The notes under the pieces are model-generated. The model searched no databases, was not told where the DNA came from, and saw nothing but the letters and a program-made list of their open reading frames with translations. Positions 1-64,000 of a stretch of 64,000 nucleotides of DNA are shown one piece after another. Numbering within the stretch: the stretch's first letter is position 1; each line of letters begins with the position of its first letter. The DNA comes from Kiritimatiellia bacterium (GTDB lineage: Bacteria > Verrucomicrobiota > Kiritimatiellia > RFP12 > UBA1067), in the NCBI GenBank assembly GCA_050949565.1, contig JBMNFY010000008.1, forward strand, positions 160,001 through 224,000, in the 5' to 3' direction. Made by a program: the position numbers and the translations under genes.

Positions 1-30
1 GTTCCGCTTGCACGTTTTCTTCGATTCCAT
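1..30 (-). CDS. 5' end of a gene running off the window edge (MESKKTCKRN...)
   Basis: Minus strand reads AAGGAG-tagt-ATG at 30; only 10 codons are visible. Confidence 0.6.
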   Translation of the reverse strand, partial: MESKKTCKRN

Positions 31-151
31 ACTACTCCTTCATTGCAATTCCAACGGAAGGCCACAGTATGCCAAAAATACGGCCGCAGGTCACGCCGGT
101 TGAGTATCTATTTTTTTAGGGCGCGCGTTGCCACTTCGGCGCTCTCCCGTC

Positions 152-175
152 CTGTGGGCGGCGTTCACGCCGCCG
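152..175. repeat. REP-like palindrome family A (CTGTGGGCGGCGTTYACGCCGCCG), copy 1
   Basis: Near-identical copies at 6342-6365 and 44252-44275; hairpin GGCGGCG...CGCCGCC; all intergenic. Confidence 0.85.
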
Positions 176-202
176 AGGCAAATGACACTTGCCCCGCCCC
201 TC

Positions 203-2134
203 TTACTTCTCGCCGCGCTGCCCGACGCCGCGCTGCATCTGCGCCTGTAACGCAGGCAGGTGGGTCTCGAACACGCCGCGCGGCGTAGTGCCGTGGCGCG
301 TGCAGAGCGCGGCTGACATGCCGACCACCTCGCCCATCATACCGCCCGTACGCATCACGCGCACCGAGCCGAGCGCCACATGGGTGACGCTGATGTTGCG
401 CCCCGCCATAAACAGATTGTCCAGCGAGCGGCTGTAGAGGCAGCGATACGGAATGGCGTACGGCTTGATGTTCCGGGTTTTGGAGATGGCACGGAACTCC
501 TGCCCGGGGAAGTGGCGGCTGTTCTCCGGATGCGGATAGTGAAGATCAATCCCCCACGTCGTGGTGACACAGGCATCGGGATATGCTTTTCTGTCCTCAA
601 GGTCCTGCTGCCGCAGGATCACATCGCCCAACAGCCGACGGCTCTCGCGCTTGCCGCCGATATAGGCCACCCACACCAGGCGGCGGTTCGCGAACGCCGC
701 GCGTTTCTCGCTCCGGTTTTTGATGAATGCCCAGTTGCCGAAAGTGGCGCGCAACGCATGGTCGCGAATCTGCTCAATTTCCGTTACCGAACTCATGGTC
801 AGGCCCGCCTCCCAATCCCAGTCGCCGCGCGTGAGCGGCTGCGCTGTCTCGGACGTGAAGGCCAGCGTCCACGGACACTCTGGGAACGGGACCGGCTCCG
901 ATGTCATTTCAGAGTACCACTGCACCGAAACCCCCATCATCAGACGGTCGGTCTCTTCAGGTGCCAGCGACTCGCCGGTCTCGCCTTTGGATTCGCGTCC
1001 CTCGCGAAAGTCGGCGCCGGCCAAGAACCCCACGCACCCATCGCCGGTACAATCAGCAAAGAGCGCACCACGGAAACGCTTGTCGCGTCCGGTGACAATG
1101 TCGCGCCCAATCACCGCCGTAATGCGCTTTCCCTCTTTCTCAACCGCTATCACGCGGGTATTCAAAACAAGGACAAGGTTGGTCTCAGCGGTCACCACTC
1201 GCAGTTTCTGCTCGTCTTCATAGTTGCTCGCAGGCCCCGCATTGTGAATCTTTTTCTCCGGATGCTGTTTGATTACCGCGAGCACCTCTTGACTGCGCGG
1301 CAGATCGGGCTGGCGTTTAGCATCGTACAGATTCCAATGGCCAATCGGACCGATCTCGTCAACCAGATCACCGAGCCGCGGATAAGGCTCTTGGTGAATC
1401 TGTCCCGAAAGCCCCACACGCACCTCGGAGCTGTTGTTGCCGCCGAGCACCGGACGATCCTGAATCAGCGCAACCTTACACCCGAGCCGTGCCGCGCTGA
1501 CCGCCGCGCAACAACCGGCCATGCCGCCGCCGACTACCACCAGATCGTAGTTCCCTGCATCGTCGGGCGACTCGGGCAACGCCAGCAGCCGACGGCGCAA
1601 CGCCGCCAGTTCCGGTCCGCTGTCCGGCGGGCGGAACTCAGGATCCGTCGCGAGCAGGATCGCATCGCAGCGACCGTTGAAACCGGTCAGGTCGCGTAAC
1701 GCGATCGAGACCAGTCCAGCCCGCAGATCCACCATCCCACCGTCCTGCCAATGCCACGCCGCTCCCTGCGTGCCGAAGAGCGGTTCAAGCGGCCGATCGT
1801 TGATGAGCACCTTGAACTTTCCCGGCGCACCCGGCGCTTGCCACGTCGCCACCCAGTCCCGCGTCCGAACCCAAACGCGGTACCGACCGGCTTCGGGCAC
1901 GGCGACACGCGTGACGGCATCCGCCACCGGCACACCGAGCCCGTGCGCCATCAGGTAAGGCGACCCCATTTGATCCATCGACTGCTGGTCAATCACCCAA
2001 CCGCCGGTTGAATCAAAACCCTCGGCCTCCACCAGCACCGTAGCGGCATGCAGGACCGCCGCGTATCCGGCGAGCAAAATCCCCATGGCAACTTGATGAC
2101 ATCTATTCGCACGCCTCGATTTCATCCTAACCAT
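203..2134 (-). CDS. Secreted FAD-dependent oxidoreductase (FAD_oxidored-like) with N-terminal beta-sandwich domain
   Basis: Signal peptide; Rossmann motif VVVGGGMAG; LGGNNSSE, DCTGDG, KRESRRL, IPYRCLYS and RVMRTGG motifs. Confidence 0.85.
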   Translation of the reverse strand: MVRMKSRRANRCHQVAMGILLAGYAAVLHAATVLVEAEGFDSTGGWVIDQQSMDQMGSPYLMAHGLGVPVADAVTRVAVPEAGRYRVWVRTRDWVATWQAPGAPGKFKVLINDRPLEPLFGTQGAAWHWQDGGMVDLRAGLVSIALRDLTGFNGRCDAILLATDPEFRPPDSGPELAALRRRLLALPESPDDAGNYDLVVVGGGMAGCCAAVSAARLGCKVALIQDRPVLGGNNSSEVRVGLSGQIHQEPYPRLGDLVDEIGPIGHWNLYDAKRQPDLPRSQEVLAVIKQHPEKKIHNAGPASNYEDEQKLRVVTAETNLVLVLNTRVIAVEKEGKRITAVIGRDIVTGRDKRFRGALFADCTGDGCVGFLAGADFREGRESKGETGESLAPEETDRLMMGVSVQWYSEMTSEPVPFPECPWTLAFTSETAQPLTRGDWDWEAGLTMSSVTEIEQIRDHALRATFGNWAFIKNRSEKRAAFANRRLVWVAYIGGKRESRRLLGDVILRQQDLEDRKAYPDACVTTTWGIDLHYPHPENSRHFPGQEFRAISKTRNIKPYAIPYRCLYSRSLDNLFMAGRNISVTHVALGSVRVMRTGGMMGEVVGMSAALCTRHGTTPRGVFETHLPALQAQMQRGVGQRGEK

Positions 2135-2178
2135 CCTTCCTCTTCTTTAAGGCTCTTGAAAAGCCCCTTGCTTGCAGG

Positions 2179-2229
2179 TGTGGCACGGGCATCTTGCCCG
2201 TGTTTCATGGGCGGGACGCCCATGCCACG
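2179..2229. repeat. REP-like palindrome family B (TGTGGCACGGGCATCTTGCCCGTGT) in a composite with ATGGGCGGGACGCCCATGCCAC
   Basis: Identical core at 3334-3358; nested hairpins. Confidence 0.8.
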
Positions 2230-2291
2230 GGGGACAAGAGTCTCCTTTACTTAACACGCTCACGCTTCGCCATCCGCCGTATTGGCCACCC

Positions 2292-3233
2292 CTACGGCAT
2301 CCGCTTCACTTCGATGTCATACCGCACGGTAAGCGTCGCGCCAGCCTCCAATCCTAAAGGTTCGTGAAAAGCCAGCGACGGACCAACCAGAAAATAACCG
2401 CGCCCCTTGTGCGCTTTGAGATCATGCCGTGCGAACCAAGGCGTCGGATAGCGCGGATTGCCGCCGCGATCGCGGATCACGATCCGCGCACGAGCGCCGG
2501 ACTTCGCCGCCACAGCTATGACCTCCATCCGCTCACTCGATTCGCCGCAGGCCTGAACATCGGCCTTACCTTCAGCATTCGCATAGCGGCAGGCAAGCGC
2601 GTCAACATCGGGGAAGCGCCACATCAACCCCGCATAACCGCCACTGGCCCAATTGCCATCCTTGCCACGTTTGGCGGGCGTACAGGCAAACTCCACCGCT
2701 CCGCCCTGCGCCGTGAATGCGCTCTCCCACGCGATGGTATAGTCGCCGTTGAGCGCTGTGGTCACTTGCACCGTACGCGTTTCGCGCACGAGTTCGCGCC
2801 CGTCCCCCAGATAGGCCAGCGTCGCCTCGATCATCACCTGCTTGTCGGGCGATGGCGTGATCCGCTGCGCCACCACGCGTGTGACGGCGTTGGAGGTGGG
2901 CTCCCAAAAGTTATATCCGTTGATCAATTTCCACGAAAACCACAAGCCCAGATGCCACGCATGATCCGGCGGACGGAAAGCGGTCAATGCCTCGCCCGTA
3001 CCAGGCAACGCCAGCGGATGAAAGTAGGGTTTACCCTCACGGCCCTGCGGCACATAAGTCCAGCACAGCGTCTGACCGACGACCATAGAGACCGCACCGC
3101 TCGCGGCATCCGTTTCCAACCTGCGTGCATCCGCGACCGGCTCACCTACGGACTGCACGGCAAGACACCCCGCCAATGCCACAACCGCCCACGTCCGGAA
3201 TCTGTTCTTGTTCTTAATCAACTCCCTCTTCAC
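2292..3233 (-). CDS. Secreted PmoA-family (DUF6807-like) protein, probably carbohydrate-related; not methane monooxygenase
   Basis: KPYFHPL, PPDHAWHLGLWFSW, GGYAGLMWRF and PTPWFAR motifs; start reassigned to GTG 3233 because the upstream ORF portion is repeat DNA. Confidence 0.7.
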   Translation of the reverse strand: MKRELIKNKNRFRTWAVVALAGCLAVQSVGEPVADARRLETDAASGAVSMVVGQTLCWTYVPQGREGKPYFHPLALPGTGEALTAFRPPDHAWHLGLWFSWKLINGYNFWEPTSNAVTRVVAQRITPSPDKQVMIEATLAYLGDGRELVRETRTVQVTTALNGDYTIAWESAFTAQGGAVEFACTPAKRGKDGNWASGGYAGLMWRFPDVDALACRYANAEGKADVQACGESSERMEVIAVAAKSGARARIVIRDRGGNPRYPTPWFARHDLKAHKGRGYFLVGPSLAFHEPLGLEAGATLTVRYDIEVKRMP

Positions 3234-3333
3234 GACACCGCATCCCTTTCTCAGCGTTGTCTTCAGTGTATCCGCTTCTCGTTGGGAAGACAAGTGGTCT
3301 AAATACCTGTCCTTAGTTGCAGATGCCGAGCTG

Positions 3334-3515
3334 TGTGGCACGGGCATCTTGCCCGTGTGGCGGCGTGAAACACCGCCCGGACGAGCAACGCTCGTCCCTC
3401 CCGGCGCTGCGCGGGGCGGGTACAAGCCCGGCGCGGAGCGGCACCCGCGGTACCCGTAGTGTCGGCAGGATCGGCAGTGCCGGGGAGCCCCGCGCACAGC
3501 GCGGCCGCGCCCCCT
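3334..3515. repeat. Mosaic intergenic repeat: family B, family D (CGAGCAACGCTCGTCCCTCCCGG) and an ~75-bp element shared with 50150-50222
   Basis: GGCGCGGAGCGGCACCCGC...CGGCAGGATCGGCAG...CGGGGA.CCC matches the reverse complement of 50150-50222; family D recurs at 44278-44301. Confidence 0.75.
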
Positions 3516-3589
3516 AAAACCTCTGCGTCTCTGCGTTAAATAAAGCCGAGCAGCGCCGCGACAAACTCACGACCTAAAGAGCAACTGCT

Positions 3590-6265
3590 CTACTGCACGC
3601 GAAGCTGCGTTCCTGGCGGGGGGATAGGTGGCGGATTGCCGATGCCGGTGAGCGTCACATCATCCACATACCAGCCGACACTGGACGTGCTCGCATCGGT
3701 GCCCAGACGCCACCTGATGCGCAACGAGTGACCGGCATACTTTGCGGTATTCGTCAGATTCACCACCACTTTGACAAACCCCGAACTGGTCCCCGTCCAC
3801 GCCCGGCGTATGCCCAGCGGATTGTTTCCTACTAGCGAAGTCGTATAATCGCCATATGCAAAAGAGGCACCGGAACCGTAGTCAGTCACGTTAAACCAAT
3901 CGCCGTCGTCCAGCGAAAACTCCAGCACGCCACCGTCCGCCTTTCTCTCGAACGTATAGTCATGCCAGAACGAAAGGCTCAGGTTCTGCGCCGCAGCCGG
4001 GATCGCAATCGGCGGCGAGACCGCACTGGTGTCGGAGTACGTCGCCACCGCAGGCGAGTATAGAGAGCGTGTCGGCGAAACCGCCTTATCGGTGCTCAGA
4101 GCCCACTGGCTTGAGCCGACATCAGATGAGAACGTCCAGCCTTTGGCAACAATGTCGTTGGTCTCGAACGGTTCATACCAGAGCGTTTCAGGCACTGCGA
4201 ACGCATTCCACAGCACAGCCCGCTGTCCGTCCGGATTGGTAACCGTCATACGCCACCAGCCACCGGCCATGCCGGTTGTATCAATCTTCGCGATGGCGCT
4301 GTCGCCCAGTGCCTCAACCTGGCTGCCCGGCACCTCGTCCGCCCCCTGCTTCAGGCTTACCTTGGCCCCCAACATCAAGTGTTCACCACTCAGGGTGAAG
4401 TCGAGCACGCCGACACCGGTGAACGGCGACGATGCAGTCAACACCGGCGCAGGCGCGCGCTGGTCTGGCGCGACACCGCTCAGGATCAGCGAGAAGGGCT
4501 GGTTACCGCCGGTCAGCGTACCCGCAAAGGTTACGCGCGCCGTGTATTCGCCGCTGACGGCAGGCGCGGCAATCAGCACCTGCTCCACGTTGTCCGTCGT
4601 GTTTGAGCCGACAGTCGCGGCGTACGCACACGACTCCAAGCTCCAGTCGCCCACGAACGGCATGACCCACGGCTGATGGACGACAGCATCAAGCCCGATC
4701 ACGCGCAGGTCGAGGTTGTTGACCAAGCGACTCGTCCGGTCATCGTGTCCGCTGGTGGCGGTTCCGGCCGGATCGGTCCAGCAGAGCGTCGCTTTGATGG
4801 GGCTTGCGCCATCCCACGTAAAGGGCACATCAACCTGCGTGCGCGTGGCCGTCACCCGATTCTCCACCACATGCCGGGTGCCGGCGTTGGCGCGATAGGC
4901 AGCCAACAGGTCGGCCGCCGCCTGTACATTGATCAGGCCCCATCCATATTCGTAGTCCGGTCCCGCCCGCCCCAGATCGTCCGCCGTGTGGATCAGCAAC
5001 GCCTTCAACGTGCTGGCGCGCATCACCTGATTGGTGAAGAGTGTGTGAAACAGATGCACCAGCAACTGCGCCGAACCCGCCGCGCTCGGCGTGGCCATGC
5101 TGGTGCCGTACATCGATTTGTAGGACGCGTCATCCGTATTCGAAGTCGACCATAGATAGTAGCCATTGGCCGTCACATCGGGTTTGATGCGTCCGTCGTC
5201 GGTCGGCCCCCAGGATGAAAAGCTGGTCATCCCCGCGTAGCCCAGATTCCGTACCCCGCCGCTGACCGCGCCACGCAGCGCACCAACAGTCAGGACGTTC
5301 TTGCCGAGGCCATCATAACTCAGCGTGTCGTAGCCGTTTTTGTAAACCTTGTCACCGGGCGGATGCAGCGCCGGATCGTAAGCCACCGATGCGCCTCCGG
5401 GAATGAGCGCCACGCTGTCGCCCTGTTTGGGATTGTCGAGACGGTCATTGCCAGCCGCCCAGAAGATCAGGTAGTACGGCAGCGAATAGGCCAACGTGTC
5501 GATGTCGCGCGCATAGGCGTTGTACTGGCCGAAGTGATCCTCGTATCCAGCCGCGTCCATGCCTGTGCCATACCAGGTATAGGCCGGCGACTGGGTGTAA
5601 GCCCATCCCGCATACATGCCGTAGCTATGGCTGGAGATATTGATCATGCCGGCCTCGCCGGGTACTGCGGCACCTCGTTCGGCCATCTCGCTGACGTCGT
5701 CGGTCCAGTCGTAGCTGTCTACGCGCACAGCCGGCGCCATGCCTTTGGCCGCAGCATCGATTCCGGCGGCGCAGATCGTGCCCACCACGTGCGAGGCGTG
5801 GTCGGAGGAGGCGCTGGCCCCGTCCATCGAGGTGACGCGTCCGCCATACTCCCGATGTGTCGTGCGGGCTGAACTGGCATCCCACACCCCCACAGTCCCG
5901 CCCTCACCGTTGACGCCGTAAGGCGCAACCCACAGCAGGTTCGCCCCGGACGAAATTCCAGCGTTAGCGTTACAGGTGGTACGGTAGAGCGGCCGTTCGC
6001 CGTCAAAGTCCATCAGTTCGAACGCGCCGCCGCCGGGCTTCTCCCCCTTGATCGGCAAGCCGCGCTGCTTCGCGCGCGCCCAAGCCGCCTCGCGCCGTGT
6101 GCGCGCGGCTTCGGCCTGCGTGGTCACCGTACGCCGACGCACCTCAGGATCGCGCCATACCGCAGGCGCGTTGACCACATCGGCGGCACCCTGCCGCGTC
6201 TGCGGCCAGACGGCAAACGCCCATGCCGCCATCGCTGTCATAACGATCACAGCACGTTTTTTCAT
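3590..6265 (-). CDS. Secreted S8 (subtilisin-like) serine peptidase with C-terminal accessory beta domains
   Basis: Triad motifs VGVWD, DHASHVVGT and GTSMATP; oxyanion AAGND; signal peptide from ATG 6265; C-terminal jelly-roll (GWYVDDV). Confidence 0.92.
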   Translation of the reverse strand: MKKRAVIVMTAMAAWAFAVWPQTRQGAADVVNAPAVWRDPEVRRRTVTTQAEAARTRREAAWARAKQRGLPIKGEKPGGGAFELMDFDGERPLYRTTCNANAGISSGANLLWVAPYGVNGEGGTVGVWDASSARTTHREYGGRVTSMDGASASSDHASHVVGTICAAGIDAAAKGMAPAVRVDSYDWTDDVSEMAERGAAVPGEAGMINISSHSYGMYAGWAYTQSPAYTWYGTGMDAAGYEDHFGQYNAYARDIDTLAYSLPYYLIFWAAGNDRLDNPKQGDSVALIPGGASVAYDPALHPPGDKVYKNGYDTLSYDGLGKNVLTVGALRGAVSGGVRNLGYAGMTSFSSWGPTDDGRIKPDVTANGYYLWSTSNTDDASYKSMYGTSMATPSAAGSAQLLVHLFHTLFTNQVMRASTLKALLIHTADDLGRAGPDYEYGWGLINVQAAADLLAAYRANAGTRHVVENRVTATRTQVDVPFTWDGASPIKATLCWTDPAGTATSGHDDRTSRLVNNLDLRVIGLDAVVHQPWVMPFVGDWSLESCAYAATVGSNTTDNVEQVLIAAPAVSGEYTARVTFAGTLTGGNQPFSLILSGVAPDQRAPAPVLTASSPFTGVGVLDFTLSGEHLMLGAKVSLKQGADEVPGSQVEALGDSAIAKIDTTGMAGGWWRMTVTNPDGQRAVLWNAFAVPETLWYEPFETNDIVAKGWTFSSDVGSSQWALSTDKAVSPTRSLYSPAVATYSDTSAVSPPIAIPAAAQNLSLSFWHDYTFERKADGGVLEFSLDDGDWFNVTDYGSGASFAYGDYTTSLVGNNPLGIRRAWTGTSSGFVKVVVNLTNTAKYAGHSLRIRWRLGTDASTSSVGWYVDDVTLTGIGNPPPIPPPGTQLRVQ

Positions 6266-6341
6266 GCGTTTGCCGTCCGTCGCCCGCCTTATTGCGACCA
6301 CCCAGTGGTCGCAATGTTGAGTGTAAAATGCGCACCCCGTT

Positions 6342-6365
6342 CTGTGGGCGGCGTTTACGCCGCCG
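6342..6365. repeat. REP-like palindrome family A, copy 2, just after the ppdK stop
   Basis: Identical to 44252-44275. Confidence 0.85.
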
Positions 6366-6368
6366 ACC

Positions 6369-9236
6369 TTAGCCCCGCAACGCCGCCTGCGCCGCAGCCA
6401 GCCGCGCGATCGGCACGCGGTAAGGCGAGCAGCTCACGTAGTCGAAGCCGAGCTTGTAGCAGAAGGCCACCGTCTTCGGGTCGCCGCCATGCTCACCGCA
6501 CACCCCGACCTTCAGCTTGGGCTTCACGCCGCGGGCGTAGTTCATGGCAATCTCGATCATGCGGCCCACACCCTCCATGTCCAGCACCTGGAAGGGGTCG
6601 TAGTCGTAGAAGCCGCGCGACACATAATCGCCCAGGAACTTGCCGGCGTCATCGCGCGAGAAGCCGCAGGTCATCTGCGTCAGGTCGTTCGTGCCGAACG
6701 AGAAGAAGTCGGCCTCGGCCGCGATCTGATCGGCGGTGATCGCCGCGCGCGGCACCTCGATCATCGTGCCGACCGTGATCTGCAGCTTGACCTTCTTGGC
6801 CTTCTCGACCTCCGCCACCGTCTTGAGGATCAGCTCCTTCTGGGCGACCAGCTCTTTGACGTTGCCCACCAGCGGCACCATGATCTCAGGCCGCGACCCC
6901 TTGACCGCAGCGGCGGCCTCGCAAATCGCGCGCACCTGCATCTCGGTCACCTCGGGATAGCTGATGCCCAAGCGGCAGCCACGGTGGCCCAGCATCGGGT
7001 TGGTCTCGTGCAGTGACTCCACGACCTCTTGGATGTGCGCCACATCGACCCCCATGACCTTCGCCATCTCAGCCTGTCCGGCGGCATCCTGCGGCAGGAA
7101 CTCATGCAGCGGCGGATCCAGCAACCGCACCGTGCAGGGCCGCCCCTTGAGTGCCTTGAACATGCCGATGAAGTCCTTGCGCTGCAACGGCAACAGCTCT
7201 TTCAGCGCCTGATTGTACTGCTTGAGCGGCGCGGCCAATTCGCTTTCGAGACGAGCGCGCTCCTCGACGTCGGTGTCCGCGCAAGCGGCAATCGCCTGAC
7301 GCAGATTCTTGACGGTCTCCGCCACGAGAATCATGCGGCGGAAACTGGTGACGCGGTCACCCTCGAAGAACATGTGCTCGGTACGGCAGAGGCCGATACC
7401 CTCAGCGCCGAACGAGACCGCCCTGGCGGTGTCGTGCGGGGTGTCCGCATTGGTGCGTACGCCCATCTTGCGGTACTTGTCGGCCAGCGCCATGATTGTG
7501 GCGAAGGGGCCGGTCAGCTTCGGCGCCTGCGTCTCAATCTGACCCTCGTACACCGCGCCGGTCGATCCATTGAGCGAAATCCAGTCGCCCTCCTTCAGCA
7601 CCAGCTTACCGCAGGAGATCGTCTTCCTGTCATAGCTGATGTGAAGCTCACCACACCCTGAAACGCAGCACTTGCCCATACCGCGCGCGACCACCGCCGC
7701 GTGCGAGGTCATGCCGCCGCGCGCCGTCAGGATGCCGACCGCCACATTCATGCCGCCGATATCCTCGGGGCTGGTCTCGATGCGGCAGAGAATGACCTTC
7801 TTGCCATCCTTGGCCCACTGCTCGGCCGTGGCCGCGTTGAAAACGATCTGGCCGGTGGCCGCGCCCGGCGAAGCCGGCAGACCGACCGTAATCCGCTTGG
7901 CCTTGGCCTCGGCGGCCTTGACGAAAACCGGATGCAGCAACTGATCAAGCTGCGCAGGCTCGACGCGCATCACTGCGGTCTTCTCGTCGATGAGCTTCTC
8001 CTTGATAAGGTCCGTCGCGATCTTGACCGCCGCCGCCGCCGTACGCTTGCCGTTACGGGTCTGCAACATGTAGAGCGTGCCATCCTCAATCGTGAACTCG
8101 AGATCCTGCATATCGCGGTAGTGACGCTCAAGCTTGACACGAATCGCGTCGAGCTGCTTGAAGACTTTGGGCATGACCTCCTCCAGCGACGGATACTGCG
8201 CCTTGCGCACCGCCTCGGTGATCGAACGTGCCTTGGCCCACTCGCGCGAACCCTTGATCGTGATCTGCTGCGGCGTGCGGATACCCGCCACCACGTCTTC
8301 GCCCTGCGCGTTAATCAGGTATTCACCGTAGAAATACTTGTGCTCACCGGTTGACGGATCGCGGGTGAAGGCCACACCGGTCGCCGAATTGTCGCCGGAG
8401 TTGCCGAACACCATCGCCTGAACGTTTACCGCCGTGCCCAGCAGGCCGCGGATATCGTTCAACTCGCGGTACTTGATGGCGCGCGGGTTGTTCCACGACC
8501 CGAAGACCGCACTTATGCTGAGCGTAAGCTGCTCCATCGCGTCAGCCGGGAAATCGCACCCCTTGGTCTTCTTGACCATCTTGCGGTAGCGGGACACCAC
8601 CTCTTGCAGGTCTTCCGCCATCAACTCAGAGTCCAGCTTATATCCCTTGGCGCGCTTCACCGCTTCCAACTCAAGCTCGAACTGGTGGTGGTCAACACCC
8701 AGCACCACGTTGCCGAACATCTGGATGAAGCGGCGATAGGAGTCCCACACGAAACGGGGATTGTTGGTGCGGGCGATCATCGCCTCGACCGTATCGGGAT
8801 TCAGGCCGAGGTTCAAAACGGTGTCCATCATACCGGGCATCGAGGCCGCGGCACCGGAGCGCACCGAGACCAACAGCGGATTCGGGCCTTTGCCGAACGT
8901 CTTGCCCGTCGCCTTTTCCAGACACTTGAGCGCGGCCTGCACCTCAGCGCGGATCAAATCGTGCAGCGCCTTCTCGCCGATCTCATAGTACTTGGCGCAC
9001 GCTTCCGTCGTGATGGTAAATCCTGGGGGAACTGGCAAGCCGAGTCCGGCCATGTCGGCAAGGTTTGCGCCCTTGCCCCCGAGCAACGTCCGCATCGTGA
9101 CATCGCCCTCAGACTGATCCGCACCAAAGAAATAGACGTACTTCGCCCGCTTCGTTTTCGACGCCGCCTTAGCCTTTGCAGGGGCAGCCTTTTTCACAGT
9201 TTTCTTCACAGGTTTCCTCACAGGTTTTGCACACAT
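6369..9236 (-). CDS. ppdK: Pyruvate, phosphate dikinase
   Basis: LLGGKGANL, LLVSVRSGA, GGMTSHAAVVARG (phospho-His), GIGLCRTEHMF, FSFGTNDLTQ, GVCGEHGGD. Confidence 0.98.
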   Translation of the reverse strand: MCAKPVRKPVKKTVKKAAPAKAKAASKTKRAKYVYFFGADQSEGDVTMRTLLGGKGANLADMAGLGLPVPPGFTITTEACAKYYEIGEKALHDLIRAEVQAALKCLEKATGKTFGKGPNPLLVSVRSGAAASMPGMMDTVLNLGLNPDTVEAMIARTNNPRFVWDSYRRFIQMFGNVVLGVDHHQFELELEAVKRAKGYKLDSELMAEDLQEVVSRYRKMVKKTKGCDFPADAMEQLTLSISAVFGSWNNPRAIKYRELNDIRGLLGTAVNVQAMVFGNSGDNSATGVAFTRDPSTGEHKYFYGEYLINAQGEDVVAGIRTPQQITIKGSREWAKARSITEAVRKAQYPSLEEVMPKVFKQLDAIRVKLERHYRDMQDLEFTIEDGTLYMLQTRNGKRTAAAAVKIATDLIKEKLIDEKTAVMRVEPAQLDQLLHPVFVKAAEAKAKRITVGLPASPGAATGQIVFNAATAEQWAKDGKKVILCRIETSPEDIGGMNVAVGILTARGGMTSHAAVVARGMGKCCVSGCGELHISYDRKTISCGKLVLKEGDWISLNGSTGAVYEGQIETQAPKLTGPFATIMALADKYRKMGVRTNADTPHDTARAVSFGAEGIGLCRTEHMFFEGDRVTSFRRMILVAETVKNLRQAIAACADTDVEERARLESELAAPLKQYNQALKELLPLQRKDFIGMFKALKGRPCTVRLLDPPLHEFLPQDAAGQAEMAKVMGVDVAHIQEVVESLHETNPMLGHRGCRLGISYPEVTEMQVRAICEAAAAVKGSRPEIMVPLVGNVKELVAQKELILKTVAEVEKAKKVKLQITVGTMIEVPRAAITADQIAAEADFFSFGTNDLTQMTCGFSRDDAGKFLGDYVSRGFYDYDPFQVLDMEGVGRMIEIAMNYARGVKPKLKVGVCGEHGGDPKTVAFCYKLGFDYVSCSPYRVPIARLAAAQAALRG

Positions 9237-9267
9237 AACTTCACTTCCTCTGTTAGCAACGCGGGGA

Positions 9268-9295
9268 AGTATAGCAAAGCCCTCCCGTGAGTCAA
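9268..9295 (-). promoter_or_regulatory. Sigma70-type promoter of ppdK
   Basis: Minus strand TTGACT-16 nt-TATACT with TG extension. Confidence 0.7.
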
Positions 9296-9332
9296 ATCCC
9301 TCAGTCCTTAGAGCGTTAAACGTTTTAACTCA

Positions 9333-9363
9333 GAACGCTGAACGTCGAACTCTGAACTCCGAA
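9333..9363. repeat. Degenerate heptamer tandem repeat (GAACGCT/GAACGTC/GAACTCT/GAACTCC)
   Basis: Four 7-nt units seen directly. Confidence 0.65.
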
Positions 9364-9518
9364 GTGGAAAAATCCTTGCCTATAACTTACACGATCAAGG
9401 TTGTCCTCATTTATATTCCCGTGCGAAGCGCGGGCGGCGGGCTAACCGGTTACCAAAAAAGCGCTTTTCGCCATTCGCTATTCCCCCGCTTTGTGCGATA
9501 ATGGCGACCGGAGTTTGC

Positions 9519-10079
9519 ATGAATAAGACCACGCCATCCTTTGTGCGGAACGGGTACTGCGTCTCTTGCGACAGGGCTGCGGAGCGCCGGGCGATCACTT
9601 GCCCCTACTGCGGTGAGCAGGTCTGGCACCCCAGGGCCTGGCATGTGACGCGCTGGTGCGTGCTGCTGGCACCTGCGGTGTTGGTGTCGATCGCAGTGGC
9701 TTGGCTCACGGCGTCGCCCGGCTGGCACGCGATCTTCCATCACCTGCGCTCAGCGCCGCTGATCGCGGCTTGGCTCGCGGCGAGCGGTTTGGGTTTGCTC
9801 GTGCTGCCCGCCGATACGGACAGCAGTGCCGCAGGCGCGAAAGCCGACCTGCGCCGTCTACAACTGGAGGCCATTCTCGGCGGCATCGCACAGGCTTTGT
9901 CCGCCGTAATCGGGACCGCCCTACTTGCTGCCATCCCGCGTCTCTCTCTGCCCGTCCTGTTGGTCGGCTTCGCGCTTTTGACCTGTGCCGTGCTCCTACC
10001 ACGTTTTTTCCGCATTCCGTGGTGTCGGCTTGCCGCCGCTGCGGCATTGGCGATCGCCGCAGCCATCAGTATACTTTAG
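9519..10079 (+). CDS. Membrane protein with N-terminal zinc ribbon
   Basis: CVSC...CPYC followed by about five hydrophobic segments; start could be 9501. Confidence 0.75.
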   Translation: MNKTTPSFVRNGYCVSCDRAAERRAITCPYCGEQVWHPRAWHVTRWCVLLAPAVLVSIAVAWLTASPGWHAIFHHLRSAPLIAAWLAASGLGLLVLPADTDSSAAGAKADLRRLQLEAILGGIAQALSAVIGTALLAAIPRLSLPVLLVGFALLTCAVLLPRFFRIPWCRLAAAAALAIAAAISIL

Positions 10080-10210
10080 TACACAGTCGGTTTTTTATTC
10101 AAAAAAGACCCAATAACAACTCATAACATGTTGTAAGTCTTTGATTATCAACAAGATAGAAGACGGAAAAACGAGGTGAAAAAAATAGTAAAAAAATTAA
10201 ATTATGCCTA

Positions 10211-10240
10211 TTGACAAAACAGGGGTGCATCACGTATTAT
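10211..10240 (+). promoter_or_regulatory. Strong sigma70 promoter with upstream A-tracts, no downstream CDS
   Basis: TTGACA (10211-10216), 18 nt, TATTAT (10235-10240); A-rich UP-like region at 10178-10200. Confidence 0.8.
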
Positions 10241-10246
10241 ACACCC

Positions 10247-10406
10247 CGTTCAAACGACCTCCCCCAGGTTGATGAACAGCGTAGCCAGCGCGACACATTC
10301 CCCCGTGATTGCGCATACAGGTTTCCCCCCTGTAAGGTTACGCAAAATTATATATGTCCTCCCTGGCGGCGGGTAAGAGCTTAAGCTTTTATCCGCCGTT
10401 TTTTTT
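10247..10406 (+). ncRNA. Candidate structured small RNA with three C-rich loop hairpins
   Basis: Own promoter and intrinsic terminator; hairpins at 10248-10277, 10288-10314 and 10316-10334, the last two closed by 10279-10286/10336-10343; G-U pairs only on the + strand. Confidence 0.75.
10367..10406 (+). terminator. Rho-independent terminator
   Basis: 14-bp stem CGGCGGGTAAGAGC/GCTTTTATCCGCCG, TTAA loop, then T8. Confidence 0.85.
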
Positions 10407-11301
10407 ACCGCCAACGCTTGTGCGCCCAGAGATACTGTTCGGGATAGCGGCGGATCACGGCTTCGAGACGCCGGTTGATCTCGGCAAGCAGATCGGCGAC
10501 GTCGCGCTCTTTATCGCCTGTCGGCGTGAAGCGGATCGGATCGTCCGTAACCATGCGGTAATGGAAGGCGCTATCGCGGATGAATGCGCCGGCCAAGATC
10601 GGGGCACCGGTCTTCAGGTGCAAGCGCGCAGGCGAGGTGTGCGTGGATGCGGGACGTCCCATAAAGTCAACGATCACACCCTGCTTTCTACCGGCGTGCT
10701 GATCCATCACCAGCGTCATCGCCGCGCCGGTCTCCTTCCACTGGCGCAGCACGCTGGGCGCAAACCCCTGCTTCTTGGGAATGATCGTGATCGCGCCGCG
10801 GAAGTGATGTTTTTTCAGGAAGCGCTCGACAAGGGGGTTGTTCATCTTGCGCGCCACGGCGATCATCGGACGGGTGAAGGAGATGATCGTCACAGCCGCC
10901 TCCCATACGCCGTGGTGGCCGGAGAGGATCATGACCGGCATATCCGGCCGCTCCAGCAACAACTCGAAGGTTTCGGCGGGACCGTCGAAGACGATGTGCT
11001 CGCGCCAATTCTCCGCCGTCACTACCTGTCCCACCTTGAGTGCCTCCATGAGGTGGCCGGCCAGATGGCCGAAGGCGCGACGCGCGATGCGGTCCGCCTC
11101 CGCCGGATCATCTGTGATGCTGGCGCACAGGATATTGTCCACTGCGATGCGGCGACGCTCACGGAACAGCGGATAGACAAGCGATGCCGCGCCAGCACCG
11201 AGGGCATAGGCGCGGCGCGCCGGCACCAGCCGATAGAGCAGCGAGGCCAGCCATAGGGCAAGGTACTCCAGAAACCAAAGAAGCTGACGAAAAACCTTCA
11301 T
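10405..11301 (-). CDS. Lipid A biosynthesis acyltransferase (LpxL/HtrB family)
   Basis: GHHGVWE (HxxxxE), LVMDQHAG, VDFMGRPA and YPEQYLWAHKRWR. Confidence 0.9.
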   Translation of the reverse strand: MKVFRQLLWFLEYLALWLASLLYRLVPARRAYALGAGAASLVYPLFRERRRIAVDNILCASITDDPAEADRIARRAFGHLAGHLMEALKVGQVVTAENWREHIVFDGPAETFELLLERPDMPVMILSGHHGVWEAAVTIISFTRPMIAVARKMNNPLVERFLKKHHFRGAITIIPKKQGFAPSVLRQWKETGAAMTLVMDQHAGRKQGVIVDFMGRPASTHTSPARLHLKTGAPILAGAFIRDSAFHYRMVTDDPIRFTPTGDKERDVADLLAEINRRLEAVIRRYPEQYLWAHKRWR

Positions 11302-11310
11302 GCGTCGAGA

Positions 11311-14300
11311 TTATTTGGAAAATTCTGCCGACAATTCGGCGACCAGCGGTTTCAGGCGACGCCGGATGTGATACGGCAACAGGTCTTCGTCATCCAGCAG
11401 GTCGGAGACCAGCATGGCCGCCTGATCCAGTTTCCTTTGGCGCATCAACAGATTGATCCAAGTCAAGCGCACGTCAAGATCATCCGGCAAGCTATCCATC
11501 ACAGGGGCCAGAGCACGTGATGCCTCGTCCAGCCGACCGGTCGCGATCAGTAGGCGGGCCAGAGTATGCAAGGTGAAGAGGCGCTGCCCGTCCATGTCCA
11601 GCGACCGGCGGAGGAATTTTTCCGCCTGCTCCATCTCGCCGCGTTCGAACAGCACCGCGCCGAGGCCCGCATACGCCGGCGCGTTGCGCTCCTTTTCAAG
11701 ACTGCGCTTGAAGAGGTCCTCGGCCAAGTCCAACTCGCCGCGACGCAGACGGACCGAGCCCCACAGGTAGTTGGCAAACGCGTGTTCCGGATTGAGGCGC
11801 AAGACCTCTTTGGCGTCCTCTTCAGAAAAGGCCGGCACATCAAGCACGTCGTCGAGGCGTAGCAGGTCTTCGCGCACTTGATGCAGATGGCGGTTCAGCG
11901 CCAACGCACGCAGGAAACTGCTACGCGCGAGCGGATAGTCCTGTGGACCGTTGTTCCTCAGGATGTAACCGCGCACCATGTGCATCAGATAGTGCTCGCG
12001 CTTGCTCGCCGCGCTACGGAGCGCGGGAAAGACGCGGCTCTCCAACTCCGGATATTCGCCGGCTTGCAGCAGGATTTCGGCCAGCAGGCCCCACAGGCGG
12101 ATGTCGCCCGGACGGGAGGGGATCACCTTGTTAAGGAGTTCGCGCGCCTCATCATTTTTGCCGTCCAAGATCAGCAGTGCCGCCTCGTGCCAGACCAACT
12201 CCTCTTCCGGCACCTTGTTCTCTTTGGCCAGATCCATCCAGAGGCCCGCTTCCGGCAGGTCGCGCCGTTCGATCGCGATACGTGCCTTGTTGATCAGCGC
12301 AAAGGAGTCGCGGTCATCCAAGTCCAGCAGCAGATTGAGATGGCGCTCGGCGTCATCAAACTCATTCGCGTCGATCTGCCGTGTGATAGTCTGGACCAGC
12401 TCGCGCTTCCTGTCGCGCATGGCAGTCATCGGGTCGGTCCGGAAGCCTTTAGCGGTTGCCCACTGATGCCGTTGCCCCGCCCCCCTATCCCAGATGTTTT
12501 TGCGGACATAACCCAGAACATCCTGATTGAGCAGTGTGCCGTCGCGTTCTTGCAGCGACGTAACAGTCAGCGCGAAGGTGTCCTCATTCCGCTGCATCAA
12601 GCGAAGTTGCGTTTCGATCTCGCCTTGCGCCTCCGTACCGCCCTCTTTGTTAGTAGCTAGCTCATAACGATTCAGGACCACACTGAGGTTGTCCGGCGCC
12701 CTGTTCGACACATGCTCCAGCAGTGCGGCGGCCTCCGCCACCCGTCCTTTCGCCACCAGCAGAACGGCCAGTTCATTCCCCATTCGGGCGATTTGACCGT
12801 TCAATCCTTTCCGCACATAGGCGTAGTACCGGATGGTATCGGGGGTCTTTGGGTTCACCAGCGGGGCCATCGCCTCACCAAACGCGTAATACTGGGTGAG
12901 CAACGCGGCCGTATCCACACCCGTATCGCGCGGTGCCCCGCTTAGGAAGAAACCGGTCGGCAGCGCCAGAAAACCATTGTCACGCCACAGTTCGGGCGAG
13001 TCAAAGAGCACGACCCGCTTAAAGGCGTTGGTGTCGTGCCTGAACCACTCGCGCAAAAATGCGGCGGTCGATAGGTCGGCGGCGTTGATCAACCGATAAC
13101 GGCTCGTTGCAAACGACGGATCTGTACGGAGCGCCGTTTCCAGATTCTGTTTAGATCTCGCGCCTTGCGCGTCGTCGGTTGCAAGAAAAGTCAACTGTCG
13201 ACCGTCACGATGTGCGCGCACCATGAGGTGGTGCTTCAGCAACCTCATGTTGACGATCCAGTCGCGCCCGTCCAACTCACGGTAGATCTCATCGATCACA
13301 CGGTCGGCGAACGTTCCTTCATCGGGATCGATATCGGAGTAACTAAAGAAGGGCACCAAAAGCGCCAGCGCCAGCAACGGCCAGCAGAGCACCGCACCGA
13401 TCCGGCAGACGAGTGGATTGTCACGGTATTCGTAATAGTCGAGCTCTTCTTCGATCTTCTCCTCAAAGATCTCCCGCATCAAGAACCAGGAGGCCACCAG
13501 CATACCGATAAACAATGCGATGATCACATGCTGGTAGACGGGGATTTTCGAAGTGAGGCGCGCGACCCCCCAGATCGAAGTGTCAAGGTGAACCCAGTTC
13601 AGCATCCGGCCCAGCCAGGTCATCTCCCCGTCAGCTCCGCGCGCAACACTCAGGTTGAGCAGGGTCGGCAACAATGGCACGACGAGCGCGAGTTGCGTCA
13701 AAAGAAGAAACGGAGTCCGACGCTTGAAGGCATGCGAAAAGATGAAGAAGGAGATTGAGGCCGGGAACAGGAATTGTACAAAGACGTAACTCCATCCGAA
13801 ACTGGGAATCCAGCGGATCAGTTCGCGCTTCATTGTCTCCAGAAACACCCGCAGAATCGGGCGCGGAGCCGGAACCGGAATGGCCGCGCACACCTCGGCT
13901 GTCTGCCACAACACATACAGCGCCAACAACAACCCAACAAATCCCGTCAACACCACAAAAAGCACCCTGTAGGTCGTGGCGTGTCCGTTCAGAATGATGC
14001 TGCGCAGGAGAATCACACCGCCGATCGGCATCAAAAGCAGAAAGATCGGCGACTCCACGCTACACGCGCCCAGCAGCAGCACACTTACGAAAAGTGAGAC
14101 TTGGTTACCTCGCTGGTCATAAGAGATGATCAGGTTGATGATGAGAAAAATCAGCAACAAGTCAAACGCATACGGATAGAGGCGAGTCGCAACCAACCAG
14201 AACGGCGCACAGAACGCCAGCACACTGGCCGCTCCCAACCCGCCCAGCACGGCGGCGTAGGCCACACGTCGATTGTGCGCCTGGACTGAAGCCGGGATGG

Positions 14301-14763
14301 AGAGCGTACCGTCGGCATTGGTCGCGAACCCGTCCTGACCGCGCAACGGGATGTCGGCGTCGTCTGCGTCATCATCCGTTCCGCGCAGGCGCGGCGGCAT
14401 CGCCGCCATCGCGCCACCGGGATTTTCACAGGCGAATATGAACACCAGCCGCGCTACCAACAGATAGAAGAGCGACACCGCCAAGCCGCCGCAAATCGCG
14501 CAAAACAGATTCAGCCGGGTCGGCAAGTCCGCAAAGCTCAACCCCGCCACCCAACGCGCGGCCAGTGCGAACAACGGATAGGCAAGGTCGTCCTGCGGAC
14601 ACAGTCCCGCCGCCGCCGTGGTCAATGTCGCGGAAACTCCCGGATAGACATGCGTAAACAGCGTCAAACGATATACGATCAGCGGCACTACCGCCGTGAA
14701 GGGGATAAAGAAGCGGATCAAACGCCACGGAGTCGAAAAAAATGTCCGGCGCAGAAAACCCAT
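11311..14763 (-). CDS. Polytopic membrane protein with a DUF2723/TMEM260-like N-terminus and C-terminal TPR repeats
   Basis: VYRLTL...YPLF...RLNLFCA pattern, about ten TM segments, then many TPR-like helical repeats. Confidence 0.7.
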   Translation of the reverse strand: MGFLRRTFFSTPWRLIRFFIPFTAVVPLIVYRLTLFTHVYPGVSATLTTAAAGLCPQDDLAYPLFALAARWVAGLSFADLPTRLNLFCAICGGLAVSLFYLLVARLVFIFACENPGGAMAAMPPRLRGTDDDADDADIPLRGQDGFATNADGTLSIPASVQAHNRRVAYAAVLGGLGAASVLAFCAPFWLVATRLYPYAFDLLLIFLIINLIISYDQRGNQVSLFVSVLLLGACSVESPIFLLLMPIGGVILLRSIILNGHATTYRVLFVVLTGFVGLLLALYVLWQTAEVCAAIPVPAPRPILRVFLETMKRELIRWIPSFGWSYVFVQFLFPASISFFIFSHAFKRRTPFLLLTQLALVVPLLPTLLNLSVARGADGEMTWLGRMLNWVHLDTSIWGVARLTSKIPVYQHVIIALFIGMLVASWFLMREIFEEKIEEELDYYEYRDNPLVCRIGAVLCWPLLALALLVPFFSYSDIDPDEGTFADRVIDEIYRELDGRDWIVNMRLLKHHLMVRAHRDGRQLTFLATDDAQGARSKQNLETALRTDPSFATSRYRLINAADLSTAAFLREWFRHDTNAFKRVVLFDSPELWRDNGFLALPTGFFLSGAPRDTGVDTAALLTQYYAFGEAMAPLVNPKTPDTIRYYAYVRKGLNGQIARMGNELAVLLVAKGRVAEAAALLEHVSNRAPDNLSVVLNRYELATNKEGGTEAQGEIETQLRLMQRNEDTFALTVTSLQERDGTLLNQDVLGYVRKNIWDRGAGQRHQWATAKGFRTDPMTAMRDRKRELVQTITRQIDANEFDDAERHLNLLLDLDDRDSFALINKARIAIERRDLPEAGLWMDLAKENKVPEEELVWHEAALLILDGKNDEARELLNKVIPSRPGDIRLWGLLAEILLQAGEYPELESRVFPALRSAASKREHYLMHMVRGYILRNNGPQDYPLARSSFLRALALNRHLHQVREDLLRLDDVLDVPAFSEEDAKEVLRLNPEHAFANYLWGSVRLRRGELDLAEDLFKRSLEKERNAPAYAGLGAVLFERGEMEQAEKFLRRSLDMDGQRLFTLHTLARLLIATGRLDEASRALAPVMDSLPDDLDVRLTWINLLMRQRKLDQAAMLVSDLLDDEDLLPYHIRRRLKPLVAELSAEFSK

Positions 14764-14777
14764 TGAGGCACCTCACT

Positions 14778-16952
14778 TTACTTTCGCGCACGGCGGCGCC
14801 AAGCGCGGTCGCCATAAACACCGGCCTTGGAGCTGTCGAACGGAATGAAGCCCGCAGCCAACGCGGGCGACTCCGGCCGCAAGCGGAAATCACGCGCGGC
14901 CGCATCCACAAACAGGGGATCAACCACCTGCCCGTCCGTATCGCGGCCCTCGGCCTGCCACTGCGCCAACGTTTTGCCGTTGAAATCGACCGGCCCGTTA
15001 GCGCACCACCACAAATTGCGCCGCCACTCAACACGCGCCTTCTCCGTGCCGCGGTAGCGCGGCGTCCCCAGCGCTTGACCGGGCTGCGCCCAATAGATGA
15101 TGTTCCCCTCGATCACGGCAGAGCGGTGCGGCTCGGCGCGCGTGATCGCCACCTGGTATTGGCGGCTGTATGCGAGGATGTTGTTGCGCACAATGTTGTC
15201 GCGTCCGTAATGCTGATGGAACGAGCTGTCCTTGGTGTCGTAGACGAGATTGTTTTCAAACACAATCCCCTCCGACCCTTCGTCAGGATACAAGCCCCAG
15301 CCGCCGTAGGTGTAGGAATCGACATTGAAGATCACGTTGTTACAAACCCGCGTGCCGAACGAAGTACCCAGCGTGTAGACGCCGCCCATGTCGCCCAGCG
15401 CACCCTGCCCGATGGTATGGATGCGGTTGTAGGCGATCAGATTGCGCTGCGCCACACTGCCCCGATAGCCCCACACCCAGCCGACTGACACGCCAGTGTA
15501 GTAGTGGTCGCCGATCTCATTGTGTGTGACGCGGTTGTCCGACGCATGGCCGATCCAGACCGCCGTAGCACTGGCGTGAAAGCGCCCGCCGTGCGTGATG
15601 ATGCAGTTGTCGATCTCGTTGAAGGCTGTGCTGTACGGGCCGAATGTCGTTACAACCGTATTGCTGGCGATGCTCGCTCCCTTGCCGCCCGGATCGCCGA
15701 TGCGGACGCCGCCCGCGCCGAGGTCCGTCAGCGCACAGCGGATCACGCGGTTACTGATGCACCCCGCGCGGAACCAGATGCCGTACTCGCCGGTGTGCGC
15801 CACGTCGCACGCTTCGAAGGTCACAGCGTGCGCGCCGTCGGCCATCACCGCAGCCTCGGTGCGCGCCGCAGCCTGCATGGGTTCGAACTGTGTGGGCCCC
15901 GGACGGTCAATTGCGCCGAGCACCTCGGGCGCGATCATAGCACCCCTGACCTGATCCGCACGGCGCGGCGAATCGGTGTAGTGAAAGGCGATTGAACGGA
16001 ACTGGACATGCCGCACAATCTGGGTGGTGGCGGGATCGCCCTGAATCGCGACCAGCGTCTGCAAGCCGGGATAAGGCGCGAAAACCTCGGCACCACGCCA
16101 ACGTCCGGGCAGGCGTTCGCCTTTGCGCGGCCGATAGAGGATCGTGCCCGCACAACCGTCATAAAACCACTCGCCCGGCGCATCAAAGGCCGATCGCACA
16201 TTCTCGACGTAATAAAGCGAATTGGTACGCCAAGGATTCCACGGCTTCCAGCGCCCGCCCTGCGTGCGCAGCGTGCCGCTGGCAGCATCGAAACCGAGGA
16301 TCATGCGGCGTGTCGTGTCCCAGTTGTGATGCACCACCACCTGCGCATAGCGCCAAGCCCCGGCGGGCTCTCCGGCCAGCAACGCCAGATCGCCACCACG
16401 GGCGGTCAGTTCCGCAACTGCATACTCCACTCGCGGCTGTTCGTTGGTGCGCATCGTTTGTTTGACCGCCTGCGGGGTCAAAAAGCCCTCGTTCGGATGA
16501 CGCGCACGCACCGCACGCTGGCCGTTGACATACAGGCTCTCGAAATAAGCGCGTGTGCCATCGGGAAGGTACGGAATCGGTGCCTCCCAGAGTCCCTCCT
16601 CCGTCACGCGCCAGCCTTCGATGCGCAGCGCGCCCATCACCCGTGTCGCGGTGCCCTCGCCCTGATAGATGACCGGCGCGCCTTCGCGCCCCGAATCTTC
16701 CGGCAGCAGCACGAACGGCTCGGAGAGCAGATAATCGCCCGCCGCCACCCGCACCGTCCATGCCTCATCGCACCCCGCCTGACGCGCGGCGCGGATCGCG
16801 TTACGCGCCTGAGTCAGTGACACAAACGGGCGGCTGCGCGAGCCATCGGCCACCGCATCCGTCAGCCGTCCCGACGGCGCCACGAAAAGCTCACCAGCAC
16901 TGACACCGCCTACGGTGCAGAGCAACAGTATTACCATCACGCCAATCCGCAT
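14778..16952 (-). CDS. Secreted right-handed parallel beta-helix protein (GH141-like or glycan-active)
   Basis: Signal peptide from ATG 16952; [23 protein letters not shown] and [10 protein letters not shown] motifs; Asn-ladder repeats. Confidence 0.8.
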
Positions 16953-16959
16953 ACACACC

Positions 16960-17790
16960 TCACCGCAACGCGGCCACATCGCACTTGTCCATGTCGTCAA
17001 ACTCTTGATTCTCGCCGCCCATTGCCCACACGAATGCGTAAGAGCCGGTGCCGGCGCCGCAATGCACCGACCACGCGGGCGAGAGCACCACCTGCTTTTC
17101 TTGCACCGCCACATGACGCGTCTCGTCCGGCTCGCCCAAGAAGTGCATCACAAGGCCGTTTTCAGGCAGATCGAAGTAGCAATAGACCTCCGTGCGGCGG
17201 GTATGCGTGTGCGGCGGAAACGAATTCCAAACACTGCCCTCATGAAGCTCCGTGAACCCCATCACCAACTGACAGCTCCTGATAAAGCCCGGACGGATGA
17301 ACTGGTGGATCGTGCGGCGGTTCGATTCCGCCAACGAGCCCAGCTCGATATGGTTGGCATCCTTGAGGGCCGCTTTGGTTGTGGGATAGTCGGTGTGGGC
17401 CGGATAGGACACCAGATAAAACTGCGCGGGAGCTGCCGGATTGTCGCTGGCGCAGAGAATACCGCGGCTACCGCGACGGATGTAGAGACACTCGCGGTTT
17501 CCCATGTCATGGGTCGTGCCATCGACCACGATACTGCCGGCACCGCCCAGGTTGATGATACCCACCTCCCGACGTTCACAAAAATACGCGCAGGCCATCT
17601 CGCGGCTGCCCTTGAGTTCCAGCGGCTCCTCCAAAGGCACAATCCCGCCGACCACCGCGCGATCCACGTTGGTATAGACCAGATTTGCCTTGCCTTGCTG
17701 AAAAAGGTTCTCAATCACAAAACGGTCCCGCAACTCCTGCGTGGTCATCCTGCGAATCGAAAACCGATCGGAAGTCTCGATCATGTGCAT
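16960..17790 (-). CDS. kduI: 5-dehydro-4-deoxy-D-glucuronate isomerase
   Basis: [55 protein letters not shown]. Confidence 0.95.
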
Positions 17791-17896
17791 ATACTCTCCT
17801 TACCGTCGCCAATGATTGAACGCCGTCATCGTATCAACATCCCGCCCATAAACCAAGAGAGAAGAATAACGAAAGACCTGAAACCCTAACTCCGTC

Positions 17897-17925
17897 TTGC
17901 GGGTTCGGTCTGATTAGCCTATAGT
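17897..17925 (+). promoter_or_regulatory. Sigma70-type promoter of MoxR operon 1
   Basis: TTGCGG-17 nt-TATAGT. Confidence 0.55.
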
Positions 17926-18012
17926 TTAAACCATCAGGGGGAATCATTCGGCAAGGGTACGCATGTCCGCGTGCCGGCCGGCCGAGGCCCCTTCACATAA
18001 AGGAGCCTTGTG

Positions 18013-19020
18013 ATGAACGTACCGACTCCCGAGAAGTTGGAACGAATTGCTGTCGCTTACGCCGCCATTAAGAGTGAGATCAGCAGGGTGATCGTCGGAC
18101 AGGATGCCGTGATTCATCAGATATTGACGGCGTTGCTCTCGCGCGGACACTGCCTACTGTTGGGCGTGCCGGGATTGGCCAAGACGTTGATCGTCCGCAG
18201 TCTAGGCGAGGCGTTGGACCTCAGTTTCAACCGCGTACAGTTCACCCCCGACCTCATGCCCTCCGATATCACCGGCACCGAGATCCTCGACGAGGAATCG
18301 GGCAGCACGCGCCGCTCGTTGCGCTTTGTGCCCGGTCCCATCTTCACTAACCTATTGCTGGCCGATGAAATCAACCGCACGCCGCCCAAGACACAGGCCG
18401 CGCTGCTCGAAGCGATGCAGGAGAACGTCGTCACTACCGGCGGCCGCTCCATCCCGCTCCCGCAGCCCTTCTTTGTGCTGGCCACTCAGAACCCGATTGA
18501 GCAGGAAGGCACCTACCCGTTGCCCGAAGCACAGCTCGACCGTTTTATGTTCCTGATCCGAATGGACTATCCGGAACGCGCCGAAGAGATGCAGATCCTC
18601 CGTCAGACAACGATAAACCGCGACATCAACCTAACGCGCCGGGTCGACGGCGCGACGCTGCTCGACTTGCAACGCTGTGTGCGCGACATCCCGGTCAGCG
18701 AGCATGTGCTGGGATACTGCATTGATCTGGTACGCAACACGCGTCCGGCGGAGGCCACGGCCCCCGACTTTGTGCGCGCCAACCTAGCCTACGGTGCCGG
18801 TCCGCGCGCGGGGCAGTACCTTGTCCTTGCAGCCAAGGCGACCGCCGCGCTCGAAGGCCGTCTCAACGTCTGCTGCGCTGACGTGCGACGTAACGCGCAC
18901 GCCGTGCTGGGCCACCGGATCGCCTGTAATTTCCACGCCACCGGCGAGGGCATCGACGCCACGCAGATCATCGATCGTCTGCTGCAGCACGTCCCCGAGC
19001 CCAACAGTGCCGGCGTGTAA
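18013..19020 (+). CDS. moxR: MoxR-family AAA+ ATPase (operon 1)
   Basis: [50 protein letters not shown]; AAGGAG upstream. Confidence 0.95.
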
Positions 19021-19032
19021 GCCGACGGAAGG

Positions 19033-20010
19033 ATGCGGATGAACATGTCCACCGCAGACAGACACGCCAATAATCGACAGGACCCACTGCGCCAGACCGG
19101 CGCTCAGGGCCTCCGTGCCGCGCACTCGTCCCGGCTGCTCTCGCCCCGCATGCTCGACAGCCTCAAAAACCTCGAACTGGTCGCCCGCGCCATGGTGGAG
19201 GGTTCCCTCACGGGCCTGCACCGCTCCCCCTACCACGGTTTCTCCTCCGAGTTTTCTGAATACCGTAAGTACTGCCCCGGCGATGCCGTCAAACATGTGG
19301 ACTGGGTGGCCTACGCCAAGACCGACCGCTACTATGTCAAACAGTACGAGGACGAAACCAACACGCGCGCCTACATCGTGCTCGACCGCTCGGGATCCAT
19401 GGCGCTGGGCGCAGCGAAGAACCACAAATTCAACTACGCCTGTTACCTCGCGGCGGCCTTTCTCTATCTCATGCAGCGCCAAAAGGATGCGGTCGGTTTG
19501 TTCACTTACACCGACCGCATCGAGTCCTATTACCCCGCCAAAACATCGCGGATGCACATGCTGAGTCTGTTGGCGCACCTCGAAAGCCTCGTCCCCACAG
19601 GCCGCTCACAGGCCGCTCCCTGCTTTCACCGTATCGCCGAAGAGGTCCACCGGCGTTCGATCGTGCTGATCTTTTCCGACTTTCTTGATCCAGATCCCGA
19701 TTTCATCGCGAGTCTGCGGCACTTCCAGCATAAAGGCTGCGAGGTGTTGCTGTTTCAAGTGTTGGACCCGCTAGAGACCACCTTCCCCTTTCGCGGCTTG
19801 ATCGAATTTCGCGATTTAGAAACCGGCGAGTGCATGGAGATCGAAAGCGAAGACTGCCGCCCCCTCTACTTGGAAGCGTTTAATCGCGCTCAGCAGAGCT
19901 TGCGCCGCAACAGTGCCCGCATGAACATGACGTTCGAAACCCTGAGCACCGGCACACCGTTCGACAGAGCGCTGCTCGCCTATTTTCACAAACGGGAACG
20001 ACTTTTCTGA
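19033..20010 (+). CDS. DUF58 domain protein
   Basis: GLHRSPYHGFSSEFSEYRKY.PGD, VDW..YAKTDRYYVKQYEDE, LDRSGSM; start may be 19045. Confidence 0.92.
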   Translation: MRMNMSTADRHANNRQDPLRQTGAQGLRAAHSSRLLSPRMLDSLKNLELVARAMVEGSLTGLHRSPYHGFSSEFSEYRKYCPGDAVKHVDWVAYAKTDRYYVKQYEDETNTRAYIVLDRSGSMALGAAKNHKFNYACYLAAAFLYLMQRQKDAVGLFTYTDRIESYYPAKTSRMHMLSLLAHLESLVPTGRSQAAPCFHRIAEEVHRRSIVLIFSDFLDPDPDFIASLRHFQHKGCEVLLFQVLDPLETTFPFRGLIEFRDLETGECMEIESEDCRPLYLEAFNRAQQSLRRNSARMNMTFETLSTGTPFDRALLAYFHKRERLF

Positions 20011-22031
20011 TGCATGTGGGCCATCCACTTTTTCTATGGGGACTTTTAGCAGTCCCGCTTCCCATCCTGCTCCACCTCTTCTTCAGGCGGCGCAGGGCCA
20101 ACATCGAATTTTCGACGCTCCAGTTCTTCCAGCAGCAAAAACGCTACCTGGCCCACCGTCGGCGTGTGCGTGAGTGGCTGCTCCTGCTGGTTCGCACCCT
20201 GAGCATTCTCGTCCTGACGCTGGCCCTGGCCGGCATCACGCTGCAACGCTTCTCGCCCGCACTCGCCGCGCGCACCGCAGTGGCGATCGTGCTCGACGAC
20301 ACCCTCTCCATGGATCGCAAGCTAGGCGCCGGCATGACTGCCTTCGCCCTCGCCGCGCAGAAGGCTGATGAAATCCTGAACACTCTATCGGAAGGCGATG
20401 CGGCGGCGCTGACCTTGGTCTCCGGACGTACGGGCATCGCCCTGACACGCAAGCGACAGGCCGTGCGCCGCGTTCTCGAAGAACTCCGCGTGACCGGTGC
20501 CTCCGGTTCTTTCGCCGCCGCGCTGCAACGCGCACAACAAGACCTGACGGCTGGCGGCATCCAAAACCGTGAGATCTACGTGATCTCAGATTTTCAAAGC
20601 AACCAAGCGCCCTCCGCCCCGATTGAACTCGAACAGACCAAGGGGTTGCGTCTTTATCTGGTGCCGCTCAGTGGCCCCTCCGACAATCTTTCCATTCCGC
20701 GTCTGGCGCTCTCGACACGCCCGCAGATGGTCAACAAGCCGCTTGTCATTCCCTATGAAATCGCCAACCATGGCGAACACAGTCGCGATACGGAAGTCAG
20801 TCTGGTGATCGGCACGGAAACCATCCGCAGTGACGCGCTTCATATCCCCGCCAGCGATCGCGCCACCGGACGTTTTGAATATGTGCCGCCGCACGCTGGC
20901 GTGGTCAATGGCGCCGTGCGCATCGCCGACTCGTCGCTCGCGCTTGACAACACACACTGGTTCACGCTCAACGTGAGCGAGAATATCCGTGCCCTGCTGA
21001 TCGAGGCCGACCTCCTGAGCCGCGTCCGCCCCTTCCACTTCCTCTCTTTGGCGCTTGATCCCTCGGGCGGCCAGGCGGTGAATGGTATTCTCGCCGAGCA
21101 GGGTTTTCTCAATGAATTGCAACCCCGCGAATTGGAGCGGCACCATGTCGCGGTGTTTGCCAACCCACCGCCCTTCAACGCGCAGGCCGCCGTCCTGCTG
21201 ACGCGCTACCTCGAAGGCGGCGGCAGTGTACTGGTGTTCGCCGGCGGCGACGTAGGGCCTGACACCTTTGCCGCTTTTCAAAACGAGGCGCTGCGCAAAC
21301 TGTTCGGCGCGCGCGACCCAAGCTCGCGCACCGACATGACCTTCAAGGACGCACTGGCCGGACTCAACGATCTGCTCCAGATGGACCTTGTCACTTGGCA
21401 ACGCCTGAATACCCTCTCGCCTGCCCCCTCCGCTACCGTGCTGGCTGAGTGTCGCGGTATGCCCATGATTGTTGAGCAGCCGGTGGGTGCCGGCCGTCTG
21501 ATCGCCTGCGCTTTTTCCGTGCGCCGCGACACCAGCAACTGGCCGGAGTTGAAATCCTTCCCGATCGCCATGATCCATCTGATGACGCATGCCGCCCATG
21601 AGTCGCAACAACATGCGAACATCGCTTGCGGTCAGACCGTGCGCCTCACCGCGCTTGATGCTGACGATACCGTCCTCGCCTGTAGTTATCATGACGGTGC
21701 ACAGGTCGAGCGCCCTGTGCAAGATGGCGCGGCCAGCCTCAGTGAAACGTGGCAACCCGGCATCATCACCGCCGAACGGGCCACGCCGCGCTCGCTGGCG
21801 GTCAACACGGTCGCTTCTGAAAGCGAGTTGGCGTGCTGGTCGTCCGGCAAGCTCAGCGCGCTGGCATCGATCAAAGCACATGTCCTCAAGGCGGACGCCG
21901 CCATCGATACGCAAATCCGCGCTGCACGCCGAGGCAGCGACCTCTCCGGCATCCTGCTGGTGCTGCTCCTTTTCCTGCTCACAGCCGAAGCCCTGCTCGG
22001 CAACGCCTATCTTTCAAACCGTCGATCATGA
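20010..22031 (+). CDS. BatA-domain / VWA membrane protein
   Basis: N-terminal PILLHL...FSTLQF, LDDTLSM (MIDAS-like), ISDFQ, C-terminal TM helix; TGATG overlap. Confidence 0.85.
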   Translation: MHVGHPLFLWGLLAVPLPILLHLFFRRRRANIEFSTLQFFQQQKRYLAHRRRVREWLLLLVRTLSILVLTLALAGITLQRFSPALAARTAVAIVLDDTLSMDRKLGAGMTAFALAAQKADEILNTLSEGDAAALTLVSGRTGIALTRKRQAVRRVLEELRVTGASGSFAAALQRAQQDLTAGGIQNREIYVISDFQSNQAPSAPIELEQTKGLRLYLVPLSGPSDNLSIPRLALSTRPQMVNKPLVIPYEIANHGEHSRDTEVSLVIGTETIRSDALHIPASDRATGRFEYVPPHAGVVNGAVRIADSSLALDNTHWFTLNVSENIRALLIEADLLSRVRPFHFLSLALDPSGGQAVNGILAEQGFLNELQPRELERHHVAVFANPPPFNAQAAVLLTRYLEGGGSVLVFAGGDVGPDTFAAFQNEALRKLFGARDPSSRTDMTFKDALAGLNDLLQMDLVTWQRLNTLSPAPSATVLAECRGMPMIVEQPVGAGRLIACAFSVRRDTSNWPELKSFPIAMIHLMTHAAHESQQHANIACGQTVRLTALDADDTVLACSYHDGAQVERPVQDGAASLSETWQPGIITAERATPRSLAVNTVASESELACWSSGKLSALASIKAHVLKADAAIDTQIRAARRGSDLSGILLVLLLFLLTAEALLGNAYLSNRRS

Positions 22032-24187
22032 CCTTTTATCCACTCATCCCGCTCTGGACGTTCGCGCTCCTGCTACCGCTGGTAGCGGTTGCCACCTTCT
22101 ATGCGTTCAAGTACCGCAACCCCGCCGTAACGGCGTCGCGCCACCGCCTGTTGGTGGCGTTGCGCGTGGCCAGCCTTATACTGGTGGTGTTCATGCTGCT
22201 CTGTCCGGGCCAGATGATCGAAGAGCGCAATCTAGAAAAGTCGCAGATCGTTTTTCTGGTCGACCGTTCCGCTTCGATGGGCACACGTGACCTGCCGCAT
22301 GGCGAAACGCGCCTGTCACGCGCCGCCGCCTTCCTACGCGACACGCCGCTGCGCCGCCTCTCCGACTACCCCCGCGCGTTATATGCGTTTCATCACGACA
22401 CCGAACAGATCGAGTCACCCGATGCTTTGTCAGACCTGACTCCTGAAGGCGGCACCGACCTGCGCCAAGCGATTGACCGCGTTGATAAAGACATCGGACT
22501 CGCGCGCGTGGCGGCGCTGGTTTTGGTGAGCGACGGCATCGACCACTCCGGCTTCAAGGGCAGCGACCTGACAGTCCCGGTCATGAGCGTGCAGGTCGGC
22601 ACCGATTTGGCCGACGTGCAGGATCTCGGCATTGAATCGTTCGCTTGTCCAGACACACTCTACGAAGGGGAAACGCTCACGCTGGCGGTTCCCGTAATGC
22701 TGAGCGGATACCCCCTCGAACAACGTGCGGCGTTCCGTGTCTTTGCCGACGATGTCCCGATCCACAACGCCACACTCACGCTGGCCAGCGGTCGGCTGCA
22801 CACCGAACCGGTCTCCGTCACGTTTTCCAAAACCGGCATCCACACGCTGCGGATTGAATGCGACAGTCTGCCGGGCGAGGCGACGCTCCTCAACAACCGA
22901 CGTGAATTTGCCATCGAAGTCGTGACCGCCAAAAGCGAGATCGTCGCCTATTTCCCGCTGCTGAACAACAGCTTCCGCCCGTTGCTGCGAGAGTTCACCA
23001 AAGATGAATCCGACGCCTTCACAGCCGTCTACCGGGTCTCGGAGGGCGTGTTCCGTCTCCAAGGCCGCAAGCCCAACCCCGCTTTTCAAAACGGCCTGCC
23101 GGCCAGTGCCGACGCGCTCAAAACGGTCACCTGCCTGATCCTCGGCGCACACAACGGCGACCTCCTGACACCCGCCGAAGCGCTCGTCTTGGAGCACTAT
23201 GTGAATCAGGGCGGCTCGTTGGTCTGCCTCGCCGGCAGTGATGCCTTCGGCCGTCTGCCGACCGGCTCCCCGCTGCTTCGCCTCTTGCCGGTTGTGACGC
23301 TTGAGCAGTCGTTCCAAGAAGGCACGTTCCGTGTTGTGCCCGACCCCGCCGCGCATGGCGCGCTGGCCGATCAAGTCCGCGCGATCATCAGCGACAACGG
23401 CGATGCGGCGAACTTCACGCTCAACGGCCTTAATTTGGTCAAGGACGTTAAGGCCGGTGCTCGGGTTGAACTGTGGGCGGAAAGCGACGCGCGCCAGCCG
23501 TTGCTCGTATGGCACACCTACGGACGCGGCAAGGTGATCGCGCTCTTGAGCAACGCCTTTCACCTTTGGGGCGAGCCCGACCGACGCGAAGACAACTACG
23601 GGCGTTTCTGGCGTCAGCTTGCAGCCTTCGCCAGCCGCACGGCGGACGATGCCGATCTTTTGAAGGTGACGCTCAGCAAACGCGAACTCGCGGCAGGCGA
23701 GAGCGTGACCGTCACAGCCGAGGCCCGCCACCCCGACGGCAATGAAGCCGCATTGAGCGTCAAGGCTGATCTCTTCGCTATGGGCCGCGACACGCCGGAA
23801 GCGAGCCGGACGCTTGATCGTCGCACGGGACACTTCGCGGCGGAACTGCCCGGATTGCAGCCCGGCCGCTATGTGTTGCGTGTCACGTCAGCCGATGGTC
23901 AAACGGTGATCCGCACCCGTTACGCCTTCTTGTTGGTCGGCGATGTGTTGTCGGAACAGATGCACCTGCGCTCAGAGCGCGAACGCCTACTCAGCTTCAG
24001 CAGCGAACGCCACCTGTTCACGCCTGCGGACGGTGCCGCACTTGAAGAGCGGTTGATCGATGCCGTCCGCAAGAATGTGGTCCAGCGCGAACGTTTCCTG
24101 ATCTACGAGACACCGCTCTTTTTTGTGGCGCTGCTCCTCCTGCTGTTGAGCGAATGGCTGCTGCGCCGCCGCTTCAACCTCTTCTAA
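22028..24187 (+). CDS. VWA plus glutamine-amidotransferase-like membrane protein
   Basis: Start at ATG 22028 (ATGA overlap); VDRSASM, VSDG, YGRGKV...FWRQL, C-terminal SEWLLRRR. Confidence 0.85.
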   Translation: MTFYPLIPLWTFALLLPLVAVATFYAFKYRNPAVTASRHRLLVALRVASLILVVFMLLCPGQMIEERNLEKSQIVFLVDRSASMGTRDLPHGETRLSRAAAFLRDTPLRRLSDYPRALYAFHHDTEQIESPDALSDLTPEGGTDLRQAIDRVDKDIGLARVAALVLVSDGIDHSGFKGSDLTVPVMSVQVGTDLADVQDLGIESFACPDTLYEGETLTLAVPVMLSGYPLEQRAAFRVFADDVPIHNATLTLASGRLHTEPVSVTFSKTGIHTLRIECDSLPGEATLLNNRREFAIEVVTAKSEIVAYFPLLNNSFRPLLREFTKDESDAFTAVYRVSEGVFRLQGRKPNPAFQNGLPASADALKTVTCLILGAHNGDLLTPAEALVLEHYVNQGGSLVCLAGSDAFGRLPTGSPLLRLLPVVTLEQSFQEGTFRVVPDPAAHGALADQVRAIISDNGDAANFTLNGLNLVKDVKAGARVELWAESDARQPLLVWHTYGRGKVIALLSNAFHLWGEPDRREDNYGRFWRQLAAFASRTADDADLLKVTLSKRELAAGESVTVTAEARHPDGNEAALSVKADLFAMGRDTPEASRTLDRRTGHFAAELPGLQPGRYVLRVTSADGQTVIRTRYAFLLVGDVLSEQMHLRSERERLLSFSSERHLFTPADGAALEERLIDAVRKNVVQRERFLIYETPLFFVALLLLLLSEWLLRRRFNLF

Positions 24188-24194
24188 CCTCGAA

Positions 24195-25652
24195 CTAAAC
24201 CTTCTCCGGCACTTCAAAGCCTTTGCGGTATGTGCGTCCGAGATAGCGGTTGGCCTCGTCGGCGAAGTCGCCGGTGAAGCGTTCCGCCGCCGGGTCGAAG
24301 CGCAGATACGGCCCGAGCGCGGGCGGGGTCTTGCGGAGATCGATCCCGTTGGCTTCGAGATGGACGTGCATCCGCTCCCATGCCTTGAGAAAGTCGCCGT
24401 TGAAGGCGAGACGCTCGCGGATCTGTTCCGGCGCGGCCCCTTTTCCGAGGCGGTGCGCGATGTTGCCCAGATGCACCAGGCTCGTCGATATGTGGGCTTC
24501 GGAAATATCGTAATACGGCATGCCCGGTTTGCCGCGAACGGCATCGAAGAAAGCTGAGCGCACCGACCGCAATGCCGGCTTGAACTCCTTGACCAACTTG
24601 CCGTCTTTATCGTAGGCCTTGTTGCCGACCGTGTAGCCGTTTTCGCACTGAACGGAGGTCGTGTATGACTGGCCGTGGAGCGCGTCCATGTCCTGCTGTC
24701 CCCACGCGCCGTTTTTCTGGAGGCGGCTCTCGCGCGGCAACGCCCGCATCTCGTAGATGATCGGCAACGGCTCGTAATCGAAGAACGTGATCTGCGTGTT
24801 GGGCGTTGCGCCGTCATCGTCATAGCCGAAGCGACCGCCGACGCTCAGCACGCCTTTCGGCATGCCCTGCCCCGCGACCTCGCGCGCGCCATCCAAAAGG
24901 TGGATGCCCCAGTTACCGAGTTCACCATTGCCGGTGTCCCAATCCCAGTGCCAGTCGTAGTGCAGATTCTGGCGCATGAGCGGCTTCATCGGCGCCGGAC
25001 CGCACCAGAGGTTGTAGTCGAGCGTCGAGGGGATCGGCGTCGGGGCAGACACTTTGCCGATACTCGTCCGCGCACCGTAACGCACCGCATGGATGTAGAG
25101 CGGCTTGCCGAGGTTGCCGTCGATGGCAAAACGCGCGGCTTCGCGGAAACCGGCCATTGAGCGGGTCATCGTGGACGAGTAGACCACGCGGTTGTAGGCG
25201 CGGGCGGCCTCGACCATTTTGCGTCCCTCGAACAGATTGTGGCTGACCGGCTTCTGGACAAAGACATGCTTGCCGGCCTGAGCGGCGTGGATACACACCA
25301 GCGCGTGCCAGTGGTTCGGCGTGGTGACCCAGACCGCATCGATATCCTTGCGTTCCAGCAGTTTCCGGTAGTCGGCAAAGGTCTCGGGCTTCTCGTTGTG
25401 TTTGGCGCACTCGTCGAGCGCATAACCGAGATTGACGGAATCGACATCGCAGATCGCCGCGATCCGGACCCCCGGCACGGTGCGGCAGGCGCGCATGTCG
25501 TTACGCCCCATGCCGCCGATCTTGACTTTCGATCCCATGCCGACGATCGCCAGCCGGATAGCATCATTCGCACCCTGCGCACGAAGGCGCGTAGCGGCGG
25601 ACAGAAACGTTGCCGCACCAACACCCACTCTCAAAAAGTTCCGACGATTCAT
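24195..25652 (-). CDS. Tat-exported Gfo/Idh/MocA oxidoreductase
   Basis: MNRRNFL Tat signal; TPNHWH, HVFVQKP and GNGELGNWGIHLLD motifs. Confidence 0.92.
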   Translation of the reverse strand: MNRRNFLRVGVGAATFLSAATRLRAQGANDAIRLAIVGMGSKVKIGGMGRNDMRACRTVPGVRIAAICDVDSVNLGYALDECAKHNEKPETFADYRKLLERKDIDAVWVTTPNHWHALVCIHAAQAGKHVFVQKPVSHNLFEGRKMVEAARAYNRVVYSSTMTRSMAGFREAARFAIDGNLGKPLYIHAVRYGARTSIGKVSAPTPIPSTLDYNLWCGPAPMKPLMRQNLHYDWHWDWDTGNGELGNWGIHLLDGAREVAGQGMPKGVLSVGGRFGYDDDGATPNTQITFFDYEPLPIIYEMRALPRESRLQKNGAWGQQDMDALHGQSYTTSVQCENGYTVGNKAYDKDGKLVKEFKPALRSVRSAFFDAVRGKPGMPYYDISEAHISTSLVHLGNIAHRLGKGAAPEQIRERLAFNGDFLKAWERMHVHLEANGIDLRKTPPALGPYLRFDPAAERFTGDFADEANRYLGRTYRKGFEVPEKV

Positions 25653-25877
25653 ATCCCCTCCCATGATCCGGGTCTGCAACTTGCCACCCGATATTCGGGA
25701 TCGTAGTCAATCCGTGCCGTGAAGTCAACAACCACCCGACTGCGACCGCGAAACGTAAAATGACCATTTCGATTTTACAAGGATACCGAAATGGAATATC
25801 CTGTTCGTAGTTTCGATTGTGATTGGCCTCTATCCACCCACAGATCTCCGAGGTATCCTGTTATGCAAGCGAAATGT

Positions 25878-28800
25878 ATGCTTCACAAACGGATCATACG
25901 CAACCTCATCGGCTGGAGCCTCTGCAGCTTTGCTTGGATCTCCTCGGTCGGAGCACAAAAAGCCGCCGACCAAGTAGAAGTCGTCCCCTTATTGTCTGCG
26001 GCGGAACAGGCAGCAGCCGATGAGTTCCTCGCAAACATGAGAAAAACGCCATCGGGCAGTACCTGTGGGAAAACCGGCGGGACATGCGCAACGAACTTGT
26101 CCGCCGCCATGTGACCTATTTTCATGCCCGAGGGGCTGACATTGAGGCGAACCCGAACAACGTCGGCAACACCCCGCTCCATTGGGCGACGATCAGCAAC
26201 GGAGGCGTCGAAATCGTCAAGCTCCTCGTTTCCTTGGGAGCGAAAGTCAATGCAAGAAACAACAATCGATTTACGCCGCTCCATTTTGCGGCGGGGAAGG
26301 ATAGTGACGGTGAGACCGTCAGATTCCTCGTCTCCCAAGGAGCCGATGTCGACGCGAAGAGTAGATATGGCGACACCCCGCTCATTTATCTGATGCGATG
26401 GCGGGACAAGGGCTCAAAAAAAAGCGCTGAAATCGCCGGGTTCCTCATGGACAACGGAGCGGATGTCAACACGAAGGACACCTACGGATTGACGCCGCTC
26501 CATGAGGCGCTGGAGAAAGGGAAAGACCTCGAAACCGTCAAACTCCTCATTTCAAAGGGGGCGAACATCCACGCGAAGGACCGATACCGCCAGACTCCGC
26601 TCTGTAAGACGGCGGAAGAGGGCGGAAATATCGAGATCATCAAGTACCTTGTGTCCCAAGGCGCGGATGTCAATGCGCGCGAAGATGGCGATCCTACTCC
26701 GCTCTGCTATGCGGCATGGAAGAATACGAATCTCGAATTCATCAAATGCCTCGTGTCCCTTGGCGGGGACATTCATGCGAAGGACGACCGCGGCACAACC
26801 CCGCTGCATTTTGCAGCGCAACGCAATCCCAACCTTGATGTCGTCAAGTATTTCGTCTCCCTCGGATTGGACATTCACGCGAAGACCGATATCAGCGGCG
26901 GCGGCACTCCGCTCCATTACGCCGTGGGCAACGACAAAGCTGTCGAACTCATCGACTACCTCGTTTCTTTGGGTGCGGACATCCGTGCGGTCAACAAGGA
27001 CGGCGACTCCCTGCTCCATCAAGCGGCAGGATACAGCAGAAAGGTCGAGGTCTTGAAGCATCTTGTTGCACTCGGACTGGATATCCACGCAAAGAACAAC
27101 GACGGAAGACGCCCGATCCATTATGCGGCGAAAAACCCGAACCTTGACATGATCACCTATCTCGTCTCCATCGGGGCGGATATCCATGCGAAGACCGAAA
27201 AAGGCGACCGTTACGTCCTTGTAGCGGGGCAGACTCCGCTTCATTTCGCCGCACAGAATAAGAACCTCGAAGTCACAAAGTACCTTGTCTCCCTTGGGGC
27301 AGATGTCCAGGCGAAGGACGGCAAAGGCCAGACCCCGTTCGATCTTGCGGTGGCGCGCAACGACAACGCCAAAGTGGTCGAGTACCTCGCGTCCTTCGGG
27401 GAAGACGTCCACACGAAAGACAAAGACGGCCACACCCTGCTCCACCGGGCCGCCGGAAACGGCAACCTCGCGATTGTCGAACGTCTCGTCGCAAAAGGGG
27501 CCGCCGTAAACGAGAAAGCGAACAACGGCGAGACCCCGCTCCATGTCGCGGCGCGGCGGGGAAACGGCGAGATCGTCGAGTTTCTTTTGTGCGAAGGGGC
27601 GGACGTTGATGCGAAAGACAACGGCGGCGCAACGCCGCTCCATTCGGCGGCATGGGGGAGGTGTTGTAGCGATGACATCGACACCATCCGTTGCCTTGTT
27701 GCCTACGAGGCGGATGTCAATGCGAAGGACAAGGTTGGCGAGACCCCGCTCTGGAAAGTGGCGATGTGGGAGAACCTTAAAGCCGTCAAACACCTCGTCT
27801 CGCACGGAGCGGAAGTCAATGTGACCAACGCCTGGAGGACACTGCTCCATGAGACGGTGAGGTCGGAGAGGCGCTTGGATGTCTTCAAGTATTTCGTCGA
27901 GCGCGGCGGGGCGGATCTCAACATCAGAGACGCAGAAGGAAACTCCTTGCTCCATGCGGCGGCATGGGAAAACGAGAAAACGGACATTGTTGAATACCTT
28001 TTGATCAAAGGGCTGGAACTCAACGCGAAAAACAAACGCGGGGTTGCCCCGCTCCATCTGGCGGCGATGAACAAAAAGGGCTGTGCAATCGTCCGCTTCC
28101 TGGTTGCAAAAGGAGCCGATGTCAACGCACGAAGCGAAGGCGACATGGGGTTGCTCCATTTGGCTGCGTATTACAACGCGGGCATCGACACCTTCACATA
28201 CATCATGTCCCTCGGGCTGAATGTGAACGCGAAAGACGGAAACGACTGCACGCCGCTTTACTATGCGGCGGGGTGGGACAAAAACCCCGAAGTCACCCGA
28301 CTCCTTGTCGCCAAGGGGGCGGATGTCTATGCGAGGAACCGGAGCGGCGAGTCACCGATCGACGTTGCAAAACGCATGGGAAACACGGATGTCGTCGCGT
28401 ATCTTGCGGATCGGTTTGCCATCGATCAAACGAAAGCCGATGCGCTGATCGAAAAACACGGGAAAGCCGCTCTTGCGCATTACCTGCAAGGGAGCACCGT
28501 CGACGCGCGCGAAAAGGCGCTGACCCTCGATTACGTCCGGTATTTCGTTTCCAAAGGCTCAGATGTCAATGCGAAGACCGATGACGGACAGACCCCGCTC
28601 CATCATGCGAGGGACGCCTTTGTTGTCCGTTTCCTCATTCTCAAGGGAGCCGATGTCCACGCGCAAGACAACAACGGCAACACCCCGCTACACCGGGCGG
28701 CGGAACGCGGAAACGCCGATATCGTCAAACGCCTCGTTGGAAAGGGCGCCGATCTCAAGGCGAAAAACAAACAGGGCGAGACACCGCCTGACATCGCCAA

Positions 28801-29767
28801 GAAAACAGGGAACGCGGAGATGGTCGCGTATTTCGCAAACTTGTTTACCGTAGACCGGGCTAAGGCCGACAAATTGATCGCAGAACACGGTAAGGCCGCA
28901 CTCCTGCATCTGGGCGGAATACTGGACGAAAACGCATCGGGTGCCCTCGTCCTCGACACGGTTAAGTATCTCGTTGAAAAAGGAGCCGACGTCAATGCGA
29001 AGAACAACGACGGAGGAGGAACGCCGCTGTTCTATGCGGCATTCAACAAGAACGTCGATGTTATCCAATACCTCGTTTCCCAAGGGGCCGATATCCATGC
29101 GAAGGCCGACGACGGACGGACCCCGCTCCATGCGGCGGCGTATAACAAGGATGTCGAAGTCGCCCGGTTCCTTGTCTCACACGGAGCGGATATCCATGCG
29201 AAGTGCAAATGGGGCGTCACCCCGCTCATTTCCGCCGCCGGGAATTGGGACAATTTGGACGTTGTGAAGTTCCTTATTGAGCAAGGTGCTGACATCCACG
29301 CGGAAAGCACGTTAGGCAGAACGCCGCTCCATGAGGCGTGTACGGTTGAAACCGCCGCTTTCCTGGTTTCCAAAGGAGCCGACGTTACCGCGAAAGCCAA
29401 GCACGGAACGACGCCGCTCCATACGGCGCGAACCCTCTCAGTCGCGCAATACTTTGTCTCCTTGGGTGCAGACGTGCGGGCCAAGAACGATAGCGGCTAT
29501 ACCCCGCTCCACCTGGGAGGCGCCCATGACCTTGAACTTGCCAAATACTACGTTTCCTTGGGGGCGGATGTGAACGCGAAAGACAACAGAGGCCAAACCC
29601 CGCTCCACAACGCGGCGTTCGTGAACCATGACGCCGAAATCGTCAAATATCTTGTGTCGGCCGGGGCTGATGCCCATGCGAAAGACGAAGAGGGAAACAC
29701 GCCGCTTGACATCGCGAAGTTACGCGGAAGTCCGGCTGCTGTAAAGATTCTCTCAAATCTCAAATAA
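25878..29767 (+). pseudogene. Secreted large ankyrin-repeat protein with a 1-nt frameshift at ~26033 (or a sequencing error)
   Basis: Signal peptide ORF from ATG 25878 joins the 1227-aa ankyrin ORF if one A is added in GCAAACAT; roughly 30 G.TPLH.A...GADVNAK repeats. Confidence 0.8.
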
Positions 29768-29902
29768 TGGGCTTATTAGTGCCTTACGGCTCAACAAGCA
29801 CGATAAAAAACAAGTTGTTCCCTCACACGAAGGCACAAAGGGCACTAAAGTTTTTGGGGGTAGCGCACTCCCAGACAAACTCATGCACTAACGGACTCTC
29901 CT

Positions 29903-32900
29903 TTATTCGCCCTCCGCATTCTCAACGACCACACGGAAGAAGCCGCAGGGTGCATCCGCCGGGTACGGCACGACGGCCGTGGTCACGGTGAGTCCGGTCG
30001 CGCCTTCAATCGCGGTCCACTGCGGATGGGTCAGGCTACGCGTGAACTCGACACGTACCGGGCGTTCACTGGGCGTCCACGAGAGCGTGACCAGATTGTT
30101 GGCGCCCATCTGTATGCTGGTGACCGTGACCGGCGCAGGCGGCTCTGGCAGCTCCGGCGTCTGCAACTCGCCGTATACGAACGCGGCGGTCGACCACGGC
30201 GACGGCTCACTCCAAATGTCCAGAGCGCATACGCGCCAGTAGTAACGCGCGTTCAACACCAGCGCATCATAACCGGGCAACGTTTTCATCTGCGCCAGAA
30301 GCGTACTGGGTTGCGGCGCGATTACCGCCGTCACCAAAATGTTGGTGAAGGTCTCGTCTGATGCAATCTGAAGTTGATAGCCGGTGATGGCGTCTCCAGG
30401 GTCGCTGTCTTCGCTGGCGAACCAGATGAAATAGCCGTTGGCATCGGGCATCGTGGCACCAGCGTAGGGCGAGATGATCTCCGGCGCTGTCGGCGCATGG
30501 TTGACAAGGTTCACGACGAACGTGGCCGTCGCGCTCCACGGGCCGATGTTCTCGTTGTTGTCCGTGGCACGGCAGCGCCACCAGACCTGCGCACCGTCGG
30601 GAAGGTCAGCGTCGATCTGCCAAGAGGTCGTCCCAGTGCCGCCGGCGATGGCCGGCGTCTGCGCCACAAGCGCTTCGGCACTCATCACGGCGTTGGTGTA
30701 GACCTCGAAGCGGTAGGTCAACAGGTCGCTCTGGTTGTCCACGGCGTTCTCGACAACGAGTGCCGGGCGCAACATCGTGACGGTCGCGCCATCGGCTGGC
30801 GTGAGCGGGACGGGCGCACCGGGTGCCGCACCGCCGATGCCGAATGCGTCGATGTAGAACTGGCTGTCGAGATCGTAACGATGCGCATAACTCGACACAG
30901 CGATCCGGACACCTGCGGTACGGTAGTCAGCCGGCACGGCATACTGGAAGCGGCCCCAGGTATCGGCGACATTGAGAGCACCGGAGAGGTCGTGCCAGTT
31001 GACGCCGCCGTCCTTTGAGAGTCTGACGTTGAGATGTCCATAGTTATTGTAGCCGCGCCAGCCACGGGCGTAGAGCGTGACCATGGCGTCATCCATGCCG
31101 CTGAGATCGAGTTCGCCGCCGTAGACCAGCCACGAGTCGGTGTAACCCTGGACCGTGCTATGGACGTGGTCGAGGACGCAAGCACCGCCTTCGTAGGGCG
31201 TGACGGCGGAGACAGCCCAACCGCCGTTGATCCAAGTATCCAGGCCGTTTTCAAAGCGTTCGTGCAAGGAGGATGCAACCGGAAGCGGCGTGTGTTCGCG
31301 TATGGCGACGTTGTCGATGGCCCAGCCGTCATCGGTCACACTCCCGTCCGTGCCTAAGCGGAAGCGGATGTAGACGGTGTGGCGTCCCTTCCAGCGCGAG
31401 AGGTCGATCTGCTGCTCGCACCAATCGGCGCGGGTGCCGCGGGTGCTGTAGACGGTGAACCATTCGACCGAACCGACGTTGTTGTTGTCGGCCGCGCCGA
31501 TCTGAACATAGGCGTTGTCGCCCGTGGGCGGTAGGGCGTGGCGATCCGTGAAGACGAGTACGGGCCATGTCGCCGCGCTCAAGTCCGCAGCGGTCTGCGC
31601 CCATGTGTCACTGTAGTTAGCGTAGTCGCCGGGCGAATCGGTCAGCGCGGGGGTGCCGTTCACACCTGCGCCGTCCTGAATGCCCCATGTGCCGGAGAAG
31701 GTCCACGCAGGATCCACGCCGGAACCGAAGTCGTCCGTCCATCCGAGCGGAACGCCCAGTGTCTGCGCGGAGGCCTCGTTGGAAGGCGTACCGGTGTCGG
31801 ATGTGTTGTATACATAGACCTTGTAGAAGTAGCGTATGCGCGCCGAAAGCGCGGTATCGGTAAAGTTGGTCACGTCGGGATCGGTGATGGTCGCGACAAG
31901 CGTATGCGTTTCGTCGACATTCTGCGCGGTGTGGCGGAAGACCTTGTAACACTGGAAGTCGCCACCTGCGTAGGGCGACCAGGCGAGCGACAGACCGCTG
32001 ACCGTGACATCAGTCGGCGTTTCAAGCGTCACGGCGGGGGGCGACTCCTCGACGGTGAGCTTGTCGACCTGCAGCTTGGCCGCGGTATCGCCGTAATGGT
32101 CGTAGGTGCAAAGGGCGAGGCGCAGGTTGGCGACGCGGTGATCGGAAGGGATGGCGAACTGGTAGCGCGTCCACTCCGCTATCTGGGCGATCTGCCCGCT
32201 CAGATCGCGCCAGCCCAGACCGCCGTCCTTCGAGATCAAGATGTGGAGACGGGTGTAGCTGTCGCCCTGGCTGCGCTTGGCCCAGAGTGTGACCTGCGGC
32301 GCGGTGCTACCGGTAAGGTCGAGCTCCCGGTCGAGAACCATCCAGTAGCGCGCGCGGTTCCGCGCGGTCCAGCGGCAGGGGTAGCCCTCGGCGGCGCCGG
32401 TGCCTTCGTAGGCATCTGCCGATACGATCCAGCCGCCGTTGAGCCAGTTGCCGAGGCCGTTCTCGAAGCGCTCGACAAAGGGCAGCGCCTGCACGGCGCC
32501 GGGCGCGTGCTCGGCCACGCCCACGTCGTCGATGTGCCAGCCGTCGCCGGTGCCGCTGCCGTTGCTCTCGATGTAGAAGCGGATGTGGAGGTTGGCCTGG
32601 CCGCGCCAGCGCGAGAGATCGACCGCCTGCTCGGCCCACTCGGCGCGCGCGCCCGAAACGGCGTAGACGCGCGTCCAGTTCGAGCCGTCGGACGAGACAT
32701 CGAGGATGCCGTAGTCGCCGGAGGAAACGTCGTAGAAGGCGTGGCGGTCCTTGAAGCGCAGCACGGGCCACGCGGTGCCGGTAAGGTCGACGGCCGTGAG
32801 CGCATAGTTGTTGCCGCTGTTGAGATAGGTGGCGTACTGCACGCCGGGCGAGTCGGTGAGACAGACCTCGGCGTCATTGGTCTCAATGCCCCAGCCGCCG

Positions 32901-35900
32901 AGCGTGTCCCAGAGCGAGAGGTCGTTGAAGGCGTCCTCCAGCGGCGGCAGGAGCGGGACGGTGGTGGCCTGCGCCTCGTTGGAGCCCGCGTAGGTGTCGT
33001 TGGTGTTGACGATGTAGACGCGGTAGTGATAGGTCTTGCCGATGGAGAGCCCGTTGTCGGTGAAGGCGGTCGCGGCAGAGTCCGCGATGGAGGCCACGCG
33101 TGTGTCCGACCATGTCACGCCGGACGAGTCGCGCCGGTAGATCTCGTAACGCTGGAAATCGCCGCCCGCGTAGGGCGACCACGTGAGCGCCACGCTCTTG
33201 AGCGACGGGACGGGCGACGCGAGCGTCACGGCGGGGGGCGAATCCTCGACGGTGAGCTTGTCGACCTGCAGCTTGGCCTCGACATTGTAGTAGGCATGGG
33301 CTTGGAAGGCGAAGCGCAGGTTGGCGACGCGGTAATCGGCGGGGATGGCGAACTGGTGGCGCGTCCACTCCGGGCCGCGCGCGATGTGCCCGCTCAGATC
33401 GTGCCAGCTCAGGCCGCCGTCCTTGGAGAGGAGGCAGAAGAGGCCAGCGTAGTCGTCCCCTTGACTGCGCCGCGCCCAGAGCGTGACCTGCGGCGCGGCG
33501 GCGCCGGTGAGGTCGAGCTCCCGGTCGAGAACCATCCAGTAGCGCGCGCGGTTCTGCGCGGTCCAGCGGCAGGGGTAGCCTTCGGCGGCACCGGAACCTT
33601 CGAAGGCGTTCGTCGACGCGCCCCAGCCGCCGTTGAGCCAGTTGCCGAGTCCGTCCTCGAAGCGCTCGGCGAAGGGCAGCGTCTGCGCGGTGCCTGGCGC
33701 GTGCTCGGCCACGCTCACGTCGTCGATGTACCAGCCGTCGCCGGTGCCGCTACCGTCACTGCTGATGCAGAAACGAATGCGCAGGTTGGCCTGACCGCGC
33801 CAGCGCGAGAGGTCGATGGCCTGCTCGGCCCACTCGGCGCGCGCGCCGCTGACGGAGTAGACGCGCGTCCAGCCCGATCCGTCGGGCGAGACCTCGAGGA
33901 TGCCGTAGTCGCCGGACGAAACGTCGTAGAAGGCGTGGCGGTCCTTGAAGCGCAGCACGGGCCACGCGGTGCCGGTAAGGTCGACGGCCGTGAGCGCATA
34001 GTTGTTGCCGCCGTGGAGAGAGGTAGCGTACTGCACGCCGGGCGAATCGGTCAGGCAGACCTCGGCGCCGTTGGTCTCAATGCCCCAGCCGCCGAGCGTG
34101 TCCCAGAGCGAGAGGTCGTTGAAGGCGTCCTCCAGCGGCGGCAGGAGCGGGACGGTGGTGGCCTGCGCCTCGTTGGAACCCGCGTAGGTGTCGTTGGTGT
34201 TGACGACGTAGACGCGGTAGTGATAGGTCTTGCCGATGGAGAGGCCGGTGTCGGTGAAGGCGGTCGTGGACGGGTCGGTGAAGGTCGCGATGAGCGTGTG
34301 CGCCTCGTTGACCCCCGGCGCGGTGTGGCGGAAGACCTCGTAGCGCTGGAAGCCGTCGCCCGCGTAAGGCGACCATGTGAGCGCCACGCTCTTGAGCGAC
34401 GGGACGGGCGACGCGAGCGTCACGGCGGGGGGCGACTCCTCGACGGTGAGCTTGTCGACCTGCAGCTTGGCACCAGTATCGTAGTAGGCGTAGGCGTGCA
34501 AGGCGAGGCGCAGGTTGGCGACGCGGTAATCGGCGGGGATGGCGAACTGATGGCGCGTCCATGTTGTGCTGTGCGTGGGGTGTCCGCTCAGATTGTGCCA
34601 GTTCACGCCGCCGTCCTTCGAGATGGTGAGGTAGAGTCGGGCGTTGTCGTCGCCCAGGCTGCGCCGGATCCAGAACGTGACCTGCGGCGCGGCGGCACCG
34701 GAAAGGTTGAGCTCACGGCCGAGGACGATCCAGTAGCTCGAGCGGTTCTGCGCGGTCCAACGGCAGGGGTAGCCCTCGGCGGCGCCGCCGCCCTCGAAGG
34801 CGTTCGGCGACGCGCCCCAGCTGCCGCTGAGCCAGTTGGCGAGTCCGTCCTCGAAGCGCTCGATAAAGGGCAACGCCTGCGCGGCACCAGGCGTGTGCTC
34901 GGCCACGCTCACGTCGTCGATGTGCCAGCCGTCGCCGGCGCCGCCGCCGTCGCTACTGATATAGAAGCGGATGCGGAGGTTGGCCTGCCCGCGCCAGCGT
35001 GAAAGATCAATGGCCTGCTCGGCCCACTCGGCGCGCGCGCCGCTGACGGCGTAGACGCGCGTCCAGCCCGATCCGTCGGGCGAGACCTCGAGGATGCCGT
35101 AGTCGCCGGACGAAACGTCATAGAAGGCGTGGCGGTCTTTGAAGCGCAGCACGGGCCACGCGGTGCCGGTAAGGTCGACAGCCGTGAGTGCGTAGTTATT
35201 GCCGCTGTTGAGATAGGTGGCGTAGAAGCCGAGGGGCGAGTCGGTCAGGCAGGCATTGCCGGTGGCATTGGTCTCAGTGGTGATCCCCCAAAGGCCACTG
35301 AAATTCCAACTGAGGTCGCCGTCCTCGAAACCGTCGACGAATGGCAGGGGGTTGTTGAGCGTGCGCGCGGAAGACTCCGCGCCATCCTCGGAATAGGTGC
35401 CGTAGGGCGAGACAACGTAGACGCGGTAGGCATATTCGGTGTCCAGCGCAAGGCCGGCGTCGATCCATTCGGTCTGCTCTGGGTCGTTGATGGTAGCGAC
35501 GCAGGGCGAGTTGGGCGTGACACCGCTGGAGGCTTGCACACGGTGGATGGCGTAGTGCGAGAATTGCGCGGCGGTGCTCTGCGGCCAGGAGAGACGCAGG
35601 GTATGCGACGTCGCCTGATCGACGAGAAGCGAGGAAGTAGCGGGCGGTGCTTCGGCGACGGAGACATCGTCGAGCCACCAGCCGTCCGCCTGATCGGCGG
35701 GACTGGTGGTGAGACGGAAACGCAACAGCACGGAGGGCTGCCCCACATAAGCGGAGAGACTGATACGCTCACGGCTCCAAGCGTTGGTGGCGGTGAGGGC
35801 GGTATAGGTCTTGAGCGCCGTCCAATCGGCACCATTGTTGATGGAGGCCTCGACCACGGCGGAGTCGCCGGAGCGGATGTCGCACTGCTGCCGGAACGAG

Positions 35901-36910
35901 AGCACGGGGGCCTGCGCAGCGGCGAGATTGAGCGGCGCGGCAAGACTAAGGCCGGCGTTACTGGAGTTTGGATAGAGCGCACCGGGCGAGTCGCTCCAGG
36001 CGCGCGTGCCGGAGCAGGCGCGCTCGTCCGAACGCGCCCAACCGCCGTCACCGACCCAGTATGCGCCGTCGGTCTCGACCGTATCGATGAAGGGATAGTC
36101 CATGCCGGGTGGCAGCAACACGGATTTCTCGTCGCTCATGGCATGCAAGCCTTCCGACGTGAGAGCCATAACCATGTAGTGCAACTGCGTTTTGGACGCA
36201 ACGGTGACGTCAGTAAAGCATGTTGTCGATGCCGGGGTTTCGCCGACGAGCGTGGCGGAGCGCCAGTCGAGCTGTGCCGTCGCCGAGCGGTAGATGCGGT
36301 ACGTCGAGACAGCAGTGGACGGGCTCGGCGACCAGGCAAGATTGACGGCGCTGACGCCCTGCGCCGTGGCGTTGGTCAAGACAGGCGGCTGCGGAGCTTC
36401 GCCGACGAGCACGTCGTCGATGTACCAACCGTCCATGACGACCGAGGCGTCGGTCACGAGGCGGAAGCGTATTTTGACGGCGGACTGTCCAGCGCAGGAG
36501 GTCAGGTCGAGTTGCTCGCGCACCCATGCGGCACGCGAACCGGTGTAAGCGGCCAACTCGCTCTAAGTGGTACCGCCGTCTGTGGAGACTTCGACCCGTG
36601 CCCAGTCGTACGATTGCTCCAACTCATGCCGGTGATAGAAACGGAGCGCGGGGCGCGTAGACGTCGAGAGGTTGAGCGGCGCAGTCAGCGTCAGCGTGGT
36701 GTCGGCGTTGTTTGCATAATAAGCGCCGGGACTGTCCGTCACGGAACGGGCCGGCGACCAAGCGTCGGCGGTTGTGGTACCCCAAGAACCGCTTGCGCTC
36801 CATGCGCCAAGTCCTGACTCGAAATCCTGATTGGCAAGCTGCGCATGCGCAGACAAAGCAACAACCGCCACAAAACTGAACAGTGCCGTTCCCAACCTCA
36901 TACCGCTCAC
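29903..36910 (-). pseudogene. ~2335-codon secreted multidomain protein (about 10 jelly-roll/MAM-like domains plus FN3 repeats) with an in-frame TAG at 36563-36565
   Basis: ORFs 36563-36910 and 29903-36556 share one frame: STDGGTT*SELAAYTG; signal peptide; repeated SDSPG..Y and DGWYIDDV modules. Confidence 0.85.
32030..35250 (-). repeat. Intragenic ~1.2-kb tandem repeat, about 2.7 copies
   Basis: Anchor TTGTCGACCTGCAGCTTGGC at 32061, 33258 and 34452 (periods 1197 and 1194 nt). Confidence 0.9.
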
Positions 36911-36991
36911 GACCTCTCCTCCTCGTTGACAGGGCTAGATAAACTGACGCCATTCATCTTACACCAAAGTAGACACCATGACAACCACCCC

Positions 36992-39900
36992 TCAAAGGGA
37001 AAGGTCGAGCCTGCCGCAGCGTAGGCGCGCGTCATGCGCAAAAAGCGAGAGCCGCCAGCGTCCAGGAGTCTCCGGCACGGTGAACGAAAGAGTGACCAAA
37101 CCTTCGCTGTCGGACACCGCTTGCGGTAAGAAAAAGCGCGGCGCACGCACCGCCACCGCCCTATGCGTTCCGGCCGTACCGTCCACGCTGGTCTCTTGAA
37201 TCAGCATCGCTGGTATGCGTACATGCTCCGCATCGGACTGCGCATCGTCTTTTGGCGGATCAATGTCATACGTGCGCCACGTACGGTAGCGCCATGCATC
37301 CGGCTCGCGGTCATCACGCCAACTGCCGCACAGTTGCGCCAGTCGCACACCGTGGTTTTGAAACTGGAACCCGACATTCGTCGTACACGCGCCGGTCTGG
37401 TTGTCGTTGTCTGTCTCCCACCATGCCGATATGGCAGGGGCATCTTCGGTTGACAGCAACGCCAAAAGTTCAGCCGCGCAACCCGCGCCGTCCGGCCCCG
37501 TCACCTTGACCGTGCAGGTGATCCGCTCGCCCGGACGTCCTGCAGGCGGCAGGCCCTCTACCGTCAGTGAGAGCTTCTGGTCGCGACGCTCCACCTCCAC
37601 CCGGCGCTCATGCGTGTAGGCGCGGTTCTCGCGTACACACAACGTGCGAAACCAAAACCCACCGCGCACCGCAGTGTCGACAGGCAGTTCGAACCGTTGT
37701 TGCGTGACCTCGGGATCGGTACGCATGCGCAGCAGTTCGAGCCCATCCGTCTCCGCTAACATCAGCGCCGATGCGCGCGCGTAACCGCTGCCCCAGACCG
37801 CACGGAAGCGATCGCCCGCAGGCACACGCCACGATTCGGCCGCGACATGTACCGGCACCGTAAAGGGCAGGCGTCGCGCATCCGGATCGAACACCCGCAC
37901 ATTCCGCCGCGCGGCCACGCGCCGCCCGGCGGGATCGCGCGTTTCGTAGGTCAATCGGAATACGCCGACAGGCAACGGTATTGAGCCGGAGGCGATCCCA
38001 TTGGTACCGGTCTGCACACGCTCTTCACCCAACGTCCGCAACTCCGGCCAAGCTTCAACGGGGTCCTCTCCGTCATCACCAGAGTAGACCCCCGAAGCCG
38101 AACCATCGAGCAACGGCAAGGGAGGCCGCTTGACCCACTCCGGCGGTTTGAGCTGAACAACCCGCAATTCGCCGGGCGTAACGACAGCCGTGCCGCCCAG
38201 AGCCTGCACGCCGATCTCAAATCTGACGGGTTGCGATGAGGTTTGCCAAGCATCAGCCGCAATCCGCGCGTACCATGCTGTCTCATCCAGCACCATCGGC
38301 AGGTCTGCGCGTCCGCTCCCTCCGTCGACGGCGTCCACCTCGGCCGTCACAGTAAACACGCATGCCGCAGAATCGGCTTCCTCACGCTGCGGCGGTGCCT
38401 TGGCGAAGAAGGTTACGGCGTACGTGCCTTGCGCATCGCTCACGGTTGAACCGGCGGTCAGCGGCACCGTCGCACACGGGTCAGTCCCCTTTCGATGCCA
38501 TGCAACCCGCCACGACACGCGAGCACCCGGCACCGCCACACCGTCCCGGACAACCCTCCCGTTGACGGTCAGCACATCTCCGAGCCGTGCACCGGGCGGA
38601 GGCAGCGCCAACGTGACATCCAGCGCCTTAGGATCGGCGGCCTCAATCCGAACCGAAGTCGATCCGATCCCCTCGGCGGCAAGCGTGAAGAGGCCGGGCG
38701 GCGTGTCATCAGGAATGACCATCTCTCCCGAACAGGACCCGAATGGCGTACACGTGACCTCCTGTTCGGCCAAACGCCGATCTGACGCATCCATCCCCGC
38801 GATCTTGACGCGCAAACCGGCCGCCGCATACACGCTATGCGTCACCGGATCATCCTTCCAGAAGAATCCCCGGTAGCGCAGGGGCTGACCGGGGCGATAC
38901 ACGTCGCGGTCGGTCACGAATGCACCACACGTCTCAGGGGCTTCAAAACGCGTGCGCACATTCCCCTTCCAAAGTGGCCTCCATGTTTGCGCGGCATCGC
39001 CCTGCCGTTCGGCAAGGATCATGATCTCCCCCGCACGCCCCCCGAGCACAGCGAACCCGCCATCCTCAGCCGTCTCCATCACCCACTCGCGTTTGAAATT
39101 CCCTTCCGCCTGCTTACGCCACACCGTGACACGTGCCGCCGGGACCGGCTCGCCTTCACGCGCCGTCAGCACATACCCGAGGATGCGATCAGGCTTTTGG
39201 TCGATCACCAATGCCAGGCGTGAGACCCTGAACATCTCCCACATGATCGGCGCACTCTCGGTCTCGAAAGACGCGTCCGGCGAAACGAACAGCGCATAAA
39301 GTCCGTTCGGAAGATCCTGCGGCACCGAAACGCGGTGGTTGCGGATCCGATAATCCCCCGCTGGCGGCAACGCCACCCCCCACTGCTTCAGCGGTCTGCG
39401 CGCCAGCCACTGCGCCGGAGTCGCGTCCTCCTCCGGCTGCCGGGGGCGGCGCGGCACAAATGCTTCATCGAACGGCACACGTACCGCACGGAAATGGAGC
39501 TGCGTCAGGTTCTTGTAAGCGATCTCGAACTGCGGCCACGGCGCACACCAGACACGTTCTGAAGTGAGCGCGAGAGACGGCACCTCGATCCGGGCGATCA
39601 AGTTGCGGCATTGCGCGGCACCAATGCTCGCCGGATATGCGGACGCGCCTTTTTGCGCAACAACGCGTGCCAAAGAGGCGTCCCCCGCATCGAACGCAAG
39701 TTGCGCCCGGAGAGCGAACGCACGCGATGACAGCTCGTGCGTCCGCCACTTGTGCGCGAATCGGTCCAGCGCCGCGCAGTATCGCTCCTCCCGCTCCTCA
39801 CCCACCACCAGCGGATAACAGAACTGCAAGCGATTCAAGTCGGCATCGGCATACGCGGCAGGATCCTCGTCGTCCGCGTGAAAGGCGAGCAGCGCTTGCC

Positions 39901-40666
39901 ACAGGCGCAGTGCCCGCAACACACGGGAATGGCGCGCCGCCCCATCGGGGATCACAAAGTTAAAACCAGCAACGTCTTGCAAGGCGGGGCCGTCAGGGTC
40001 CAGTGTCACCGATTCCGTATCATCAAGCTTCTGCTCCCGGCACCACGCATAGAACTCCAACAGATCATACGCAATGACATCGAACAGCGTCGGGCGCAAC
40101 GCATCCGCCACGGTGCCCGCGTCAAACAACGCCCCGTACATCCCGACAGGAATCCGCTTGAGCACATCCTCAAAGGCCATCGCACGCTGGTAACACTGTT
40201 CGATCTCGTTCAGCAAACCCTCCGGTTGTCGCGGTATGCCTTCGACTGCCGGAACGTCACGTTCTTGGCCACCGAAAAGGTGTTCGGCATACGACCGGAA
40301 GCGACGCGCGGCCAGCACCTCCAGCACGGCCCGCATGGGAAGCGGCGCACGGGACGCCGTGTCTTTCAGCTTCAGCGCGGCCGAACCGGAAGGCACCGTA
40401 TTCGTCGCCACCTCCAACTCGACATATTGTGCAACGGCACGCGCGGCGTGTCCCCATTCCTGCTCCTTCACCGCCGCCTGCTCAATCGACGCCAGCAACG
40501 TCGTCGCCGCCCTGAAATCCCGTTGCTCCAAAGCCGCCTGCGCCTGCTGCCACTGGCCCGCAAGGTCGGCCCCGGCATTGCCAGCCCCAAGCAGACGCGA
40601 GGCCGAACACGCCGCCAAGACAAACACCCTTGCGGCACGCATAAAACGCAAACCATCCAATTGCAT
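36992..40666 (-). CDS. Bacterial alpha-2-macroglobulin-like protein, N-terminal MG domains only
   Basis: TDRDVYRPGQ (MG2), TPFGSCSGE, and final GLVTLSFTVPETPGRWRLSLFAH; no CxEQ thioester; start may be the ATG at 40642. Confidence 0.75.
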   Translation of the reverse strand: MQLDGLRFMRAARVFVLAACSASRLLGAGNAGADLAGQWQQAQAALEQRDFRAATTLLASIEQAAVKEQEWGHAARAVAQYVELEVATNTVPSGSAALKLKDTASRAPLPMRAVLEVLAARRFRSYAEHLFGGQERDVPAVEGIPRQPEGLLNEIEQCYQRAMAFEDVLKRIPVGMYGALFDAGTVADALRPTLFDVIAYDLLEFYAWCREQKLDDTESVTLDPDGPALQDVAGFNFVIPDGAARHSRVLRALRLWQALLAFHADDEDPAAYADADLNRLQFCYPLVVGEEREERYCAALDRFAHKWRTHELSSRAFALRAQLAFDAGDASLARVVAQKGASAYPASIGAAQCRNLIARIEVPSLALTSERVWCAPWPQFEIAYKNLTQLHFRAVRVPFDEAFVPRRPRQPEEDATPAQWLARRPLKQWGVALPPAGDYRIRNHRVSVPQDLPNGLYALFVSPDASFETESAPIMWEMFRVSRLALVIDQKPDRILGYVLTAREGEPVPAARVTVWRKQAEGNFKREWVMETAEDGGFAVLGGRAGEIMILAERQGDAAQTWRPLWKGNVRTRFEAPETCGAFVTDRDVYRPGQPLRYRGFFWKDDPVTHSVYAAAGLRVKIAGMDASDRRLAEQEVTCTPFGSCSGEMVIPDDTPPGLFTLAAEGIGSTSVRIEAADPKALDVTLALPPPGARLGDVLTVNGRVVRDGVAVPGARVSWRVAWHRKGTDPCATVPLTAGSTVSDAQGTYAVTFFAKAPPQREEADSAACVFTVTAEVDAVDGGSGRADLPMVLDETAWYARIAADAWQTSSQPVRFEIGVQALGGTAVVTPGELRVVQLKPPEWVKRPPLPLLDGSASGVYSGDDGEDPVEAWPELRTLGEERVQTGTNGIASGSIPLPVGVFRLTYETRDPAGRRVAARRNVRVFDPDARRLPFTVPVHVAAESWRVPAGDRFRAVWGSGYARASALMLAETDGLELLRMRTDPEVTQQRFELPVDTAVRGGFWFRTLCVRENRAYTHERRVEVERRDQKLSLTVEGLPPAGRPGERITCTVKVTGPDGAGCAAELLALLSTEDAPAISAWWETDNDNQTGACTTNVGFQFQNHGVRLAQLCGSWRDDREPDAWRYRTWRTYDIDPPKDDAQSDAEHVRIPAMLIQETSVDGTAGTHRAVAVRAPRFFLPQAVSDSEGLVTLSFTVPETPGRWRLSLFAHDARLRCGRLDLSL

Positions 40667-40792
40667 GTTTGGAGATTACCAAGATGCCCCATTTGCGGCA
40701 AGAACATCACTTTCCGCTTCCAGTCGGAAACGAACTTGGGTACGATGTTACAGAAGGTTTTGTATTGCCTGTTGTCAGCAAAGGAGTGAGTC

Positions 40793-42586
40793 ATGAAACG
40801 AACGGTCCATCGCATCATGTGTACGGTTATTTTTTGTGCATCCGTGTTCGGCGCGCTCGCGCCACGCGCTTCGCGAGCCGGCGTCTATGACGATGCCACC
40901 GCCTGGTGGCATTTGGATTACGATCCAGATCACGATCCCCAAGCCTTGAATATAGCGGTCGCGAACGACATCCGCGATCAACGGGACTGGGGGACGACGG
41001 CGGTGAAGGGCGCGAGCGGATGGCATGCCTCCGGCGTGCGCGGTGTGCTCGGCGGTCCGCTCTGGACCAACGCCCCGGTCGTCTGCCCGGCCGGTGGCCG
41101 GCATTACGGCGGCCTCAGCCTGTGCTTCCGGCAGGAGACCAACGCTTTGGGGCAGGTATGGCCCGACACCATCAAGATCGACAACCTCCGCTTAGGCGGC
41201 TCGTCCACGATCGTGACCCGCTTCCGTTGGGACGGCATCACATGCAGTAGCGGCTACCCCGGTTGGATCTACAACAATTCGCTCAGTTGGAGCAGTCGGC
41301 AGGGCTGGATGTTCGGCGTGCGGCACGACGGCGGCAACCGCCTGGGCATGTTCGTCGGACAGACCGCTTTTTATCTAGGCACCTCCTCAAACGTCATTAC
41401 CGGCAAGTGGTACGATGCCGCCGCCGTGCTCACCGACAACGGCCCCGATAACACGGACACAGTCGAGCTTTTCCTCTGGCCCGAGGACGGCACGCTCCTG
41501 TACCAGAAGTTCACGACCTCTGCCGTCACCAATACGATAAGCGGCTCAGGCACGGTAATCGGCTCGGAGTCTTTTCAGGACGGCTACACCAGCCCATCGG
41601 CATCCAATTCCGGCAAAAGCTTTAAGGGGCTTATCAACCATCTCGCGGTCTGGAATCGGGCGCTCTCCTACGAAGAAGTGCTCGAAGCCTTCTGCTTCCC
41701 GCAACCGCTGGTGCAGATCGGCCTGCACAATAGTGCGGTGACGGAACTGCGTGTCGAGACCGAAGCCGACCCCGTGTTTCATCCCGGCGATCCGTGGCAC
41801 ACCGTACCGCGCGCACTCAACACGACGCATCCCGACCTGACGCTGAAGATCCCACTGACGGATCTACAAACGAACCTCAACTATGTCTTCCACCTCAAGA
41901 CATTCCAGACCAGCACCGCAGGACAAAAAGCCAAGCTGCGCTTCTCCGTCAATGCCGCAACCGGCCGGGACATCCGGCTCGGGGCCAATCAGGATTTCTT
42001 CTGGCCGATCCCCAAGGAGCAGCTTGTGGGCGGCACCAACACCTTCACGCTGAGTTACGTTGGCGGACCCGCCACATGGATATCCTTCGATTGGATGGAA
42101 CTGGGCGGCGCGTGGCAAATGGGAATCGACAACAACAGCGCCGGGGAGTTTATCGCAGAAAACAAGACCGGCGACCACTTTTACATCACCGACCCGAACT
42201 GGAAGAATTTGGAGCGCGCCATTGTGCAAGGATCAGACTCCAACACCGTGCTCCATTTCGTGCTGTCGCCTGAGATGGTATCGAATGTCACCTTCTCCTA
42301 CACCACGCGCATCGTTCAACAGGGGTGCAACCCGGGCACCCTGCCCACGCCACCCTACCCCTTTAGCATCGGCGTGAACGGGCGCATCCTCTACCAATCC
42401 ACCGGTCTGCCGGACAACACACTGCTCAACCTGCCGTTTGTACCCGGCGACCTGCGGCCCGGCGAGAACGACATCAACCTGATGTTCAACAGCACCAACG
42501 GCTGGTTGCAGTTTGATTTTCACCGGCTCGACACGCAGCCGTGGGAGTTGCCATGGCCCGGTGGATCACTCCTCTACCTGCAATAG
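40793..42586 (+). CDS. Secreted LamG/concanavalin-like protein with two C-terminal CBM-like repeats
   Basis: AAGGAG SD; signal peptide; FKGLINHLAVWNRALS; duplicated Q.G..N.S..E...WI.FD..EL and WLQFD..RL modules. Confidence 0.8.
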   Translation: MKRTVHRIMCTVIFCASVFGALAPRASRAGVYDDATAWWHLDYDPDHDPQALNIAVANDIRDQRDWGTTAVKGASGWHASGVRGVLGGPLWTNAPVVCPAGGRHYGGLSLCFRQETNALGQVWPDTIKIDNLRLGGSSTIVTRFRWDGITCSSGYPGWIYNNSLSWSSRQGWMFGVRHDGGNRLGMFVGQTAFYLGTSSNVITGKWYDAAAVLTDNGPDNTDTVELFLWPEDGTLLYQKFTTSAVTNTISGSGTVIGSESFQDGYTSPSASNSGKSFKGLINHLAVWNRALSYEEVLEAFCFPQPLVQIGLHNSAVTELRVETEADPVFHPGDPWHTVPRALNTTHPDLTLKIPLTDLQTNLNYVFHLKTFQTSTAGQKAKLRFSVNAATGRDIRLGANQDFFWPIPKEQLVGGTNTFTLSYVGGPATWISFDWMELGGAWQMGIDNNSAGEFIAENKTGDHFYITDPNWKNLERAIVQGSDSNTVLHFVLSPEMVSNVTFSYTTRIVQQGCNPGTLPTPPYPFSIGVNGRILYQSTGLPDNTLLNLPFVPGDLRPGENDINLMFNSTNGWLQFDFHRLDTQPWELPWPGGSLLYLQ

Positions 42587-42602
42587 CGAACCGAGCAAAG
42601 GC

Positions 42603-42631
42603 TTGCTCCCGCGACTCCGTTCCACTATAAT
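42603..42631 (+). promoter_or_regulatory. Sigma70-type promoter of rpoN
   Basis: TTGCTC-17 nt-TATAAT. Confidence 0.7.
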
Positions 42632-42700
42632 ACGGGCATTTACAAAATGTGGTACGGATGATGCTTGCAGAAAGTGAGCACTCTCCAGAATGGTACTCGC

Positions 42701-44146
42701 ATGGCAGGTCCATATCTTAGTCTTAGTCAGCAGCAGCGTCAGGTGATGACGCTTGCGCCGCAACTGCGCCAGTCGCTGGAGATGCTCCAGATGCCGGTGA
42801 TGGAGTTGCGTGCCGCGATCCTTAAAGAGATGGCCGTCAACCCGACGATCGACGACGTCAAGGATCCAACCGAAGCCTTGCTGTCGGAGGTCCAGCCCGA
42901 CCCTCCGCAGGAGCACCCCACCGACGAAGGGCTCGATTTCGACCCCGACGTGGACGCGATCCTGCGGCAGGACGACGAGTGGCGCGACTACTTCCTGCAA
43001 GGCATGGAAAACGCGCCGTCAAACGAAGATGCCGAAGAAAAACGGCAGTATCTCTTCGACTCCATACGCCAGGAAGACTCGCTGCAAGACCACTTGATGA
43101 AGCAGCTCGTCCTGACCGAGATATCGCCGGAAGACCGGGAACTGGCCGTGATGCTGATCGGCAATATCAACGACGATGGTTACTTCACCGGCAGCCTGCC
43201 GGACATCATCATGGTCACCGGCCGTAGTGAACACGATGTCGTCAAGGTCCTCAAGGTGATCCAGTCGTTCGATCCGCCCGGCGTCGGCGCACGGACGCTA
43301 CGCGAGTGTCTCCTGCAACAACTCACCCTTGTAGAAGATTCGCCGTGGGAGGACGAGGCGCGTCTGCTGATCGACAAGTATCTGGAAAAACTCGGCGACC
43401 GCGATGAAAGTTTTCTCTGCAAGGCGCTCGCGCTGAACCGCGATGAGTTGGCGCATGTGATCGCGTTGGTGCGCAGCCTCAATCCCCGCCCAGGGCGAGC
43501 CTTTGAGAGCGAGGTGACAGAATACGTCGAGCCGGAAGTTTTTGTAACTTGGGAAAAGGGGCGTTTCGTAGCCAGAGTGGACAACGGCCAACTGCCGCAC
43601 ATCCGCATCAGCACACATTACCGTAAGCTGCTGGAGGACGAGAACGTTTCAGCCGAGACCAAGTCCTACATCCGTGAACGCATCCGGGCCGGCGCGTTTC
43701 TGATCCGCAGCATCCACCAGCGCCAAGAGACCATCCGCAAGATCGCACAGGAAATTGTCGATGCCCAGACCGAATTCCTGCACAAGGGTATCGAGGCCCT
43801 CCGCCCCATGACCATGGCCGAGGTTGCTAAGAAGGTGGGCGTGCATGAAACCACGGTCAGCCGTACCGTCGCCAACAAATACATGCGCACGCCGGTCGGC
43901 CTGTTTGAAATGAAATTCTTCTTCACGCCCGGCCTGAAGGGCAAGGACGGAGTGGCAGTCTCCAACAAGGCGGTGCAGGATCAGATCATGCGTATCGTGC
44001 AGGCCGAAGACCCGACGGCACCGCTTTCCGATCAAGCGATCGAAGAGAAGCTGGCCGAGCAGGGCATCACCGTCGCACGCCGCACCATTGCCAAATACCG
44101 CGGCATCCTCAAGATTCCGCCATCGCACAAACGCCGACGCACGTAA
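42701..44146 (+). CDS. rpoN: RNA polymerase sigma-54 factor
   Basis: Gln/Leu-rich region I (LAPQLRQSLEMLQ), DPPGVGAR.LRECL, HETTVSR, RpoN box ARRTIAKYR. Confidence 0.97.
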   Translation: MAGPYLSLSQQQRQVMTLAPQLRQSLEMLQMPVMELRAAILKEMAVNPTIDDVKDPTEALLSEVQPDPPQEHPTDEGLDFDPDVDAILRQDDEWRDYFLQGMENAPSNEDAEEKRQYLFDSIRQEDSLQDHLMKQLVLTEISPEDRELAVMLIGNINDDGYFTGSLPDIIMVTGRSEHDVVKVLKVIQSFDPPGVGARTLRECLLQQLTLVEDSPWEDEARLLIDKYLEKLGDRDESFLCKALALNRDELAHVIALVRSLNPRPGRAFESEVTEYVEPEVFVTWEKGRFVARVDNGQLPHIRISTHYRKLLEDENVSAETKSYIRERIRAGAFLIRSIHQRQETIRKIAQEIVDAQTEFLHKGIEALRPMTMAEVAKKVGVHETTVSRTVANKYMRTPVGLFEMKFFFTPGLKGKDGVAVSNKAVQDQIMRIVQAEDPTAPLSDQAIEEKLAEQGITVARRTIAKYRGILKIPPSHKRRRT

Positions 44147-44184
44147 CAACAACCGACGACCTCGAACGGAACGAGGACAAAAAA

Positions 44185-44405
44185 ATTTAGGATTTGGGAT
44201 TTAGGATTTAGGATTTTTTCACTTCGGCGTCCGGCGTTCGGTGTTCAAGTTCTGTGGGCGGCGTTTACGCCGCCGGCCGAGCAGACGCTCGTCCCTCCCG
44301 GTGCTGCGCGAGCCCGGATCACAGGCACTGGAGGGCGAGCGTCCTCGCGAGCCGCCTTCCGCGCGTTGCGCGGAGGGACTAAACTCCTAAATCCTAACTG
44401 CTAAC
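44185..44405. repeat. Composite intergenic element: heptamer arrays flanking REP families A, D and C
   Basis: (TTTAGGA)n at 44185-44215 and complementary (TCCTAAA)-like units at 44378-44405; REPs at 44252, 44278 and 44329. Confidence 0.8.
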
Positions 44406-45354
44406 TCAGCGCTGTTGCGCTGCTGCGCGGCAGCTTGAAGACCAACGAGTCTTCCTCAACTGCCGCCAGCCTTTCGGGTGCCGGAAATCCGTAGCGCTCA
44501 CGCAGCCGCGCCACCGCCGCATCAAGAAACGATTCGGGCGTGGACGCGCCGCTGGTCAACCCGAGTTCATGCACCGCCTCCAGATCAAGCTCATCAATCT
44601 GCTCCAGCGTACTCACCAACTCCGCGACGGCACCAGCCGCACGGGCGGTCTCGACCAGCCGCTGGCTGTTCGAACTATTGGCAGAGCCCAGCACCAGCAC
44701 ACGCGCACAATGGTCCGCCAGCACCTTCACCGCCTGCTGACGGTTGCGCGTGGCATAGCAGACATCCGTCGCGGCCGACTGGAGCAACGCAGGGAAGCGC
44801 CGACGCAGCACCGCCATGACCGCATCCAACTGCTCACCGCCCAATGTGGTCTGTGCCACCACCGCCACAGGCACATCCGGCGGCACCGCCAACGCTTCGG
44901 CCTCGGCCGCGTTCTCGACAACCCGCACCCGCTCCGGTGCCTCACCGGCCACGCCGATCACCTCTTCGTGCCGACGGTGTCCAATGCAGATCACGCAGGC
45001 ACCCTGCGCCGCGAAGCGCCGCACCGCAGCATGCACCTTGGCGACAAACGGGCAAGTCGCATCAATCGTACGCAACTTCCGCGCTGCCGCACGCGCCACC
45101 ACATCGGGTGCCACGCCGTGCGCGGAGAAGAGCAGCCGCGCGCCCACCGGCACCTCGTCGACCGATTTGACGAACCGCATGCCCAAGCCGGACAACCGCC
45201 CAACCACCAGTTGATTATGTACGATCTCGTTGAGACAGTAGATCGTCTCTCCGGGGTAACGCGCAAGCAGCGCCTCAGCCGTCTGCACCGCCCGCGCGAC
45301 GCCAGAGCAGAAGCCGTGCGGCTCAACCACCACCAATCGTTTGCGCGCGCTCAC
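44401..45354 (-). CDS. ispH: 4-hydroxy-3-methylbut-2-enyl diphosphate reductase
   Basis: GFCSGV, IVHN, FSAHG, DATCPFV, HEEV, VCYATRNRQ, SSNS, TSGASTP; GTG 45354 overlaps the upstream stop. Confidence 0.96.
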   Translation of the reverse strand: MSARKRLVVVEPHGFCSGVARAVQTAEALLARYPGETIYCLNEIVHNQLVVGRLSGLGMRFVKSVDEVPVGARLLFSAHGVAPDVVARAAARKLRTIDATCPFVAKVHAAVRRFAAQGACVICIGHRRHEEVIGVAGEAPERVRVVENAAEAEALAVPPDVPVAVVAQTTLGGEQLDAVMAVLRRRFPALLQSAATDVCYATRNRQQAVKVLADHCARVLVLGSANSSNSQRLVETARAAGAVAELVSTLEQIDELDLEAVHELGLTSGASTPESFLDAAVARLRERYGFPAPERLAAVEEDSLVFKLPRSSATALS

Positions 45355-45671
45355 GGTGTCACCTCCCCCTCTCCGTCCGCAGTCCGTTCCAGTTCCGCGA
45401 GGATCCGCTCCGCTGGCGTCAGATACTTCTTCTCGGCGTTGCACGCCTTGCACGCCGGCACGACATTGCCCTTGGTACTGGTGCCGCCACGCGCGACCGG
45501 CACCACATGATCGAGCGTCAGAGCAGCCGCACCAACCTGCCGTCCGCAATAATGGCAAACGCCTTTCTGGATCTGCCGCTGCCACCACTCGCTCTTGCGC
45601 AACGCACGTGCCTTCTCACGCTCGCGCGCCACATGCCGCTCGTCTTTCCGGATATCGATCCACTCGCTCAT
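45351..45671 (-). CDS. Small HNH endonuclease
   Basis: CHYCG, LTLDHVVPVARGG, NVVPACKACN. Confidence 0.92.
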   Translation of the reverse strand: MSEWIDIRKDERHVAREREKARALRKSEWWQRQIQKGVCHYCGRQVGAAALTLDHVVPVARGGTSTKGNVVPACKACNAEKKYLTPAERILAELERTADGEGEVTP

Positions 45672-46420
45672 TTTTTCCTCAGTGCCATCAAGCGCCGCGC
45701 GTGATTCTCCTCGGCCACCGCCAGCGCCGCGAAAGTCTCGCGCAGGCGCGGGATCGTACTCTTCTCGGCAAGCGTCCGGTAGAACTGTGCCATCGCACGC
45801 TCATGCTCGATCGCGTGCTCGACCGCCTTGGACGCTTCGGACGCGTCCTGCATCAGATCCGCCACGGCGGGCAACGCATCGGCCATCTCCTGCGTAATCG
45901 GCAGGTCGCGTTCGGCGCCTGCGGCCAGCGCACCCATCATCGCCTCGTGATGCCAACGCTCTTCCAACGCCAACCGCTCAAAAACCGCCTTTTCCTCTGG
46001 ATCAAGCGAACGCGCCGCCAGCGTCTCGTAGTCTTCAAACGCAGTCTGCTCAAAGATCGCCGCCTGCTGGATCACGAAACTCCCCACCCAATCGGTGATC
46101 GCAGAGATTTCGCGCGTCGGTGCCGCGACCACCTGCCTGCGCGGAAAGAAAGCCTCCCGCAGCATCAGCACGCCGAAAATCAGGAACAGCACACCGCCTG
46201 CGCACTTGATGTAGCGTTCATCAGGCACAAAACGCCGCAACAGGTCGCCCGCCAGCACACCGAACGCCGTCGAGGTAATCAGCGCCAGCGCCCCAGCGGT
46301 GAAAACAGTCCATTTCGCCGACGACGCAGCCGATTGGCTCATCACCGCCAACTGGGTCTTATCGCCCAGCTCCGCCAAGAAAATCAGCATAAAGGTACTT
46401 CCAAACAGCGCCCAATTCAC
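45668..46420 (-). CDS. TMEM165/GDT1 (UPF0016) half-transporter fused to a rubrerythrin/ferritin-like domain
   Basis: FLAELGDKTQL and three TM helices; then E...EERWH and E...EENH diiron pattern; AAGGAG SD before GTG 46420. Confidence 0.88.
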   Translation of the reverse strand: MNWALFGSTFMLIFLAELGDKTQLAVMSQSAASSAKWTVFTAGALALITSTAFGVLAGDLLRRFVPDERYIKCAGGVLFLIFGVLMLREAFFPRRQVVAAPTREISAITDWVGSFVIQQAAIFEQTAFEDYETLAARSLDPEEKAVFERLALEERWHHEAMMGALAAGAERDLPITQEMADALPAVADLMQDASEASKAVEHAIEHERAMAQFYRTLAEKSTIPRLRETFAALAVAEENHARRLMALRKK

Positions 46421-46529
46421 ATCGCTCTCCTTGATTAGATGGAAGTCAGGAGTATACCCTTTGCCGGGCTCCGTTGAAAGTTGAACGTTCACAAAGATGA
46501 ATCATCCGTGTTTCACACGAAGATCGCCG

Positions 46530-46559
46530 TTGTCACGACTGGCCCCTCCTTGGTATGAT
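46530..46559 (+). promoter_or_regulatory. Promoter of the Tad/Flp operon
   Basis: TTGTCA-18 nt-TATGAT with TG extension, 7 nt before ATG 46567. Confidence 0.6.
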
Positions 46560-46566
46560 ACCCGTG

Positions 46567-46746
46567 ATGTTGAAACTGTCGCATAAAAGAAATTCGCGTC
46601 GTAGCCGTTCCGGTCAGGCCATGGTCGAGTACTTGATCGTATTCGTGGTCATGCTCATGGTCGTCACGGTGTTGTCGGTTTTTCTTTATGCAGTGAGGCA
46701 GCAGTCCAACCGAACGCTGGACCTAGTCGCCTCGGAATACCCCTGA
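46567..46746 (+). CDS. Flp/TadE-type prepilin-like protein
   Basis: Basic leader RRSRSG then QAMVEY and a hydrophobic helix. Confidence 0.75.
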   Translation: MLKLSHKRNSRRSRSGQAMVEYLIVFVVMLMVVTVLSVFLYAVRQQSNRTLDLVASEYP

Positions 46747-46784
46747 GCAATGAGGTACGGGGAATGAACAAACGGGAGGAACTC

Positions 46785-47024
46785 ATGAAACGTCGTTTCG
46801 GCCGTCGTAACGGCCAGACCATGGTCGAGTACATCATCATCGTGGTGTTGATCGCTATCACGCTACTGGTTCTGTTCTCGCGTCTCAGCAAAGCCACCGG
46901 CCGCAAGATCGCCGGTGCAACATCCGCATTGGACGCCGATGCCGGATCCGAGGCCGAATCTCTCGCTGAGGACATTGACGAGAACAAAGTCAGGAACCTG
47001 AACTCCGACGGCAGCTTCCAGTAA
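46785..47024 (+). CDS. flp: Flp-type major pilin
   Basis: GGAGGA SD; MKRRFGRRNG then QTMVEYIIIVVLIAI (Flp EY motif). Confidence 0.85.
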   Translation: MKRRFGRRNGQTMVEYIIIVVLIAITLLVLFSRLSKATGRKIAGATSALDADAGSEAESLAEDIDENKVRNLNSDGSFQ

Positions 47025-47106
47025 TACAGAGGTCGGCGTGAACAGACCTTCCAGGCGGACACAGAGTGCCGCCGCGCGGTCCGGTATGCCGGGCAGGCGG
47101 CGGCAA

Positions 47107-47151
47107 TGGAGGGCGAGTGTCCCCACGAGCCGCCTTCCGCTATGCGGAAGG
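47107..47151. repeat. REP-like family C (TGGAGGGCGAGYGTCCYCRCGAGCCGCCTTCCGC...GCGGAAGG)
   Basis: Copies at 44329-44377 and 49830-49874. Confidence 0.85.
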
Positions 47152-47802
47152 ATGGGGTCCAACCGATTACGTTGCGGCCAGGCCATGATTGAATCGGTCT
47201 TCGTGATCATCGTGGCCTGCCTTTGCTTTTTCGCCATCTTCCAATACGCCAACCTGTTCGCGGCCAAAGCCGTCTTGAGCCACGCGGCCGCGCGCGCAGC
47301 ACGTTCCCGGGCGGTGGGATTCAACCAGTGGATGGTTGTGAAAAGCGCCCGCGTGGCGGCCATACCAGCCTCCGGACGACGGCTGACACCGGCATCTGTC
47401 GGCGTCGATCCCGCCGTCAGAGCCGCGCTCCAGAGAAACCGCGTCGGCGACATCTGGGACTTGGCGCTGGAGACCGACGTCCGCTCCCCGGGCACCCAAC
47501 TGGAGGTCGCCCGTGTCCCTGACTACATGGACAGCGATAACGACGCTACCGCTGAGTACCTGCTCAATTATGAACTCTGGGATGCCCTCTCCGTAGACAT
47601 CAGGGAGCCGATGGATGTCGGCGGGATCACCCCCGGCATCCTGACCGTAAACCTGTACCAACGTCACCCCCTGCTCATCGCGCTCGAACCACTGGCCCGC
47701 GGGGAATTGCGCGATGCCGGCGAAGACGATGAGTTGGCGCTCGGAGCGTTCTATTCGATCGAAAGCCATTACCCGCTTTACATGGAGGACATGAACTGGT
47801 GA
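47152..47802 (+). CDS. TadE-like pseudopilin
   Basis: RLRCG then QAMIES and a TM helix, then HAAARAARS. Confidence 0.8.
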   Translation: MGSNRLRCGQAMIESVFVIIVACLCFFAIFQYANLFAAKAVLSHAAARAARSRAVGFNQWMVVKSARVAAIPASGRRLTPASVGVDPAVRAALQRNRVGDIWDLALETDVRSPGTQLEVARVPDYMDSDNDATAEYLLNYELWDALSVDIREPMDVGGITPGILTVNLYQRHPLLIALEPLARGELRDAGEDDELALGAFYSIESHYPLYMEDMNW

Positions 47803-49241
47803 GCCGCGGACACAGATCCGGATTGGCGGTACCGCCCGCTCATTCCGGACAGGTGGCGGTCTTCCTGCTGCTCGCGATGACCGTCCTCGTCTTCATGCTG
47901 CTCTTCATCGTCGACCTGCACAGTATCATCCAGCGCAAGAATCAAACCCAGAACGCCGGTGACGCCGCAGCTCTCGCGGCAGCACGCTGGCAGGGTGCCA
48001 CCCTTAACCTCATGGGTGAGTTGAACCTGTTGCATGTGCTGGCGCTTGTCAACAACCAGACCAACGCCGTCGACGCCATCACCAACATGCAGGCGCGGCT
48101 CAACTTCACCGGTCCGATGACCGCACTCTTCGCAGCCCAGATCGCCGCTAAGAACAACCGCATGTACGTTGACTCCGAAATGACCGACCTCCTGCGTGAA
48201 CATGTCGGCACCATCCGCATGCAGTATGCCTCCGTCTTCGACGGTGAACTCTACTTCCCGGAACCCTGGCCGGGCGCTTGGCCGCAAGTCGCCGACATGC
48301 TCGGTCAAATCGTCGCCGACGGCATCGCGGCCGGCCCCGACAACGCCCAGTTCTTCCTTGATCCCTCCACAGACCACATCCTCACGCAGAAAGCCTTTTA
48401 CGACGCTGTCATGGGCCAAAACTGGTGCTGGTTTTATCTCCACGCCCGCGGCTTGCTGGAGTCCTACTCCTCCTTCCGTGACTGGCCCGCACTGCCCGAA
48501 TTGGGCGTGGCCGATTACTCAGACGCCGAAATCTTTGGCATCGGTCTCTTTCCGATGACGGCCCGTCTGGATGCCTTTTTCTCTGCGTCTGAACTTGAAG
48601 AGCGCTTCCATGAAGCCGGGTTCCACACCGTTTCCGCCGCGCAGCTCGTTGACACCAATGTGATGCAACGCGGCGAGACCTGGTACTTTTACAATCCGAG
48701 CGAATGGTCGGAGTGGACACGCATCAAGCCGGACGGTGAGGACAGCTTCCCGGTGACCGGCACCGTGCGTCCGGAATACGACCGCGCCGGCGCTGACGCA
48801 GTGGTCCGGGTCTACGCCACCGTTGAACGTGAAACCCCCGGCGGCGGAGGCAGGCGCCGTAGTGACAAGGTGGTCTGGACTGCAGCCGCCAAGCCCTTCG
48901 GCTATCTGGAGGACGGCACCGGACGGCGACCGGCGACCGACGCCTCTTACTTCGCACTACCCGCCTTTCGCGATGTCCGCCTGATCCCGGTCGATGCCGC
49001 TTCCGGATCCGAAAACAGCACCTCTGACGTCGAATGGGTGCGCCATGTGCGCAACCATCTCCGCCCCTATCTTGAAACAGGGCCGCAATCCCCGACCTGC
49101 CGCTATTGTCTCGCGCTGGCAACGTGGGAAAACGAGGCATTCCGCCAAGCGGGCATTGACTGGCTCGCGCTCTACCATCAAAACTGCCGCGTGCGTTCTC
49201 CCGGCGGCCGCCGCGGCGGGGGTTCTCGGAGGGGACACTGA
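47799..49241 (+). CDS. TadG-like pilus-associated protein
   Basis: SGQVAVFLL, TM helix, QNAGDAAALAAA (Tad N-terminal motif). Confidence 0.82.
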   Translation: MSRGHRSGLAVPPAHSGQVAVFLLLAMTVLVFMLLFIVDLHSIIQRKNQTQNAGDAAALAAARWQGATLNLMGELNLLHVLALVNNQTNAVDAITNMQARLNFTGPMTALFAAQIAAKNNRMYVDSEMTDLLREHVGTIRMQYASVFDGELYFPEPWPGAWPQVADMLGQIVADGIAAGPDNAQFFLDPSTDHILTQKAFYDAVMGQNWCWFYLHARGLLESYSSFRDWPALPELGVADYSDAEIFGIGLFPMTARLDAFFSASELEERFHEAGFHTVSAAQLVDTNVMQRGETWYFYNPSEWSEWTRIKPDGEDSFPVTGTVRPEYDRAGADAVVRVYATVERETPGGGGRRRSDKVVWTAAAKPFGYLEDGTGRRPATDASYFALPAFRDVRLIPVDAASGSENSTSDVEWVRHVRNHLRPYLETGPQSPTCRYCLALATWENEAFRQAGIDWLALYHQNCRVRSPGGRRGGGSRRGH

Positions 49242-49780
49242 TGCGCACATGTGCCAGAAACAAAACCGGACAGGCGGCAATTGAATTCGTTGTCTGCCTG
49301 CTGTTGATCCTGCTCGTGCTGACCGGCATCATCCACGTCGCGCGTCTGGCCAGAACCTCGCTCTTCCTGCATGCCGTGCTGCGGGGCGATGCCGGCCGAC
49401 GCGCAATGCGCAGCGGAACGCTCGCCCGCGCACCAACGCACATTTCGGACTGGAGCCCCGGAGCGGACAACATCCGGCACACGGCTGACGACCAGCCCGT
49501 CCATCGTGGAATGGTCGTCCCCAACACAGCGCAAACGCTGACCGACTTTTCCGTCCGCTCCGCCTCCGACTGGACGTTTGTTGCACCAGACAGCCGCCTG
49601 CCGCTCTCTATGATCCGACTGCGCGAATCGCCGAACTCCGTCACCATCGTGGGGTTCGCCCATGGCGAAGAGACCCTGCATGTGCCTGTCGACCACGTGC
49701 TGCGCGAACTCGTCTACGACAAAGACGACGTGGCCATCAAAGAAGAGGTCTGGATGCCGCTAATGGGAGGGCTCTATTGA
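49241..49780 (+). CDS. TadE-like pseudopilin
   Basis: KTG then QAAIEF and a TM helix; TGATG overlap. Confidence 0.82.
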   Translation: MRTCARNKTGQAAIEFVVCLLLILLVLTGIIHVARLARTSLFLHAVLRGDAGRRAMRSGTLARAPTHISDWSPGADNIRHTADDQPVHRGMVVPNTAQTLTDFSVRSASDWTFVAPDSRLPLSMIRLRESPNSVTIVGFAHGEETLHVPVDHVLRELVYDKDDVAIKEEVWMPLMGGLY

Positions 49781-49787
49781 TTTTGAC

Positions 49788-50240
49788 ATGATGAACATGA
49801 TTAACATGATTTGGAGGCGAGCCATGATTTGGAGGGCGAGCGTCCCCGCGAGCCGCCTTCCGCTGTGCGGAAGGATGATTTCAGGTTTCACGGCGGAGCA
49901 CCGTGAGGGGCAAGCGTCTGCTTGCCCGGCGGCGCATGCGCCGCCCACGCCCGCAGTACCGGCAGTGCCCGCAGTCCCCGCAGCAATCTGGAGTGCGCGT
50001 GACAAGCTCCGCGCTGTGCGCGGCGGCGCTCCGCGCCGCCCCCCTCTCGTGCCCGCGCACCTCCGTGTGCGTGGCGGCGCTCCGCGCCGCCCCCCTCTCG
50101 TGCCCGCGCACCTCCGTGTGCGCGGGGCGCGGCACCGCTTTCCCTCCGCGCCGCGCGCGGAGGGTTCCCCGTCTCTGCCGATCCTGCCGGGACTGCGGAT
50201 CCTGCGGGTGCCGCTCCGCGCCAGACTGTCATCCGGCGGC
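49788..50240. repeat. Mosaic repeat tract: family C REP, 9-nt units, 2 x 51-bp tandem (50016-50117) and the element shared with 3429-3500
   Basis: Seen directly; the 51-bp unit translates as VRGGAPRRPPLVPAHLR. Confidence 0.8.
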
Positions 50241-50954
50241 GCTCCACGACGCCATCCCATAAAAATCGTCGCGTTGCTCGTCCTGCTCACGCCCGTACTG
50301 GACGCCGAAGTTTTTTGGCGCGTTCCGTCCGATGTCAGCGCAACGCTGCGCGCACTTGGCGGCGCCCGCGTGTATGCCACCGATGTCGAAGTCAACGGCG
50401 CCCCCGGCACCTTGGCCGCCTACGCCTTCAACGAGTCCCCCGCCACGCTCAGCCAGCGCCTGTCACATCGCTTCAATCTAGCGTCAACCGCCGCAAGACC
50501 GAGTGTCCTCGGTCGCGGTAGCGCGTGCATGATAACCCACGCCAGCAAGAACAGCCTGCAACGGCTGCTCGTGTTGCCATCGCCCGCCAGCCGTGACGAT
50601 AGCGTGGTACTCGCCTTCGAACAATCGCTGCGCCATGCGGCCGCCGCACGCCAGCAGTCACCGGTCTGGCCCGACGGCCTGCCCGTCCTGAATGCCACGC
50701 CCCGCTTCACCGCGCTCTGCGCCAAGACCCGCACACGCTTTGTCACGGCTGACGCCGACGCCACGCCCGAAGCTGCCGTGCAGGACGCCGCACGTATTCT
50801 CACGGGGGCAGGCTGGAGCGAAACCACGCCCACAACCCCCACCTTCAAACTCTTCGTCTCCGGCCGGAAGCAGTGCCTGATCTTCGCGCACGCGCCATCA
50901 CCGTCGGACAACACCCAGATTAGTCTCTTGCAACGAGAGGGGGCTACCCCTTAA
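50208..50954 (+). CDS. Hypothetical exported protein in the Tad operon (start uncertain)
   Basis: Signal-like IKIVALLVLLTPVLDA followed by typical coding sequence; nearest starts are GTG 50208 or ATG 49875, both inside repeat DNA. Confidence 0.6.
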   Translation: MPLRARLSSGGAPRRHPIKIVALLVLLTPVLDAEVFWRVPSDVSATLRALGGARVYATDVEVNGAPGTLAAYAFNESPATLSQRLSHRFNLASTAARPSVLGRGSACMITHASKNSLQRLLVLPSPASRDDSVVLAFEQSLRHAAAARQQSPVWPDGLPVLNATPRFTALCAKTRTRFVTADADATPEAAVQDAARILTGAGWSETTPTTPTFKLFVSGRKQCLIFAHAPSPSDNTQISLLQREGATP

Positions 50955-50991
50955 ACTCTCCCCGATCCCATAAAAACCGAAAGAGCCTTGT

Positions 50992-51813
50992 ATGAAGCAG
51001 AAACTCATCCTGATTATCTCCGTGGTCATCGGCCTCTTCGCCGCCTTCCTGACCCGCTCCTACCTGACCGCCAAGGACAATGAGGTTGAACGCATGAAAG
51101 CGGACTTCGACCGCAGAAACAAAAAGATACCGGTCATCGCTACGAAGCGCGCCATTCCTTCCGGCACCGTACTGACCATGGAGGACATCGGTGGGCTTAA
51201 GGTGCCGGAGAGTGCCGTCAAAGATCACGCTGTACGAACCGAAGACATCCTGCTGTTGCTCAACCGCAAAACCGTGCGCCCCCTGTCGGCAGATGCGCCG
51301 ATTTTCTGGACCGACATTGAGGGCGGCGACCCCACGTCGCGCGGCTTGGCCGCCGACATCAAATCGCGTATGCGCGCCATCTCGATCAATGTCAGCGGCG
51401 CGGCCTCGGTCAGCGGCATGGTCAGACCCAACGATCACGTCGACGTGCTCGGCACCTTCTCCTTCCCTTCCAAAACCGTTCAAGGCGAGATGGAACTGGT
51501 TACCCTCACGATGCTCCAAGACGTGCTGGTACTGGCGACCGGCCGCGAGACCGCCAAGTCGCGCTTGTTCTCTGACGCGCGTATGCCCGCCTCGTACAAC
51601 ACCGTGACCCTCGAGGTCACCCCGCGTGAGGCGGAGATGCTGGTCTTCGCCGAACAGATCAAAGGACGCATCTCGCTGGCGTTGCGCAATCCGGAGGACG
51701 TCTATTTTGAAAAGACACTGCCGCGCGTCGACTTCCAGATGATCCAGTCCGAGATTGAATCGCTCAACACCTATCGTCAACAGCAACTATTGCGCAAACG
51801 CGTTACGGACTGA
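50992..51813 (+). CDS. cpaB: Flp pilus assembly protein CpaB/RcpC
   Basis: N-terminal TM, SAF domain, MRAISINV, GMVRPNDHVDVL, LQDVLVLA, TVTLEVTP, LALRN. Confidence 0.93.
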   Translation: MKQKLILIISVVIGLFAAFLTRSYLTAKDNEVERMKADFDRRNKKIPVIATKRAIPSGTVLTMEDIGGLKVPESAVKDHAVRTEDILLLLNRKTVRPLSADAPIFWTDIEGGDPTSRGLAADIKSRMRAISINVSGAASVSGMVRPNDHVDVLGTFSFPSKTVQGEMELVTLTMLQDVLVLATGRETAKSRLFSDARMPASYNTVTLEVTPREAEMLVFAEQIKGRISLALRNPEDVYFEKTLPRVDFQMIQSEIESLNTYRQQQLLRKRVTD

Positions 51814-51836
51814 TCGCACCCGCGCCCCCCACGCCC

Positions 51837-53594
51837 ATGAAATTCTTCCTCGATATCGCTTATCCCGACCAAGCCTCGAACCGCTTCGAGTTGCCGCCCG
51901 GCCTCTACACGATCGGTCGCGGCGACGCCTGCAAGATCCGGTTGCGCCACCCTGAGGTCAGCGAGCGGCACGCACTGCTAACGCTACGCGAAACCGGTGT
52001 CACCATCGAAGATCTCCACTCCAGCAACGGCACCATCGTGGGCGGTCGGCCCATCCAAGAACCCACACGGCTGCGCGCCGACGACGTGGTCAGCTTAGGC
52101 CCCTGCCTGCTGCGTGTCTCGTCTGACGAGCCCGCCACCTCCGACGCTCCGGCCGCGCCCGCCGCCCCCGACGTACCGCAGCCCGAACCGCCGCGCGCGC
52201 CCGCCCCCGAACCCGCGGTTGCGCAACCGCCGTCGATCCCCGTCTCGGCTCCACCTCCACCTCCGCCTCCCCCTCCCCCGGCGCCGGTCGACCCGATGGC
52301 CGCCATCATGCGCGAAATCAAAAACCAGATCCACGGCGAACTGATTCAGCGTCTGGACCTCAAGCGCATGACCGTCTCGCGCATCGGCACCGATGAGCTA
52401 CAGCAGAAGGCCCGCGAAACCATCCGCGCCATCATCGCGGAGGTTCGCCGTAACCGGAAGCTGCCTGCCGGTATTGATCCCGCGCGTCTGGAAAAAGAGA
52501 TTTACGACGAAGCCGTGCGCCTCGGCCCGCTGGAAGACTTTCTAGCCGACGACTCCATCACCGAAATCATGGTCAACGGCCCCGGCCAGGTGTTCGTCGA
52601 GCGCAACGGCCGCATCGAACTGACCGGACAGACCTTCATGGATGACGAGTCGGTGCTAGGTGTCATCGAACGCATCGTCGCCCCGATCGGCCGTCGCATC
52701 GACGAAAGCCAACCCTATGTCGACGCCCGTCTGCCGGACGGTTCGCGCGTCAACGCCATCATCGCGCCGCTCTCCCTCACTGGCCCCTGCATCACCATCC
52801 GCAAATTCTCCAAACGCGCGCTGACCGTTGACGACTTCATCGCCTTTGGCACCTGGACGCACAACATCGCAGAGTTCCTGCGTCTCTGCGTCATCATGCG
52901 TAAGAATATTGTGGTCGCAGGTGGTACCGGCTCCGGAAAAACGACACTGCTCAACGTGCTAAGCGGCTTCATCCCGCCGACGGACCGCATCATCACGATC
53001 GAAGATGCCGCCGAACTGCGCCTCGTCCAGCCCCATGTGGTCCGCCTTGAAGCCCGTCCGCCCAACATCGAAGGCCGCGGTGCGATCACCATCCGCGATC
53101 TCGTCCGTAACGCGCTGCGCATGCGACCGGACCGGATCATCGTGGGCGAGTGTCGCGGCGGCGAAGCACTCGATATGCTCCAGGCAATGAACACCGGGCA
53201 CGACGGCTCGCTCACCACCGTCCACGCGAACTCGCCGCGCGATGTCATCTCGCGTCTCGAAACCATGGTATTGATGTCCGGGCTGGAACTTCCTTCGCGC
53301 GCCATCCGCGAACAGATCGCCTCGGCGATCGACCTCGTGGTGCATGAATCGCGCCTCAGTGACGGCTCGCGTAAAGTGACCTGTGTCTCCGAAGTGGTCG
53401 GACTCGAAGGGCTACAAGTCGTGATGCAGGATCTTTTCGAGTTCGAGCAGACCGGCGTCGATGAAAAAGGCAAAGTTCTCGGACGCTTCAGGCCGACCGG
53501 CGCGGTGCCGACCTTCTTCGAGCACATCAAGAGCCGCGGCCTGCATCTGGACCCCGCCATCTTCGATCCTGCCAAACAAGGCGGTGACGCATGA
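51837..53594 (+). CDS. cpaF: CpaF/TadA pilus ATPase with N-terminal FHA domain and Pro-rich linker
   Basis: FHA IGR...VSERH...SSNGT; GGTGSGKTT, IEDAAEL, ALRMRPDRIIVGECRG, MNTGHDG. Confidence 0.93.
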   Translation: MKFFLDIAYPDQASNRFELPPGLYTIGRGDACKIRLRHPEVSERHALLTLRETGVTIEDLHSSNGTIVGGRPIQEPTRLRADDVVSLGPCLLRVSSDEPATSDAPAAPAAPDVPQPEPPRAPAPEPAVAQPPSIPVSAPPPPPPPPPPAPVDPMAAIMREIKNQIHGELIQRLDLKRMTVSRIGTDELQQKARETIRAIIAEVRRNRKLPAGIDPARLEKEIYDEAVRLGPLEDFLADDSITEIMVNGPGQVFVERNGRIELTGQTFMDDESVLGVIERIVAPIGRRIDESQPYVDARLPDGSRVNAIIAPLSLTGPCITIRKFSKRALTVDDFIAFGTWTHNIAEFLRLCVIMRKNIVVAGGTGSGKTTLLNVLSGFIPPTDRIITIEDAAELRLVQPHVVRLEARPPNIEGRGAITIRDLVRNALRMRPDRIIVGECRGGEALDMLQAMNTGHDGSLTTVHANSPRDVISRLETMVLMSGLELPSRAIREQIASAIDLVVHESRLSDGSRKVTCVSEVVGLEGLQVVMQDLFEFEQTGVDEKGKVLGRFRPTGAVPTFFEHIKSRGLHLDPAIFDPAKQGGDA

Positions 53595-54490
53595 CGCCCG
53601 GCACCCTCACTGCGCTCGGCTGGTCTGCGACCGCACTGATCGGTCTAGCCTTCACTGGACTGGGTTACACCGTCGTGCGCGCCTTCGGCTCCGGTGCAGG
53701 CGCCTACGCCGACTCCATGTCCGAGGAAGCCTCGCGCCGTTTCGAGGACCTCTTCCTCTTCATCCCGGCCAAGCGCATCTCCGACATCGGACGCGCCGCA
53801 GCAGCCGCCGTCTTCCTGCTCTGCTTCGTGCCGCTTTTCGACCACACCAATCTGGTCTCGACGGTCGCCGGCACCGTGCTCGGCTTGACCTTCGGTGTGC
53901 TCGCGTTGATGGCACCCTCCAAACTGATCGATATCCTGCGTGAACGCCGCCGCCGTCTATTCAACGAGCAGCTCGTCGAAGCGCTCGGCAGCATGAGCAA
54001 CGCCCTGCGTGCAGGTTTCAGCATCAACCAAGCCTTTGAGTCCGTGGTGCAGAACGGCGAAAAGCCCATCTCTCAGGAGTTCGGCGTCATGCTACAGCAG
54101 ATGCGTGTGGGCATGAATTTTTACGACGCGCTACAAAGCCTCGACAAGCGGGTCGGCTCCGACGACCTGACGCTGGTGGTCACCTCGATCGACATCGCCC
54201 GCCGCACGGGCGGCAACCTGACGGAAATCTTCGACAAGATCAGCCTGACCATCCGCGAGCGCATGCGCATCGAGCGGCGCGTGCAGACGCTCACCGCACA
54301 GGGACGCCTACAGGGCATCATTGTCGCCTGCATGCCGGCGCTACTCGGTGCGGTCATGACCTTCATCAAGCCGGGCATGATGATTCCCTTCTTCAAATCC
54401 GTCAACGGCATGATCGCCATCGGCCTCACCGCCCTGCTCATCGCCGTCGGCTGGTTCTTCATCAGCCGCATCATCCGCATTGATGTTTAG
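53591..54490 (+). CDS. tadB: TadB (T2SS F-family) inner-membrane platform protein
   Basis: ALRAGFS, GGNLTEIF...IRER...LTAQGRLQG, TM helices. Confidence 0.9.
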   Translation: MTPGTLTALGWSATALIGLAFTGLGYTVVRAFGSGAGAYADSMSEEASRRFEDLFLFIPAKRISDIGRAAAAAVFLLCFVPLFDHTNLVSTVAGTVLGLTFGVLALMAPSKLIDILRERRRRLFNEQLVEALGSMSNALRAGFSINQAFESVVQNGEKPISQEFGVMLQQMRVGMNFYDALQSLDKRVGSDDLTLVVTSIDIARRTGGNLTEIFDKISLTIRERMRIERRVQTLTAQGRLQGIIVACMPALLGAVMTFIKPGMMIPFFKSVNGMIAIGLTALLIAVGWFFISRIIRIDV

Positions 54491-54492
54491 AA

Positions 54493-54932
54493 GGTTTTAA
54501 GAGCCCATCTCGCTCAACTCACCAACACACCGCCCCACTACGACACCGCATGTCTGCTCCATGCTATTTCCACACCTTGAAAGGTGTGGAAATAGCTGCC
54601 CTCTTCGACAAGTATACCAAAATGCACCCCCACGCACCGAGCAATCACATCAATACCCTTGATTTTAAAGGCTCATCTCGATCAACGCGACAACATGCCG
54701 CACCACTGCGGTGCCTCATATCTGAACCATGCTATTTCCACATATTGAAAGGTGTGGCAGTAGCCGCCCCCTTCGACAAGTATACCAAAATGCACCCCCA
54801 CGCACCGGACGACCACACTAATACCCCGATTTTAAAGGCTCATCTCGATCAATGCGACAACACACCGCATCACTACGGCACCCTATGTCTGATCCATACC
54901 TATTTCCACACCTTGAAAGGTGTGGCAGTTGT
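54493..54932. repeat. 168-bp tandem repeat (~2.6 copies) with a palindromic core TATTTCCACACCTTGAAAGGTGTGG
   Basis: Core at 54564, 54732 and 54900; sequence between cores is also conserved. Confidence 0.9.
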
Positions 54933-54984
54933 TACCCACTCAGCCGTTTATCCTAAAAAGAGCAGTTGAATCTTCAACTCTCTT

Positions 54985-55056
54985 TGGTTTCAAGGTTTCT
55001 GGTTTCATGGTTTCATCCAAATCGGGATCGCGATCGGGATCGGGATCGGGATCGGT
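54985..55056. repeat. Heptamer (GGTTTCA-like) and hexamer (GATCGG)n short tandem repeats
   Basis: Seen directly. Confidence 0.7.
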
Positions 55057-55176
55057 GCTTCTTCGTGAGTGTGTTGGCGTACGGTTTTTGCCGCGCACAG
55101 CGCGGCCGGTCAAGCAGACGCTTGCCCCGGCGCTTCGCGAGCCCAGCCAAAAGCGTAATTCGCGGTTAACGAACCG

Positions 55177-55217
55177 TTGACATCGATTCCATACTTTTCT
55201 ATCATGCTTTCATACTT
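55177..55217 (+). promoter_or_regulatory. TA operon promoter with a candidate autorepression operator
   Basis: TTGACA-17 nt-TATCAT; direct repeats TTCCATACTT and TTTCATACTT flank the -10. Confidence 0.75.
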
Positions 55218-55227
55218 GTGGAGGTGA

Positions 55228-55455
55228 ATGATGTTGACCGCAGTTGTTGCAGAACGGGGGCAGGTGACGATTCCCAAGGTCCTACGCGACCGTCTGGGGA
55301 TCAAGCCTGCGACCGTGCTGGCTTTCAGCGTAAAGAATGGCGTTCTGACGGCTGTGAAAGTCGTGCCGGAGGATCCGGTGGCCGCTGTGACAGGATGCCT
55401 GAAGACGGATCGGGACTCGGATGAATGGATGGACGAGTTGCGGGGTGAACCGTGA
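55228..55455 (+). CDS. vapB: AbrB/MazE/SpoVT-family antitoxin
   Basis: ERGQVTIPKVLRDRLGIKP; GGAGG SD. Confidence 0.9.
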   Translation: MMLTAVVAERGQVTIPKVLRDRLGIKPATVLAFSVKNGVLTAVKVVPEDPVAAVTGCLKTDRDSDEWMDELRGEP

Positions 55456-55874
55456 TCACTGCCGTCGATACGAATGTGCTGTTGGACGTCTTTTTGAATG
55501 ATCCGACGTTCTGCCCTGGCTCTGCCAACGCTCTGCGTAAATGCCTTGCAGAGGGTGCGCTGATTGCCTGCGATGTCGTCTGGGCAGAGACGATGGCGGT
55601 CTTCCCGACCGACCGCCAGTTCGAAGCCGTCATGTCCGAACTGCAGATCACATTCTCGCCCATGCCGGAAAAAGCTGCCGCGCGAGCTGGGCGACTGTGG
55701 CGGTCGGCTCGGAGCGGTGGGACGCCACGCGGCGGTCGTGTGATCGCCGACTTTTTAGTCGCGGCTCATGCAGCCGAATGCGCGGATCGCCTGCTGACTC
55801 GTGATCGCGGATTTTACCGTTCGCACTTCAAGGGGCTCTCCCTTGTCGATCCGTTGCGCTTGGCGTTGTCGTAA
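55452..55874 (+). CDS. vapC: PIN-domain (VapC) toxin
   Basis: AVDTNVLLD, VWAE, IADFLVAAHA, LLTRD; GTGA overlap. Confidence 0.92.
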   Translation: MITAVDTNVLLDVFLNDPTFCPGSANALRKCLAEGALIACDVVWAETMAVFPTDRQFEAVMSELQITFSPMPEKAAARAGRLWRSARSGGTPRGGRVIADFLVAAHAAECADRLLTRDRGFYRSHFKGLSLVDPLRLALS

Positions 55875-55907
55875 CAGCCTTACCTCTTACCTACTACCTA
55901 TTACTTC

Positions 55908-57965
55908 TCATCGCGACCACTTGGTGGTCGCAATGTGCGCTGTTTCGATCCAGTCACGTGCGGCCGCTTCATCGAGAGTCACGCTGTACCGGATTTCCTG
56001 ATACCGCTCCAACAGCGCGACGAGCTGTGCCGCGTGCTCGTCGGGGAGCCGCTCCGCCACGCGCCGGTACCACTCCGTCCAGCTCTCCGCAGTGCGCCGC
56101 CGCAACGGCGCCGGCAGGGCGCGGCGCTCCACACGGGTCATGGCCCGCGTCAGCTCCTCGCGTAGGCGTGCCTCGGGCGTCATGCGCCACCAGCGGCGGC
56201 GCCAACGCAGCCATGCCAACGCGCCGAACCCCAACGCCACCACCACGCCGGGAACACTCCAGATCATCTGCCAGAGAAACAGGATCAGCAATTCGCCGCC
56301 ATCGGCCAGAACTTGCAGAAAGTTTGCGTTCCGTAGATAGGCCAGCGCGCGCCGCCATGACGCGGCAAACAGATCGAGCGCGAGCCTGAAGCGTCCCGGT
56401 CGCTGCAACGCCGACGGCCGTCCCTCCGGCGGCGTCGGATCGACAATCAGCCAGCGTCCGGACGCGCTGTCCCATACCTCGACCCAAGCATGGCCGTCAC
56501 GTTCCCGCACAACCCAGCGCGCCAACCAAGGGTTCCAGTCGCTACAGACAAAACCGCCGATCATCCGCGCAGGAATGCCGCGCTGACGGAACATCAACGT
56601 GGCCGCGCTCGCAAAAAATGTGCAGGAACCCTCTTTGCGTGCCATGAAATCGATTAGCGGATCGGGATTGGCCTTCATCTTCAACCCGAGACGGTAGACA
56701 AAGTGGGCTGAGAAATCGGCTTCGACACACCGCACCGCCTCACCGACCGAAGACGCGGTCGCGAGTCCCGCGCAAGACTCAACCCAGTTCGAGACCGCAC
56801 CAGCCAGCGAACGGGGCACCTCAAGATACACCGCCGCATTACCCTCCGGTTGCGGCCATGCACGATCCATCATGCGCCGCGGATCGACCTCAATTTCGTA
56901 TGCGTCCGGAAACGGCCCGTTCACCGTCACGCTACCGTTCGTCTCTGCCATCGGTACCGCGCCAACGCAACTCAGCGCCAAACAGGAACCGGGCAGACAG
57001 AAGCCCCCCAACAGGCGCGGTGCCAAAATCTCCACCCGCCACGTCTCACGCCGCTCAGTAGCGGCCACATCCGAACGCAGCAGGTAACGCGGATACTGCG
57101 GCCGTGCCGCTCCGCCGGCAACAGCCGACGGCTCCAGCGGCACGTTGGGTTTCACTACGTCCCACCGGCCCCGGTCATACTGCAAGTAAACGTTCTCGCG
57201 CAAATACCCCGGCATATTGTCACTGCGGATCGCCGCCACCATGCGTGTCCGTTGCCCGAAATCATGCGGCACCGGCAAATTGAGATTGATATCCGACATC
57301 CGGCGTCGCGGCAGACGCTCTGAAAAAAACATCATTCCGTAGAGGCAACGTTGCACCTGCTTGATCCCGAGTCCAAGCGGTTCCTGCAACACCAATGACG
57401 CACCGGTCACAAGGCACAGGACCACCACCCGCTGGGCGAGTTCCCGCACGCCGGGCACCGCGTGCTCACGGCCGCTTCCCTGCGTCAACCGCTGTGCCAT
57501 ATCCGCCGTCAGCATCAACACAACCGTCCCACCCACCATCCACGGCGCGGCATCGCCCACCGCGCCCGGCATCACATCCGGCCGCCCGAGTGCGGTCATC
57601 GCAAGCGGTACACCCCCCAGCACGACCAAGGTCACCGATTGCGCCGTGGGCCGGAAAAACAGCGACGTAACCCCGAATGCGAAAACAACCGTGACCACCC
57701 GGTCCAACATGCGGCTTTCGTCCAGCGCATCATCCGGCGGCACGATCCGCTCCACATTTGCCGCCAAGAAAATCACTGTCAGCACAACCCCGCTCCAGAC
57801 TACCCACCGTGTAGTACTCGGCAGTGCGCGGCCGCGTACCCACGCCAGCACCGCGACGGCCCCCGCCACCACAAGCAGGCCCATACTGGCGTCGCGGCAA
57901 TACCACCAGGCACACCACAGCAGGAACAGCGCATTGAAAAAGACTGGCCAGCGGCTGCGGGTCAT
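55908..57965 (-). CDS. Membrane transglutaminase-like protein (TgpA-like)
   Basis: N-terminal TM helices; triad GSCTFFASA, GHAWVEVWD, WLIVDPTP; ATGA overlap at 57965. Confidence 0.9.
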   Translation of the reverse strand: MTRSRWPVFFNALFLLWCAWWYCRDASMGLLVVAGAVAVLAWVRGRALPSTTRWVVWSGVVLTVIFLAANVERIVPPDDALDESRMLDRVVTVVFAFGVTSLFFRPTAQSVTLVVLGGVPLAMTALGRPDVMPGAVGDAAPWMVGGTVVLMLTADMAQRLTQGSGREHAVPGVRELAQRVVVLCLVTGASLVLQEPLGLGIKQVQRCLYGMMFFSERLPRRRMSDINLNLPVPHDFGQRTRMVAAIRSDNMPGYLRENVYLQYDRGRWDVVKPNVPLEPSAVAGGAARPQYPRYLLRSDVAATERRETWRVEILAPRLLGGFCLPGSCLALSCVGAVPMAETNGSVTVNGPFPDAYEIEVDPRRMMDRAWPQPEGNAAVYLEVPRSLAGAVSNWVESCAGLATASSVGEAVRCVEADFSAHFVYRLGLKMKANPDPLIDFMARKEGSCTFFASAATLMFRQRGIPARMIGGFVCSDWNPWLARWVVRERDGHAWVEVWDSASGRWLIVDPTPPEGRPSALQRPGRFRLALDLFAASWRRALAYLRNANFLQVLADGGELLILFLWQMIWSVPGVVVALGFGALAWLRWRRRWWRMTPEARLREELTRAMTRVERRALPAPLRRRTAESWTEWYRRVAERLPDEHAAQLVALLERYQEIRYSVTLDEAAARDWIETAHIATTKWSR

Positions 57966-59290
57966 AGGACGCTCACCTCCCCCCGCAACGCCGCCTTCAC
58001 GGGCACGCAGACCACCTCCGGCGGCACGCCGGCGCACGATCTGCCATGCGGCACGAGCAAAACCGTTTTTAGGCCGATGCCCCACGCGTTGATCATACGC
58101 GCCAGCGACGCGCGACGTTCATCCCACCGCGTAAGAATCAAACAAACGCTCTGGATCGCATGGATCTCAGCAAGCAGCAACGGCTCTAAGGCATCCAGCG
58201 GATCGACCCGGCTCGGCTCCACCGCCGCCAGAATGTCCAGCACTGCTTCCAGATAACCGATCCGGCCCTGGCTCACAAAACGATGGACCGCCGGCCCCGC
58301 AACCAGCAACTCAAGCACGCGGTCTGTAGTCGAGAGCGTATCGGTCACTGCGGCCGCCAACGAGAGCGCCGCCTCGACAGGCTCGGCGCGCGTGAGCCCC
58401 GCCCACAACCGTTCTGCGGTACCGCCCTCGTAGGTGTCCACCAACACGGCGGTACGCGAACGCCCTTCGGCCTGAAATTCCTTCACGACCGGTACGCCCA
58501 GCCGTGCCGATGAACGCGGGTGAACATGACGCAGGACATCGCCCTCGCGGAATTCACGGCAACCATGGAACTCCAGCGCCTCACGCGCCAGATCGCGGGA
58601 AGCCGCGAGTTCATTGCGGTTACGCATGCCTAGCGGAATCTCAAACGTTTCCAAGCGCGTATACCGCGGATAGACCGAGAGCTGGCGCTCGCGCAGCTCG
58701 GTCCGCCCCCAACGCCAGAGCCCGCCGGGAAAGGCTGAATCGACGCGCAGCGCCGGCAACGCATAGACGCCGCGCGCCAAGGCGTGACTGGTCGCGGAAA
58801 CCCGCTCGACGGCACCCGGCGGCAGATAGGCCAGATACGCCCGCCCGCGCCGCAAGCTCATCCAATCTGAAAAGATCAGCGTGTCGATGGCCAGATCGCG
58901 CGCGCAACGCCGCCCCGGATTGCGGATCGTGTAGTGGGTCTCGAAACGGCTGCCGCATTCAACACGGGGCGGCATGCGGATTTCAATCTCCAATGCAGGC
59001 CGCCAGAAGAGTCCAGCCACCATGCAAACAACAATCAGCGCCAATGCCGTAAACGCCAGGGGGAGCAAGCGATTTTCAAAACCCACCAGCAGGAACAACA
59101 GCACAGGACCCGCGCCGATCAAACCGGACAGATAGAAGCGCGGCGTTGTGTGCGCAATCAGCAGGTAATAGCTCCAGCACACCAACGGAAAGTTACGCGC
59201 GAAGCGCGCCCGTCTGCCGTGCTGATAGCCGATCGGCGGATGGCGCAACCGGTGCCACAACCGCCGTAAGCGTGTGGCCCGGGGGCTCAT
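57962..59290 (-). CDS. DUF58 domain membrane protein
   Basis: ARGVY, VYPR, EFHGCREFREGDVLRHVHPRSSAR...VVKEF. Confidence 0.88.
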   Translation of the reverse strand: MSPRATRLRRLWHRLRHPPIGYQHGRRARFARNFPLVCWSYYLLIAHTTPRFYLSGLIGAGPVLLFLLVGFENRLLPLAFTALALIVVCMVAGLFWRPALEIEIRMPPRVECGSRFETHYTIRNPGRRCARDLAIDTLIFSDWMSLRRGRAYLAYLPPGAVERVSATSHALARGVYALPALRVDSAFPGGLWRWGRTELRERQLSVYPRYTRLETFEIPLGMRNRNELAASRDLAREALEFHGCREFREGDVLRHVHPRSSARLGVPVVKEFQAEGRSRTAVLVDTYEGGTAERLWAGLTRAEPVEAALSLAAAVTDTLSTTDRVLELLVAGPAVHRFVSQGRIGYLEAVLDILAAVEPSRVDPLDALEPLLLAEIHAIQSVCLILTRWDERRASLARMINAWGIGLKTVLLVPHGRSCAGVPPEVVCVPVKAALRGEVSVL

Positions 59291-60243
59291 GCGGGCACCG
59301 GCTCCGTACGCAGCACCTCGCGCACGACCGCCTCGCCGGTCAGTCCGCTATGCCGCGCCTTGACATCTGCCATCAGCCGGTGCGCCAACACGGGCACGGC
59401 CTGATTCTGCACATCATCCGGCCGCACGGCATCGCGTCCCGCCAAAAACGCGGCGGCCTGCGCGCAGCGTCGCAAGTCAAGCGAACCGCGCGGACTCGCC
59501 CCCAGCCGCAACCGCGCGTCTTGCCGCGTGCGCGCCACCAGTCGCACGATGTAGTCGAGTACCGACGCCTCCACACCCACCTCGCGAACCGCGCGCTGCA
59601 CCTGCGCCAACGCATCCGTATCCATCACCGGCTGCAGCGCATCCAGCGGACGAACACTCGTCTGGTCGTTCAGCATCTGCAGCTCGTGAGCGTGATCCGG
59701 ATACCCGAGCGACAGCCGCAGACAGAAGCGGTCGAGCTGCGCCTCCGGCAACGGATAGGTGCCGTTATACTCCACCGGATTCTGGGTAGCCAGCACCAGA
59801 AAGGGCAGCGACATCGGACGCGTCTCGCCCTCGGTGGTCACCTGACGTTCGCCCATCGCTTCCAACAGCGCCGACTGCGTACGCGGCGACGCGCGGTTGA
59901 TCTCGTCGGCCAACACGATGTGCGCGAAAATCGGTCCGGGGCGAAACGTGAAACTGCCATTGGCCGCCGAGTAGATCATACCGCCCACGATGTCGGTCGG
60001 CAGCAGGTCAGGCGTGAACTGAATACGCGAGAAACGCGCCGCGAGCGAGACCGCCAGTGCCTTGGCGAGCGTCGTCTTGCCCGTTCCGGGGACATCTTCG
60101 ATCAGCACATGACCATCGGCCAGCAGCGCGACCAACAACTGATTGATCGCTTCCTCCTTGCCACGGATCACCGTCGACAGATTTTCCCTCAGTCGCGCCA
60201 GCATACGCAATGGCGCCCATGTCTCATCCCGACTCTTTCCCAT
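59287..60243 (-). CDS. moxR: MoxR-family AAA+ ATPase (operon 2)
   Basis: HVLIEDVPGTGKTT, RIQFTPDLLPTD, LADEINRASPRTQSALLE. Confidence 0.95.
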   Translation of the reverse strand: MGKSRDETWAPLRMLARLRENLSTVIRGKEEAINQLLVALLADGHVLIEDVPGTGKTTLAKALAVSLAARFSRIQFTPDLLPTDIVGGMIYSAANGSFTFRPGPIFAHIVLADEINRASPRTQSALLEAMGERQVTTEGETRPMSLPFLVLATQNPVEYNGTYPLPEAQLDRFCLRLSLGYPDHAHELQMLNDQTSVRPLDALQPVMDTDALAQVQRAVREVGVEASVLDYIVRLVARTRQDARLRLGASPRGSLDLRRCAQAAAFLAGRDAVRPDDVQNQAVPVLAHRLMADVKARHSGLTGEAVVREVLRTEPVPA

Positions 60244-60250
60244 GGCGTAA

Positions 60251-60279
60251 AGTGTAGCGGTCAATCCCCGCCGCCGCAA
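60251..60279 (-). promoter_or_regulatory. Promoter of MoxR operon 2, probably giving a leaderless mRNA
   Basis: TTGCGG-17 nt-TACACT, then 7 nt to ATG 60243, no SD. Confidence 0.65.
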
Positions 60280-60398
60280 GTGCGCAAAAAAGTCTGCGCA
60301 AAAAAATGAAATTTGTGATTGACTTTAGGACACAAAAGAGCGAAAAGCGAGTCGAGTGCCGGAATGACATTTACCATAGAACGAAAGAGACGGTCGAC

Positions 60399-60596
60399 AT
60401 GAATACAAGGAAGACGTTTACTGCCGTTTTCTCTGCTGCTGCCGTATTTATTTCCGCAGCCGTCATCGTACGCCTGCCAGCCGCCGAGCCCGGGCAGGCG
60501 GACAGGTTGCCCTCTGTCGCAGGGCCGGATGCGTTGCGGCGGGAGCTTTGGCTTGTGCAGGCCGAAGCGCTCCCTGCCGGAGAAATAGGGTCGTAG
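60399..60596 (+). pseudogene. Truncated 5' end of a secreted protein gene
   Basis: Signal-peptide-like MNTRKTFTAVFSAAAVF...; stop lies inside the MITE terminal repeat. Confidence 0.65.
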
Positions 60597-60826
60597 TTTG
60601 ACATTAGACATTCAAGGCGGAGAAATAGGGTCGTAGTTTGACATTAGACATTCAAGGGGTGCAAAGCGTTTTCGCGGTGTGGTAACGTGTTGCCGTGGCA
60701 AGGCAACTGAGGCACCTCCGAAGGGATGATGGTGCGGTTGAAAACCGACAACGCCTTGCACCGGTCGACCGTGCGCGTATCAAGGACTGCTGGGGAAACG
60801 AAATGTCTAATGTCAAACTACGACCC
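60578..60826. mobile_element. MITE-like element with perfect 25-bp terminal inverted repeats and a duplicated left end
   Basis: GGGTCGTAGTTTGACATTAGACATT (60628-60652) and its reverse complement (60802-60826); exact 40-bp tandem at 60578-60617 and 60618-60657. Confidence 0.85.
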
Positions 60827-61272
60827 CAACAGACGCAACTGTCATACCGCCATACAAAACGGTTAAAATTGCGAAACGAAATTCCTTGGATCTTGGCGCG
60901 ACATATGATTTTAGCTTCATGAATGTAAAAACCACTGGCGAGGCGTTCGTCCATATCAATGTACTCCACAACAATTTCCCGGTGAACCCAAATGTGATGA
61001 ACGGAACTTTTGCTTTGCCTGTCACGCCCAGTGAAATACGGTTACACTGCATTCTAACGGCTGTCCATGAGGGTTGCCACATGTTCGGTCTGGTGGCTAA
61101 TAACAATGTGCTGGGGGGCGACGCGGATAAACACAACCCCGTCCCGAACGGCACCCGCGTGATGGACGACGGCAAGATCGTACCCTACGAGATCCGGTTC
61201 GGGCGGGCCGGCCCTTGGTGGTGGCTCCCATTGAACGGCGCATACCTGAAATTCGTGTTCCCGAAGGAGTGA
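60827..61272 (+). pseudogene. Orphan C-terminal fragment with an HExxH zinc-metallopeptidase motif
   Basis: Frame is open from the right TIR with no SD-supported start; AVHEGCHMFGL...H...M. Confidence 0.65.
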
Positions 61273-61294
61273 GAGATACGTGAAAGGAGAACTC

Positions 61295-62218
61295 ATGAAA
61301 AAGACAACATGGCTACTGTCGTTTCTCATTTCGCTGGCTACGGCTGGCGCACAAGCGCAACAGACCAACCGCTTATATTATTCTTCAAAACTCGGCCTCT
61401 GGGTCGGCATTGGGGGCGAGGAGAGAAAGCCCACGGAGGAGGAGCGTTTCAGAAGGAAAATGCGGAAAGCGCTCCCGTATCAAACCGAGGTTCCGGAGAT
61501 TTTCCGTTACAGTACGCTTGGGCAACTCACAAAGGTGAGCGATCACATTGCCGTAGGAAAGGTTATTTCCGTCAAGTGGATCGAAAACTCATATTCAGAA
61601 AACGTCTCGATCACCTTGAAGCTTGAAGACGTGCTGCTGGGCGACGTGTCTTCCCGAAAGATTAAGGTCACGGGTGGCTGGCCGGAAGACGCTGACTACA
61701 AAAAGGATCTGGAAGTCGGCAAACCTTTCTTGTGGGCTTGGAAGCCGTGCCCCAAGCGTGGCGACCGGCTCCTCATGTATATTTTTGACAGGTCCTCGAT
61801 CGGGAATTACTGGGATTCGCGCAAATTCCATTCCCGAAAAGAGGTGCGCGCTAAAACCGGATTGCTTCACTTCATCTGCGGAAATATGGGCACCAGAGTC
61901 CTGGACACACCGGAGGACACAACGAACTATCTCAATGCCGCCAAGGCATACATACGGGAGTTGAGAGGTGCAAAACGCGACGAGGAGAGCTACTACTCGC
62001 TGCTCTGCACTCTGGTTCGCTCCCCCGTGCAACGCATCCGCGAGGATGCGCGGAGCGACCTGATGTTCTTTATCGAATACTGCCCGTCATTCGACGCCCG
62101 GAGGGTGCTTGCCGATGACAACATCGATGAGGCGATCCAATACTGGGTCGAGCATGACGTGCTCCCGCCGCGCGAAAAACAACAGTCCGATACGCAAAAT
62201 GAAACCAATCATGAATAG
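61295..62218 (+). CDS. Secreted hypothetical protein, paralogue 1 of 3
   Basis: AAGGAG SD, signal peptide; TLGQLTK, GDRLL and CPSFD..RVLAD.NIDE shared motifs. Confidence 0.85.
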   Translation: MKKTTWLLSFLISLATAGAQAQQTNRLYYSSKLGLWVGIGGEERKPTEEERFRRKMRKALPYQTEVPEIFRYSTLGQLTKVSDHIAVGKVISVKWIENSYSENVSITLKLEDVLLGDVSSRKIKVTGGWPEDADYKKDLEVGKPFLWAWKPCPKRGDRLLMYIFDRSSIGNYWDSRKFHSRKEVRAKTGLLHFICGNMGTRVLDTPEDTTNYLNAAKAYIRELRGAKRDEESYYSLLCTLVRSPVQRIREDARSDLMFFIEYCPSFDARRVLADDNIDEAIQYWVEHDVLPPREKQQSDTQNETNHE

Positions 62219-63071
62219 ACGGTTGTTTTTCGTTGGCCTGTTATTGATGTCATTTCAAGCTAAGGCAGAGAGAGCGGATGTCGTGGTAAGATTGCCGCCT
62301 GAGTTGGATATGCCAGTGCCCAAGCCGTTATCGCCGGAAGAGAGGGAACAAAAAGAGATTCGGGAACGCATAAACAAGAAATTGCCCTATAACAATGACG
62401 CAAGTGGTTCGTTAGGAACCCTCGGGCAATTGACAAAATTATGCGACTGGGTGTTTGTCGGGAAGGTTGTCGATGCCAAAGGCAACAAAGTAGCGGCAGG
62501 AGCTAAGGAAGAGTTTCTTGGCGAGGTCAGCGTGACGCTCAACATTGAAACCAACCTGTTCGGACAAACGCGGAACAAACGTATTGTTGTGACACCAAAC
62601 TGGTGGGAAACGTGGCGTGTCCCGAAGGCGGGTGACCGTATGCTTGTTTTTCTTGCGAAAGAACGCTACGACGAGTATGTTTTCGATGTGATAAAATTCG
62701 ATTTTGACAAGGCCAGGTTCAAAGGAGAAACGAATAAAGGCCCCATCGTTGTCCGTGAGTGCAGGGGAATGATCGGTCTTGGCAGTGCGGAAACCGAAAG
62801 GATCTTTGTTGCGGCCACAGAGGGGTATCTTCAAGTTCTGAGGCGGGAAAGCCGTGACGCCGAGCGCTATTATGCACTTCTTCGTCAACTGGTTCTTTCC
62901 CCTGAGTGCCGTATCAAGGAAGACGCGAGAAGCGACCTGTTAAAAATCCTGCGGAGTTGCCCCTCTTTCGATTTGGACCGCGTCCTCGCCGACGAAAACA
63001 TCGACGAGGGCATCAAGGATTATGTGCGTCTGTATCTGAAGCCGCAGCAAGAGAAAAAGAAAACACCGTGA
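62211..63071 (+). CDS. Secreted hypothetical protein, paralogue 2 of 3
   Basis: MNRRLFFVGLLL signal; same shared motifs. Confidence 0.85.
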   Translation: MNRRLFFVGLLLMSFQAKAERADVVVRLPPELDMPVPKPLSPEEREQKEIRERINKKLPYNNDASGSLGTLGQLTKLCDWVFVGKVVDAKGNKVAAGAKEEFLGEVSVTLNIETNLFGQTRNKRIVVTPNWWETWRVPKAGDRMLVFLAKERYDEYVFDVIKFDFDKARFKGETNKGPIVVRECRGMIGLGSAETERIFVAATEGYLQVLRRESRDAERYYALLRQLVLSPECRIKEDARSDLLKILRSCPSFDLDRVLADENIDEGIKDYVRLYLKPQQEKKKTP

Positions 63072-63130
63072 GAGGAGGCGGCTCCCAAGGAGTAAACTAA
63101 AATCGTTTGCTTGCCATAAAGGAGGTCGGA

Positions 63131-64000
63131 ATGAAAAAGAAAATCGTGTTTATTGCTCTCGCGTGGTCGGTCTTGGTCGCGTGCCGGAGTTGGCCCGAAG
63201 AGGAGGACGTTGTAATCAAACTTCCCGAGGAACTGATGCCACCCCCAAAACCTCTGTCTGAAGCAGAGAAGCAGCGCGAAGACAAAGAGATGGCCCATAG
63301 TGCATTGGTCGCGCGGCTGAATCGGAAACTTCCCTACTACATGATCGCTGATGTCACATGCCAATTCTTTACGTTGGGGCAACTTGTAAAACTTTGCGAC
63401 TCTGTTTCAGTCGTAAACGTTGTTGCTGTTGAAGATGCCGATTCAAAATCGGCAACCAAACGGCTGGTGCCCAGGATCAAAGTAACGGTCAATGCGGAAA
63501 CCAACCTGCTGGGGCATTTGGATCGGGGTGATTTGTCGCTGATTGTCCAATGGTGGGATCGAAAACGGCTCCCGCAGAAAGGGGACAGGTGGCTTGTCTT
63601 CATCACGAGCGAGGATCATAGAGTCAACATGCTTGATGCGATGAAATGGGGTTTCGACAAAACCAAAGCGCGGGGGGAAGTCAAGGAGGCCAAGTTCGTT
63701 CTCGGGCAGAGTCGAGGCGCGATCGACCTTCCTGATGTTAAAGCAGAGAGGGAACTCCTCACAGCGACAATGGGGTATTTACAGAATCTGCGGCAACAGA
63801 AGCGGGATGCGGAAAAATACTATGCCCATCTGCGCGAACTAGTCCTTTCGCTTGATCAGCGAATCAAAGACGATGCAACAATTGATATGTTAAATTTTTT
63901 AAAAAGTTGCCCCTCCTTTGACCTGAACCGCGTGCTCGGCGACACGAACATCGATGAGAGTGTCAAAGACTACGTCAGGCTCATCCTCATGCCATCCCGC
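63131..64000 (+). CDS. Secreted hypothetical protein, paralogue 3 of 3 (runs off the window; absent from the ORF track)
   Basis: AAGGAGG SD; hand translation MKKKIVFIALAWSVLVAC...TLGQLVKLCD...CPSFDLNRVLGDTNIDESVKDYVRL; possible LVAC lipobox. Confidence 0.85.
   Translation, partial: MKKKIVFIALAWSVLVACRSWPEEEDVVIKLPEELMPPPKPLSEAEKQREDKEMAHSALVARLNRKLPYYMIADVTCQFFTLGQLVKLCDSVSVVNVVAVEDADSKSATKRLVPRIKVTVNAETNLLGHLDRGDLSLIVQWWDRKRLPQKGDRWLVFITSEDHRVNMLDAMKWGFDKTKARGEVKEAKFVLGQSRGAIDLPDVKAERELLTATMGYLQNLRQQKRDAEKYYAHLRELVLSLDQRIKDDATIDMLNFLKSCPSFDLNRVLGDTNIDESVKDYVRLILMPSR

Follow-up and report, generated by a model that had tools for sequence, protein, structure and literature searches.

Results

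A compact gene with its own promoter and terminator

The DNA that we analysed is a stretch of 64,000 nucleotides from a Kiritimatiellia genome, hereafter the window. Direct reading of the sequence, combined with a signal scan, delimits a free-standing gene at 10211-10406 on the + strand, running from promoter to terminator (Table 1). It is present in a single copy in its own genome. Upstream lies a gene for a zinc-ribbon membrane protein, and downstream lie a convergent lipid A acyltransferase-like gene and then a TPR/TMEM260-like gene. A previous reading of the window from its letters and open reading frames alone (the sequence-only reading) had placed an unannotated structured RNA of about 160 nt at 10247-10406. 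This agrees closely with the transcript predicted here, whose 5' end most likely lies at about 10248, judging from the geometry of the promoter.

The near-consensus promoter noticed earlier (TTGACA, an 18-nt spacer, TATTAT) was recovered by the scan, with 11 of 12 matches. Among the 46 distinct homologues described below, the -35 box is TTGACA in 43 and TTGACG or TTGACT in the other three, and all 46 have TAnnnT at a spacing of 17 or 18 nt. The 25 nt located 5' of the -35 box have a mean A+T content of 67% in this set, and the A/T-rich tract of the window may act as an UP element. These features describe what appears to be a strong, sigma-70-type promoter belonging to the sRNA gene alone. An inverted repeat, GGGGTGCAT-N8-ATACACCCC, was flagged by the scan as a minus-strand hairpin. 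Twelve of the 46 homologues have a perfect inverted repeat, 6 bp or longer, at this site, and in the homologue L002 both arms have changed in concert (GGAGCG/GCTCC). The repeat may be an operator; a genome-wide search for the palindrome as a handle on a regulon returned this single occurrence and no further copies. At the other end of the gene, the terminator scan reported 10365-10400 followed by a T-run. The terminator and U8 tract of the sequence-only reading thus stand, with one correction: the stem is 16 bp long, four G-U pairs included, and not 14 bp.

Table 1. Coordinates of the features at the sRNA locus, numbered from the first nucleotide of the window
Feature	Position	Strand	Basis and remarks
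A/T-rich tract, possible UP element	10172..10210	+	Sequence reading; upstream of -35 box
-35 box TTGACA	10211..10216	+	Promoter scan
Inverted repeat GGGGTGCAT-N8-ATACACCCC	10222..10247	.	Covers promoter spacer, -10 box and start site
-10 box TATTAT	10235..10240	+	Promoter scan; 18 nt past -35 box
Predicted sRNA transcript, ~159 nt	10248..10406	+	Start from promoter geometry; end at U8 after terminator
Hairpin H1	10248..10277	+	MFE fold; loop CCCCC 10261-10265
Three-way junction domain	10279..10343	+	MFE fold; closing stem GCGUAGCC 10279-10286 with GGUUACGC 10336-10343
Hairpin H2	10288..10314	+	MFE fold; loop AUUCCCCC 10297-10304
Hairpin H3	10316..10334	+	MFE fold; loop UUUCCCC 10322-10328
Linker AAAAUUAUAUAUGUCCUCCCU	10344..10364	+	Unpaired in MFE fold
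Putative seed AUAUAUGUCCUCCCUG, invariant	10350..10365	+	Homologue comparison
Rho-independent terminator	10365..10406	+	Fold and scan; 16-bp stem, loop UUAA, U8 10399-10406
Lipid A acyltransferase-like gene, convergent	10405..11301	-	Pfam PF03279, E 8e-35; stop abuts sRNA terminator

The predicted fold

Folded alone, the + strand of 10243-10408 reaches a minimum free energy (MFE) of -67.0 kcal/mol, against -36.9 +/- 3.6 kcal/mol for 200 shuffled sequences, none of which equalled it (z -8.36). The minus strand of the same region folds more weakly (z -3.87). The MFE structure comprises a 5' hairpin (H1), a three-way junction with the arms H2 and H3, a single-stranded linker and the terminator. 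It is identical to the structure drawn in the sequence-only reading (H1, junction stem, H2, H3 and single-stranded linker), and the G-U pairs in four of five stems that had been pointed out there can be read off it directly. Since G-U pairs occur in four of the five stems, we assign the sRNA to the + strand, which is presumably the strand transcribed in vivo. Several of these G-U pairs are near-universal; two at the base of the terminator, for example, occur in 46 and in 45 of the 48 distinct sequences.

Homologues share a fold with compensatory changes

Homologues were collected by BLAST and with an exact 19-mer taken from the linker. After removal of duplicates and of one locus (L058) that sits at a contig end with adapter-like sequence, 46 distinct homologues remained. 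The exact 19-mer occurs in 47 stretches of a one-genome-per-species collection; nearly all are MAGs labelled Kiritimatiellia/Kiritimatiellae, Verrucomicrobia or 'uncultured Lentisphaeraceae', and their habitats are rumen, digesters, termite gut and groundwater. Each of the 46 homologues, folded singly, forms three hairpins, a linker and a terminator. Stem sequences are almost wholly different between clades, and the fold is retained across many genera.

RNAalifold predicted only the terminator from a MAFFT alignment of all 46 sequences, and on the 23 closest sequences it mispaired H1 with a conserved CUGG. Because its consensus failed on both alignments, the MFE fold of the window sequence was used as the reference structure. 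In the MAFFT alignment of the 23 closest sequences, which was built from sequence without structure, this reference pairs 94.6% of cells, and two-sided changes occur in 17 pairs, compared with 6.9 after shuffling; none of 500 shuffles reached 17. A covariance model built from these 23 sequences was then used to align 51 homologues. In the resulting alignment 95.2% of cells are paired, compared with 77.4% after shuffling and 37-45% with slid partners. This alignment was fitted to the model and hence leans its way; the single-sequence folds do not depend on it. Covariation had been proposed earlier as a check on the drawn structure, and compensatory changes were indeed found at 45 of 50 pairs; by helix, they affect 11 of 11 pairs in H1, 8 of 8 in the closing stem, 8 of 8 in H2, 6 of 6 in H3 and 11 of 16 in the terminator. 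This comparative evidence argues strongly for a real sRNA gene whose fold is conserved beyond chance.

The unpaired segments have evolved quite differently from the stems. The segment AUAUAUGUCCUCCCUG is identical in all homologues that were found by BLAST or the model, searches that did not demand it, and that span the region, with the exception of L073, which carries AAUAUAAGAUCCUCCCU and retains UCCUCCCU; one further locus, L015, ends short of the seed region. Averaged over the 46 homologues, GUCCUCCCU is predicted to be unpaired with a probability of 0.85. Loops with at least four C are found at H2 in 45 of the 46, at H1 in 30 and at H3 in 29, the H2 loop being the most conserved C-loop. 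H3 loops devoid of a C-run have AAAA, GCGA or GAAAA instead, and nine of the 46 homologues are left with a single C-loop. In four of them (L017, L039, L060 and L070) the C-loops of H1 and H3 have both been lost and the terminator loop reads UUCCCC or UUUCCC(CC); selection therefore acts on exposed C-runs irrespective of their position, and not on a given site. The C-rich loops and the CCUCCC linker that had caught attention in the window are thus conserved and exposed across the 46 folded homologues.

Distribution and expression

BLAST detected the gene in 17 of 41 related genomes, its own (G000) included, with 16 of 24 genomes positive in the same family and 0 of 16 in other families. A covariance-model search of the window's order found it in 17 of 151 genomes, which represent 2 of 12 families and 11 of 42 genera. 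The window's family contributed 12 positive genomes out of 52 and a second family 4 out of 33; among the 65 genomes of the ten other families there were none. In a class-wide sample the model found it in 3 of 151 genomes, all belonging to the window's order. The filters were strict and many of the genomes are incomplete, and a zero in these counts means 'not found in the genomes searched'.

Thirteen RNA-labelled sequencing runs contain the stretch, all from biogas or anaerobic-digester samples. In one digester metatranscriptome (run X4), the two bins that cover 10212-10413 reach summed contig depths of 13389 and 9480, compared with 25-52 in the flanks. The gene thus stands about 200-500x above its surroundings, a rough level derived from assembled, unstranded contigs to which related organisms may add depth. 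A 287-nt contig of run X2 covers 10120-10406 and ends where the U-tract ends. In runs X1 and X5 contig depth is flat and low across the region, with no peak (contigs cannot show absence). The evidence for an abundant RNA in digesters is good but indirect.

Complementarity to ribosome-binding sites and a proposed mode of action

The host genome has a G+C content of 60% and uses canonical Shine-Dalgarno (SD) sequences. AAGGAG and AGGAGG are enriched at -20 to -1 of 1323 confident starts, and GGAGG precedes 134 of these starts, compared with 11 in a control window further upstream. The 16S rRNA found at a homologous locus has the 3' end CACCUCCUUUCU. Given this SD usage and this 16S end, UCCUCCCU and the C-runs are complementary to the host's ribosome-binding sites. 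We found no family match for Hfq, CsrA (PF02599), ProQ or KhpA/B in the 92%-complete genome, which fits with G-C-rich pairing that dispenses with a chaperone; in other organisms, G-C-rich seeds that work chaperone-free are used in such a setting.

We propose that the sRNA would be an abundant trans-acting RNA, with a promoter and an intrinsic terminator of its own. The 5' hairpin and the three-way junction would form a rigid scaffold that presents one to three UYCCCC(C) hairpin loops, and behind these C-loops the invariant single strand AUAUAUGUCCUCCCUG would be held directly ahead of the terminator. The C-rich modules would pair with the G-rich SD regions (GGAGG, GGGAGG, GGGGG) of several mRNAs, and would do so without an Hfq-type chaperone. 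Such pairing would block binding of the 30S subunit and lower translation, possibly with decay of the mRNA afterwards. We regard a chaperone-independent, multivalent anti-SD sRNA as having about an even chance of being the right description; the pairing mechanism and the mRNA targets are presumptive, and the 16 invariant nucleotides exceed what pairing with an SD needs.

Searches for target mRNAs

The best matches to start regions in the sRNA's own genome are an SppA-like gene (C17:103856, -25.3 kcal/mol) and a Skp/OmpH-like gene (C17:791322, -23.2 kcal/mol), whose start sites have AGGGAGGAUAYGUAUG in common. We rejected both as conserved targets: the site is absent from the orthologues in five other sRNA-bearing genomes, and a pattern scan covering 26 genomes recovered it in just two MAGs, both of the same genus. 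Compared over 27 distinct loci, the translation start region of the neighbouring acyltransferase gene shows neither an SD-like site nor complementarity to the sRNA.

We also compared G000 with 2.4 Mb of a second genome, G207, using 826 orthologue pairs. In this crude test, which has no accessibility term, includes uncertain start sites and covers about a quarter of the genes, the real seed gave 6 pairs at or below -16 kcal/mol in both genomes, the reversed seed 19 and eight shuffled seeds 0-3. Two of the top rows of the test are spurious ORFs inside rRNA. Because the reversed seed yields 19 pairs against 6, the test reveals no excess of conserved targets beyond what any anti-SD-like sequence would give.

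One gene can be retained as a lead. A gene for a secreted GH141-like beta-helix protein (C17:552647) has kept 4-6 consecutive G as its SD in 11 sRNA-bearing genera, with diverged flanks, and the orthologue in an sRNA-less genome (G021) has GGAAGGAAAG. At E 1e-150 no further orthologues were found in 16 sRNA-less genomes, and the correlation between SD and sRNA rests on this one sRNA-less orthologue. When export signals were assigned by a crude signal-peptide rule, the odds ratio for a GGGGG SD was 1.5 (p 0.19) and that for GGAGG 2.2, that is, no specific enrichment of G5-type SDs among exported proteins. The sequence-only reading had already suggested an anti-SD regulator. The complementarity of the motif to the genome's SD consensus speaks for that proposal, and the empty searches for conserved targets speak against it.

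Discussion

Alternative roles for the RNA

The sRNA might act on a protein instead, as the sequence-only reading had also suggested in naming a sponge for a poly-C-binding protein. It would then be an abundant decoy whose UYCCCC loops and invariant 3' module titrate a protein that binds C-rich loops, a logic analogous to the titration of CsrA by CsrB/RsmZ. One short motif repeated over as many as three hairpin loops, on freely variable stems, is what such a sponge would look like, and the very high apparent abundance in one metatranscriptome, the 16-nt invariance beyond the needs of SD pairing and the lack of an excess of conserved mRNA targets all point the same way. To our knowledge, however, no global regulator of bacteria recognises loops rich in C, and with CsrA, Hfq, ProQ and KhpA/B not found in the genome there is no candidate partner. 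In addition, the C-loops are down to one in 9 of the 46 homologues, few for a sponge, and the motif is the exact complement of the genome's SD consensus, a coincidence that a sponge does not need. We consider this role unlikely, if worth keeping in mind.

A broader version would make the RNA a new regulatory hub, serving either as a decoy for a C-rich-loop protein still to be discovered or as a general mimic of the 16S anti-SD that would set global translation capacity by titrating ribosome-binding sites. It fits because the 16-mer is over-long, because the target searches gave no excess and because stable-RNA genes adjoin the sRNA gene at 2 of about 50 homologous loci. At one of these (L073) the sRNA gene lies just upstream of three tRNA genes, and at the other (L068) just upstream of an rRNA operon, in the same direction in both cases. 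We view the hub as a speculative reading with rather low odds of being correct.

The same codirectional tRNA and rRNA neighbours, together with high apparent abundance, one copy per genome, a strong promoter and an invariant 16-mer, could also mark a machinery RNA, one that binds the ribosome, 16S rRNA or RNA polymerase, or that acts as a general translation brake by titrating SDs. The signal recognition particle (SRP) RNA was one candidate, as the Rfam models RF00169 and RF01854 match nowhere in G000, the sRNA site included, nor in five relatives, and a search with crude helix-8 motifs found none either. The sRNA itself nonetheless does not qualify: it matches neither model, it occurs in 11 of 42 genera, and its sole GNRA-capped helix is the terminator, which is fully paired and has a variable loop, with nothing like the internal-loop hairpin of SRP helix 8. 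It is not 6S RNA either, for which RF00013 has a match elsewhere in the genome (C10:123957-124133, 66.6 bits); a hairpin followed by a three-way junction is not the rod and bubble of 6S RNA. A core machine part would moreover be expected to be universal, and the distribution is patchy, with 2 of 12 families of the order positive and none in the other orders sampled. A role in the core machinery is accordingly improbable.

Proximity to the acyltransferase gene raises a further alternative, in which the element works in cis on the acyltransferase operon, as an antisense RNA or as a bidirectional terminator at the 3' end of the convergent gene. The terminator of the sRNA does abut the acyltransferase stop codon (10405), and the synteny anticipated by the sequence-only reading holds in roughly two thirds of the homologous loci, where the convergent acyltransferase/TPR operon is the neighbour. 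It is absent from the rest, which adjoin genes for thiamin pyrophosphokinase, phosphatidylserine decarboxylase, purH, a methyltransferase, an oxidoreductase or an aldose epimerase. RNA sequence and fold are unchanged at these loci with unrelated neighbours, and the overlap with the acyltransferase gene amounts to merely ~2 nt. With neighbours this variable, the sRNA is best seen as a self-contained gene and not as part of any of them, which makes a cis role very improbable.

A coding function is the weakest alternative. The earlier statement that the region has no credible CDS holds up well: the longest complete + strand ORF within the transcript has a median length of 22 codons in the 46 homologues, and a search of the same set for a conserved reading frame found none. 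A small protein or dual-function RNA, with a peptide starting at the ATG at 10354 within the invariant stretch, where a frame is open, can be set aside almost entirely: no SD precedes this ATG (AAAUUAUAU), its frame stays open through the terminator in 42 of the 46 homologues and meets a stop within the transcript in only four, the 300-codon frame of the window is an antisense shadow of the acyltransferase gene, conservation is equal at all three codon positions, and changes downstream of the seed track stem pairing and not codons.

Significance for Kiritimatiellia

Kiritimatiellia are widespread bacteria that degrade polysaccharides in digesters, rumen, termite guts and sediments, and most of them are uncultured. 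We found no report in the literature on regulatory or small RNAs in this group, supplementary files aside. The textbook-quality comparative support for the sRNA and its apparent high expression in digesters make it a possible Rfam seed and a possible marker transcript. For a phylum in which we did not find the usual RNA chaperones, it also opens a testable route into post-transcriptional control.

Comparison with known systems

At the gathering score, Rfam 15 has no match in the 64-kb window. In E-value mode, 10050-10500 returned two rows at chance level, snoR17 (E 6.6) and ylbH (E 0.36), the latter on the minus strand with 16.5 bits against a gathering score of 50. At 10 homologous loci Rfam 15 reported rRNA and tRNA only, and nothing at the sRNA sites. 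The sequence-only reading had recognised no described family, and these searches bear it out. With its own promoter, its own terminator, no ORF and a variable neighbourhood, the gene has the genomic attributes expected of a trans-encoded sRNA. It represents a previously undescribed sRNA family of a known kind, carried by one group of uncultured Kiritimatiellia.

The closest design that we are aware of is that of the alpha-r14 or cuckoo RNAs of alphaproteobacteria (NfeR1, CcsR/RSs0680). The alpha-r14 RNAs, NfeR1 among them, carry identical anti-SD motifs in unpaired hairpin regions on variable stems, and NfeR1 needs no Hfq to silence mRNAs at their ribosome-binding sites (PMC10746234, PMC4615179). 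Members are described there as having 2-4 adjacent hairpins, each with the anti-SD motif CCUCCUCCC in its loop, the motifs being redundant (PMC4615179). Both groups combine compensatory variation in the stems with a conserved, C-rich, unpaired motif; in our family this is seen in the 45 of 50 covarying pairs and in the H2 loop, which has four or more C in 45 of the 46 homologues. We take this as a likeness in design and not as evidence of homology. The differences are equally clear. On the same published description, CCUCCUCCC would be expected in each loop, whereas here it is absent from the transcript, the loops of which are CCCCC, AUUCCCCC and UUUCCCC, and we find UYCCCC(C) loops plus one UCCUCCCU in the linker. 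Two of the hairpins are here the arms of a three-way junction, there is an additional invariant single strand of 16 nt, the hosts belong to another phylum and no Rfam model matches. We therefore do not count the sRNA as a member of alpha-r14.

RsaE/RoxS of the Firmicutes is the second point of comparison. It too is a small, abundant and conserved RNA with unpaired C-rich motifs, found in organisms where Hfq has no role. The C-rich motifs of RsaE/RoxS pair with G-rich SD regions. The three C-rich loops and the unpaired UCCUCCCU of the window have the corresponding complementarity to AAGGAG/GGAGG SDs. There is no similarity in sequence or to the model, however, and the present RNA, at ~159 nt, is longer, is built around a three-way junction and belongs to another phylum; membership was rejected, as the homologues are MAGs labelled Kiritimatiellia, Verrucomicrobia or 'Lentisphaeraceae' and not Firmicutes.

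Other systems share single elements. In Staphylococcus RNAIII and Helicobacter RepG, C- or C/U-rich hairpin loops contact G-rich mRNA leaders through pairing of the loops, without Hfq. RNAIII is a dual-function RNA of 514 nt, and RepG targets a variable G-repeat; neither has the architecture or the invariant linker of the present sRNA. CsrB, RsmY and RsmZ resemble it in repeating a short motif over several hairpin loops and in being highly abundant, but their motif is GGA and their partner CsrA/RsmA, whereas here the motif is C-rich and occupies one to three loops. With C-rich loops and no PF02599 match in the 92%-complete genome, membership among the CsrB/Rsm-type sponges was rejected.

By analogy, the sRNA most likely resembles alpha-r14/NfeR1 or RsaE/RoxS in its working mode while being a member of neither. 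If the anti-SD model is true, the variable scaffold with multiple C-loops would have been invented independently for a third time, after alpha-r14 and RsaE, and the design would argue for a general solution to regulation without RNA chaperones.

Possible control of the sRNA gene

An inverted repeat, GGGGTGCAT-N8-ATACACCCC, overlaps the promoter of the predicted C-rich sRNA. It takes in the spacer, the -10 box and the transcription start, and it occurs only once in the genome that carries the window. When homologues were compared, both arms were found to be altered in concert at one locus, L002, and 12 of the 46 distinct homologues have a perfect inverted repeat of at least 6 bp at the sRNA promoter. 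This repeat could serve as the operator of a dedicated repressor. A further homologue, L058, was left out of the sRNA alignments due to an adapter-like sequence: it comes from a public MAG contig whose terminal stretch, positions 1-46, resembles a sequencing adapter fused directly to the sRNA gene.

Downstream of the sRNA gene, and in the same direction, two homologous loci carry stable RNA genes: L068 has an rRNA operon there, and L073 has three tRNA genes with identical scores (see table).

SD words complementary to the sRNA or rich in G

Two unrelated envelope genes of the window's genome, one for an SppA-like peptidase and the other for a Skp/OmpH-like chaperone, have in common a 16-nt word, AGGGAGGAUAYGUAUG, that runs from the Shine-Dalgarno sequence (SD) to the start codon. 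The word shows complementarity to the linker of the sRNA, the predicted single-stranded stretch before the terminator. Conservation of this word is confined to the genus. The unusual GGGG(G) SD of a secreted GH141-like beta-helix family is maintained in 11 sRNA-carrying genera; the family has 7 matches in the window's genome and up to 12 in relatives.

Features and their coordinates (C6, C10 and C17, contigs of the window's genome; L, loci in other genomes)
Feature	Location	Remarks
Inverted repeat	window 10222-10247	sRNA promoter
GAAC-rich stretch cagaacgctgaacgtcgaactctgaactccgaag	window 9323-9376	intergenic, between PPDK and zinc-ribbon genes
AGGGAGGAUAYGUAUG sites	C17:103843-103858; C17:791309-791324	
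GH141-like beta-helix gene	C17:552647-554875	secreted; orthologues L237-L246
6S RNA gene	C10:123957-124133	RF00013, 66.6 bits
38-nt word, examples	C17:82919; C17:944251; C10:304730; C6:200339	
16S-tRNA-tRNA-23S operon	L068:3189-6050	
Three tRNA genes	L073:1053-1652	

Global RNA-binding proteins and housekeeping RNAs

None of four families of global RNA-binding proteins (Hfq, CsrA, ProQ and KhpA/B) was matched in the whole genome, which is 92% complete. A 6S RNA gene is present. With 150 of the first-look candidates scored in most genomes, SRP RNA was matched neither in the window's genome (RF00169 and RF01854) nor in five relatives (RF00169; G007, G020, G023, G207 and G232), of which one is assembled as a single contig; control genomes did give matches. 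Because 150 candidates were scored in most genomes, this result may reflect a filter effect, or the SRP RNA may be divergent in the window's order.

Repeated sequences

Outside the window, the 38-nt word GGGCGGGUUUUCAGGGAGGGCAGUCUGCCGCGGGGCCG occurs at no fewer than 13 places on several contigs of the same genome, and a second word, GAGACGCUGCCGGGGAGGGCGCCGGGCAGUCCGUAGGC, at three; both look like a dispersed repeat or the end of a mobile element. Within the window, short, deep RNA contigs match at the GAAC-rich stretch, to which 54-nt pieces of otherwise non-matching long contigs also map; this suggests a repeat or motif that other organisms carry as well.

Follow-up and report, generated by a model that had tools for sequence, protein, structure and literature searches.

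A GDT1/UPF0016 half-transporter fused to an erythrin-type ferritin-like domain, a candidate metal exporter of anaerobic bacteria

A single gene of a Kiritimatiellia bacterium encodes a protein of 250 residues in which one half of a GDT1/UPF0016 cation transporter is followed by a complete erythrin-type ferritin-like domain, and this fusion is common in anaerobic bacteria and real rather than an artefact. On balance, we are slightly inclined to see in it a homo-oligomeric divalent-metal (Mn2+/Fe2+)/H+ antiporter that carries a di-metal sensor or feeder domain and removes excess metal; the substrate, direction, domain coupling and dimer orientation given below are those that we infer. The sequence-only reading knew of no characterised example, no paper describing a GDT1 plus ferritin-like fusion was found in the literature, and the combination of a GDT1 half with a diiron domain has never been studied. 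The family would add a common candidate system for metal efflux or metal sensing in anaerobic PVC-group bacteria and Fibrobacterota.

The fused gene and its two domains

The gene lies on the minus strand of the window, i.e., the whole 64-kb stretch of DNA that was analysed, at 45668..46420, exactly where the sequence-only reading had placed it (all feature coordinates below refer to the minus strand). The open reading frame at this site, 45668..46492, counts 274 aa from its first GTG. Since the homologues are mostly 248-255 aa long and their coverage of this 274-aa query is 91%, the GTG at 46418-46420 is the real start. It is preceded, at a distance of 6 nt, by the Shine-Dalgarno sequence AAGGAG (46427..46432), which is the same in the related locus L004, and the frame closes with a TGA read at 45668-45670. 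Pfam and an AlphaFold2 model with a mean pLDDT of 76.9 give the protein a layout of three TM helices, a disordered linker of roughly 20 residues and a C-terminal four-helix bundle, of which the helices and the bundle had been deduced from the letters of the DNA.

The membrane domain (aa 1-91; 46148..46420; Pfam and AlphaFold2) consists of one GDT1/UPF0016 repeat. PF01169 matches only once, at aa 32-107 in the numbering of the 274-aa frame, with an E-value of 2e-19 and a score of 70.2 bits against a gathering cut-off of 27, and the modelled TM helices span residues 3-30, 36-64 and 68-91. The GDT1 consensus E-phi-G-D-[KR]-[ST] is found as E17-L-G-D-K-T22 in the first TM helix, within the aligned cation-site motif E17-L-G-D-K-T-Q23 (46352..46372). 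Pfam detects no VIT1 match in the fusion protein, a sequence search of the PDB at E<=1 returned no GDT1 relative with a structure, and no title among the literature matches listed announces a cryo-EM structure of TMEM165. Besides, the repeat is the sole one in the source genome, which is 92% complete: a relaxed hmmsearch of its 39,370 six-frame ORFs yielded no divergent partner half, the next best hit having an E-value of 0.96. Just one GDT1 repeat was likewise present in each of the three other fusion-bearing genomes of the phylum sample, and no second GDT1 half occurs within 6 kb at any of nine related fused loci. The idea that a lone repeat has to form oligomers is supported.

The membrane domain is joined by an Arg-rich linker (aa 92-113; 46082..46147), poorly conserved in the alignment and with a pLDDT below 50 at residues 95-111 of the model, to an erythrin-type ferritin-like four-helix bundle (aa 114-250; 45671..46081). 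The latter assignment comes from Pfam (PF02915 Rubrerythrin at aa 142-271 in the 274-aa numbering, E 8.4e-12, 46.1 bits against a cut-off of 22.8), from a PDB profile search (2fzf at 3e-13, 1vjx at 9e-10 and 2oh3/COG1633 at 2e-7), from weak ferritin-like matches in Foldseek (E 6e-3 and above) and from the AlphaFold2 model, of which this domain is the best-predicted region, most of its blocks exceeding a pLDDT of 90. Its helices, at 114-137, 141-166, 199-220 and 224-249, form a bundle with a long B-C crossover. By profile, and also by fold, where Z is 14-15 against the model of the relative P0116, the closest solved relatives are the standalone diiron-carboxylate proteins of COG1633 type (2fzf, 1vjx, 2oh3), which are soluble, have no membrane part and have no function assigned.

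In the alignment, the bundle carries the complete erythrin ligand set, both halves of which had been recognised in the sequence-only reading (FE..Y..LALEERWH and HE..FY..LAVAEENH): E124-x6-Y131 in helix A (46028..46051), E154-x2-H157 in helix B (45950..45961), E207-x6-Y214 in helix C (45779..45802) and E237-x2-H240 in helix D (45701..45712, where the codons were checked). Ex6Y, ExxH, Ex6Y and ExxH are the motif set defined for MbfA-type domains (PMC7714665). Each of the six ligands recurs in 101-113 of the 113 fused representatives, namely E124, H157 and H240 in all 113, E154 in 101 (with Asp in 9 more), E207 in 106 and E237 in 107 (Asp in the other 6), and the two tyrosines in 96 (Y131) and 106 (Y214). 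A few relatives, P0092 and P0103, are without H240 and E154, so that not every member of the family binds metal. The chain stops 10 residues past H240 and contains no Cys-x-x-Cys pairs, hence no rubredoxin-like FeS4 domain, and its score with the NCBIfam model of rubrerythrin proper (RuberyRbr) is 16.1 bits for a cut-off of 200.

A well-predicted bundle with conserved ligands would also suit a membrane-anchored diiron ferroxidase or peroxidase, whose GDT1 half has lost transport and serves as a mere anchor. Such an anchor, however, needs no conserved transporter motif, and the residues of E-x-G-D-K-T-Q are nearly invariant among the 113 fused representatives (E17, D20, K21 and Q23 each in 112, G19 and T22 each in 111), as are many further TM positions without exception, which makes this reading very improbable. 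Since the ligands and the GDT1 motif are jointly conserved, both halves can be argued to be functional.

Distribution and genomic context

A homology search with the 274-aa query returned 426 proteins at E<=1e-3, far more than chance would give, and both Pfam domains were present in 112 of 120 homologues among the matches listed; absence of the fusion from other genomes, which would have spoken for an artefact, is therefore not what is observed. Within this ferritin-like subfamily, 120 out of the 150 best cluster representatives have the same architecture, which points to a soluble domain that has essentially co-evolved with the transporter; standalone ferritin-like relatives of roughly 150-160 aa also occur among these representatives. 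In a quick tree, the fused TM rows, 59 in number, are all within a single 73-row clade (SH-aLRT 99). Judging from record titles, sequence names and one Atlas row, the fusion is carried by metagenome-assembled genomes labelled Kiritimatiellia, Lentisphaerota, Verrucomicrobiota, Planctomycetota and Fibrobacterota.

The organism's DNA occurs in anaerobic digester-type samples, and metatranscriptomes of biogas and anaerobic-digester origin contain its RNA-library contigs. In four metatranscriptome libraries, each belonging to a different study, there are contigs with a 100% match to the gene, and those of three of the four bridge the TM/ferritin junction. Such contigs fit an expressed, unbroken fusion, although the libraries may hold carried-over DNA. 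As for coverage in the four runs, the bins at 46577-46627 are uncovered and several bins within the gene are empty in single runs, a pattern that is not interpretable. That two adjacent genes were read as one through an assembly or gene-calling error was also considered; nothing was found in its favour, and the occurrence of the same continuous reading frame in hundreds of independent records and nine species-representative genomes, together with the junction-bridging contigs, rules it out for practical purposes.

The start codon of the next gene downstream, which encodes an HNH-family protein of 106 aa (45351..45671), overlaps the stop codon of the fusion gene (ATGA). The two genes are probably co-transcribed; a functional link between them is not indicated. 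Among nine fused loci compared, this adjacency is kept only in L004 and L005, and more generally the neighbourhoods of these nine loci are neither conserved nor metal-related (35 of 63 candidate neighbouring ORFs searched against Pfam). In the 64-kb window itself, the neighbours include HNH, IspH, RpoN and Flp/Tad genes. In terms of regulation, Rfam, including its Mn riboswitch family, gave no match at gathering score across 11 loci and none at E<=1 in the interval 46300-46800, no inverted repeats were detected in 46400-46600, and three aligned upstream regions share just the Shine-Dalgarno sequence, with no conserved operator. Concerning unfused GDT1 singletons, of which 60 loci were inspected (108 of 115 neighbouring ORFs scanned), no recurrent metal theme was observed: metal or oxidative-stress neighbours are limited to three loci, with VIT1 in L070, TerC in L077, and NROR and NifS in L018.

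Proposed function and known systems

In the mechanism that we propose, the minimal unit would be a dimer of 3-TM protomers, each giving one E-x-G-D-K-T motif to the cation site of the resulting 6-TM unit, and the erythrin-type bundle, diiron or dimanganese, would hang C-terminally on its flexible linker. The E/ExxH/E/ExxH site of the soluble domain would take two Fe2+ or Mn2+ ions at the cytoplasmic face, and the domain could then either inform the transporter of the metal load or of the oxidation state, or pass the metal on to it. Excess Mn2+/Fe2+ would most likely be cleared from the cytoplasm of the anaerobe, in the manner of MbfA and on an unrelated transporter fold.

Several elements from the literature bear on this proposal. 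The characterised UPF0016 members are described as sharing a common function in Mn2+ transport (PMC8236900), and yeast Gdt1 as exchanging H+ for Ca2+ and Mn2+ (PMC10148156). TMEM165, Gdt1p, PAM71 and Mnx/SynPAM71, to which Mn2+/Ca2+-H+ exchange is attributed, have the same repeat and motif as the fusion protein, but they are 6-TM chains with two repeats and none has a ferritin-like domain. In addition, a negative phyletic coupling has been reported between PF01169 and the Mn efflux pump MntP, PF02659 (PMC6822775), which favours an efflux role. Neither MntP nor VIT1 was found in the source genome. As regards iron, we know of no GDT1-family protein that carries it. This weighs against the proposal, as do the Mn import reported for the Hmx1/2 halves, the loss of ligands in P0092 and P0103, and the negative results given above for metal-responsive elements and for metal-related neighbours.

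Among the closest known systems is MbfA, the membrane-bound ferritin and iron exporter of Agrobacterium and Bradyrhizobium, in which a diiron bundle of erythrin type is likewise fused to a small divalent-metal transporter, in its case of VIT1 type. Its cytoplasmic ferritin-like domain is described as having ferroxidase activity and as being needed for iron transport (PMC7762939), namely for iron export (PMC7762939, PMC7714665), and one review counts characterised Fe2+ export systems as rare (PMC7762939). The initial suggestion of an exporter analogous but unrelated to MbfA is only partly sustained: the membrane part has, as suggested, no relation to VIT1, whereas the ferritin domain is homologous to the MbfA erythrin and occupies the other terminus, MbfA having an N-terminal erythrin followed by VIT1, and the fusion a 3-TM GDT1 half followed by a C-terminal ferritin domain. 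The NCBIfam model of MbfA (FeExpMbfA) matches weakly and over the erythrin part alone, with an E-value of 0.0019 and 17.7 bits where the cut-off is 450, far below what would make the protein an MbfA. The two systems also differ in their distribution, MbfA being limited to alpha-proteobacteria according to a review and the fusion occurring in PVC bacteria and Fibrobacterota. The erythrin-type di-metal domain would thus have been coupled twice to small metal transporters of unrelated folds, VIT1 and GDT1, which argues for a general role of this domain in transport, be it as sensor, gate or metal chaperone.

Transport in the opposite direction was also weighed. The protein could be a redox-gated importer of Mn (or Ca), whose diiron site reacts with O2 or H2O2 in the way of rubrerythrin, the ferritin domain sensing oxygen or peroxide instead of metal load, and whose GDT1 part opens inward to admit protective Mn2+ under oxidative stress. 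The ligand set is that of rubrerythrin and erythrin sites, the samples of the source organism (digester, biogas) are anaerobic, and for the cyanobacterial UPF0016 halves Hmx1/2 a role in Mn import, not export, has been reported. Furthermore, in L018, from a Clostridia genome, an unfused half is clustered with rubrerythrin, a standalone ferritin-like protein, a rubredoxin-reductase-like protein, NifS and NifU. Nevertheless, this is one locus, stress or metal neighbours being confined to the three singleton loci mentioned above, no electron-transfer partner such as rubredoxin is fused to the protein, the rubrerythrin model scores far below its cut-off, and the coupling with MntP speaks for efflux. 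Import is in consequence an unlikely reading, which does not displace the antiporter clearing excess metal.

Orientation in the membrane

What is most unusual here, and was not raised in the sequence-only reading, is the clash between a 3-TM half bearing a C-terminal soluble domain and the antiparallel assembly expected of singleton halves. The UPF0016 family is described as antiparallel, and its singleton halves, of about 100 aa, as predicted dual-topology homodimers (Demaegd et al. 2014, PMC4067407). With these singletons the fusion protein shares the repeat, the motif and the charge bias; they have no soluble domain, whereas the fusion adds about 160 C-terminal residues of linker and bundle. 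The cyanobacterial Hmx1/Hmx2 pair has the repeat and the motif as well and follows another scheme, a heterodimer from two genes with opposite charge bias and, again, no ferritin-like domain. A singleton gene together with a near-zero K+R bias is one mark of dual topology of the EmrE/SMR type (Rapp et al. 2006, via PMC4067407). Both features are found here, the repeat being the only one in the source genome, with a mean bias of -0.29 and values within +-1 in 96 of 113 fused representatives; the bias of the unfused GDT1 singletons is likewise near zero. Dual-topology proteins are characteristically small and have no large extramembrane domain, and the fusion protein departs from this type by its folded C-terminal domain of about 140 aa in the AlphaFold2 model. 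In an antiparallel 3+3 fold, the two ferritin domains would end up on opposite sides of the membrane, save in an unconventional assembly. As a separate remark, it is difficult to square the family's antiparallel fold with both ferritin domains being cytoplasmic, and this counts against the explanation proposed in the previous section.

The antiparallel dimer is the favoured orientation. That it amounts to a true dual-topology half-transporter, i.e., an antiparallel homodimer in which one diiron domain is cytoplasmic and its identical counterpart periplasmic, is put forward tentatively, as a reading to which we give somewhat less than an even chance. It would provide a metal site on each side, where metal could, for example, be captured at the inner face and oxidised or released at the outer one, and would offer a test case for the choice of topology when a big C-terminal domain is exported in half of the molecules.

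Alternatively, the topology could be fixed, the ferritin domain being always cytoplasmic and held in a parallel 3-TM dimer or oligomer by dimerising ferritin domains. MbfA/VIT1-type proteins are parallel dimers with cytoplasmic domains, and we know of no dual-topology protein with a large C-terminal soluble domain. The charge count also moves towards C-in when a longer tail is included, the mean K+R rising from 2.16 (tail15) to 3.08 (tail25). However, the bias has stayed near zero in the 96 of 113 representatives, which are diverged and were free to drift towards C-in, and the family is described as antiparallel. Fixed topology therefore appears doubtful, and the relatives with a doubled membrane repeat also weigh against it. 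Whichever arrangement holds, ferritin domains facing both compartments or a parallel GDT1 assembly outside the canonical scheme, it would be a novelty for the GDT1/LysE-type fold. A homodimer prediction with two full-length copies, run without controls, reached a score of 0.02 (mark 0.42) without an interface and favoured neither orientation. No extra N-terminal TM helix was seen in the fused variants, the sole N-terminal extension, of 66 residues in P0128, having no hydrophobic segment.

The doubled relatives, P0116 and P0146, are rare and combine two TM repeats with one ferritin domain. Their repeats are joined by short linkers with no extra helix (11 aa in P0116), which, together with the single ferritin domain, forces an antiparallel 3+3 unit, and their positive charges, counted by hand, place the ferritin domain in the cytoplasm. 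If dual topology holds for the single-repeat fusion, these proteins would be its 'fixed' descendants. A VIA search with the P0116 model returned ferritin-like folds at Z 14-15, its matches being filled by ferritin-like chains, so that the membrane part was barely probed. Finally, AlphaFold2 gives P0116 six TM helices with a confidence just modestly above that of the single-repeat model, too little to decide between assemblies (TM block means of 62-86 compared to 54-83).

Gene layout and motif sets of the fusion protein

On the minus strand of the window, an open reading frame spans 45668..46492. As almost all homologues are 248-255 residues long and their alignments begin at the residues NWALF, the true start is the GTG at 46418-46420 (-), which lies six bases downstream of an AAGGAG read from the sequence at 46427-46432 (-) and also present in the closest related locus, L004. 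The resulting 250-residue product matches exactly the coordinates proposed by the sequence-only reading, 45668..46420. Pfam recognizes in it one GDT1 repeat (70.2 bits for a cut-off of 27) and one Rubrerythrin domain (46.1 bits for a cut-off of 22.8), and NCBIfam yields sub-threshold matches only (MbfA, EncB, rubrerythrin), every one over the ferritin-like part. In an AlphaFold2 model based on a 69-sequence alignment (mean pLDDT 76.9), the membrane part consists of three long helices (residues 3-30, 36-64, and 68-91), followed by a linker of pLDDT below 50 (95-111) and a four-helix bundle with a long B-C crossover (114-137, 141-166, 199-220, and 224-249).

The two motif sets pointed out by the sequence-only reading, ELGDKTQ and a full ligand set, are located at E17-Q23 and E124-H240, respectively. 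The first one, E17-L-G-D-K-T-Q23 in TM1, fits the GDT1/UPF0016 family motif E-phi-G-D-[KR]-[ST] (PMC4067407), and the protein belongs to this family by motif, profile, and helix count. The bundle ligands, E124-x6-Y131, E154-x2-H157, E207-x6-Y214, and E237-x2-H240, correspond to the erythrin pattern of MbfA-type domains, namely Ex6Y, ExxH, Ex6Y, ExxH (PMC7714665). In a set of 113 full-length fused proteins, each representing a 50%-identity cluster, E124, H157, and H240 are invariant (113/113), E154 is kept in 101 (plus 9 D), E207 in 106, and E237 in 107 (plus 6 D), while the tyrosines Y131 and Y214 are found in 96 and 106. On the membrane side, E17, D20, K21, and Q23 are each present in 112 of the 113, and G19 and T22 each in 111. 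A few fused relatives (P0092, P0103) lack two of the six ligands, with H240 replaced by L and E154 by S or A, and are no longer matched by the Rubrerythrin model. The metal site is therefore not universal, and the soluble domain may have a metal-independent role in a minority of the fused relatives.

Relatives and distribution of the fusion

A profile built from 10 sequences of just the ferritin-like domain (A3) matched best, among PDB sequences, 2fzf (3e-13), 1vjx (9e-10; annotated as 'ferritin-like diiron-carboxylate'), and 2oh3 (2e-7; COG1633), followed in order by EncB, designed diiron bundles, KatB, symerythrin, sulerythrin, and rubrerythrins. With the model of the whole fusion protein, the ferritin-like matches of Foldseek were weak (best E 5.9e-3). 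VIA-align on the model of the homologue P0116 retrieved ferritin-like chains over 120-137 aligned residues with Z of about 15; helical bundles can score about 13 from their arrangement alone, so that this comparison supports the fold but not a specific function. By motif and fold, the soluble domain is thus a member of the erythrin/rubrerythrin-type ferritin-like family, without being a rubrerythrin proper. The only other Rubrerythrin-family match of the genome, at G000:C17:1345377-1345757 (-) (E 3e-30; open frame of 201 residues), is probably a conventional rubrerythrin.

The sequence-only reading had named absence of the fusion from other genomes as one possible refutation. Out of 8000 candidates scored, 426 proteins matched the fusion protein at E<=1e-3, and both Pfam domains are present in 112 of the 120 homologues among the matches listed. 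When searched against 1.84 billion cluster representatives, A3 retrieved 6588 proteins at E<=1e-3, of which 497 reached 1e-10 or better and 22 reached 1e-30 or better. The best 150 of these 6588 comprise 120 proteins with one GDT1 repeat plus the domain, one with two repeats (P0146), one split match, and 28 entries with the domain alone, the latter including both fragments and true standalone proteins about 150-160 residues long. With 120 of these 150 fused, this ferritin-like subfamily is essentially the fusion's own. In species-representative genomes, scanned with one peptide pattern, at least 9 full-length fusions occur among the 80 loci listed, labelled Lentisphaeraceae, Akkermansia sp., Victivallales (2), Fibrobacterota, Kiritimatiellae/-ia (2), and Planctomycetaceae (2). 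A GDT1 match is present in 15 of 201 genomes sampled from the window's phylum, and four of these 15 (G000, G065, G160, and G163) carry the fusion; a 105-member cluster of the ESM Atlas bears an automatic name citing both domains. The fusion is real and widespread. A quick IQ-TREE analysis (141 TM-repeat rows, 94 alignment columns, SH-aLRT as sole support) included 59 fused rows, namely 45 of 109 representatives drawn at random, the window protein, nine loci, and both repeats each of P0116 and P0146; a single clade of 73 rows (SH-aLRT 99) unites all 59 with 14 unfused ones.

Such sequences are already known, since databases name them 'TMEM165/GDT1 family protein' or 'rubrerythrin'. In line with the sequence-only reading, which knew of no characterised example, no paper describing a GDT1-ferritin fusion was found in searches combining UPF0016/GDT1 with rubrerythrin/ferritin-like, or for PF01169 by title. 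In the GDT1 passages of a paper sharing GDT1 and rubrerythrin, GDT1 is merely enumerated among genes for Mn transport. The 2014 family survey (PMC4067407) has no additional-domain, one-domain, or single-domain wording, and a ferritin-like domain is not mentioned in its passages on topology and charge bias or the others consulted.

Assembly and membrane topology

The working unit of UPF0016 proteins is described as two antiparallel 3-TM repeats, and prokaryotic singletons, which show a weak K+R bias, have been proposed to form dual-topology homodimers (PMC4067407; PMC7380456). The bias was computed here as (N-tail + loop 2) minus (loop 1 + first 15 tail residues). Its mean is -0.29 in the 113 fused representatives, 96 of which lie within +-1, and it equals -1 or 0 in 49 of 60 unfused singletons from the fetched loci. 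The halves of two-repeat GDT1 proteins are mostly of opposite sign, a tendency shared by cyanobacterial GDT1 pairs, some members of which score 0. Judged by these charges, by the lack of a partner half, and by the two-repeat relatives described below, the fused halves appear to resemble dual-topology singletons in behaviour. In an antiparallel homodimer, either face of the membrane would then bear a ferritin domain of 140 residues. One alternative is a parallel, non-canonical assembly of proteins whose topology is fixed as C-in. Another would be the pairing of the fused half with an unseen partner. The window gene is the sole GDT1 repeat of its genome (92% complete), a relaxed search of the 39,370 six-frame ORFs giving no second half (next best E 0.96); the other three fusion-bearing genomes of the phylum sample have one GDT1 match each, and no second half lies within 6 kb at any of 9 related fused loci.

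Two homologues, P0116 (352 residues) and P0146 (343 residues), have a pair of GDT1 repeats ahead of one ferritin-like domain. Their repeats are more alike within a protein (58/91 and 56/93 identical, 60-64%) than the first repeats are between the two proteins (51/93), and those of P0116 are sisters in the tree, which suggests recent internal duplications, possibly independent ones. As the linker between the repeats is short (in P0116, an acidic stretch of 11 residues without an extra helix) and the AlphaFold2 model of P0116 has six TM helices, the repeats must be antiparallel. Hand-counted charges predict the N-terminus and the ferritin domain of both proteins to be inside, their charge bias being shifted.

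Putative function, genomic context, and RNA libraries

The GDT1/UPF0016 family is reported to transport Mn2+ and Ca2+ against H+, and phyletic profiles show PF01169 negatively coupled with the Mn efflux pump MntP (PMC6822775); neither MntP nor VIT1 was seen in the source genome (92% complete). In MbfA, the ferritin-like domain is cytoplasmic, ferroxidase-active, and needed for iron transport (PMC7762939), and mutations of its glutamates impair export (PMC7714665). The fusion protein would work like MbfA but is not an MbfA member, as it has no VIT1 domain, scores 17.7 versus 450 bits with the MbfA model, and has its domain order reversed. The sequence-only reading had called it MbfA-analogous but unrelated: the likeness stands by analogy, but the ferritin part shares the erythrin motif pattern of MbfA. 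By this analogy, the protein is probably a Mn2+/Fe2+-H+ antiporter and most likely an exporter. The task of its di-metal domain would be either to sense metal load or redox state or to deliver metal to the pore. Its interest lies chiefly in the topology problem and in the convergence by which erythrin domains came to be coupled to metal transporters.

A search for a riboswitch or operator of the fusion gene, and for conserved neighbours of fused genes, found none. The fusion gene's TGA overlaps the ATG (ATGA) of an HNH-family gene of 106 residues (45351-45671, -), followed by IspH/LytB (44401-45330, -); L004 and L005, the two closest loci, share this HNH neighbour, but the seven more distant ones do not. 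Around unfused GDT1 halves, metal-related neighbours are only sporadic: a VIT1-family gene adjoins one (L070:4550-5272), and another has a TerC-family gene some 1.5 kb away (L077:7811-8680). At one Clostridia locus (L018:1-5300), the order is a flavoprotein fragment, a small desulfoferrodoxin-like ORF, a 160-residue ferritin-like protein weakly matching the fusion's domain (6e-8), a rubrerythrin-like ORF with C-terminal CxxC pairs, a rubredoxin-reductase-like gene, an 89-residue unfused GDT1 half, and NifS-like and NifU-like genes, the desulfoferrodoxin-like and rubrerythrin-like ORFs being identified by eye. This cluster is possibly a 'split' counterpart tying GDT1 halves to oxidative-stress and Fe-S genes. 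The position of its GDT1 half, between rubrerythrin/NROR-like genes and NifS/NifU, keeps alive a redox-sensing importer as a rival to the preferred exporter. In two Verrucomicrobiota-labelled loci, stop-free frames of 740-769 residues end with a GDT1 half (L024:4030-6336 and L015:4066-6285); since the part upstream of it has no Pfam domain in either frame and in L024 overlaps a strong ThiF gene of the opposite strand, these are probably not true fusions.

The window stretch was matched in many metagenome runs from biogas fermenters, sludge, bioreactors, landfill, and wastewater, left uncounted as all are flagged as possible sources, and in six RNA-library rows. Contigs of four RNA-library runs (four studies) match the fusion-gene region at 100%; one of 3747 nt covers 45200-46016, reaching the fusion gene from the IspH/HNH side, and contigs in three runs bridge the membrane/ferritin linker (45999-46229, 45847-46184, and 45946-46382). 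These contigs fit an expressed, unbroken gene, with the caveat that libraries of this type may also contain DNA. A divergent Flp/Tad pilus gene set (46555-49241, +) comprises two small Flp-like ORFs, a TadE-like, and a Tad/TadG-like gene; in the four RNA libraries, contig depth is much higher at the start of the Flp region (46628-46700; 14-107) than in the fusion gene (about 3-20).
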